Notes under the pieces: generated by a model | Told to the model about the DNA's origin: nothing | Databases searched by the model: none | Seen by the model: the letters and a program-made list of their open reading frames with translations, nothing else | Program-made: the position numbers and the translations under genes | From: Trichoplax sp. H2 | Taxonomy: Eukaryota | DNA length: 64,000 nucleotides | Reading direction: 5' to 3' | Assembly (NCBI GenBank): GCA_003344405.1 | Contig: NOWV01000001.1 | Coordinates: forward strand, 682,001-746,000 | Shown: positions 1 through 64,000 of the stretch, piece after piece | Position numbering within the stretch: the first letter of the stretch is position 1 | How the letters are laid out: each line of letters begins with the position of its first letter

Positions 1-1365
1 AATAATATCGAAACGAGTGCTAGTCATGATAAATCGTCAAATTCTGTACCAGATATAAAACAACGCGCAGCGACTTCACCCCCCAAAATACGCAGAATTC
101 CTCAATATTTTGAGAAAGATGTGAGTATTCAATGATAGTGGTACAATGGATATTGTCGAATTTTAATCTGGTAGTAGTGTACTTTAATATATCTACAGGG
201 CAACTCTGTTATTGCAATATACGGCTCAAATTTAATTTCAGTACGACTTAAGATCTTGTACGAAAGATCATTATTTAGTAGATTGTTATATTACTTGATC
301 TGAAATTATTTTTGGTAGTTTCAAACTTATCTAAGGATGAAACTAAATCTTATGATATTGTTAAAAATAGGAAAAGAATCGATTGCAACTTTACAAAGAT
401 TCTGTCGAGTGGGACATGGTTTCAATGGTAAGACTTTTTACGTAGGCACATGCATTCTATATCGCTAAACGATATGCAGAATATGATACACTAATTAATT
501 GAAATGAACTAATAATAGCTACAAAGACTGATTGTAATGTAATTATTAATACCTAATATATATATACTATTTTAATTACTCTTCTAAATAGAATCAAAGA
601 ACTCAACAGTTACTCAATAAAATGCATTCAAAATATGAACGTGAAAAATATGTTAGAAATGTGCATGCTACTTGGCGAGGTAATTCTAACTACTTCACCG
701 AGTTCCATTTGCAATGACTTACCTTTATTATTATTTTCAATTTTTATACCTAAAGATAATACTTATCAAGTTGGCCCAAAGGTAGATATAAATCATAATT
801 TCTTAGTACTTTGGGAAGCGAAAAAATGATTTTATCAAATTTTAAAATCCTTCCTGACTTGATTAGAACGTTAATTTACTGCTGCTGTATGATAAGTTTC
901 TGTCATTACTTTTTTCTACTATAGTCCCAATATAGACGACATCGAGAGTCTGCAGAGAATTTAGCAACAGAAATATTAAACGACGTCAATAGTAGAATCA
1001 AACCTGTGCCAGAGCCAGTCTATGATGATAGGATTCCCACAGAAGTCCAAATAGAGCGTGGTCAGATAAAGCACAGACATGGTTACCAGCAATTATTCAG
1101 GCGAAGGGTAGATGAACATACTATTAGCATACGTATACTTGAGCAACGTGTGTTATAAATTTATTTCTTATGTATTCTTCTCTTTATTTTAGTCATTATC
1201 TTGTGAATATTTCATGTCATATACTTTTATCGATGTTAGATAAATAATAGCGCTTTATTCCACAAGTTATCAGCTAAAATCATAACGCCTACACGTGAAA
1301 ATGTTGTTAAAATTTTCTTACAAGACGTAAAAGGTTTCAAAGATTGCATATCGATTAAAGCGTAA
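1..1365 (+). CDS. 3' part of an unidentified multi-exon protein-coding gene (5' end outside window)
   Basis: Phase-consistent GT-AG exons 1-120, 371-427, 592-679, 756-781, 925-1107 and 1240-1365 give one open frame (...RIPQYFEKD-EKNRLQLYKDSVEWDMVSM-NQRTQQLLNKMHSKYERE...-INNSALFHKL...ISIKA*). No family recognised. Confidence 0.7.
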
Positions 1366-2422
1366 TTCTATCTATTGTTCGATCATATTCTGTGCCCATA
1401 TTTCACGTGTATAGCATATACGCGTATGTGTACATAACACATACATTTACCACATCTGATATATTCGTGTCGCATAGTCATGTTTGTAAATTACGCCTTG
1501 TATTTAAACTTGAAGTGATACAATCCGAGACATATCGTATTCATTATAATCTCTATTAATGAATTTATGATATGTAAATTGTACAATGGAGATCGACAAA
1601 TGGTTAATTTAATTTTGATTGTCATTTTTGATAGACTGAAATCTAAAGATGTCTATTTATACAGAACATAAGCAATTTTGAAACTGTTTGTGATACTAAC
1701 TTTTTGAATAAAATTAAAGATTCAGAAAGTAAAAACAGCATTCAAACGCATAAAATCAAAATTAATAGCTTTATTTTAATGACTTACATAAAATCAATCA
1801 CTAACGGTTAAAAATAATCTACAACTGTCATCAGATGTATATTTTCAAAAGTATACCAAATCTTGAGATTGATCCACTTGTAGTAATAAACAATGGATTA
1901 TAAATATAGCGACTATATAGGTAATTAAAGCAGGCTGTAAGTTGCAGCCCATTACAGCCGTTGCAATAGTAAAATTTATTATTTATGTTAAAAAATTTTT
2001 AGCTTTTGATACATTTTAGCATTGCAATTTAGATAATTCAATTATTTTTCTTTTTAGAAGAGCCAAAATAGATGCACTTCCATTCCGGTAAATAACACTG
2101 AAATTTCCAAACTTTCGTTTATGTCAATGATTAAGTACAAATTCATAAATTATTTCTTTTCACTCGAAAATGTTAGTAATTAAATAAGTACTTTGAAAAA
2201 ATTCATCAGCTATTACATGCGGCCAAAATACAATGTATACGATTGGAGACAGTAGGGATACTGATATTTTACATGCACAAGCACTAGCAGCATGAATTTG
2301 GGTGAGAAAATACAATTTCTTAGTATTGACTATTTGATAGAAGCATCATGGCGTGATAAATGAAGCTGATTCTTACGATTTCATCATGTAGGAGTGCTCC
2401 AATAGTATAGCCTAATTAGGTT

Positions 2423-3359
2423 TTACAGGCGGTTGTTACCAAGAGATTGGACTCGCAATTTAATCCAATCTATCTATATACATTTCAAAGAGGATGATAA
2501 AATGAAATTAATATAGCAATCTCCAAAAGGGTGCAATTACAGGTATTTTCATAGCTAGCTTTACCGGAGCAAACCATGGAGTTCTTGTTGCAGGAAAAAT
2601 CATTTTATGGAAGAAATTGATTTGATTAAAGGGAAAAATGACATGTAGATGTAGATGATTGACACTATTAAACGGAGGCCAATGAAATCCTATCCTATAA
2701 AATACAGTATAGACGTATAGGTTCGACTTAAATATAGTCTTATTGTTAGTCCAAGCCCTATTAAATGGTAAGACGGAAGTAGATCTACTTTGCACGAGAC
2801 GTTATCTATGATAAATAATAATTACTACTAATATAAAAAGTTCACTAACCTACAATCTGACACTTTCCCCTCATGCTTTGCAATCGTTTCTTTGCCAATC
2901 TTCTCCATATGTTCCACTATTACAAGCAGATAATTTCAATTTTATGAATTGTGATTACAATCAGTTTAAACCAGGCGGACAGGCATTGGATAATACAGTA
3001 ATATCAATTTGGTGAGATCAACTTACAAAGAGGAAGATGTTCTAACTTTAGTTGTGCGGCATTTCGAATGTGCTCTTTAGAAATTACCAGGAAATGAAAT
3101 TGAGAGACAGGTTTGATATCTTTAAAGACGGAAACTTTATCATCCTATTCTCAGATACAGAACAATTACTTGTAAACAATGGAAGGTTTGCATAAGCACA
3201 AGTAAATTGTACTATAGTATTTTTCAAAAGATTACATCATTCCGAAAAATTTATAATCTTAAAACTACTGTACTGTATACTGACTTCGTAGAGAACTGTT
3301 GTTTTTGGATCCTCTTTTGCAGCAATTTTGCAGAAAATACAACGTTTTTGTGGATCCAT
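2423..3359 (-). CDS. HINT3: Histidine triad nucleotide-binding protein 3-like (5 exons)
   Basis: Spliced product MDPQKRCIFCKIA...VFKDIKPVSQFHFLVISKEHI...RIGFHWPPFNSVNHLHLHVI...IDWIKLRVQSLGNNRL*. Has the CIFC N-terminus, the HINT3-type GFHWPPF motif and the HxHxH triad. Confidence 0.9.
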
Positions 3360-4556
3360 TTAGTACCAAAAAGCAGTATTATATATGTGTATGACAGTAA
3401 GGGGCAGGTAGTTAAACAACAGGTGCCCTGCAGACTCCACACCATTCAATGTATCCCAATCGCTTGAAAAACAGAATACATAAGTCCATTTCGTGTTAGC
3501 ATTACTATACTCGTATATAATAGATATAGTGATCATTTTTTTGTTTATTACATTTTGATATTGTATAACATAAAGTATACGTTGTTCAATTTGTAGTCAT
3601 ACTGCGTTGTGTATGGTATTTACTGTAAACAGTTTAGTTACCGGCGATTGTGCTATTAGAAGTACAGTATAATACAGCACGTAGCAGGAAGTAAAAGCGA
3701 TGCTGTACTAGTACACTACTTAGCACTTATTATAACTGTAGTTCAGGACTCGTTTAACATCATCGGGTCTATAATAACAGAGCTTAATTTTTATCTGAAG
3801 CGAAGTATCCACGTTTTTTAAAATGGACGAAGAGGGGAATTGTCCAAGTACCGTATTGTATGTAAGTTATCGAAATTGATGACGCTCCAGAAAGGTATAA
3901 GACTAAATTATTGCACATCAATAACATAACTAAGTTCCGATATCTGTATTCTTGTATGATTTACAACTGTAAATACCACACTTCTACTGCAATATGAACT
4001 ACTGTAGAATCGTATTTTGATCCATTCCATAATAAAGCAACTTTTGTAAATCTTTTCAATAATTCTTTCTGCGCAGTTTACCTTGACAAATTTTTTTTAA
4101 CATTGTAATTTACACTTTACCATTACTACTATCATGGCAGCTCATTCAAGCGCAAGATGAGCTGGTTATTACTAAAACAACAAGCTGGTTCGTTTTAATT
4201 TCAGGAGCCAAAGTAGGCCACCATGCAATTAATACAGTGATTGATAATGTTATGTCAGCTGTTGATGGATTGACTGTAAATAATATCTTCCTTGCTATCA
4301 GTACCGTACTGGCACTGTAGAGGGCTGACATTATTACCCATAGTAGTTAGAATCCACCCTTGAAATCGGTGACATTTTTACCTGCGTATTCGTGAAGTTG
4401 AGCTTGTGCTTGAAGGTGCAAGGATTTGAATTTTAGATAAATCACTAATGTCCCCAACTCTGAGATTAAACCAAGTAAGCAAGATCAGCTAGGATCAACA
4501 ACTTGATCAATAATTGTCATGGCTTGCTTAAATTAATTAATTGTTGACTTCATAGA

Positions 4557-4970
4557 GTACAATACATATTACTGTAGACTACAGTCCACCAACGTACTGT
4601 ACACTGTGCCACCATTGTATAGTACTGTACAGTACAACTCGTGTGAGTGTGATCCATAGTGTGACCCGTAGAGACATCGTACATCACGATGGTGTGAGTG
4701 TGTGTGACTCACCCGCAGAAGATACTGTACATGTCAAATTCTAGGGGCTTTTTCTTGGGGACCTACAGTACAGTACTGTAGCTTATACACTGTACACACT
4801 ACGGTGCCGAACCGCTGAAGTTTAGCTGTACTGTACTGTATGACCTGGCGTTGACTACTGTATTTGCACATGTGTCAAAATAAAGTTTTAACCTCGCCGT
4901 CAGTCTACAGTACTGTACTGTCCACGACACTTCAAGTGTACACTGTACCGTACCGTACCGTACTTGGAAG
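4557..4970. promoter_or_regulatory. ACAGT/ACTGT pentamer and TACAGTACTGTA palindrome cluster upstream of TCEA (divergent HINT3/TCEA region)
   Basis: Dense runs such as agtactgtacagtac, tacagtacagtactgta, ctgtactgtactgta and gtaccgtaccgtaccgtac lie 130-540 bp upstream of the TCEA ATG. A regulatory role is inferred from position. Confidence 0.5.
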
Positions 4971-5098
4971 ACCGCGGACCATGGTATAAAAAAGGCCCAA
5001 AGTGGAGTGGAAAGTGGACACAAGTTTGCCAAAGCAATCGATTCAATTCGAGGAAACTTTAGCCATTGAATTTATCTCAGCTTGTGGTAGCATTAACT

Positions 5099-7864
5099 AT
5101 GGGTGTTGAATACGAAGTAACGAGGATTAAAAAACAATTGGATAAGGCATTAAATCGTGAAATTGTGGTCAGTATTAGTTGCACATGAGAGTATGATTGA
5201 TACGAATTTAGACTAGTTTAGTCAATTTGTAGCCATTATTGTCTTGCATAGCTGCAAGGAAAGCATTCATTGTCAACTCAACTTTGAATCTCCATTCAAT
5301 GCCAGGATAATGAATTTATATTGGCTTTACTAACTAACCTGAAGGATTTAAAGATGACGTTAGAAATTTTACAGGTACAGTAATTCGATAATTTAGTAGA
5401 GTGCCTTTCGTTGATTTAGAATTGGCAGTACTGTAGCTTGAAACTGGTCATGTTCACCTTTGGTATACTTGTATGTTCCAATGCTGGTAGAAAACACGTG
5501 TGGGCTACCATGTTAACAACGTACGCAAGAAAGCTGATAAAGAAGTGGTTATCAATCTTGCAAAATCACTCATTAAAGATTGGAAGAGATTATTACCAGG
5601 TAGAACAGAAATTTTATTCGATTGGATAGGGTATATCCACATTACCATAGAAATATTAGATAAGGAAACGCATTTGCTGAAACAATGTTTACATGTTAAT
5701 TTTCCATAATCGAATAATTTATTTTATTGTATTGACTATAAATTGGCCATGTCAAGACTCGAAAAAGAATGAAGCAAAAGATAAAACCGATAGCCGCCAA
5801 ATGGATAAGGATAGTCAGGATCTTATCCAACAGTCGGAAATAAATCCTAGTCTAATGGTAGAAGAAAAAGACAACACGACCGTTCATCAAAGTCACAACA
5901 ATGATAAGGATATGCAAGTTTTAAGTTCTGGCAATCCAACTAGAGACCTTAGTCGAAAACTTCTTATCGGTGCCCTTAGTCGCGACGGCTTGAATAAAGG
6001 TGATTAAAAGACAAAAGCGGGTAGACGAAGGGATGATAATTACATTCGTAGATTGCTATGCTTAGGGCAACAGTGCTTGATTTTAAAATACATAAATAAT
6101 ACGGTAGCCCTTTGAAGGATACTGCTCGACATGCAACCCTGTCAAGCAAAATTTTTTCTTACTTTATGTGACAGGTTACATTGATTCATTATAACACAAA
6201 ATGTTTATGAAAATTTATATTTTTATTTCTCTTTAAGTACACAGCACCTATCCTAGTGTAGTCAGGAAAACTAACTAGTCCAACATTGCAAACAAATGAT
6301 TAGCATCTAACAAATCGTATCTGTGCAGTGATAGCACCAACTTAACGACTATAATTAACTATAGAATTAAACTGAGTTCCTGCGACCTGGGATTTCAGTA
6401 TCTATGCAGTCTTGAAATTTACCCTTACTAACTAATAATATGGAAATACTCTTTGCAGATAGCTACCATAAATTACAAACTATTCTTATCCAGTTCTAAA
6501 ACTGTAGATTACAGACGTGATATTTTGTATTTAAGCATAAAAGTAGTTAATATAATTTACGCAAGGATTGTTAAAATAGATAAAAAGTTCTAAACGTAAA
6601 ATTAGCAACTCATTTCAACCTGAGTGCACTGCTGTAATTAATTAACCGTTAGTAGTATTAATTTTAGTCCATTGCTACTGTTAGTTCATCATTCATGTTT
6701 GAATTACGCCAATACTATACGTGAATACCAGGTATCGTAAGTGTTGTTACAATAATGCCGCAATAGTGCATGAACAGAGTTTGAATTAGCTACATTCCAT
6801 AATATAATGGAATTGACTTGAAAGTACACACCTGTTTGACTTGCATGGCATAGCAAACATCTATCTCTCATTCGGTTAATAGTATTTCGTTTTACAGTAA
6901 ATGATGAGTTTCTAACGAATTTACCTTTACAGATTCGGTGGATATTCCTGCGTTGGCCGCTGCTATTGAGGATTGTATCTTTTGATTGACAAATATTAGA
7001 CACTAGCATAGGTGTATATATATACAATCAGTAGTATTAATTTCCATCATTTTAACGGAAGATTGTAATACAGACTACTGCCTTAACGAAATTCGATCTA
7101 GCCATTTTCAAAGAGTTAAAAGGTCCAAATATGAAATATAAAAATCGTGTTCGCAGTCGAATTTCAAACTTAAAAGACTCGAAGAATCCAAATTTGTGTC
7201 AGAGAGTCTTATCTGGTATTATCACGCCAGAACAGATTGCTAAAATGACCGCTGAGGTGATTTTGATTCGAAACTTATTTTATTGCTCGTTTTACGAGAT
7301 ACTGATTACATACTCTTGTTTCAACGGGAAAACTGCTTAATAACGATAGGAAATGGCATCTGATGAAATGAAGAAACTCCGACAAGGGTATGCCAAAGAA
7401 GGTATTCGAGATGCCCAGATGGCTGTCACTCAAGGCACAAAAACGGATTTACTAACTTGTGGCAAATGTCATAAAAAGAATTGCTCTTATAACCAGGTAA
7501 TTCAGCCAAACTTTTAAATTTTATAATACTTAATGTATGTAGTAGATTAATAACTTTGCGTTATGCTACTAATTTATGACAATCAAACTTTAAGAATAAT
7601 TTGTTTATTTTATCTAACCAGATGCAAACAAGAAGTGCTGATGAACCAATGACAACCTTTGTCTTTTGTCATGAGTGTGGACACCGTTGGAAGGTAAGAA
7701 ATACAACAGTAATTTCAATCAATATTGATCTCCTTATGAGTTTTGAACAGTAAGGCTAATGTTGCAACATAACGCCTTTTTATATACTATAATGAATTTA
7801 ATTGCTGTTAATATCAATTAATTATTTTTATTAAATCTCGTATATGTTTCATCAGTTTTGTTAA
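5099..7864 (+). CDS. TCEA: Transcription elongation factor S-II (TFIIS), 9 coding exons
   Basis: Exons approx. 5099-5167, 5307-5374, 5491-5599, 5757-5999, 6933-6974, 7102-7256, 7350-7496, 7622-7693, 7856-7864. Motifs KTRVG...[33 protein letters not shown], and zinc ribbon [39 protein letters not shown]. Confidence 0.96.
6975..7101 (+). other. Probable U12-type (minor spliceosome) GT-AG intron in TCEA
   Basis: Donor GTATCTTTTG (U12 consensus RTATCCTTT) and branch site TGCCTTAAC at 7079-7087, 14 nt before the intron end, with no polypyrimidine tract. Splicing keeps the frame (IED-S-IFKE). Confidence 0.8.
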
Positions 7865-8465
7865 GGTAGGCTGGAACCTCTGCCGTAAATCAACCCAGTG
7901 GAATCAGCAGTCTAGACCCATAGTGTGTCCAGTAATAACTTGAATACATGGTATTGGTTACTCTTCAGTTGTTGGTCAGTTCTTACATGTCTTTATTTGG
8001 GATAGTGACTTAACTGAGCTATATCATACTATTATTAACATTCGTATTAAGTTATCAGCATTGTTATGAATACGATTTTTGTATATAAGTCAGACTTTAC
8101 TGCTAATGGTTATTATAGTGTACAAAAGCTGAATAAATAAAATATATTAATGACTAAAAGATTTTCATATGCTGGATTTTATTATTATTGCTTTGTTCGC
8201 TAAGATTTTATATAGTTCAAATAGTGTACACTGTACACAAAAAGAAAGCAATATACGGCTGACTTAATATAAGCACTTCATGATCTGATGTGACTAGTTA
8301 TTATTATGGAACATATTTATGTGAAGATAATAAGTGCCCCATTAAGCGTGAAGTACTTAGAGCATGTCGATAATTACCAGTGCAAGCTGTTATTAGGTCA
8401 GTTGTAGAAACTGTCTAAACTTTCTACTTGCCCGGAGTACTTTACCCACAATAGGCAAGGATTAT

Positions 8466-11072
8466 TTAGAGTAAGATTTTAAATTTTTCCGTGCGAGGTA
8501 CCCTGTTAATAACTAATCTTCCATCATAAGATAAAGAGGCAAATACCCAAGGATCTGAACATGACCAACATGACGCATATACACTATCTTCGTGTTCCTC
8601 ATATGTTGCAATAATTCCATCTTTCGGTGGTTCTTCCTCCCTTTAGAATATTAAAAGCACAATTTATCAACTGTAGAATCACTAAGCAACTTACAGAAAG
8701 ATAAAGAGATAATTTTACTAACAATACTGGCTTAACGTACTTATTTGAAGTTGATTCTTCGTCATCAATATCTTCGTACTGACCGAATGGCTCCGACGAT
8801 AAAGATATTATGTTAAATAACATTACACGACTATCACTGCTTGACGATAGAACTAGTTGATCGTGGAAATGGTTGTAGGAGACCGACCAAACCCTGTATG
8901 ATAAATTTCGTATTTGACAATGGAAAGATGCAGTATTCTATATCAACTGCTGATTAATCGTAAATTCAATCACATGTAAGAGTAAATAATGTACAATACT
9001 ATATGTTACTCACCAATGAGAATGATTGGTTAGTTTAAGTAGAGGTTCCGTACTATTTCTGACATCCCAAAACTTAACTTGGCAATCATCTCCACATGAT
9101 ACTACATAGTAAGGTTTGTTGGGATTAAAATCTAGGTCCCGCACAAGTATTCCATGAGCATTTTCAATAGTATATGCTGGCCTAGATTTGGAATTATCAC
9201 AATAAATATATTAATAAGATGAGTGAAACCGTAAATTATTGGAAAACATAAGGGCATTCCAATGTAGTAATAGCAGTAAAATATGAATACATAAATTGTT
9301 AAGGCCAGTGCTGTATTACTTCATTGCTCTAAGATCCCAGGCCTTTATATTGGTATCGTAGGCACCAGCAACTTGAGTGCCGTTGTGGTGAGGATTCCAG
9401 GCAGCTGACGAAAAGCTTAAGTGACTCTTTTCACCTAAATCTATAACGTTTAAAACCTATCCAAACGGAATCATGAAGTAACAGGATTGTCAAAAACTAT
9501 TGATTATAATTAGAGCCCCTATTAAATTTCGTCGTTTATACATCGAATCTGACCTTGGCAGAAGCGCTGGTGGCTACTTGAAAATCCCATATTTGTAAGT
9601 GCTGATCATGTACGCTCATGAGAGTAGATTTATCTTCGTTAGGATGCCACAAAACACTATCAAGAGATCGCAATAGAGGAGTAATGGACGTAATAAGAAA
9701 GCATTTATAATGCATAATTATACTCTAGTCTCTACAGTAAATTTCGAAAACCTTTTTTCGATTTTACAACGAGACCTAGTTACGATGTATATGTGCATAA
9801 TTAAATGTCGCTATCATTAATGTAAATACAGTATTGGAATTTACCTTTTCATATTTTCAATATCACTACTTAGGTGAAATTTAGGAACGAGAGGTGGAAA
9901 ACTCATACCGGCAGTACTATGACGGGTATTGGTAGGACCTCCTAAATCTGAATCCATCGAATATTGAGCAGTGTGGCTAGATGGAGTTTGGGGTTGTACA
10001 GGTGACGTCGGTACTTCATCATCAGTTGGTATTTTCCATGCCGTAGCATGCCTATTAGTTTTGCTACCATTAACTGTCAGACAAAGCAATAAAGAAATAT
10101 TTTATTACACATAGAAATGTTTTAGTCCCAATGATTTCTAAACGTCTTTGATAGCAGCATTATTCAGTAAATATTTCTAAGAGAACTCACGTCTGTCATA
10201 ACAAGTTAGTAAAATTTCTTTATCTAGAGGGCAAGAGCTAATATGCCTAAGCAAACGTAATAACACGTTATAAGAGACTCTGGAATTCACAAAGCTTAGG
10301 TTAATTAATATCACGGTATATTATCCTTTAGTACGCTGCAATTTTGTACTTGCGTCGATGTAAGCATTTGCAAATTGTCACTGCATGATGCTTGGGGTAT
10401 AATAGTTTTATGCTTTCAATTTATAAATACTGTAATGCTGTATTATACGTTTGGATACGAGTATATGTATGTTTAATCTTACCATACTTCCCCAATCGGA
10501 TGAAGATAGACATTACTATTTATAACGTTATTTTCCTCATCGAATTCTATTAAATGGACCTTTCACAAATATTAAAATAAAAAAATGATTAACGATAAGT
10601 AATCAAAACGTATCCAATAAACTTTTACATCTTTTAACTACAGGGTGGACTGCATTATATTACAGTATATCCTTTCTTGTCTTTAAAGTCAGGAATTCAT
10701 AAACGATATGGCAATAGCAATTACCTGATTATCATTTTTAAACGATTGTGTTCCTACTAGAAATTGAATATGATCAATATCACCTACTACAGCACACAAG
10801 GCCCGCGCCTGTAAATAAAACAACAAGAACGTTAACATATTCACCTTGATATTCAAATTATTTACAGTAACATGACCATTTGCATCTTCTCCATACGAGT
10901 ATACCACGTATTTATTTTATTTATCTATAAAGCTGTACTGACTATTTAATATAGTTCAACAGTGAAGAGATGAACATGCCAACATAGATCAATATTTAGT
11001 CTTTAAAACGTTAAAGTGCTGCTATCATACCTGAAATTCTAAGCCATAAATTACTGCGGAATCGTCGTCCAT
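8466..11072 (-). CDS. EIPR1: EARP/GARP-interacting WD40 protein (TSSC1/EIPR1)
   Basis: [14 protein letters not shown] / ARAL...[13 protein letters not shown] / [14 protein letters not shown]..., [30 protein letters not shown]...[47 protein letters not shown]...[29 protein letters not shown]. Confidence 0.95.
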
Positions 11073-11079
11073 ATTGGTC

Positions 11080-11360
11080 TATACTGTACCGTACACTATA
11101 TAGTATACACTCACTATACTGTACAGTACAATAATGATGTACGTGAAGTAGCATTCTCTTTAACGCATGCGTAAAGATTGACATTTCGCCAGCCGACAAC
11201 ACTATGTGCATAAAGGGCAAGGACACGTCCGGTGTCGTACAGTCTGTACCGAGTGTGCAATACTCTTACTGTAGTCTACCATAGAACAGTACTGTACTGT
11301 AGTGTACTGTATGTGTCACACAAGTCACACTAACTTTGAGATACTGTATACAGTAATACT
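11080..11360. promoter_or_regulatory. ACAGT/ACTGT motif cluster immediately upstream of EIPR1
   Basis: tactgtaccgtacac, tactgtacagtaca, cagtactgtactgtagtgtactgta and atactgtatacagta all lie within 290 bp of the EIPR1 ATG. Confidence 0.5.
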
Positions 11361-14096
11361 CAAAGATTTGAAGTCAATCTAAATCTGCTTCCGAATTTTA
11401 TAAATAAATCAAATAACCCCACAAATACTCCGACAGAGTTCATCAAGATTAACAAGAACTTGTAAAAGTAGTCCTACTGTATTGCCATCACTCTGTGAGG
11501 ATTCAACAAGTTACTTCTCCGGTGCAGAATCAGCCTCAGATTCAGGGCAATGGGGGGGGGGGTATCGTCATTCGATCAGAGTGGAATGCAATTTTGACTG
11601 ATTTTGTTTCACAGCGACTATTGGGAAGCTAGTAATCATTATATCATTGTCGCACTAATTTCAAGCATCAATCAATAATACAGTAGATCTGATATCAAGT
11701 TCTACGCGCATAGTAGCAACGTGGTAATTTGTTACTGTAAATTTTCAATTACATCCTAATTCCAGTATCAATAAACGAATATGCTTACGTAAATATAGAG
11801 GCTAAAGGAAGTACGCGTAGCTGTCCTTCATGAAATCAATCTTTATGATAGTAGGCTTGTCGAGAGTATTAATTATGTAGCTCTAAGGTTACTAACGCAG
11901 TAAAATTATAATTTGAATTACGTAACTCCTTACTTGAACATGACTATTCTAGAAAGTACTGCTGATATACATTTACTCTGCTTTCATAATTTTTCCGTGA
12001 CATCAAATATGCAGGATATCAAGCGCTATTCTATTGCTACGAATTGAGTAGTTTTGGTGATATTACAGTTAGAACCAAACACAAATAGGGACTAAACAAT
12101 CTAAACCCAGTTACAGAGTGCAAAGTAGTAGATAATCCATATGCGTAGAATTAACAATCTACTTTTAAAGTACATTGCTGATTGTAATTCAGAATTGCCA
12201 TAGATATAAAGAAAACTTGTCAGAGTAACGAGCACTTATTATCTCATTTAGGATAATTTGTCAGTGTACAACATGAATCAGGACAAATATTCTATAATAC
12301 TTAGTTGTGGCGTAGATACATGGAATATTAATTTTAATTAGTTTACTAAGCGGCTTGGCAGTTCATACAGTACATACATAACTTGCAGTATATTTAAAAT
12401 TAACACGTGCCTCTGCAACTTATTCATAACTTTAGTTTTGCTACATTGGTATGTTCTAGAAGAACCCCTATACATTACATTACATATGACCACTTGAGCA
12501 AATGATATCGGTAAGTTTGACACGATACCTGCTCGCAAATATTAACATTATTTCCGTTTATGTCGTTGTCAAAGATGTACAACATTACTTTTTGACTTTA
12601 ATTCAATTGCTTTTATGCCTCTAAAAATTATTTAAATAGACTTAAATTAATTGCTTGTGCAGATCGTTGAGGCGTTTGTAATGCAAGCGTGCGAATAAAA
12701 TTATATATCGAAATTATTGATATGCATAATAAGGACCTACAGTCATGCGAGCTAGGATGTATCAAACATGGCAAAGGTGTATAACTTTAGATGACATTAG
12801 TCTATTTGTGATGATGATCTACTGCGATTGTTTACGAATAAAAACTCAATATATATGTAGAATTCATATAAAGCCTTTATTCCTCAAGTAAGTTAATTTA
12901 CAATTAGTTAATTCACAACTTAACCAATTTTCTATAAACGGATATATTTAGAGGATTTGGAACTCTAGTATTGACTTCTATTATCAAAAGTTAATTTGAT
13001 GATAATAGCCTTTGTTAAGATATTAGTTTTAAGAAATTTTTTATTTTGAATTCTAATTCGTATCTCTAAAGGTCATCAATCCATGGTGATTTTAATTATT
13101 TTGATATCACGCTGATTATATTGTAACATATGTTAATTTAGCCGCGAAGAAAAACAATGACTTCTTGTGAATGCCCTATAAAATTTATCAAGGACGTAAA
13201 TGAATGTAACTCCTTCCAATTTAACGCAATTAGTATCAAGCCAGCTAAATTAATTTGATATTAATAGGAGAGCAGTGACAGCTTTAAATTAAAACAAGTT
13301 TTCTTTAAAATTGACAACTATTCCTTATAGATATAAGTATTGAATTCCTATAAAATTCGAAATTGTGTATCACGTATCATCTATAAATACGTATGTATTA
13401 TTGATGAGAACTTTTCAAAATACAGTCAATACATAGCATGGAATATGTTAATTTTCACGAATAACATACCGCCTCATAGCAATGTGTGCAGATGTATTGT
13501 CCAAGGCTAAAGTTGGGCTATATTGTTATATTGTTGTAGATGGTTTCTATGGAAACCACGCTGGGCAATGAGAAGGATTGAAGAATTTGTACCTAATAAA
13601 ATCGATCTTATCCTGACATTGTATTGCTAACTCCTACATTATAACAAGTACAATTTACATTATTTGTCGTTTCATAATTAAAGGTTTGTCACTTTGCTGT
13701 GATGCACAGCTGCAATGATTTCATTGCAATAGGTACATCACTTTTCGTATGTTCTATGCTGACACAGTTTGAGAATAAAATTGGATAGGAATCGCTGCAA
13801 AATCTTGTAATAATTTGCGAAAAAAACGCTGTAAGTATTGCATATGACGCCTGTTGATTAAACTAGCTATATCACGTAAACGTTGTGTGCGATAGAAGCT
13901 GTGATTACACTAGCTATTTTCTGATTAATATATTTAGATAAATGAGGCATTGTCTGTTTAGCTTGTTTTAAGGAAATCTTATATTGATTTTTATCGATTT
14001 AAGGTAATAAACGAAAAGCTGGTCAAATAATTCGATTGAAAGGTAGAAATTATAAAAGACTTCATACACCTTTAGCAAGGATAGTGATCAACTAGA

Positions 14097-17000
14097 ATGG
14101 ACATGGAAGGAGAAAATTCTGAACAAGAAAAAGAAGAACAAAATATAGAGACAAGAAATTCGAACAAACAAAGTGATCAACTAAGCCCACATGATAGTAA
14201 TAATATAGATAATCATGATGCCAATAGTATTGATAGAAGACAATCATCAATAGGAGAAGAAAGTTCCCTGTCTGATAAGGTTTCTAATCTTGATGAAAAA
14301 GATCAAGCGGATGATCAAGGTGATAACGTTAAAGAAAGTAGTGATGAAAGCCCAGAAGAAAAGGCAGATGAAGAACAGAAAATAAAAAGTGTAGATGGAA
14401 ATGATGCCCTTCAGAATGGTATTAATGCCGAACAAGACGATGATAAAAATAGCCAAGAAAAAACTGATAGAGTGAATCATGGCATGACGAACGGGGATAG
14501 AGAGGAACCTACTAACGATCAGCAAAATGACCATGGGACAGATGTTAAAAATGACGATGGGCAACAAATTGGCCAACAGGATCAAACAGCAGAAGCTGAT
14601 AAACCACCGGATGGAAGTGTTCAAGTATCAAAACCTAAACGCAAGCGACGACGGAATATCTTCATTTCGTACAGTTTAGATGCACCATTTACTGAAAGAA
14701 AGTTGGTTGCAGAGACTGTTAAACAACTAAAAGAACTCGGTTTTCATGAAGATCTATGGTATGATAAAGATGAGATTGAGATAGATTCGCCATTGTGTTT
14801 TTCAATTAGGATGGAACAATCTGAGCGTTGCAAAGCTGCAGTATTATTTCTTTCGTCAAGTTATTTTCATTCACGAGCATCATTTTACGAATATAACACC
14901 TTAATTCAGCGACATCGTTTAGCAACAACACAGGCTACGCCATCTGACACCAGACCAATTAAATTATGTGTTATCATTTGCGAACCGTTTAATTTCCCGA
15001 ACGATATTAGTTATATTTCATCAGATCAAGTTATTTTGCGGTTAGATGGCAATTCTATGTCGAGATTAAGCATAGCTGAAAAGGCATCTGCTGCAATTGG
15101 GACCTTGACTAAAGTTTTAGAACCATTTTGTTCGGGTATAGCAACTCGTTTACCTACGCCACCTTCACGGCATGGCCTGTCAGACAGCTATAAAGTAACT
15201 AAATTATTAAAATGGTCAGTCGACGACGTTCAGGAGTGGCTAACAAGTTTGCAAATTCATGAACGCTATATGATGACATTTGAAGAGTATCGCATCGATG
15301 GTTACTTGCTAAGTTGTTTAACAGATGATGATCTCATCCAGCAATTCGGCATAGATAGTCGAATAACAAGGAAAAAATTACTACAAAAAATACGAGTGGA
15401 ATTAGAAAACGAAGTTAAATCGCCAAATAATTGGTATTTACGATGGCATTGGGCTAGAATACGAGATAATAGTGTTTATGTAATTTACGATCCGATGGAC
15501 AAAAAAGTTGTTCGTTCACTAGTTGAGGATTTATCGAAAAAGCATTATCAGGTATTGCATTAGTGATCTAAGTGCGTCTCATTTACGTACTACAGTAATA
15601 ACAGTTTTAATTAAATATCTTTATCATGGTTATCACTATATAGAAGTAACATTGGCCATTATACAGTAGTACAGTAATATAGTTTTTATTCTTATTCAAT
15701 GCCATAATTATTATCAGTTTATTTCTGATTGATAGCGTATACGTTTTTCTTAGAAATATTTATATCTTTAGTAATTATTATCTGCATCCCCAATTTTAGA
15801 TACTGGCCCATGATAAATTAGGGCGATCGAAGGAAGAATTTATTCGTTTTAATGGTCACCGATTAGCCGTATCCAAGCATGTTGTAATTGTATTGACAGC
15901 TACATCCGCAGCATCACCATTTGTCTATCAAGAAGTATTATTAGCCGATTGGTTGGGCAAAACACCAATCTCTATGGTTTTTCATAATTGCTATAACAAC
16001 ATGAAATTATCATTACGGTCAATACTAAATGATCGCTCTGCGGTTGATTTCCAACATACTCCGTATAATGATGCTATGGATGTCTTATTTTTCAAATTAC
16101 ATTCTGGTTCACATCTTCATGGCGTTTACTTACAGCAAGACTACATCGAACGAGTTAATGATAATATGAAAACGCTACAGTCGATAGGATCGCCAGGTAA
16201 GCTTATGATACTAGGTAATATACGTCAAATCATCACGTCAGAGGAAATATTGCTTTTACACTAAATAAATATCTGACTAATATGTGCTGATTGATTAATT
16301 AATTAAGACCTTTCCTCAACTTTATTAGAAGGTCAATCATTTACAGACAAGGATCCGGTTGTTTTTATATCGTATCAATGGGATAGCCAGTCTAAAGTAG
16401 TACTATTGAAAGAACAATTGGAAGCAAATGGTATTCCTTGTTGGATAGATAGGCCGAATATTACAATTAATAAGAATCAGATGTCCTCGCATACAGGACA
16501 TAATAGAACATCCGGTAAGAACATAAAGTTGCCTTTGTTTTTAGATTTCTTTCTGATATTGCAATGTTGAGGTATCTTTTGATTTCAGCTATTTATGTAG
16601 CCACTTACTAGAACCTATTAGACTATGTCGTTAATTTAGTATATATATATTACTTTATAATTGACAATATAACGGAGCTTAACGATGATTTCTTTTGAAC
16701 ATGAACTAGCTTTAATTAGAAATACCATACGGTAGTATTTAGAAATATTTTATGTAATCTCTTAGGATCGTGGGATACAGTCTTTTATATTATCCGAAAA
16801 ATTAAGCAGTATTTTATTTATTAAAGTCACCTACCAGCCTATTATAAAAAGTGAAAGTGATCACGATACATAGTAGAGAAGCATTTGCTATATAAGCTTA
16901 ATTTAGCATTAGCGTATTGCAAAGTACAGTATTGTTACAGTAGTGCTCAGGTATAACTCATAGTTATCTTATTATTCATGCTACGTTGCTAAACATTCAA

Positions 17001-17515
17001 TACAGTCCATAATTATGGACCATACTGTACATTTATGAGCTAGGATTCAATGTATTGCATGTATTAGTATATCTGGAACAAAAAGCAGCCTTAAATATAC
17101 TTAAAAGCCTAATAAACTCGGTTCTATTTCATGAATAGGTATGGCATCCTCTCTTTCCAATAACATGACAAATATTGTGACAGATACTATTCAAAGTGAA
17201 ATTCAAAGAGTCATGAAAAACTGCAAAGTAGTACTTTGCTGCATGACACCTAAATATACGAGATCGGATAATTTCTATAAAGATTTGGCATTAGCCGATT
17301 CTCTTTCCAAGCCAATCTTGCCTGTAATGTTACATTTTATGCCATGGCCGCCAGAAATTGCTGCACTCCATCTTCGTAAAAACCTGGCTAGCTTAGAATA
17401 TATCGATATTAGCAGTGAGAAATTATTTAGAAGAAATTTTGCTACCGTAATTAACCAAATTCAGCGCCACCAATCACAAACTATGGCGGTACCAAAACTG
17501 CCACCACTGAAATAA
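14097..17515 (+). CDS. Uncharacterised TIR-SAM-TIR-TIR protein (~804 aa) with acidic disordered N-terminus
   Basis: Exons 14097-15551, 15800-16196, 16329-16514 and 17139-17515 (phases 0,1,1; 2415 nt). TIR1: RNIFISYS...LWYDKDEI...CKAAVLFLSSSYFHSRASFYEY. SAM: WSVDDVQEWL...YMMTFEEYRIDGYLLSCLTDDDLIQQFGI...RKKLLQKI. TIR2: VYVIYD...SKHVVIVLTATSAASPFVYQEVLLADWLGKTPISMV. TIR3: VFISYQWDSQ...LEANGIPCWID...CKVVLCCMTPKYTRSDNFYKDLALADSLSKPILPVML. Confidence 0.88.
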
Positions 17516-18776
17516 TGCAGTGCGAATTTTAAATGTATGAATTTTTCTAATAATTATTTTGAATACACATTATGTTCGACATTATTTTATTTCTATATAA
17601 AGACTTTAATGTATACTGATTACTTGTATCAGAAACTATCAAGAGAGTAGCTCATACTAATATCTAAGCTAATTTGCTGAAACTTAGTTATAAATTTTAT
17701 ATTGGAATATGGCGGAAAATAGCTAATTCCGGATTTAAAAATTAAAGTCAATATTGCATTATAATTTTTTTGATAATACTAGTAATGCATAATAGAAATT
17801 TTGAGAACACTTTTTGTATAGTGAAATCCAAGTTATGTTTTAACATTTCAAGTACTAAAATATGCATATCTTACTCGAAGAGATTATTATTGGAGATTGC
17901 TTAGACACTACCATATGTATTAACCTCATCCCAAGCTTAAAAATAACAATTTAATATTACACTACATTGTATATAAATTATTTTTAATCATGTTGCTACA
18001 TTAAATTTATAATATTTCAAGCGCTGTATAATAAACTAGTACTAAACTTAGTAAATGCACTGAATCAGATAGGGTTTATTTTGCTTCGACGTTAGTATTG
18101 AGAAACAGGAAAATAAAATGGTTACAGCTCTCTACAAGTGTTTAATCATATGACATTGCTATTTAATGTGTCGCATACATGTATTAATGGAAGCATGAAA
18201 TTCCTTTGGGCTTCACTTAGAGCGTTAGCTTAGGACTGTACATTTACCAGTTATAATATTACTTGATCACTCTTTTTGCATTTTTATCTTAAATCCTGTT
18301 ACTTATGTATGAATCTATGATTTATTTATCATTAAGATTATTAGTTTATAGTATTAGATTTATAGCTTATTGATTCCCTTTAGCAAATGCTATATTAAGT
18401 TTAGTTTTTCTTCTACACTATCTACTAGTATCAATAATTTAGAATATTTGTCGAATGCTAAAATGTTCACTGAATTTCTAACATGACTCTTTAAGAACCA
18501 ATCACAATTAAGTAGGCTAAATTTCTCCGAATGCTTTAATTTTATACCATCAACAATTTTATATTTTAGTTGAAAAAGAGCGTTTTATTGAACGGAATGA
18601 TAGATACATACAGTTATATTAATAGATTTGTGTATTTGCTACACTTCCTTTAAGATATCTATTTAGTACAATTTAAATTAGGCTTAGACAATATAGAATC
18701 CTATGATACATTAATTATAATCCATAGAGTACTGTATCTTAGCTTCATTTAAAAATGAAGTACGCGTAGGTTGTAC

Positions 18777-20881
18777 TTAAAGATTGTAGGGATCGTAGGT
18801 AACCCAATGAGCGGTATCTCGTTTTGATTTTGTTGGTCCACTCTTAGTGAAAATGGATTTAAAAGTTTTCGACTTTGGTTTTAAGTCATTCTTATCCATG
18901 ATATCTTTTGTAGCACTAGCAGCACCATAAATAACAGCGTCGTTAACGTTACTATTGATTTTTCGAACTTTAGGCGTGATTTTATCGGAATTCGAAGGAG
19001 TTTTAGTAATGGGCTTATATAACGAGGTTGGGTCAACTTCCTGAATTTTTCGTTTCTTCAACTAATGAAAATATAGATGGCTAGATTAGTTGAATTACTT
19101 AATTCCATGCAACAGCTTCTATATATTGCAATGGATGTAGATAACATCAAAGTATCATTATGATTAATTTAAGATATGCAGTATAAAAATTTTTTACCTT
19201 TTCTTTTTTAGCAGCTAATCGTCTCTCTTTCATCTTGCCATGAAGCTTTTCGACATCATTTTTGTCTCCATTAATGACAATAATATCATTATCATCGTAT
19301 TCTTTGTTACACTATCCATAATAGAAAATTAAAGCAAGAAAGTAGTCTTTCGCTTAGAAATAAGGATCACAAGGTGTTACAATGATAAATAATAGATATG
19401 AATGTAGCCATCAGTGTTACAATATGTATTACCGATGGACACTTTTTAATTGGAATTTCTTTTAAGGCACGTTCTGATAAAACACAGCCACAATTCCATA
19501 GAAAGCAAAATCTGAATAAAATCAAATTAATTTAAAAGGCGCAAAATTAGCATTATATTAAGTATTTTTAATAATACAGTAATTTATATATTTAATACCG
19601 ATATCTGCCATTCATTTCAAACCCAACTACCGGACAGATGAACTCTGAATCTTGATGATCATAATACGAATCGGCTACCCAACGCTTAGAATCATTCTCG
19701 CTATAAGCTGGATTGATTGTTAGCTTTAATTCTTTTACATCCTAAGGATTATATAAATTGCAATGCAATGGCTTTAATTCACGAGTTCATCATGGGTGAC
19801 CAAATACAATATACTGTAGGTGCGTATACATTGTAGATATCGTTTAGAATTGAGATTGATTAGGTGTATATCAGTGTACGTAAGTATAGTATATGTGCTA
19901 AAAATTTAACAATTTTATAAATCATCGCATAGGAACAAACCTTTAAACCACGAATGTGAGGGCAGTTATCAGAACTTTCTTTATCTAGTAGGTATTCAAT
20001 AATGGCGTCTTTGTTATACAATCTGTAATTAAAATGGAGTTATCATGACCATTTGGGTTTCATAAATAGGCTTGATACCAACAAGCAACAGCACATATAC
20101 CCAGCAATACGTAGAGTATATCGTAAACATACGATTTACTGAAGAGTCATTATCATCACGGTAGAACAGCGGTAACTAGTTTAAATTGCCTATTCTTATT
20201 ATGCTACAGAAATGTTTACTAGTGTATTTGTACCGGCTAGCTATATTCTGATTGCGATATATGAAATAAACCGAAGATACTATAATAACAAAACAGTGAT
20301 ATTTATGCTTTGCACTTCGGGTTCAACCCGATTTGTACTGGAGTTCGCTGCAACAATGTAATACGGCATAAATACAGAGGTACAATTTGATAAGGGATCA
20401 GTTTGTTGTAAACTAAGCCAAGAGTATTTTAGAATTTCATTAACTTCCACGATAATTTTGTAATGATAGTCTCCAGTACGCATTGCATTGCAAGATTCTA
20501 CAAAACTTGTATATGTATGCATCTAGTTGGCAATGCGTTAGCGTATATAGCATACTTTCCAAGCTCACATCCAACCATTGGCAGCTGCAAGTGTTGCTGA
20601 GTGATTGTACAATGACGCCATCGTGCTTGTAGCTCGTAGTCTTTCTCAACCTAGAGCCCATTTTTATCGCCATTAGTACGTTATAAATTAATTAATCATT
20701 CAGTCAAGGTCTCGTCTACAGTAGATGTACAATCTCGCTTACAGTATACCAAACTGGTAAGACACTATATCTTAATCCAAGTACGTTATGGATAAGTAAG
20801 AGGCTATCCTACCTTTTCGGGTTTCTTTTTAGTTTTCACCAGTTCACCTCGACGTGGTATGGAGCCACCATCATTTCCCAT
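18777..20881 (-). CDS. RTF2: Replication termination factor 2 (RTF2/RTFDC1)
   Basis: MGNDGGSIPRRGELVKTKKKPEK / ...RWRHCTITQQHLQLPMVGCELG / LYNKDAIIEYLLDK...HIRGLK / ...FICPVVGFEMNGRY / FCFLWNCGCVLSERALKEI..., ending AHWVTYDPYNL*. Confidence 0.93.
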
Positions 20882-21139
20882 CTTGTTTCCACCAAGCTTT
20901 AAGTCTGCTAAAGATGCAGTTAGGAAAATAGGAAGAAATAAAATGATAGAAATTGGCGTACTAATGATAAGTTCTAAACAGTAATATAATAACGGGCATA
21001 CAGAACAGTATAGCGTGGAATCGTATTACCGTGCAGTACAGTACAGTACAGTGTACAGTACGTCACATACTGTACAATACAGTAGTATGTACTGTAGTAA
21101 CTCGTAACCTCGTTTGCAAATGTCAATTACAGTAATCTC

Positions 21140-21205
21140 GTTCCGTTCCATATCGTACCGTTCCATATCGCACCGTTCCGTACCGCATTGTTCCATACCG
21201 CACTG
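21140..21205. repeat. Short ~15-bp tandem repeat (gttccatatcgYacc-like, ~4 copies)
   Basis: gttccatatcgtacc gttccatatcgcacc gttccgtaccgcatt gttccataccgcact. Confidence 0.75.
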
Positions 21206-21328
21206 CAAATTGCAATGCACGCTCTAAAAGCTGTAATCACAGTTCTGTACATACTATACTGTACTGGAGCGTGGGTCTAAAGCTAGTGAGTACTTACTTA
21301 CTGAGTAGTCCAGTACTATACAGTGTAC

Positions 21329-21657
21329 TGTACCATCGACTGCAGTACTACACTAGAAGAAGACTTGGACTTGACCTGACTGTCAGGCCTAAGTCGGTCT
21401 GTCTGTCTTGGACTGATTAGTGATCACTCGCATCGCATCGCACGGAAGCAGATTCTACAGTATCTACTGTACAGTGTACTGTACAGTGTACAGTACAGTA
21501 CTAGAAGAAGACTTGGACTTGACCTGACTGTACCATCGACTGCAGTTACTAGAAGAAGACTTGGACTTGACCTGACTGTCAGGACTAAGTCAGTCTGTCT
21601 GTCTTGGACTGATCACTGATCATTTAATCGTATCGTACGAAAGCAGAGTGTACAGTA
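21329..21657. repeat. Direct repeat of a ~125-bp fold-back element (two full copies plus one partial)
   Basis: ctagaagaagacttggacttgacctgactgt occurs at ~21354, 21501 and 21549. Copies 1 and 3 extend from taccatcgactgcag through gtcagg.ctaagtc.gtctgtctgtcttggactgat to aagcaga. Confidence 0.85.
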
Positions 21658-21894
21658 TAGTACTGTACTCTAGATATCTACTGTATTCGTACTGTACAGT
21701 ACTGTACTGTAGATAGTATCGTCAAGAAAAAGGTAAACAATCTGCGGTGTCGATTCCGACGACCATCGGAAAATCATCTTCATATAAACAAGTTATCTGT
21801 GAGATTTTATTAAGCATCAAGGGCGCTGATGTGCTGCACCAAGAGGTATTTAGAGGCCGATAAGGTACGAATTCAATGGACTTGAATAAATGAA

Positions 21895-23541
21895 ATGGCT
21901 AAAATTCAAGCAACCCTCGCTATATTTAAACCAGATATAATGTTACATCCATCACGAGTTCAGGTACTACGTTGATCGTCTAGCCGATTCATGAATTACT
22001 CTAGAAATAAATAAATAATACATTAATATACCACCAGTATAATATACTGTACGTGCACAACGAATGAAAAAGGACTACCCGCGGTAGTTTCTGTCTTTCT
22101 GATTAGTTTATGAATCTCCTGTAATCGCTGATGTGATGTATATTATTATTGCTTAGAACAAGTTGATTCAACTTCGCTAGTTGAGATGGTGAATAAATGA
22201 TTGCTTGCTTTTGTCTCGCGCTTTGAACTTTCCTTAGCTATTGCTCTAGCATCTAGTAAATAATGATCAACTTGGCACGCTACTGTAATTTGTTTTTTAT
22301 CACGAAACGAATACTGCATACCACTGTTATTGTACTAGTACGTACATACACTCGTACTCTGCTTTTGCTTAGTACAAATCGTATTCACTATCATCTTCAA
22401 TAAATTTTCAATCTTTTCACATCGCCTTGCACTCGACCATGCATGGATCGTGCCGTGCCTATTTCTGGTGACAATAGGTATGACTCGTGTCTGAAGTTAT
22501 ACTGTACGTATACCACTGAACTAAAATCTCCTGTTACAATATCGATATTTGATATAGAAAATTCAGCAGCTGATAGAAAAGAATGGAATAAAAGTTTTTC
22601 GAAAAAAACCTTTAACTATGGACGTAAATACAGCTGAAAAGTTTTACGGTGAACACCAAGGTAATCGCCAATAACGTCTACCTGCTGTACGTTTATGCTA
22701 CCAATATTGTATCTTCACGAAACTATATCATTGGACAAAATTTACAATTACCTTCCAGCCCTACATTATATAATTTAAACCGTAAATCAACTTATCTGTA
22801 TGGTTGATGTTGCACTTTAGGTAAATTCTTTTACCCTCGTTTAGTGAACCTAATGACAGGGTAAGAACAAGTAAATATTTCATAAATACATTTGTGCATA
22901 TTTTTTTGCGGTTAGTGATGTTTCGTAAATATTGTTCCTAGAATGAAGTATTAAACTGTAAATATCCTCAATATCATTAGTTTATAAGCGCTGCTGTTAA
23001 TATGCCATAAATTTCTTGCATTTATTAGTACAATCTTTCTATTATCAATTGTACTATGAATCTTATGATTATTTGAATTATTTTATCACTTTATGATCTT
23101 GGTTTCAAGTGGACCAGCAACTATTGCCATTTTAGTTGGTAATAATGCAATTACTCATTGGAGAGATTTAATTGGACCTTCACGTTCTCATCGGTAATTT
23201 CCATACTTTTTATCTGCTATGTTATTGTATTACATACATACTTTTTACATTGATTGTACGTTATTCATTCATTTAACGTCAAATCTGTTAGAGCGAGAAG
23301 TAGTCACCCATCTACTATTCGAGCTATTTATGGCTTAACGGATACAAGAAATGCCGTTCATGGATCAGGTCAGTCATCAGACCCATAATTCGCACTTCTT
23401 TTTCGCCTTTATAAAATATAATTAATATTCATAATTATATTAATAAAATTTTTAGATTCAGTAGAGTCGGCTGCTAGAGAAATCCAATTTTTCTTTCCTG
23501 AGCTCGATTATGACGATTGTGTTAAACAGTGTAAAACGTAA
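21895..23541 (+). CDS. NME6: Nucleoside diphosphate kinase 6-like (6 exons)
   Basis: MAKIQATLAIFKPD / ...AEKFYGEHQ / GKFFYPRLVNLMTG / GP...AITHWRDLIGPSRSHR / AR...PSTIRAIYGLTDTRNAVHGS / DSVESAAREIQFFFPE...*. GLTDTRN-x-x-HGSD is NME6-type and includes the catalytic His. Confidence 0.92.
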
Positions 23542-24688
23542 AGCCTAGCCCTGAAGACTATTCCTAAAAGCTAACTATTAGTGCTGATTGTGTTAGGTGT
23601 AAACTTCAAGTATGCATATTAATTTACATGTACTAGTATTATTAATTATAAGTTATTATTCTCTCGTTTTCCGTTTTAATAAGCGTTATCCATTTATTAT
23701 TATTTCTAATAGTAACTCATGCAAAGAGTACTTCTATTACTACGTATAGATGCTTTCTAAGAAATTGTTGCGAGCTCTGAAAAAAGACAACGCAATATTC
23801 ATATACAGATTATTTGATAGCAATATCGATGGAACCTATTCTGTTACTTGCAATAATTTGATTTGCTGCAGCTGATGTACCTGATCTATAGCTAAAATTA
23901 GGTGATTTTATTTCGTTTGTTTGCAGTTAGACTGCCTCAAAATGTATTACACACAAGTAATTCTATTCTAGGTAAACGGAAGAGATGACAATATTTTATA
24001 ACTATTATTTTTATGAAAAATGACGACAATTAAAATTCTATGTTACTGGCCTAAATATTAGGCTATACGCTTTAAGCTTGGTGCACCCTTGAAATGAACA
24101 AGTACCAATTTATGCACTAAATTAATATTATTAAGTATCGTAATTTTTGACATTAATTATATAATTATTGAGGGTGTTTTGAATTAATAGTGCGAAATCA
24201 AATGCGTATATACTCATATTTAGACTTGCTATTAGAACTATAAAACCAATATGATAATTGCCAGATCTAAAGGTCGCCATGCAACCTTTCCACCGAGAAA
24301 AACTTCAGTAAATAAACAATGTCATCCACTAGAATCGATTCCTTGCATAATTAATTATCACCTGAAATAGAGAAAACTTATTATTTTACTGTGCTTTGTC
24401 TTTTCGGCTGTCTAAAGATTAATTCTCCAGCTGTGATAGTATGTTATATAATAGAGTTAGCTATTAGAGATAGAATAAGTATGTTTGCGAAATGACATTC
24501 TATCCTGGTACTGAAATATCTACCAGTATGTCTATTAATAGCAATATACATTACCTTACAATAGTAGGCAGTGCAGTATATTAATCACTGTTAAAGAAGC
24601 TAATATTTCAGTATCCACGAGAGCGAGGTACGAGAAAGGAGCATATTCGCGTATAAAGGCCTAAGGTTTACAAATCATCACGTCAACT

Positions 24689-26110
24689 ATGTCAAAATCA
24701 GTTATACGAAAAATCATTAAAACTGATACAGTTCCACCACCGGTTGGTCCTTACAAGTAGGTTTTCAAGACTTAATATGGTGTATACTGTACAGGAAGGG
24801 CCTATGCAATATTTTATTGCCGTATCATGAATGACAAGCGTTATATGTAGATATTTAGACAAAACTAGTATGAAGAATTAGCTGATCATAGTGAGTGGCA
24901 GCAATATTTTAATACTATGGATTGTGTAGTTAGACTTACTGAATCGGCTACCGAGCATACGTACTTAACTGATACCATACTTAATTTTTGATTATAGCCA
25001 AGCGGTTATCTGCGACAACGTTATGTACATTTCAGGACAGCTAGGTGTAGATGCCAAGGTTGGAATTTTAAGAAATTTAATAGCATCTGAAGTTATTTTT
25101 TACATATTGATTGTAGCTATTTCTCTGATATTAGACTAATAAGTTTGCGAGTGACAATGTTGAAGATCAAGCCAATCAGGTAAATAAATTTTACTTAGCT
25201 TTAAATAATATCACTGTAAAGCTATAGCATTGTTTTAAATCTGTAATCTTATAGTATGAGTTCAAATCTATTTAGGCCTTGCTAAACATTGGAGGTATTC
25301 TACGCGCTGCTGGAATTACTTATAATAATGGTTAGCTTCTAAGAATAAATTTTAACTAAAATAAGTTTAAAGTAGGTCATCGATAATATAATTTACATTT
25401 AACGACAATAATGTAAAAAATCAATATTTCTCAGTGGCTTTGATAAATTGAAATTTATTGCGAACTAATCCTACTTTATGTCCTTTCGTAGTTGTAAAAG
25501 TTACCGTGCTGCTTACCAATATGGATGATTTCGCTACAGTTAATGGGATTTATACTAAATGTATGTATGCTTTCATCAATGATAGTACTGCCTGTTAACA
25601 TTTATTCTACGATATAATTACCAGATTTCAGCTGTTAATATTTACCTTTCTCTATATTGAACCAAATACCGTTCATTAATAGTTAAAGATAGTATAGTAG
25701 TCTTTTCAAATACGTTTATCATGTATGTAAGGTAAATTCTAACTATAAAATATCACAGGATCAAATTGTTATAGGATATTTATAAGCAGATACGAGATTA
25801 GTAGAAAATAATAAACTGCTGCAATATATAATTTTACTAATGGAGCTAGTGTTATGTTTTAACATTTAACTAGTTTTTAAAAGTAATTATCCAGCTAGAG
25901 TGGCATATCAAGTTTCCAAACTCCCCAAAGTAAGAGAAAATTTGAAACACATTCATTTTCTTACGTATCGTATTATGATATAAACTTCGGCCATAGGGTA
26001 ACTAACCATCGAATCATTATCATCATTTTTAACAGGGTGCAAAAGTTGAAATGGAAGCAATAGCAAGCACTGCAGAGATTGTGGACGATCAAGTTAAAGC
26101 TAAGCTTTAA
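24689..26110 (+). CDS. RIDA: RidA/YjgF/UK114 enamine-imine deaminase, copy 1, ending in PTS1 tripeptide AKL
   Basis: 7 exons: MSKSVIRKIIKTDTVPPPVGPYN/QAVICDNVMYISGQLGVDAK/TNKFASDNVEDQANQ/ALLNIGGILRAAGITYNN/VVKVTVLLTNMDDFATVNGIYTK/FFKSNYPARVAYQVSKLPK/GAKVEMEAIASTAEIVDDQVKAKL*. Confidence 0.94.
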
Positions 26111-27749
26111 ATACCAGATTGAAAGTTGCTTTAATTTCTCCGTTGATGGAGGAGAACATGAAATGAGAAAAAATGTTCGACTGGTTTATGATTGCAGTCG
26201 TAATTTTTATTTTTATTCAATTCATACTGCTGTAAAATGACACAAGAACGGCGATGTACGAGTATAATAAAATAAATAAGTATTATTTTTCATTTCATTC
26301 AAATTTTTATTTACTGTGAGTTGATATTGATCAGGAAGATATTTTCAATCAGTTAAATTAACTGAATATACGAAGCTATTCATCCATGTTACAAGTAATT
26401 TCTTTATACGATGTCCTAGTATATACGCACAAATTATCTATTCTTAGTATCTGCACAGTCAATTTTTAAATTCAATTCTCGCTCTCCCTTATACATGCGC
26501 ATCGTATATACGGGTATATGCTGTATGAGTGCCAATCGATGTCGTTTATTTTGATAAATGGTTAGTAATGAATTTATACGGAGGTTAATCCCGGCCCGAA
26601 ATATTAATCTAGATTACAATACTCTGCTAACTGTACCCGCAAGTCTAGAGATAATAATTACAATTTGTAATTACTGGTTACAAACGAGTGAGATGTAAGC
26701 TAGTGATATAGTATATTTAATAATAAATACAATATACTGTATATATGAAAAGTGCACTTGTTCCGTAACATGTATATTATATAATATACTGTAAATTAAA
26801 CTAATTCAGAATTATTGCTATTAATCAGCATACCAAATACTAGTGAGGCATCGCTTAAATTTACCATATTTTATAATTCATTATCCATAAGGATTGTAAT
26901 ATTAGTTAAGGATAAATACTATGTATTTTTACACGAATTTTTGGCTAACGATTATAACATCAACTGAGTCATATTTTACTCTTGAGAAGAGCACAGAAAT
27001 TCTGTATTCGTGAATTAAGCCAGGATGGCGTAAAATATGCTGTTGCGTAATGAATTGAAGGGTAGATTCAATAACTATCCTAGGCAATAAGGAAAAAATT
27101 AGGGATTTCTCAAAACAGGTACTGTATACAGTACACTAAATGGTACGATATGCAGACGCGTAAAGATAGCTACTTATAATTAATAGATTCCATGGTACTA
27201 CCATAGAACTTAGAAGAAGGCCTGGTCCGGGGTCGAAAGCCTTCATTTTCCGTCAAATTTATAGTAAAAGGGACGATGGATATCCTTTGATTTTTAACGT
27301 ATTTCTACTAGAAAATTTACCATTTTAACGTTCAAGCTGTACTGCTTTTGTGATTGTATTTTAATCTTGGCTAATATGGTAGTCTCATAACTGATTTGAT
27401 ATGGTAAGCTCCATATTAACGCTTAAAATTAAAAGCATGATCGAGGTTTCTTTAATTAGCAAGAGCAGTTTATCAGGTTCCTCTCAATCAAATTTTATAA
27501 AGATTGACTTTAGCTTTTCATGTGTTTTTATAAGCCTCCTCATTCCTCTATCCTCAAGGAAGAAATTCTGTATGAGTCGTCCTTTCCTTCCAGTAGTCCA
27601 TGACTGTACCGTACTGTACGCGTGCGTAGCGAATTTAATACTAATAGTACTGTAGTTGTGCCCCATAGCTAGGACCCCTTTCTTTATTTATTGAGGTAGG
27701 AAAGGGATCGACTTTCCTTTGGCTTTTCGAACCGCTCGGAAAATCCAAC

Positions 27750-29709
27750 ATGTCTCTTGCTCGTACTGTAATTAAGACGGCCATGGCGCCAGGGGCTATA
27801 GGTCCATACAGGTAATATGAGATAATGTAAAATCCATGTTTGATGACAGATGTTAATTAATAGCCGTGTTGACGAGTATTTCATTGTAAACAAATTTATT
27901 CTTCTGCAGTCAAGCCCTCAAGGTGGGTAATACCTTGTATCTTTCTGGCCAAATTGGATTATCACCTGAGGTACGTGACATTGTGCTACAAAGTCAAGGA
28001 AATTCCCAGTATACTATCAATTGGAGTTCATAGACGATAGATTCTTATACTTCGATTGTGACTAGATGACTACCTAGCAGGAATGTTGCTAATGAAAATG
28101 GCAGCTTTTTCCGTTTCTAAATTTCGTGTTATGCTTATTTTTACAGAGTAACGAATTTGCTGGACCGGATGTAGAAGCACAAACAAATCAAGTTAGTGCA
28201 TGACTGCAATTATAATTATTAACAGCGCAGTGAAAGCTAAGCAGAGCTTTCTTTTTAAAATTGCAATTGATAATGAAAGTATCATGATAATCATGCTGTA
28301 GAGTGAGTAGTACAATTATTATTAAATAATTAAAATCATTCGTACTGAGACAGTATCTAATACCCTTTTACATACCGTAGCACGCTTCCGTAGGCAAATT
28401 TCGTTAAATTGAATACATAATGTGCGTTTTATAAATCGATTATAATATAATTGAATAAACTGCAATACTAATAAAACGGAATTTGAAAACCACCGTTTAC
28501 CGCTTGCAGCTTGCAATATCGTCCGTTTAACTGAATCCCATTTCACCTTTCTATTGCAGGCTTTACAAAACATTCGTGCAGTGTTGAAGGAAGCAGGATC
28601 TTCATTCAAAGACGGTTAGCTATGCTGTTATGAAATTTTGCTACTAATACTTTACATCCAACGACGTAATAAAGTACAGTTTGGATGCGGTTAATTAAAC
28701 AAAATCTGAAATGTTGCGGAGAGCACATACTATGTATATACATACGACATGTGTAAATATATGTGTAAAATGACGTATATTAATAAAAGTACTCTGGCAT
28801 TTTAGTTAAGTCAAGTTGCTAGACAGAAGACTATCTCGTAACCATGTTTATTATAGTGTTATATAGTAAAGCACCCTTTCTGAATACGTTCACTTAGATT
28901 TACTGTAGGTATCGATTATCTGTTACATTTAATGAGACAATGAGTGTTTCTAGTATTAAATAGACTTATTGATAAAAAAACGGGTAGATATTAATTCAGA
29001 GTTAATACAGTTGGATGTTGCATTAATGATAATTCTTATTGAATTACAGTTGTCAAAACAACTATCCTGCTTGCGGACATAAATGATTTCGCGACGGTAA
29101 ACAAAATTTATGCCCAATGTAAGTTATTACTTTAATGTTAAATGAATTCAGCTAATAATGTTGCACTTAGTTACAAAAAGCTTAGCAATTTATTGCTATT
29201 TTCTCCTCATAGTACATATTCTGTGGCTAACTTTATATACATGTGGTTTTGTACTGTCCGCTAATGATGTAGCTTTAAAAAACTGTTTTAATACTGTACT
29301 GTATATCTTATAGGCTAGAAACAGTAACACAAGTTTTTCTTAAGATACCTTGTTTCATATGTATATTTAGTTGTATTAAATTTACAGTAGTTAATTATAT
29401 GATGTCGTTTCAATTTAAAATTTTAACACTGACATTGTAACATCTATAGATTTCTCTGAACCTTATCCTGCTCGTGCAGCTTATGAATGTTCAAAATTAC
29501 CGAAGGTATATGTCTAAGTGACTACTAAGTACGATAGCATTCTATTAGAAAGCGAAGAAACAAATAATTTTTGGAGCTCTGAAGATTCACAATTCATTCT
29601 ATTAGTCGAATGATTTTAGGAAATGATTCAAACATCCGTTTATTTATTTACTGTATTATAGCTTGCTAGGATTGAAATAGAAGCAATTGCGGTTCTTGAC
29701 CAAGTGTAA
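27750..29709 (+). CDS. RIDA: RidA/YjgF/UK114 enamine-imine deaminase, copy 2
   Basis: 7 exons with the same intron positions as copy 1: MSLARTVIKTAMAPGAIGPYS/QALKVGNTLYLSGQIGLSPE/SNEFAGPDVEAQTNQ/ALQNIRAVLKEAGSSFKD/VVKTTILLADINDFATVNKIYAQ/YFSEPYPARAAYECSKLPK/LARIEIEAIAVLDQV*. Confidence 0.94.
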
Positions 29710-30036
29710 GATAAGGAATTGTTGGACAGCGCGGTCTGATTGGTAGCACTTTGGGATTATGAAATAAAGCATTCCTTACCATAATGTCACGTAAATCATT
29801 AACATACGTAAAATATTTAGGGAATAGTGACATAAGCTATATTAACGTAATCCAAAAAGTAAAATGTTAAAGATTATGGTAATATAAGCGTCTGTGTTTC
29901 TTATAAGAATCGCTTCAATAAACGTCCGATTATCAAGATCTAACATAATTGCTACACCAACTGATTAATTCATAATAAAAAGACTTCAAAATTGAGCTAT
30001 GTGCTTCTCCTTCATGAAATTTGAGCACAAGTTACT

Positions 30037-33000
30037 TCACTTCAGAGAAGCCGGGCGCAACTGGAATAGAGTTTCAATGATTGACGAATCTGCCATTGTA
30101 GAAATATCACCCAATTGGTGATCATTACGAGCAATCTTTCTCAAAACGCGGCGCATAATCTTTCCCGAACGAGTTTTAGGTAATCCAGGGGCATCTTGAA
30201 TGTAATCCGGTACAGCGATAGACCCAATCTTTTGTCGTACTAAAAAGAAATGAAAGCACCGATTAAATATATAAAACAACAGTAATACAGTACATTGTTG
30301 GTATAAGTATACCAGTATAGCTATTACGCGTGAGAAAGGGAAGACGCTTAATATTTAACAAAATTATGATATTATCTAACTGTGTTACAAAATAATTCAC
30401 TTTCTAAGTCAAAATTTGATGTAATGATTATTAGCTCTATGTATTTTATACCTTGTTGCTTAAGTTGAACGACTACTTCATCACTAAATTCAGCTCCCTA
30501 TTTAATAAAATAGATTGTATTAACAGGCATAAGTGTTCGATCTTGGGAAATGTTACAAGATTTTAGATGCCACTAATAATTTACCGAAGTAGGCAAGACA
30601 AACCTTTATTAGGGTTAGAAATGCGTATAAGCATTGACCTTTGATTTCGTGTGGATAAGAAACCTGGAAGTAATTAAAGTAATACGACATCACCATATAT
30701 GCGGTAGGGTGCACTTATAAGATGAAGCAGGAGACATTAAGTATGCTTAAACATACCACAGCAGCTTCTGCTACGAGATCGTGCTCAATTAATGCACTTT
30801 CAACTTGAGCAGTGCTTGTTAAGTGACCAGATACATTAATACAATCATCAATACGTCCAGTAATCCAAAAATATCCATCCTTATCTCTAAAGCAACCTAG
30901 GTCACAATTACAATATACAGTAGTATTACTCAAACTTTCACACTTATCGATGGGTAAATTACAAATACAATAGTATCAATAGCGAAAAGTTATATGTAAA
31001 ACATTAAGAAATAGAATGTACCATCGCCAGTGCAATAATATCCATCAAATTTTCCAAAATATGTATTTTCATAGCGCTCATGGTCACCGTAAACTGTACG
31101 CATGGTACTTGGCCATGCCTGGCTAATAGCCTATATGAAACAAATTTATTAACATCTTAATATGTCGTTACCAACTACAAGTAGACTTGAATAGGGATAT
31201 ACAAACCAGATATCCTTCACTCTGCCCTTGTACTTCATTGCCATCTTCATTTAAAACGACCGGCTTGATACCAAAGAATGGGAAACACTAACAAGATAAT
31301 TTTACATCCCTTTGAATATATTCTTGAGTCAACAGTAATAGTGCAATGATGACACAAGAATTGTCAGTTGATATTTTATAAAATGATCACCTACCACAGA
31401 TCCAGGCTTCATGGGTGTACAACCTGGAAGTGGGGTAAGAACATGCCCACCTGTTTCGGTCTGCCAAAAGGTATCAGAAATAGAGCATTCTCCATTACCA
31501 ATAACTTCGTAATAGAAACGCCAAGCTTCCGGATTAAGAGGTTCTCCCACAGATCCAAGCACCTTTAATGTCTTACGACTGTACCTAAAATGAATCGAAT
31601 GGTTGCAATCAGTAGTATCACTTTTGAAAACATGAAGCATTGAAAATAGTTACAGTACTTTTTCACATAATCAGGACCAAATCTCATGAGGGAACGAATT
31701 GCTGTTGGAGCAGTATAAAATTTAGAAACTTTATACTTGTCTACAATATCCCAGTAGCGACCAGCATCTGGGTATACGGGCAATCCTTCAAACTATGAAA
31801 TAATATGTTCTTCAGTTGTCATACTATGATAGCACAGTTAAAAATAAAGACTACTGACCACAATACTTGGGGCACCGTTAGCGAGAGGGCCATAAACGAC
31901 GTAACTATGTCCAGTAATCCAACCAACATCAGCAGTACAGAAATAGACATCTCCATGATGATAATCAAATGAATATCTACAGGAATTTTGTAATACCAAC
32001 GGTTATTGGAAATACACATAGGAAATTATTCTTAAATTAGAGTTCAATTCTAACAGATTTACTAACTTAAATGTTGTCGCAGCATATAAAAGGTAACCGG
32101 CTTGAGTATGAACAACTCCCTTAGGTTTACCAGTCGATCCACTGAAACGTAAATTACAAATGTATAACGATTTTGGTTTCAAACATCACAGCTTTAACTA
32201 GTGTATGGAGTAAAAGATTACCTAGTATATAAAAGAAATAAAGGATCTTCGGCATCGAGCCACTCAGGTTCGCATTCATCTGAAACATTGGCAACTTCTT
32301 CATGCCACCAACAATCTAATTCTTCATTCCATCCGATCTACGTTCAAGCAATTGATAAGTCTTACCATTAACAACCCAAATTGTAATTATGTGATTATAA
32401 CATCTTTGCATTTGCACTCACAGCCACATTTGATGGTCGTTTTGGTGGTTCCTGAGGTCCTTTTTTGTCTAAATCCTCTAACAAATGTCTGACAACTATG
32501 CAGCATTTTAACGAGTAATTCCTAAAATATCGGTGGACAAGAAAGTAAAGCATTAATTTAATCTTCAATAAAGCTTTAACTCTAACAATACCAACTTACC
32601 TATCTTTCAGAATTTGGAAAGCCTGATCAGCAATACTCTTCAGTTCTATTAATTTCTTCCCTCTGTATAAACCGTCTGCAAGAAACCAACTTACAATTTT
32701 AGCGGAGCAGTACTTACGTCTTGCTTACTAGCATTTGACAATTAACTGACCTGCAGTGACAAGGAGACAACATTTCGAATCCAGTATTCTATCAACTAGT
32801 GATTCCGCTGAAAATCCACCAAACTGGAATATACAAATACAAAATAAGACTAAATTTCGTAAAAATTTCGTATACTGTACAGGCTATCATAACAATACAC
32901 TACTGCATATAACATATACGACATTATAGAGATATTCATGCTAAATCGCATAATGTAACTAAGCCGTGCTAAAGATTTCACTAACCACAACAGAGTGTGG

Positions 33001-35016
33001 TGCACCAATTCTTGCACATGCCAAGACAGCTATTGGTAGTTCAAGTATCATGGGCATATAGATAGCAACGTGGTCACCTTTCTTGACACCTGAATTATGG
33101 AAGTTTGTGATATTTATTTATGACACAACGACATGCTTGTTTAACATTGCGGTAGCATTAATAATTAAATAGCTTAATAATATGATATCGCTAATTCTTA
33201 AAACTTTCGATTATAGTACCTTTAGCCTTTAGAACGTTGGCAAATTGGCAAACTCGGCGTTTTAGCTCACTATAGGTAACCTTAGAGTCGTCACCTGGTT
33301 CGTTTCCTTCCCTACATACGGTATATGGGTAATAGATAAATAAGTTGTGAAGGAGTGATGTACATCGTCAAAGTCATGTGTGGATACTCAATTTCTGACA
33401 TCCATGCGATAATCTGCGCATTTGGATTAGGCCGTGATGAATATTAGATTGCAGTAAAAGAGTACATAAAATCTACGATTATATTACAGTGAAAGCATAC
33501 GCAGTTGATGTTAAGATAATCAAGTCCGAAGTGGTGTACTGCTCGGTTGGAAATGAATTCTGATCACTACTCGATATCTCAATGAAAAAGTCAGTGACTG
33601 AGGTTAGCAGATGAGGCATTTACTCGTATGTACGCGTACGCTTTTACTTATATTTAGAAAAAATATACAGCTAAAAATGCAAATATTGCATAAACGCAGT
33701 TGCAATAATAACAATTGACTATAAAAATGATTTATAACGACTATGATAGCATATTAATATATGTATATCGCAATAATTTGTACGCTAATTTTGTACACGT
33801 GGAACAAACAATTTTCTATATATAAACCTGATCGTTCACGTTAAGTCTAAAATAAACAGGATTTCGGCTTAACAGTTTATATTCAGTGTTACGGTGTGGC
33901 GATTGGCTATTATTTATTATCATTATAAGTTGGGTCGAAAAGCACGGAGTAAGAGTTAAATTGCTATTTTCCAGTACCGTTTAAGCACTACAGGAGTGTT
34001 TTTTAGTACTAGTTTAATTTTAATTGATTTGAATACCGTAGTCGAAATTAAGCTGGAGGTAAATTAATTAATAGTTAGCAAATGATCTAGTAGTAAAAGT
34101 CAGCTACTAAGGTGATTATAATTTGCAATTTTATACCTTGTCATGGAAATCGTCACGATTTAACAAGAGTATAGGATAGCTTATTTAGATTCGAAATGAT
34201 ATTGTGTTTCAATCGTCATGCAATTACAAGGTTGTTAATTGCTAATATGCACAGTTACTGCAGTGGTTTCGTCCATTGGTAGGATGGATCGCGAGAATAC
34301 TACCATATTATTGCAATAGTCCCTGTACTATAGATACTACATGTGGAGTGATATCGTTCTATGAACTTATATCCTTGTTATATCATTGTAAATAGTAACT
34401 AATTGTATCGGATGCATGGCTTAAGTTTAACAACTCTATCTATTATGCCCAGTATGGATAGTTAATCCGATAGTGCTACAGTAGGGCATAGCTACACTAT
34501 AGAGCTAAAAATGCAGGACTACTTTGTGGATGATTTTGGCGACGGCACGTTGCTTACGCAATGCAAAGATGATCATCAAGCATAGTTGAGAGGTGAGTTG
34601 GTTAATAAATAATACTAAACAACTACTCTATGTAATGCAAGATTGCATACTACTTAAGCAACGTATTTAGATAGTGATGATTACCAGTAGAAAGCAACGT
34701 TATCACCAAGGCCATTTTCAATATTGCGATCAATAACATTATAACAGACGTTGGTTTTGATACCCTCCATAAACTTGATGAAAATTCTGCCGTTACTTTT
34801 ACTAAAGTTGTAATCGAATACTCTGCCTTCTGGTGCACCTTTCCAATAGAATTGTTTAGCTATATCGCCCCAAAAAGCAACTGGATCGTTGATACTCCTA
34901 TCATACATCTTACGATATTCCTCCATGCTCTTAACATGAGCTTCAGCAACAACTCTTGGACTTGGAGGATAAACCGGTCCCAAGGCTGATTTTTCAATAT
35001 CTGCAATGTCTACCAT
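30037..35016 (-). CDS. ACSS2: Acetyl-CoA synthetase, cytosolic ACSS2 type (multi-exon)
   Basis: [12 protein letters not shown]...YNF...[17 protein letters not shown]...LGDNVAFYW (ACSS2-type N-terminus), [88 protein letters not shown]. Confidence 0.96.
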
Positions 35017-36744
35017 GTTGAATCTTGACGATTATTCCAACAATGATAAAATGATCGCTATAACTGAAAGGATTTCGGCGTTTACCTAGCAACTGATTCC
35101 GTCCAATGAATCAAACCAATGTTAGCAAAGTTGGATTCGACTCCTACTATAAAAGTAGCAAAACTACTTCCTACTGCACCTACCTCACGTCCAGAGCCAG
35201 CAACAACAGATCGCCCTTTGCGCTTTGGCACTTCGCGCGAGGAAGAAGTATCGAGTGTGGAGTTGCATAGTACAGTACTGTAAACTGTACTGTACACTGT
35301 AAATTACAGTACATCCTATTGTAGTACCGCCGTCCTAGGAATTGTCAATGGTATCCAATCCAGTAAACAGCTTGATCTTTTTCGTTTCCAATTCTTTAAT
35401 ATGAAGTTCAACACTTAAGTATTAACCAATGCAACATAATATATATACATCAATGGCCATGAGAGCTTACTGTTTCCACATATTGAAAATTGACCGGATT
35501 TCGTGAAAAAAATGCCCGTATATACTGTAATATGTGCTGATTGATCGGATTGGAAAAGGATCATACTGGACTGCGCCAGTATATCGTAGAAGAAAACAAG
35601 TGTCGTCCATGCATACAGTATATACTAGTCCACATCGAAGTTCCGATTGAGGTCGATAAACCATATTGGGCGTATGTGGTACGAGTACTGTATATGTGTA
35701 CAGGCAGACTGTAAACAAATAAATACTAAATAAATAATGTATAACCCATATAACCAATACTGGCTACTGTAGTGTTATTATGATCTATAGCGTTGTCCAT
35801 GTGGGCATGGCCAGGGACGTGTTCATCACTCCATGCATGCAGAGTACATAGTGCAGTACATCCAGTTACGGACTAGTAGGCAGAGGAAAAGAAAGACGGA
35901 AACTTGGTGTTGACTGGACTAGAGAGGGCGCGGCCGACATTGCTGGTCATTTTACAGCAAGTGTGCAGTGCGCTATATCTGTAATACTATACATTACAGT
36001 ACCTCAGTTATGAACTCGAAAGGTACTTTAATAGTCCATGCCTCTATCTAGATCTATGAATTTTCTTCTAGCGGTCTATGGTTTGACTTTTATACCTGCA
36101 ATATTTTGCAGACCCTAGGAAAACGTTTCCAAGGGTTTTCTTTAGTGGTTATTGTGCAATGTGTACAGTACTACGGTAAATGTGACAGCTTCTTTGCACT
36201 GGACTCAGTCGTGTGTCCAAACTTGAACTATGCCAACGATAAATTACAGGTTCTCAGCATGTAAATGCAGAGGAACTAACAGGAAAGAAAGAGAGCATCC
36301 GTCAGTGCAAAATAATGTCAAGGCCTATCATTTTTCCGGTCATTCTACTATATGGTGCAGCAATGAAACCGTATATCATACTGTACACTGTACAGAACCA
36401 GCTTAGCAGCCTATTAGCAGCTAATTTGCATGTCAACCGCAGACAGGGTAGTGTTCCGTTACAGACATGCAATACCGCTGAGATGGCCCCAAAATAATCG
36501 GCTTGCACATTATTAGTATTGTCAACGATCGCTTTACGTCCCGGGGCCTCTTTTTTTTCTTTCTTTCTTGTGCAGTAGTCCTTAGTAGTCTCTGGTAAAG
36601 GATGCTTTCTCACCTGTTCACGTCGACATCACGTTTTTAGTCTTCTTAAAACAGTTTGAAACTGACAAGTCCCAACATTGTGCAACTTGTGGGCCATGAA
36701 TGCAGCTGTTGCATACGCAATGTCACGGCTGGAATGCTGTAAAC

Positions 36745-37335
36745 ACAGTGTACTGTATGTGACAGCCGGTGTACTGTACTATATACTGTAGAAATATACT
36801 GTACCTCGGGCGGACGGACTTTTCAGACCAGATGCGGGCGAAAATGTTTAAAAAGAATTACTCAGTATGGATCTGCCGTGTCTGTTTTCTAAATCATTGG
36901 TATTAATTTGAAGAACATTGATGATCTAAAGTGACCGCTTTCAAGCAGAGCTTAGCAACAGGCAATAGAATACAATATTGTATTACTTAATTTAGAAAAA
37001 ATCAGTCAATTCAGAATCGACTGTCTGAATACTAAAGTTACTCCCATAATGAAGTGTTTGACACAATTTGTTGACCAAAGTTGGCCCAATATCCGTCCGT
37101 CCAAAACAGTGTCCACTCTTACTATACTGTACAGTACTGTACGCTACAGTACTTCACACTGTGCACTGTACACTACAGTACGATGGACTGTCGCCAAAAG
37201 TCAGCCTGAAGTAATATTTGGCGCAAAAAGAGCCCGAAGCGAAGGCAAGTTTCAAAAAATTTTTCTTTCATTCTGCTCTTGATGAAGTGAATCCTATTTT
37301 ACACTCTGCTATTTTACAACATCAACCTGAAGTAA
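36745..37335 (+). promoter_or_regulatory. Putative ATAD2 promoter and non-coding first exon with E2F-like and CHR-like sites
   Basis: ACTGT clusters at 36745-36805 and 37120-37185; TTTGGCGC at 37217-37224; TCGCCAAA at 37191; TTCAAA at 37251. A candidate donor GTAAGC at 37332 could pair with the acceptor tttcctttag ~40 nt before the ATAD2 ATG. Confidence 0.4.
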
Positions 37336-39489
37336 GCCCATTCATTTTTAAAGCACAAAGCAAGTGGTGACTTGTTGTTCCTATCATTAGAAGGAAATTA
37401 TTAACGGATGATTTAAGTTGATTTCGGCCATCGTAGACTCGTCGTACTAGTATATGGACTGGAAATAGTATACAACAAGGAGAAGGTACGTGTGTGGCTA
37501 GAACAACACAGTGCTCTCCATTTGAAATGCGGTGGAGAGAGAACAGTACACTGTCTCCCCCGATTCCTTTGCTGTACTATAGGCAATAGACTGCAATCCA
37601 CAATCGAACCCTGCGACATACTCGTACAGTACACCCAAGACCCCCCCCCCCCTCAATGGAGTGGGATTGAAAAGTTGCCATCATCCATCTTGTCCATCAA
37701 CATATTCAATTGCAGTATCCCTTTACATTTAATGTACAGTAGAGAGAGAGAGTAGCTTAACCAGGTAATAGTAGCCTGTGCTATTTTACGGTAAATCGAT
37801 ATACGATGTTGTTGTGCTTATTGCTAGTGAAGAAAGTTCTTATTCAAAGTCAGTCAACACGGTGGAAGCCATCATCAGTGCGAGCCGGTAGACACCTATT
37901 TCTAGTATTGATATAACTAAGTGGACCGTTGGTGTTATAGCTCAAATAGATCATAATGTCGTAATATTCAATGTAAAATTCTTCTCATCAGCCACTCATG
38001 TATAGTATGATACTTGAATGGAAAATGAAAAGCAAATAATGGCGTCAGTAAGGTGGCGTAATACTGTAGAAAAGAAACTGAATGATGCAAGGTATGCAAC
38101 ATGCATCATTCTGTATGGTATACTGTAGGATAATGTGGAGTGGATAGTTGGACACGACAAAGTAATTCATTGCAGCAACTGGATAGTTTGACATGGCCCA
38201 TATGAATTTTCCCTTCATATTATACACTGTATTCCTAGGGTAAAAGACTTTGACAAATCGCTTACAATCATTTGACGATCAAATGTTTTGAGCTCATATA
38301 ACAATATACTGACCGGATAGAACGATGAACACCAGACACCGTAGAGAAATTTTCTCCACTATGTTGCTTGCATACCACACATACATTTGACTGTACCACT
38401 TTGATATACAGTACGCGTACGTGGAGATTGATTATGTTATGCTGGTGCAATGGATTTACAAGATAGCTATGTGTATTGGGCTTTAACAAGTCCATTCAAT
38501 AGTGATGGACAAGGCATTTTATATATAATTGCTCAAGTTTCATTCAAAGCCTGACAAATCTGAATGGCAACAACGATCCATGTCGACGACCTCATTTTGC
38601 AGTACAGTGCTATCAATCGGCATTACCATTACTACAAAATCGCGATAGAATTAAAATAGTTATAGAGTGTACTATCATAGTGATGCGATACTTTGCAACA
38701 GGATTGAAAGCTCTGGCATCCTACTTAGCAAAAATAAGCAGATCGATTTAGGGTATACGTTGTTTGTCTCCATTTTACTGCACTCGAACTTTATGCAGTT
38801 TCACTTATCAAGTAATAATTATTATACTGTAATTCCTTACAAATATCATAAATGTCCTTGGAAACAAGAATTCCAGCTTCCGCTGATACCTGACATTACT
38901 CTATGCAACACGTTATAGGCTATTGCGCGCATAGTTCGACGTTATCGTACTAGACACAAACGAGTGTAAAGTGCACTGTTTCCCTTGACAGACCTCACTA
39001 CATCATCATAAAAAATTATTATCCATTTTTGACATTTCACGTAATAAAGCTCCAGATAACTCTAATTATAGCACTTTGGTATCGGCCTCAAATTTTTAGC
39101 GCTTCATAAATAGAATGCAGTATTCTATTTTTAGGCATCATTGATGGAAGAGGAGTGCAAGCATATTGTATTTCACACATTACGTAATTTCTCATTGCAA
39201 AATAATAATTTATAAAGCGATGTATTTACAGTATTGAAGTACTTGCAGTATACTGTGTTATATCTCTATGGCATCAATTACAATTTACTATATCCAATGC
39301 TAAATTCTAGAAAAGTTCGTGTTATCTTGATGCTTATCAACACAAAATATTTATACACGGTGCAGCAGCAGTGAAACAATGATAATTAATAGATGGCTAT
39401 TTAACCGTCGATTAACTAACTTAAAAATGATTTGATTTTTTCCTTTAGATTGAAAGGAAACTTATTCAAAAACTGGTATTAAATCAGTC

Positions 39490-42400
39490 ATGGTGGCAAC
39501 ACGGTCTCGATCAAGCAATAACGGTCGGCGTAATTTGCTCACTAATATCATCAATTCTAGGCATTCTCGTAGAAACAAACTCGTTGTCAATAATGTTAAT
39601 CAAGAGGTAGGACAAAAAGGCATAAAAATCTTTATTTTCATTGCATATCTATATTTATGTACTAGCTCCGGTTCGCTTGACAATCACCGTAAATATTACC
39701 ATTTCTATTTTAATTATCGCTTTTACAAGATGCTTTCTTTAACGTATGTGTGTTACTGTGGATAATTTTGCTTACTGATATCAATCTAATGACACACACT
39801 ACTTTTACCTTAAATTAGAATCGAAATACATATATTAACTATTGTAATTAAATACTGTTGCAAATTATTACAAATGTCGATAAACGCCATCGCAAGAATG
39901 GCTAGACATTAACACATATCTAATAACCCAACTATCTATCTTATTTTCAGAGGGCATTCTTAAAAGATAATGCGGATGACAATTCCGTCAATGTTGAGCG
40001 CCCGAGTTCACATCGGTAAGAGATTATGATATACATTATTTAAGACTAATCTATAATTGTCTAAATTGATTACATGTTGAAGCTACGATTATCTTGATAC
40101 GGTAGTCATTGCTATCAGGTTCACTCACGTATAAAAATTTCGTTGTAATGATTGAGCTACTATCCAGTCTTACTGGCTTATTTATACAATTAAATCGTTT
40201 TATGTGCACTCCACAGATTACGATCCTTGAGAGGATTTATGGATTTTGATGATTCAAATGATAATTATAATGAAAGAAACGAAGGTAATATTATATTGAA
40301 ATGATTACGTTACGTATATACAGTACTAGGCCGATTGTATGATATTGGTCTGAGTTGCAATTTCGAAGTACATTTTATGCCATAAAACATTCTCTCTGTT
40401 ATTACTCTTTATGGTTTCAAATTTTATGAAATTTTAAGGTACGCTAAGTATCTTTACCCTTTTTAATCCGTTAGATATTGCTGCTGACGGTATAAACGAC
40501 GAAGAGGAATATAACGGTTGGTTAAGACGTAGTAGTCGTCAAAGACGACTAGTTTACAATTCCTTAAATCTTGACGTACTCACTGGCAAGAGTGAAATTA
40601 GTCGTGCTGTTACAAGTGCTAATGTAAGTATGATTTTATATACAAATTTCGGTTCGATATATTAGTTATCTATATTCGATATGACGCAGTTATACGTAGC
40701 ATAGATAACCGTACTATTCTGATATTGATACGGAGTAATCCTTTAAGTTATATATCTGAATATAAGAAAAATACGTGTACTGGATTAAAATTTCTAGTAT
40801 TTTTATTATGGACCCGTGGAATGTAAAATTATATGAACCTGTGCTGTACCTATAGAACGTAGATGATGAGATTTCTGAGAGTAACGAGGACGAAGACGAT
40901 GACGATGATGAAGACGATGACGATGATGAAAACGATGATGAAGACGATGATGAAGACGAAGATGAGGATGACGTAGAAGAAGACGATAAAGATGACGAAG
41001 ATGAGGGTTTGTATATATATGTATATATGTATGTATTCATATATAAATCCAACTACACCCATGTTAATTACTAATATATTTAAAATACTAAAATTGGGTT
41101 GATACCCTTCATCACTTCATTAATTAATAAATGTAGGTAATTTCCATCGCCGTAAGTACAACTTACGTGAAAAACGTCATGTTCCGACACGATTTAGTAT
41201 CCCAATTGGAGAAACTATAAAGCGCCGTCGAAATCATGCAATGCGCCCTTGGCTTAAACATGTCAAGAAAGATACCTCAAACCGACGACGTCGAGAAGAG
41301 AAACGACAGTTACGTATAGCTGGTAACGATCAAGATTCCTTCTCCAGTGATGAAGAATGGTTTGAGATGCGAAAGCAGAGAAGTCTTATGCGATCTAGAA
41401 ACCGATTTCTTCCTTTAAATTTTAAACGTAAGAGTAATAGCTTGTTATTATCAGGTGATGCGTATCAATTTTATCATTCATTTTTACTGTATCATAACTC
41501 TTGCAGCTGAAGATTTATCGAATCACAAAATTATTGAACAAAGATTAAAGATTGGATCCAGCCTAGCTGATATTGAACCTATGGCGATAGATTCAACAAT
41601 TACTTTTGATGATATTGGAGGCTTAAGCAATCATATCAACTCTTTAAAGGAAATGGTATTGTTTCCCCTGCTTTATCCAGAAGTATTTCAAAAATTTAAC
41701 ATAACTCCTCCAAGAGGTGTTTTATTCCATGGTAAGCCAGGAACAGGTAAAACATTAGTAGCTCGAGCTGTTGCCAATCAGTGTAGTCTCGGTGGAAAGA
41801 AGGTAGCTTTTTTCATGAGAAAAGGTGCTGATTGTCTTAGTAAATGGGCTGGAGAATCTGAACGTCAGCTACGATTGTTATTCGATCAGGTCGGTAGTCG
41901 TTGACATAACCCATGTTTGAGATACTCAAATTACTTTCCAAGTATGACTTATAGATTTATATCCGGACTAAAATTTAGGCTTACGGTATGAGGCCAGCCA
42001 TAATTTTTTTCGATGAGATTGATGGTTTAGCACCAGTTCGCTCCAGTAAACAAGATCAGATTCATTCATCGATTGTGTCAACATTATTAGCTTTGATGGA
42101 TGGACTGGATAATCGAGGCGAAATTATAGTTATTGGTAACTATAGTGTTTTGTAGTCTTCAATCAGTGATTTATTTATTTGTTCGAGATATTGATTTGAT
42201 TAATTGAATTGTATGATGGTCACTTTAGGTGCTACAAACCGTGTCGATGCGATTGATCCTGCGCTTAGACGTCCTGGAAGATTCGATCGTGAGTTTTACT
42301 TTCCTCTTCCTGATAGAAAGTCGAGACGTTCTATAGTGCAGATACATACTCGCCAATGGGATCCACCACTAACGGACGAGTCCATAGACGATATCGCAGA

Positions 42401-45169
42401 TAAATGTATTGGTTACTGCGGTGCGGATATAAAAGCTCTTTGCACTGAATCAGCATTAAATGCTCTACGTCGTAGATATCCACAAATTTATAACAGTAAC
42501 AAGAAGTTAAAGATTGATGTGGATTCGATTCATATCGAACCTTGCGACTACGAATTTGCAATGAATTCAATTACACCGTCTGCCCAGAGGGGTGTAATAT
42601 CAGTTGGGAGACCTTTAAACAAATTAACGCGGCTTCTGTTTAGCTCGCACTTAGATAAAGTCTTTAATTTTTTGAAAACAAAATTTCCGTTTGGCAAGTT
42701 ACTGAACTCAGGTATTCAGGTCTACGTTTCAATATCATTTTTGTTACGCAGCTGTTCATACGTAAAATGTTAATCATACTATTTTTTTGGCTATAGGATA
42801 TGATAAAGCACACAGTCAATCAATCACTGGGGCATTTGAGACCATTATTTATCGTCCAAAACTTCTACTTTATGGTAAATCAGGTATGGGACAGTCGTCA
42901 CATATTGCTCTGGAGATTCTTCATAACATAGATGAAATCCCGGTTTATCACCTGGATATTCCTCATTTGTACACGTCTATGAAAACTCCAGAGGAATCTT
43001 GCGCCCAGGTAATTATAAAGTCCTTTATATTGCAATCTATAATAAGATTGGTACTCCTTTTAGATAGTGCAAATATAAAATTTAGCATCATGCTTATACT
43101 TTTTTGCACACGTACATAGGTAATTATGGAAGCTTCTAGTAAATGTCCCTGTGTTCTATTCCTGCCTCGTATCGAAACATGGTGGTCTGTTGCATCTGAT
43201 TCATTACGAGCAACTATTTGTGGACTTCTGTGCGACTTACAGCCTTCCCTGCCCATTTTATTGCTGGCAACTAGTGATTGCGAAAATTTTACTGGATCAC
43301 TTCCTACGATATTGAGGGAATTGCAAATAACAAAAGATGCATGCTTTCATATCAACTCGCCAGATTACTACGCTAGGTACTTGTATTTTAAAGAAGTGCT
43401 AGAGAATTGTTTTAAAGGGCGGACAAGAAAAAGTTTAGGTAACAGAAATTACGTATTATCACGCGGTATTACGGTAGTAGACGCGGGAATATTCATTTAG
43501 CAATGCTTTGTCTACCTCTTGACATTAGATACTGTTGTCAGAAGTGAAATTGAAACCCTAGAAGTGGAAGATAGTAGCCCGGTATCTAGACAGTTGACAA
43601 AAGAAGAGGTAGATCGTTTGGCAAAATATGAAAGTAATGTCTTTAGAGAACTAAGAATCTTTTTGAGAGATGTTATAAACAGACTCATGTCCGATCGAAA
43701 ATTTTGTTGCTTTGTTAAGCCTGTTAATCTTGACGAGGTTAGAATTCCATTGCTTTATAAAGAAACGCCCTATTATAAGATACATTGCAATCAATAATGT
43801 AAGACTTACTTTAATATGTAATTTTAGGTAACAGACTATTTGGATGTTGTGACGACACCCATGGACTTTTCAACAATTGCTGATAAAATAGATGATGGCT
43901 CGTACACATCTGCCGCACAGTTTGTAGCGGACATTCAAATCATTGTAAATAATGCACTGAAATATAATCCTGTTAGTGATCCACTTAGTAAAGCTGTCCG
44001 CCATCGAGCTTTTATGCTAAAGGATACCGTCGACTCTATTATTGATAAGGAACTTGATAGCGATTTTGAAAAGGTTTGTATTCTATATAGGTATTTCAGG
44101 GTTGTTTCAATGCTTAAGATAATCTACAATATGTTATACGTAGACTTGTGAAGAACTAAAAGAATCCAGAAAACGCCGTGGTAAAGCAATTCTGTTGATA
44201 ATTCATACATGTAGTAAACACTTACTATATAAATTTTATGTATTTGAAAGAAACTTCACTCATTACTGTTATTATAATGTATAGAAAATTTACCGGTAAC
44301 CATTGACGAAAGTCCCAAAACAGATGCAACAAACATCAGTAGTCTTATATACGTACGGAAACCACCAATAAATTCTGTACGATTTAGTAAACGAATTCGA
44401 GGTATAGAAGTAGATGAATCTACAGAAAATTCGTGTGACGAAATTCAGTACCGGCAGTCACAAGCCAAAGCTGTCGTTCAAAACGGAAAATTAAACGATA
44501 CATCAGAAACGACAAGTGTTGGTGAAACTGATTCTCATTTAAATTTCAATGATGGTGATAATAGTATCCGGAATAGTAGTAAGTCGTGCTATTGTTGCCT
44601 GGATAGCTGAAGTTAATGAATACATTACTAATCAATGTTTATATTTCTCACGGAGCTAACATTAGTAACTTCTTTAAATTTAAATTCTTATAAGGTACCG
44701 TTAGTTCAGAGATTACTACCAATTCTTGCCTCCTAATCAGTAATGGTTCTGCTGGTCTTTGTGAAACCGACCGTTATGAACAACTCGGTAAGTGAATAGG
44801 TACAACTTTTTACTGTCCTCTGCATTAATAGCTAGATATCATATTTCTGAAATCTCACTTTTTAAGCATCCATAATATCTGACTTTTTTTATAGATACTA
44901 TAGATAATGGTGTCAGTGATGAGGAATTGAATTCTCTAATTTCTCGTTTGGCCACTTCAACTGCTGAGAACACTATAGAAGATATTGAAAGGCTTTCTGT
45001 GAATATTCACGGATTCTTTAAAAGCTATAGTCAAGTCCATAATAGATGTCCTCCACTGACGGTATATAGTACACGTTATTATATTTTAAAAAACGGTAAC
45101 GTTAAATGACTAATTCCTGCCGTTTTTGATTTACAGGATATTGAACAGTTTATTGCTCATGCTGAATAA
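39490..45169 (+). CDS. ATAD2: ATAD2/ATAD2B/Yta7-family AAA+ ATPase with bromodomain
   Basis: Acidic N-terminal exon; LADIEPM...FDDIGGL...LKEMVLFPLLYPEVF...PPRGVLFHGKPGTGKT (Walker A), FFMRKGADCLSKWAGESERQLRLLFDQ, IIFFDEIDG (Walker B), ALRRPGRFDREFYFPLP; degenerate second AAA GKSGMGQSSH; bromodomain FVKPV...DYLDVVTTPMD...NALKYN; stop at 45167-45169. Confidence 0.95.
40860..41006 (+). repeat. Coding (GAY/GAR)n trinucleotide repeat, the Asp/Glu tract of ATAD2
   Basis: gacgaagacgatgacgatgatgaagacgatgacgatgat... lies inside a GT-AG bounded exon. Confidence 0.85.
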
Positions 45170-46481
45170 GTAGATCGTTTGAATGTGGGCCTTTGAGCTA
45201 ATAATATACCCTTATGTTGGATTTGATATCTATAGAAAGATATTTAAATTTATAAATTTCTTTTATATGGTATTTATAGTTATGCTTAATCCTGTAAGCG
45301 AATTGTCACAATTTAAACATTTTCTAAATAATTCCCTGTGCGTTTTATCGTATATGCAGTTAGTATAAATGACTCGCTATCTTCGATAGATATTTATTTT
45401 TAAATTAAGTTTGTACAATATTATCGAAGGTGCGTTATTTATGATGAATAGTGATGCGACCTATAACTAATGACAACAAGTACTATTTCACTTTGACTAA
45501 AATTATATATTAATAAACTCAACGATTTATACTTTGAAATCTTAAATTTGAGCTTTTGTCCTTGTTAAAAGTATTTAATTAGAATATTGTCGGTGTAAAA
45601 TTCAGTAATTTGTACCATACTTACACAACAACTGGTTTGAAATATGATCACTCAACTTCAACGATAAAGAAAAAGTTACGACTATACACTTTAATGACAC
45701 TCAGTAATGTACTATACTTTAATCTTGACACCTTACAACTTTACGTCTAATCATAATAAATCGCGTTCTTATGACATATAAACAAACAACATATCCATAA
45801 CTGCTGTTCGTAATAAATTTAAAAATGTTTCTTGACTTTTATTTTTTAAAGCGAATGTATCGATAATATCGATAGTTTCATAATTTATAAGACGCAATGG
45901 CGAAATATTAATAGCCACATTTAGCGAATCCATATGAACACTAAAGGAGAAACTTGTTGCCGTGAAAGCGAAACAGCGCTTAAATAGTATCACTGTTTCG
46001 GTAACCGTAATTGCACGGTGATATGACCAATTAATCTTTGTTAAATCTCAGGTAAAGAAATGAATCATGTATTATATTCTGGCATAAGACATCATAAACT
46101 GAGCATTCTACTATGGTAATAAATTCGTTTTCGAGTATCAACTTGCTATTAAAGTTAGCAGTATTCTATTTCAAGATTAGGCTGATAGAATATAAAATAA
46201 TTAAATTAGATATATCAATATTATTCTATAATTTTAAGAGTGGATGGGACGTATTTTCGCTATTTCCAATGTTCCAAAATTTTAGAGAAATTAATTATAA
46301 ATTGTAACTCAGTTGTTTATGAACTAATTTTATATCGATTCATATGCCTTCTAACGTTTTGGATGATGTATATGTAATCTATAAGGATAGACTCCAAGTA
46401 TCATGTGCTTCTGTAGCAATTTTAGTAAGCCTTTCAGATTTTAGGCATAAAATATATGCGCTGATTCTAACGTAATTAAGT

Positions 46482-49400
46482 TTATTTGTTATCTGCGATG
46501 GAGTCCTTACTGCCACTTGAAACTTTTGCAGAATTTGCCGTTGATGAATGAGACGTTCTGAGTTTATCTTTACGATATTTCGGTTCGTAGATTTCTCCTT
46601 CCTCATTGGCCTTTTGGAGTGCTTCTAATTCATCTTTTTCTGCTTTTTGTTTTGCTACTAGAGCTGACCAGTTTTGTAAATTTGACCTAAGATGGGCAAT
46701 ATAAATTGATGAACCTTATATTAAATTTGCAAAAAATTTAGTGATATGTATTAATTCTACTGGCAGCTTTTACTTGTATAGATATGATTACAATTGCGAA
46801 TTGAACATGGAACAACTCTAGCTAAGGTGATGAGTTATATTAACTGGCATACATAATTTAACCATGGAAGATCAGCATCTTAGAGTCATTATAAAGGCAT
46901 GCATGAACTGGTATTTTTAGTATATTCACCTTGTGCCATCTAGCATTGGATAAGTATTAGGAAGTATTCTAGCTAGAATTTCGTAGCATGGCAAACAAAT
47001 TCCCATGATAAATCCCACCTAAAATGTCAAGTAAACGTTACTAATGTCATGAAAAAATCTGTTTCTAGTATTAATTTCATACAGTAATAACTTTTACAAG
47101 GTAATTAGGAATTGCAATAAGTGTTTTCATTTTATAGGCCTTTTATCTGACCTGGTTTGCTGGCAAATCATGTGCTTTTTCTCTATCCATCATTGGTAAA
47201 GGATTTCGAGACTGAGCTTTTTCTTCATCTCCCTAATACATATTTTAAGAATGTAAAATTTTTTTATTTCAGCCGAGCGTAATCTTAGCCAAATAGCTTA
47301 CTCTTGTTATGAAATGTGGATATCTTCGAGCAATAAAGTATTACTTCACCTCTAACCTGATTATAAAACTCTTGAAAGAGCTGTCTGACTGTTAGTCTGT
47401 TGATATGCCAAGGTTTGATTACAGCTGAGAGATCACAAGCTGTCATAATGATGCCCTTCAATCTCATTCTAAAGGTAGAACAGAAGACTATCAAAATCAC
47501 ACGCATTATCATCACGCATACAATTGCTCTGACTAGTAAATAGATTAAGTAACCAGTTGATTAAATTCCATTTTAAGAGATATTCAGTCAGTAATTGCCA
47601 TACTTGTAATGCTTTAAATACGTATTTGAAAACTACCACGTATTTTTTATTACAGGTAATTGATCTATATGTATAAAATTTAACGTAGAATAATACATAA
47701 ACTATCCTTTTATCTTATCTAATTACTGATTTAGCGAAAATTCAGATCAAACTCTCTTCAACTTACATGTGTTCCGGATTACTCCAGCTAAACTTATTTT
47801 CATTGATAATTTTTTGCAAGATCGCACGATTACTGAAGAAAAGTGCCAAATCTGTATATACGATTGCTTGTTTCATGTCTTGAATTGCCTAACCATACCA
47901 ATCATGGATTCGTTGACGTTAGTAACATTAATTAATACTTTAATGATAATTCTAATATTGTAGCTTGCAACACGGGAGTTGATATTAAAAATTTATAGTG
48001 TTTAATTGAACAATGTGGTTACAATATTAGGACATCGCCTGAGTAGTGATAATCGTAATTGAAGATTTTTACCTTTTCATATAAATCTTTAGGTAGAAAT
48101 TCAAAAACATTATGACCATCTGCCTATAGCATGGTAGATTACACAAAACAACGGCAAAATTAAAAAGGTTTGATAAAATTTTCTAGAAAAGTTATTCCGT
48201 ATAACGTTTAGGCTAAAGAGGTTGAAATTTCCCTAACTTTTCGCTTAGTAACATTAAAAACAAGGATAATATTTACGGAGAGGAAAGCAGTAAAGATGAA
48301 GTTTATGATAATCGTTAATATATCATTGCCTTATTATTATAGCGTGCTATATACTATATATATAATATTTATACATATAAGTAAAGCTGACATTACCCTT
48401 AAGATTGACATTGCTGTATAAAAGTGATGGTACTCCATAGTAGAAGTACTGTACATTGCAGCTAAAGGATTTTTTGAATTGACCATATACGCGTTAGTCT
48501 TAGCTCGATGATCCAGATCATGACACAAGCATCCAACAAATAGAGCCAATCGCTGTGAAATAGATTATTAAGATTATGTCAGCTAGAAGTTGACGTAAAA
48601 TTAGCCTATGAATTGTCAGATAGATACAAAGTGTTTATAATACAGACTGTAACTTTACGCCAATAATTTAAACAATTAAGATAGCTAAACATTTCACAAA
48701 ATTGAAATCAACCCATAGCCGGTAATAAAGGCAAAGTAACTAAAAATTTTAATTTATTCACAGTTAAGATATTGAATTTTAGAATTTATAGATTCATCCG
48801 GATTAAAGTCATGAATTACTTTATAGTAACTGATATCAAAGCTGCAGATGTAATATGTATATCAATATCGATTTTACGTAATTGCAGAGATTAAAATTAA
48901 AATCTTTGGCTAATGTAGAAAATATAAACTTTGATCGCCATTCTCAAGATCAAAATTGTAATATTTTTCTATAGTTATCAATCCTAAGAGCATTTTGTTA
49001 AAGTAGCTAACTATGCAGTACTTCTATTCATGAAACATTGCATTATCGTCCTTAAGGCCGCGATAATTCCACACATAGTTTTGTATTACCTCTATTGGCG
49101 AAAGAACGTCAGGGCAAGTTTTGATCACGGTATAAAAACTATGAGCTACTTGAAAAGCATGATTCCAGTTATGATAGGGCACATTGCGGTAATTATTGCG
49201 TACTGTCAACGTGAATCGAATAAGAGTTTCTTCGTTGAACCTGGTAAAAATAAAGTTAGGGACTGTTAGTTAAAATTATTTCAATCTTTAAAAACATGTG
49301 AATTCAGCTATACATAAATAAAATAGCATAGTATTTAGATAGAAGTCGTCGCTAGCAAGAACTATGGACTAATTTTCATGTCCAGAAATGTGAATATTCA

Positions 49401-52400
49401 TTGATATAACCTTGATTAATGCGCTAAATTCCTACATAGTCTTATGGGTGTATAACTGAAAATATTAAAATTTTATAGGCCAATGAATAGGTATTGTACT
49501 GTATTATTCAATTTCTACCACTATCAACAATTTTATAAATATTTTTCAGCTTAATTGTTTTTAAAGTCACTAAATGCACTATATTTAAACTTACTTTATT
49601 TGACCTCCTTTCATCACCCTTTACAGAGAATGAAGATACAATATCAGATACCTTTTGCGTAATAACTAGGATATTTAATAATAATTGCAGAAATATCATC
49701 ACTTAGATCTTACTTTGTCATTTCGAAAACATCTCTAAACATAGCAAGCACATATCTAGGAACATCGGATTTGGGTAAACCTTTAGTGTCCATGCTGTAG
49801 CTGTAAAAAATAAAGCATTCACGGTTAAATTGTCTTTAACTGAAAATACATAATGTGGTAGTAATGCTAAAACTAAATTATTTCAAAATATATTATTGAC
49901 TATTCTTACTTGATAATTCCTGAAGTATCTAATCGGGGTTTTCCAAGAATATCTGCTGCTTCTTCAATGCTAGCGCACCGATGGTAAGCCGCAACGTCTA
50001 AAGTTATCTGCATTATGGTACATATATAACATATATAAAACAATAAGATGAAATATTGACCGCTAATACGTATATTAGTCTAAATGCCTTAGAATTTATG
50101 AAGATAGCTCATTTTGTTTAACCTACCATGTATCGATAATCCAGCTTTCGTACCTTATCATATAGCTAAATTTTAACCAGATTTAGAATTGTTTAATTTA
50201 TTTTTATCATTAATTGAACTGATTATAAAAGTTAGATGCTAGCTCAAATCGTATTCATCATACACGGTATAAAAGTAATCATATCCCATAAGTAGGAAAG
50301 ATTAATTACTTTTTAAGATTACTTCACATTAGTAAGAACTAGGAATAAATCATAGACAACGATTAGACTACAATCATGCAACATTTGTACCTTGGCATAA
50401 TGCAATGCAAGCCCACAGACAAGGGATACATTTTCCAAGATTTGTTTATCTAATTAGAGAAAGGAATCGAGCTGAAATTTATTGACAGAGTTTCTACGGT
50501 AAAAGGATAAAATCTACAGAGTAATGCTATTATCCAGGTTATTCTAAATAATTACCTAAGCAAGTAAACGTTGATTCATTGATTTTGTTGATCATTTGAA
50601 TGATACCTATAACACTAAGATAAAATTAATCATTACATGATACAAATGAGTAACCAGATAGTCAGTTTAAGTGTTAAATAAAATTGGCATGTCTAATATT
50701 ATAGCTCGAAAGAAATAATTTGATATGATAAATTATTCATATAAACGTGTGATTGAGTAGACTTTCATTTACTATTCACTATTGCTTTCCTATATTTAGT
50801 ATAATACTCCGTACGACAGTATAAATTGAGATCCATGCTGTAATATCGAAAATCCAAGGGACATATCTGATCCTTGGTTTATGGTATACAAATAATATAC
50901 TGTCGAAATAGCTTAAAAGAGATTAATATTGGCTCGATATAGGTGATTTATTAGTTTGTTACAAATTATTAGCGATTTTGCTTATGTGGAGTGGTGGTCT
51001 ATCGCACTTATGCTCGAGTTACGGCAGATAAACGAATAAATGAAATGTTTACTTACCTGCCATTATTTAAAATTGGAGTACATATCATATTTTTCGACTT
51101 ATATCCAGTGACCTTGTCGACATTTCTGTATATAAATACACGATAGAATTTGATTTTCGTTATACTTATTCATGTTTTAATTATTGCACAGATGTAGATT
51201 AAGGTTCTTTCCATCAGATATTTGTCGATATTGGAATATAAAAGGTTAAGAATTATCCTGTTACCATATATAAACTTATTTCTCAAAATTATGAAAGCAC
51301 ATTTTCATAACCTACATATCAATATTGAAAGCGGATACTCCTGCTAATAGGTTACAATATAGCTAAGATTGATTTACGATATTGGAATGTAAAAAGCATG
51401 GATTACTAGAAATTCCAAGTAAAAGGTTAGAAATTATCCTGATTCTATATTATAAACTTATATTTTAAAATTTATGAAAGTTCGCTTTCATAACCTACGC
51501 CAGTATTGATTGCCTATATGACTACTAATAAGTTACCTTATGGCTAAGATTGATTTATGACATTGGAATGTGAAAGGTTAGGAATTATTTTATTGCCATA
51601 TTGTAAACTTACTGTATATCTCAAAATGTCTAAAACCACACATTCATAACCTACACATCAATATTGAATGCATATGTTACTGCTAATAAGCTACAATATA
51701 ACTAAGATTAATTGACTTATATTGCTATATCAGAGGGTTTTTTTGTGAACTGCATTATATCCATTATGATTAGATAAATCTGTGCTACTTGCTAGTGAAC
51801 TTCATATCGAAATTTTCAATTTCCTCAAAATAATTTTATTTTCGTTAATCAATTATATATTTCAAATTTATAATTAACTTTATTGAGATTAATCATACCT
51901 ATAGAATCGATCATCGTCACTAGCATGATTTACAATAATTGACTTTCCAATTTTGCCACAATGTCCAACTATGCCTTTATCGGAAGGAAAGCTAGAATAT
52001 TTTTAAAATGGGTAAATGCAATGACAATAATTAGAGTAAAGTTTGAGGTATGTAAGTCAATTTTTTACCAGTAATGATGTGAATAGTATCTACCGCAAGA
52101 TGGATTTAAACTTTCTTGTATTCTTATCTTTGTTCTCATATCCTACATCAAAAACTAAAGGATATAATTCTACTTCATCGTCATTCTTGGACGAGTAAAC
52201 AAATATGGAAGCTCGATCAGCTTTGATAAACTGCTTTGTTTGCGTCTGCGTATATTTCAATATTGAAAAAATAATATATTTTCAAGATTAGTTTAGGCTT
52301 GCAATGTACTCTAGTGTTAAATAGGTGTGTAATATTATACAGTAATGAATTTAAATTACTATACTTGTAATGTATGCGCTAATTCTCTCCAAGTATTATA

Positions 52401-55400
52401 TTTATTTAAGGCTATTTTCGTATGAACGCCAAAATAATCCATTACAAAATTACTTGTACAACCTATTACATTTATTTTGTCTTACCAGTATTAATGTGGT
52501 TACTTTTTTTACGCTCATAACATCTTGAGACATAGATCTTAATTACAAAAGGTAGAATAGATTAGACACTATTCCTAACAGGTATCAGATTATTAGTAAT
52601 AATTCATACGTATTGACTGAAATCTTACTTAACAATAGCATTCATCATTTGATATATATCCTTATCCGTCCCTTGACTATAAAGATTCTGAAATAAAGCG
52701 AACAAAATTGAGAAGGCCTAACATTTATAACGATATTCATGATATTCATTACCATTGCTCTTTCTAAGGTTAATTGGCACCATAATGCTAAAGATGTCAT
52801 GGCCTATTGAACAATCGCAAGATAATAATTAGCTATATCATTGGGATTAATGGTTTTAATTCCAATTCTAGCATACATGAGCATCTTCATACGTAAAGCC
52901 AATTCCTTTGAATTTACTTATTTCCATTACAGCTGATGATTAAATATTGGATTTTCATGTTAGCTGTTTGAAAAACTCATATAGAAAATGTAATTTATTA
53001 CCGAATACTTCTCCACTGAAAGTCATGATTGGTTGCCATAGACTAAAATCATACTCGATTTCCACTATAATTATAAAATTTAAATAAGTAGATGGATAAA
53101 AAATTTAATTGTTGCACAAACATTTATCGAAGTAAGATCACAGAAAGTAGGATAGGTTAGCAATAGACAATAAAATTCAGATACCCATGGTTATAATGAA
53201 TAGAAATTAAAGTCAATTTTCATATCTAGTCAAGTACAATATGCCCTATATTATATTACGGTATTTTTTTTTACCGTTTTCTCTGTATTCTGTGAATTTC
53301 CTTGCAAAATCTTCTCGCTGTAAAAAATTTAATATTCGATTCAATTTGACGGGGATAATAAAAAATCTTTTACTGTAACTTATTTATGAAAGGCTGGTCT
53401 ATTTTCTTTCTTATTAAGGCCAGTACACTAAATTATCTAGTCAATAACGCCGTTATGAAATAGAGCTTTCATGGTATATTGTAAAAGAAGTAAGAAATTA
53501 AAAATATACAGTATAGACATATAGCAAATTTAAACTAAACTGACTGTTATCAATGGCTTAGTCATTTATAAAAGGATTGATAATTATTTTATTATGGCAT
53601 GTATGGCCAAACCAGTCAAGCGTAAATGTAATAATGCATATTTTTATAGTATAACTTTAATGCTATTGAATGTAGAATTTTGCTATATTAATTATAAGAT
53701 CGTAATTAAATCGAGCTTTATTAATTCTTACCATAGCATTCAGTCTAACTGCCGTCTTTGTACGTATAGCTGTTGCGATAGGAGTATCTTGACCAGCAAG
53801 ACGTTGTCGCTTCGATTTAACATTGCTTACAATAAATAATCAAATGAATCCTTTATTATTCCTTAGGCTAAAGAATAACAACCGACAGCAGTATTGCATT
53901 ATCTTAGAAAAACTGATTAGTACGTGCATGACATAAATGATTACAAAACATTAGCAGAGTAAAGCATTCATAGGGACTAAATGAGTTAATTGAAAAAGTT
54001 ATCAACAAATTTAGTTTAATCATAATAGGATTTGTCTTTATAAATAGTATTATAATAACCAATCAACATAGAAAGTTGTAAAACAGCATTTTAACGTGAA
54101 TTTAGTTGTACCTATTGAAATACAATAGCAATTTAATATAACTATAGTTACAAGCGCAATGTTTACCTTGGATCTTGGGGTATAAATTGATAAACAACCT
54201 ATGTAGAAATTATGAATAAGACTGTGAAAAAGAGCATATTCTAGAACTTTATTTCATCATATTATTAATTGTCGATATCAAACTCACTTCACCATTCTCA
54301 TCTACAATATAAAGTCTCGATCTTGTCGCATTGATAACTACAGAAATGAAAACAAGGACTTAGAAACAGCAGCAAAAAGATAGATCTTAAATCTTTGATC
54401 CTCATCTTGAGCTAAACGAAGCGTAAATTAAGAATGATTCAAATTAACAACGAAATGTTAGTAGTCATTATTTTACCTCTGCCAATATTTCGCATCATAC
54501 AGTAAAGTATCAGGTAGAGGTTATGTCTTTTACCAATTTTCTGGAGTCCCTCATGTAAATTATCTCGATTTTTCATCATCTAACAAATATTGATATGATA
54601 ATTTTAACTTTCAGTTGTTATAACTCCAAGCATATACTGTAAATATTCAAACATAGCAACCTTTATTTAATACTATTTGGCTAAAAAGTAAAACACTCGT
54701 AGGCGATTCGATCATACTGTTTTTACATTGGTAATATGCTAAGCTATAAAAGTGATAATGCAATATTCCAGAATAAAAACAACCTCTTCCTCTAATTCTT
54801 TAGCTCTTCGGCTGCCAGCTTCTTCAAATTCTGGATCAGCTAGAACGTATTATTAAAAACTATTATCTGATTGACATAGATGGTAGATATTTAAAATTAT
54901 CGTCTATGGCTCTATGCAATTCTTGTAGCATAGTAAAGCTACTACTAATCGTATAAACAAATTGTGATTACTAAATAGTAAAGCACTTTATAGATTTCTT
55001 TTGATAAGATCTTTGTGACTTTATTAATAAATAAATTGAAAATCTTAATAACATCAATCTTAAGTTCTATTCGGATAAACTATAAGTATTTAGCTATTAC
55101 GGTATATCATTTAAAATAATTTGCAAGTAACTAATGATTTTACTTTGATCTTCATTATATTAGGAATTAATCTAACCTTTTTCTTCAGCAAATGGCTGTG
55201 ATAGAACTGATTTACTAGATAGCCAATATTTAATCTCGTTCTCTTCTACATGATCCATAATGTATTCCTTCAGGAAATCAGGATTGGTTTTCAAATAATG
55301 ATAGATACGTTGTCGCTTTATTACTGAGTGAATAAACGATTTATTAGCTAAATTCGGCAAAGAATCTTTTTGTTTTATGAACATTAACAGATATTACTAA

Positions 55401-64000: not shown

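Follow-up and report, generated by a model that had tools for sequence, protein, structure and literature searches.

The locus at 14097-17515 of the window (the whole 64,000-nt stretch of Trichoplax sp. H2 DNA that was analysed) is a single expressed gene on the plus strand, the Trichoplax orthologue of an ancient TIR-SAM-TIR-TIR family, cytosolic and conserved among metazoans. As read from the sequence, four coding exons encode a product of 804 aa in which an acidic disordered N-terminus is followed by a basic cluster, TIR1, SAM, TIR2 and TIR3.

Gene structure and expression

The gene model combines the open reading frame with assembled RNA contigs and comprises the following elements.

13801-13830, plus strand: 3' end of a non-coding 5'UTR exon, with a GTAAGT donor from 13831
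13831-14003, plus strand: 5'UTR intron, from RNA contigs
14004-15551, plus strand: exon with the remaining 5'UTR (14004-14096) and coding exon 1 (aa 1-485); RNA contigs begin at 14004
14097-15551, plus strand: coding exon 1, ATG at 14097
15800-16196, plus strand: coding exon 2, aa 486-617 and base 1 of codon 618
16329-16514, plus strand: coding exon 3, aa 618-680, both end codons split
17139-17515, plus strand: coding exon 4, aa 680-804, stop TAA at 17513-17515

All three coding-region introns have GT..AG borders, and the joints 15551/15800, 16196/16329 and 16514/17139 were recovered exactly in RNA contigs from three runs of one study. A single 2727-nt contig contains all four coding exons. 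The original prediction of a four-exon frame of about 804 aa, belonging to one locus and one transcript, is thus borne out by coding exons, intron borders and RNA joints alike, except that its exon count overlooked the additional non-coding 5'UTR exon. The position of that exon was given by the 30-nt consensus of the contigs' loose ends (before 14004), whose sole match in the window is at 13801-13830; according to the RNA contigs the exon includes at least 138-221 nt more upstream of 13801. At the other end, the 3'UTR reaches at least ~17596. Within the third intron lie some contigs of low depth, which resemble unspliced RNA or carried-over DNA.

Were the 804-aa model a false join of adjacent genes or a product of chance open frames, one would not expect one RNA contig to run through the four coding exons, the GT..AG joints to be exact in three runs, or full-length orthologues to be colinear in seven named genera that belong to four other phyla. 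We found no support for such a join, and consider it effectively refuted by the RNA contigs, with a negligible probability left to it. The Trichoplax adhaerens model TRIADDRAFT_58085 (NCBI; P0005) is the same protein save for four residues (20, 29, 175 and 462).

A tblastn search with the protein found no second copy within the 64,000-nt window. The gene lies among AAA ATPase, acetyl-CoA synthetase and EIPR1-like genes, on which ground an immune gene cluster was rejected.

Domain organization

The regions of the protein, each with the evidence that defines it, are as follows.

14097-14630, plus strand: acidic disordered N-terminal region (aa 1-178), 50 D+E versus 17 K+R
14631-14654, plus strand: basic cluster KPKRKRRR (aa 179-186) abutting TIR1, from the orthologue alignment
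14652-15131, plus strand: TIR1 (aa 186-345), Pfam TIR_2 over aa 188-271 at 27.5 bits
15210-15419, plus strand: SAM (aa 372-441), Pfam SAM_2
15465-16189, plus strand: TIR2 (aa 457-615), interrupted by the intron 15552-15799, from hhalign and an orthologue model
16355-17485, plus strand: TIR3 (aa 627-795), interrupted by the intron 16515-17138, from the predicted structure

Searched against Pfam, the full protein matched TIR_2 (PF13676) with 104.5 bits in four stretches (cutoff 28) and SAM_2 with an E-value of 1.4e-11. The profile TIR PF01582 reached 17.7 bits, under its own cutoff, and the anticipated preference for TIR_2 was therefore clear. Beyond this sub-threshold TIR match and one to SEFIR, no other Pfam domain appeared at E<=1, LRR, ARM, Death and CARD included. 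Since the highest 19-residue Kyte-Doolittle mean was only 1.32, no TM segment is indicated. The domain reading made from the DNA alone, three TIRs around one SAM with TM, LRR, ARM and death domains absent, agrees with these results and with the predicted folds. The protein appears to be cytosolic; a membrane receptor was rejected, as neither a TM segment nor a signal peptide is present.

The N-terminal region is poorly conserved (mean pairwise identity 16%), and in the AF2 model most of aa 1-168 falls short of a pLDDT of 50. The K/R cluster before TIR1 is present in all five full-length named orthologues and weaker in P0011; it might be an NLS or bind membranes. For the SAM domain, the top PDB sequence match was SARM1 SAM1, both with the single sequence (E 8.6e-6) and with the profile (E 2.6e-10). 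A four-copy complex prediction for the SAM region (aa 360-445), run without controls, scored 0.01 and speaks neither for nor against self-association.

Three TIR folds and their catalytic column

Structural models show a predicted TIR fold, flavodoxin-like with five strands in an alpha/beta arrangement, in all three repeats, for TIR1 and TIR3 in this protein and for TIR2 in its paddlefish orthologue, so that the expectation that the repeats score and fold as TIR was confirmed, if only marginally for the score of TIR2 (TIR_2 at 104.5 bits for the whole protein; best Z 14.4-16.2 across the repeats). With the whole model as a query, Foldseek ranks 1-20 were all SARM1 or TIR-1 chains.

In the AF2 model, TIR1 (range 184-345) matched the IL-1RAcPb TIR with Z 14.4. 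Searched against PDB sequences, the TIR1 part of the family profile found the MyD88 TIR first (E 4e-4), followed by TLR2 (E 0.13) and SIGIRR. The catalytic-position Glu of TIR1 is E265 (codon 14889-14891) and aligns with the Glu of TLR2; we placed the column through this TLR2 alignment instead of the hhalign alignment of TIR1 with TIR3 (E 0.03, probability 1.6%), which is mis-registered around the Glu. Of 63 TIR1-type domains, 62 have E in this column.

TIR2 is the least obvious of the three in sequence. Exon 2 alone gave a marginal TIR_2 match (E 0.02, 15.8 bits), none of 12 orthologous TIR2-only fragments matched TIR_2 in Pfam, and a TIR2-only profile found no TIR among PDB sequences; hhalign related TIR2 to TIR3 with E 2.7e-4. 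Given the marginal Pfam result, structure was needed for confirmation. In an unbiased search of 48,161 chains, the top matches of the paddlefish-orthologue TIR2 model were all TIR (Z 14.9, 14.2 and 14.0). The catalytic-position Glu is E530 (codon 15932-15934), aligned by hhalign with D728 of TIR3, and its column is E in 31 of 34 TIR2 domains, the lungfish and paddlefish orthologues carrying Gln. The domain also has a short, invariant BB loop with the conserved motif KLGxSKEEF, and an S-x-F-x-x-x-E motif whose aromatic F526, four positions before the Glu, is invariant.

TIR3 matched TIR_2 with 29.0 and 33.3 bits in its two exons. Its model resembles the Hydra TRR-2 TIR (Z 16.2) and the SARM1 TIR (Z 16.0, 22% identity), its profile search against PDB found Cat1 and SARM1, and it has the FISY and WP(P)E motifs in common with the SARM1 TIR. 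A long, disordered and poorly conserved BB-loop insert (aa 661-695) holds the intron 16515-17138. Where catalytic TIRs carry Glu, TIR3 has Asp (D728, codon 17282-17284), which aligns with the Glu of SARM1 'HKEI' and of Cat1 'WDEL'. K727 and D728 are invariant in seven of seven orthologues; across the family the column is D in 44 domains and E in four high-scoring TIR3-only fragments. Four residues before it stands Asn or Phe rather than Trp.

In the alignment, the catalytic column thus reads E / E / D from TIR1 to TIR3, and the acid is strongly kept in each. The original prediction of a catalytic Glu, expected on helix alphaC, within a FISY...E motif accordingly holds, by position in the alignment, for TIR1 and TIR2 but not for TIR3, in which the last position of the motif is Asp. 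Its description of the repeats as unlike the TLR/MyD88 style fits TIR3, which finds Cat1 and SARM1, but fails for TIR1, which finds MyD88 and TLR2 first.

Family distribution and prior description

Full-length orthologues with 34-40% identity occur in Mya, Diadema, Nematostella, Dimorphilus, Babylonia, Elysia and Holothuria, and thus in cnidarians, molluscs, an annelid and echinoderms; the Mya, Diadema and Nematostella proteins are colinear, with the same domain order, over aa ~53-794. Partial orthologues were found in Protopterus (lungfish) and Polyodon (paddlefish). For the Elysia orthologue (93% coverage, profile E 4e-274) the source gives the name 'Bf-TIR-SAM-like protein', and the Holothuria orthologue carries the UniRef automatic name 'Sterile alpha and TIR motif-containing protein 1'. 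An exhaustive phmmer survey gave 643 matches, the best 150 of which, nameless, were examined; word-index searches for homologues had little depth (2 and 5 matches).

The ecTIR-DC classification of TIR proteins reportedly comes from Gerdol et al. 2017. For Trichoplax sp. H2, a passage of Kamm et al. 2019 (PMC6321704) counts 8 ecTIR-DC among 16 TIR proteins. An amphioxus hybrid gene, 'Bf-TIR-SAM', was reported and cloned in 2008 (Zhang et al., PMC2575513); the hybrid-gene list given there includes the TIR+SAM combination, and most of its hybrids are described as amphioxus-specific. As the amphioxus gene was compared by name and not by sequence, its membership of the present family rests on the transferred name. 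The notion that the system is undescribed has to be given up, in view of the public annotated model TRIADDRAFT_58085, the metazoan-wide family and, as far as the portions of the 2008 report describe it, the amphioxus TIR-SAM gene (PMC2575513). The protein is no isolated novelty and does not amount to a system of a new kind. Full-text literature searches found no mention of TRIADDRAFT_58085 or of three orthologue accessions, and no published assay of the TIR-SAM-TIR-TIR family.

Enzyme or adaptor

TIR domains are NAD+-processing enzymes in bacteria, in plants and in SARM1. In passages of a recent preprint, NAD+ processing is argued to be widespread among animal TIRs too, most non-TLR animal TIRs being reported to retain the catalytic Glu (10.64898/2026.04.20.719644). 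The best explanation of the present gene, which we rate at slightly less than an even chance, is that it is an expressed member of a conserved family whose protein is an oligomerisation-dependent TIR signalling enzyme. Chains would be gathered by the SARM1-like SAM, and one or both of the Glu-bearing TIRs (TIR1 and TIR2) would cleave NAD+ to ADPR or cADPR-type products. TIR3, with its Asp and its long floppy BB-loop insert, would be mainly a partner or regulatory TIR and not the main catalyst. The likely setting would be innate immunity or stress and cell-death signalling. Judged from the sequence, NADase activity itself is plausible, if not quite an even prospect.

Several observations speak against an enzyme. 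The nearest solved relatives of TIR1 by sequence are the scaffolding TIRs MyD88, TLR2 and SIGIRR; the most SARM1-like domain, TIR3, has neither the Glu nor the upstream Trp; and Gln occupies the TIR2 column in the lungfish and paddlefish orthologues. The preprint passages, moreover, report cADPR-type products in E. coli from 12 of 61 tested animal TIRs and no product from the other 49, all Glu-bearing, and their discussion describes TLR2, IL-1R9 and IL-1R10 as inactive (10.64898/2026.04.20.719644). A Glu at the catalytic column is therefore not sufficient, since TLR2 carries one and is nevertheless reported inactive, as are the 49 productless TIRs.

Nearly as likely as a NADase, in our estimate, is a non-enzymatic adaptor or scaffold, in which the TIRs and SAM would do no more than mediate interactions, seeding or bridging TIR assemblies (with placozoan MyD88-like proteins, for instance), and the Glu and Asp would be structural. 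The profile and fold matches of TIR1 to MyD88, SIGIRR, TLR2 and IL-1RAcPb, the Asp of TIR3 and the inactive Glu-bearing animal TIRs all favour it, as does a passage of Kamm et al. 2019 (PMC6321704) which suggests that TIR-only and ecTIR-DC proteins might offer placozoans an alternative kind of adaptor. Against an adaptor stand the near-invariance of the catalytic-column acid in all three domains across roughly the whole animal tree, the retention in TIR2 of the aromatic F526 four positions upstream, and the fact that the best overall structural and sequence neighbour, SARM1, is an enzyme.

Possible composite active sites and significance

For the enzyme reading, a further and unlikely elaboration is that the three TIRs of one chain pack as a pre-formed heteromeric assembly, with a composite active site within a single polypeptide. 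The invariant BB loop of TIR2, for example, would complete a neighbouring pocket; SAM-driven clustering, and not relief of ARM inhibition, would be the activation switch; and the family-specific Asp of TIR3 would shift the reaction to a distinct nucleotide product. The AF2 model of the full protein has a pTM of 0.64, with 215 of 804 residues disordered, and that of SAM+TIR2 from the fish orthologue 0.66. These values suggest a confidently packed multi-domain body and are only a hint of composite sites. If true, such an arrangement would be a new TIR-enzyme construction predating the placozoan/cnidarian/bilaterian split.

The family unites a SARM1-like SAM with three different TIRs (E/E/D), lacks an ARM brake and extends from placozoans to basal fishes. 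It therefore offers a clean natural test both of composite active sites in multi-TIR chains and of what the ancestral animal SAM-TIR module did before SARM1.

Comparison with known TIR systems

SARM1 and TIR-1 are NAD+ hydrolases of ARM-SAM-SAM-TIR architecture, in which ARM is autoinhibitory. The present family likewise combines SAM and TIR in a cytosolic protein, with a SAM nearest SARM1 SAM1 and a TIR3 that resembles the SARM1 TIR. Its architecture differs, as foreseen in the original prediction, in the absence of ARM and in having one SAM instead of a tandem pair and three TIRs instead of one; the N-terminus is disordered, and TIR3 additionally has Asp at the position of the SARM1 catalytic Glu and a long disordered BB-loop insert. 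That the protein is a divergent SARM1 orthologue, a placozoan NAD+-depleting cell-death executor rebuilt through domain shuffling, could be argued from its SAM, from the TIR3 motifs and fold and from the automatic name of the Holothuria orthologue. These differences in architecture, an N-terminus devoid of any Pfam match, the Asp in the very TIR that is SARM1-like and the family's own full-length orthologues in molluscs and echinoderms, in one annelid and in one cnidarian make this highly improbable, and we conclude that the protein is not a SARM1 orthologue.

The closest paralogues of TIR3 are the tandem TIRs of large Death multi-TIR proteins of invertebrates (e.g. a 1469-aa protein of Patella), which score 64-98 bits against the TIR3 HMM and have the motif S-x-N-C-x-(K/R)-acid-x-x-L-A in common with it. 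They differ in carrying Glu where TIR3 has Asp and in their Death and extended N-terminal regions, and no SAM was seen in them. ARM-Death-TIR-TIR proteins are listed as 'ecTIR-DC 6' in a passage of PMC6836662.

Among scaffolding TIRs (MyD88, TLR2, IL-1RAcP), which are nearest to TIR1 by profile and fold, the accompanying modules differ: the present family is devoid of death domain, TM segment and receptor ectodomain, its TIR1 being part of a multi-TIR chain. The Death domain that a MyD88-type adaptor carries N-terminal to its TIR is missing here at Pfam E<=1. The catalytic non-TLR animal TIRs described in the main text of the Hurieva et al. 2026 preprint, which mentions neither Trichoplax nor a SAM-containing architecture, resemble TIR1 and TIR2 in keeping the Glu. 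Finally, amphioxus Bf-TIR-SAM, as far as the portions of its description go, is likewise a cytosolic TIR+SAM protein; it is listed among mostly amphioxus-specific hybrids, whereas the TIR-SAM-TIR-TIR family extends from Placozoa to fish.

Gene structure and transcript

The TIR gene reads as the four coding exons and roughly 804-aa frame of the original prediction, and RNA joints give the same exons. All of its introns are GT..AG with compatible phases, and RNA contigs (three runs, one study) splice out exactly 15552-15799, 16197-16328, and 16515-17138. All four coding exons lie on a single 2727-nt contig, which makes the locus one transcript, not several genes. The contigs start at 14004 with loose 5' ends, whose consensus matches 13801-13830 followed by GTAAGT; we therefore place there a fifth, non-coding exon and a 5'UTR intron, with transcription starting 138-221 nt or more to the 5' side of 13830.

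Features of the TIR gene and neighboring open frames (coordinates, strand, feature, basis)
8602-8937, -, open frame, EIPR1 beta-propeller, weak match (domain match)
End at 13830 (match 13801-13830), +, non-coding 5' exon (RNA contig ends)
Up to 14003, within 13801-14003, +, 5'UTR intron, 173 nt, GT..AG (RNA contigs)
14097-15551, +, coding exon 1 (sequence reading, RNA contigs)
15800-16196, +, coding exon 2 (sequence reading, RNA contigs)
16329-16514, +, coding exon 3 (sequence reading, RNA contigs)
17139-17515, +, coding exon 4 (sequence reading, RNA contigs)
34684-35031, -, open frame, acetyl-CoA synthetase N-terminus (domain match)
41419-42770, +, open frame, AAA ATPase with lid (domain match)

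The 804-aa product corresponds to TRIADDRAFT_58085 (P0005), the Trichoplax adhaerens model at NCBI; the window departs from that record at residues 20, 29, 175, and 462. Between the RNA contigs and the window, ~1% of bases disagree (13-15 in exon 1), and both sets of differences look like strain, haplotype, or sister-lineage variation. Within the third intron (624 nt), RNA-library contigs cover 16646-17167 at a depth of ~4-5 versus 25-60 in exons; candidate sources are precursor RNA that is still unspliced, carried-over DNA, and an unannotated feature.

The surrounding open frames are of housekeeping type. No other immune-type genes were seen among them, and tblastn found no second copy of the TIR gene within the window.

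Domain composition and folds

Pfam matches on the full protein comprised TIR_2 (104.5 bits, four stretches) and SAM_2/SAM_1 at aa 372-433, the remainder being only TIR and SEFIR, both sub-threshold. ARM, LRR, Death, and CARD gave no Pfam match on the full protein, and a hydropathy scan of the 804 residues found no TM-like segment, in agreement with the original prediction for TM, LRR, ARM, and death domains.

In an AlphaFold2 model built with 46 homologues (mean pLDDT 76.4, pTM 0.64), the four domain cores mostly exceed pLDDT 90; residues 1-168 are almost wholly disordered, as is the loop 661-695. Foldseek with the whole model returned SARM1 or C. elegans TIR-1 chains at all of ranks 1-20. A second structural comparison on this model matched TIR3 (626-789) to the Hydra TRR-2 TIR (Z 16.2) and the SARM1 TIR (Z 16.0, rmsd 2.2, 127 residues, 22% identity), and TIR1 (184-345) to the IL-1RAcPb TIR (Z 14.4).

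TIR2 is the weakest repeat by sequence: exon 2 alone scores a Pfam E of 0.02, TIR_2 matched none of 12 orthologous TIR2-only fragments, and the TIR2 profile found no solved TIR among PDB sequences. For this reason the paddlefish orthologue P0028, which holds SAM and TIR2 only, was modeled and searched against 48,161 representative chains without Foldseek. Its TIR2 matched TRR-2 (Z 14.9), IL-1RAcPb (14.2), the SARM1 TIR (14.0), and ThsB (13.2), and profile-profile comparison linked TIR2 to TIR3 (E 2.7e-4). In the models, then, all three repeats around the SAM domain adopt the TIR fold, as had been proposed, TIR2 via the paddlefish protein.

Distribution across animals

An exhaustive phmmer search matched 643 sequences at E<=1e-3, with 41 reaching E<=1e-30; the intron tally draws on the best 150 of the 643. 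The metazoan survey yielded colinear full-length orthologues (34-40% identity) in molluscs (the bivalve Mya arenaria, the gastropods Babylonia and Elysia), an annelid (Dimorphilus), echinoderms (Diadema sea urchins, the sea cucumber Holothuria), and a cnidarian (the sea anemone Nematostella). Partial models came from Biomphalaria, Nucella, and two fishes (the lungfish Protopterus, the paddlefish Polyodon). P0010 (688 aa), identical to Biomphalaria P0014 over aa 2-435, places a TIR3-type domain before TIR1-SAM-TIR2; a true permutation is less likely here than a gene model that is mis-joined or spans tandem genes.

The intron at 15551/15800 (aa 485/486, phase 0) sits inside TIR2. Among the best 150 of 643 homologues, the match ends at query 484-492 in ~25 and starts at 484-491 in 9, apparently gene callers stopping at the intron, whose position, judged from these alignments, is probably conserved in many animals.

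The gene was put forward as part of a candidate undescribed system, which is not supported. Besides the public TRIADDRAFT_58085 model and these orthologues, an amphioxus TIR-SAM hybrid gene was reported and cloned by Zhang et al. 2008 (PMC2575513), and for Trichoplax sp. H2 Kamm et al. 2019 (PMC6321704) count 16 TIR proteins, 8 of them in invertebrate 'ecTIR-DC' families. Given these and the named database entries, among them an Elysia protein called 'Bf-TIR-SAM-like' by its source, the architecture is already catalogued. Full-text literature searches found no published assay of the family.

Catalytic-position residues and predicted activity

HMMs of the three TIRs were made from a seven-orthologue alignment, and each TIR domain of 171 stored proteins was assigned to its best model. 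At the TIR1 column (E265), 62 of 63 domains have Glu and the other has Val; at the TIR2 column (E530), 31 of 34 covering domains have Glu, the two fish orthologues Gln, and one domain Asp. TIR2 also has an invariant Phe four residues upstream of E530 and a BB-loop motif, KLGxSKEEF, with invariant G493, S495, and F499. The Gln-bearing proteins, P0012 (Protopterus) and P0028 (Polyodon), are both partial models; the substitution may mean that vertebrates lost the function.

Asp occupies the TIR3 column in 44 domains; all 7 full-length orthologues share K727-D728, and of 21 TIR3-only fragments 16 carry D, 4 carry E, and 1 carries S. In a PDB profile search, this Asp lines up with the SARM1 Glu ('HKEI') and with that of Cat1 ('WDEL'), a CRISPR-associated TIR. 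The closest TIR3 paralogues, which stand in tandem in large Death-domain proteins, have Glu within this motif (S-x-N-C-x-R-E), which makes the Asp, on alignment, a derived mark of the family. At its BB-loop position TIR3 has a poorly conserved, disordered insert of ~35 residues (12% pairwise identity).

Catalytic TIRs require the alphaC Glu and are active once packed via BB-loop interfaces, and SAM domains oligomerise. Beyond the gene, domain folds, conservation, and residue pattern found here, our mechanism draws on this established TIR biology and on a preprint (Hurieva et al. 2026, 10.64898/2026.04.20.719644) reporting the following: most non-TLR animal TIRs retain the Glu, 12 of 61 tested animal TIRs gave cADPR-type products, and TLR2 and other Glu-bearing TIRs were inactive. 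On these grounds, a Glu-dependent NAD+-processing enzyme, in which TIR2 and/or TIR1 would be the catalyst and TIR3 a partner TIR, falls just short of an even chance. A purely scaffolding adaptor is a serious alternative, somewhat below even, a weighting that reflects the nearest sequence relatives of TIR1, MyD88 and TLR2; E265 aligns with the Glu in TLR2 'KYEL'. The pTM values of the two models hint that the domains pack compactly; composite active sites within one chain, as originally suggested, could form, though with low probability.

Comparison with SARM1

The gene and its domains thus stood up to RNA, Pfam, and modeling, the interpretation only in part: the locus is the Trichoplax orthologue in a conserved family that is public but uncharacterised, and it suits an assay well without being a new kind of system. 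UniRef names Holothuria P0181 'Sterile alpha and TIR motif-containing protein 1' (SARM1) and Mya P0007 'ADP-ribosyl cyclase/cyclic ADP-ribose hydrolase'; by their sequences, family members fail the defining features of SARM1, and both names are automatic transfers. The protein is not a SARM1 orthologue, failing the tests for an ARM domain, SAM domains in tandem, a single TIR, and the catalytic Glu. As anticipated, the architecture is unlike that of SARM1, having no ARM, one SAM domain instead of a tandem, and three TIRs instead of one; TIR3 resembles SARM1 in fold (Z 16.0), but carries Asp where SARM1 has Glu.
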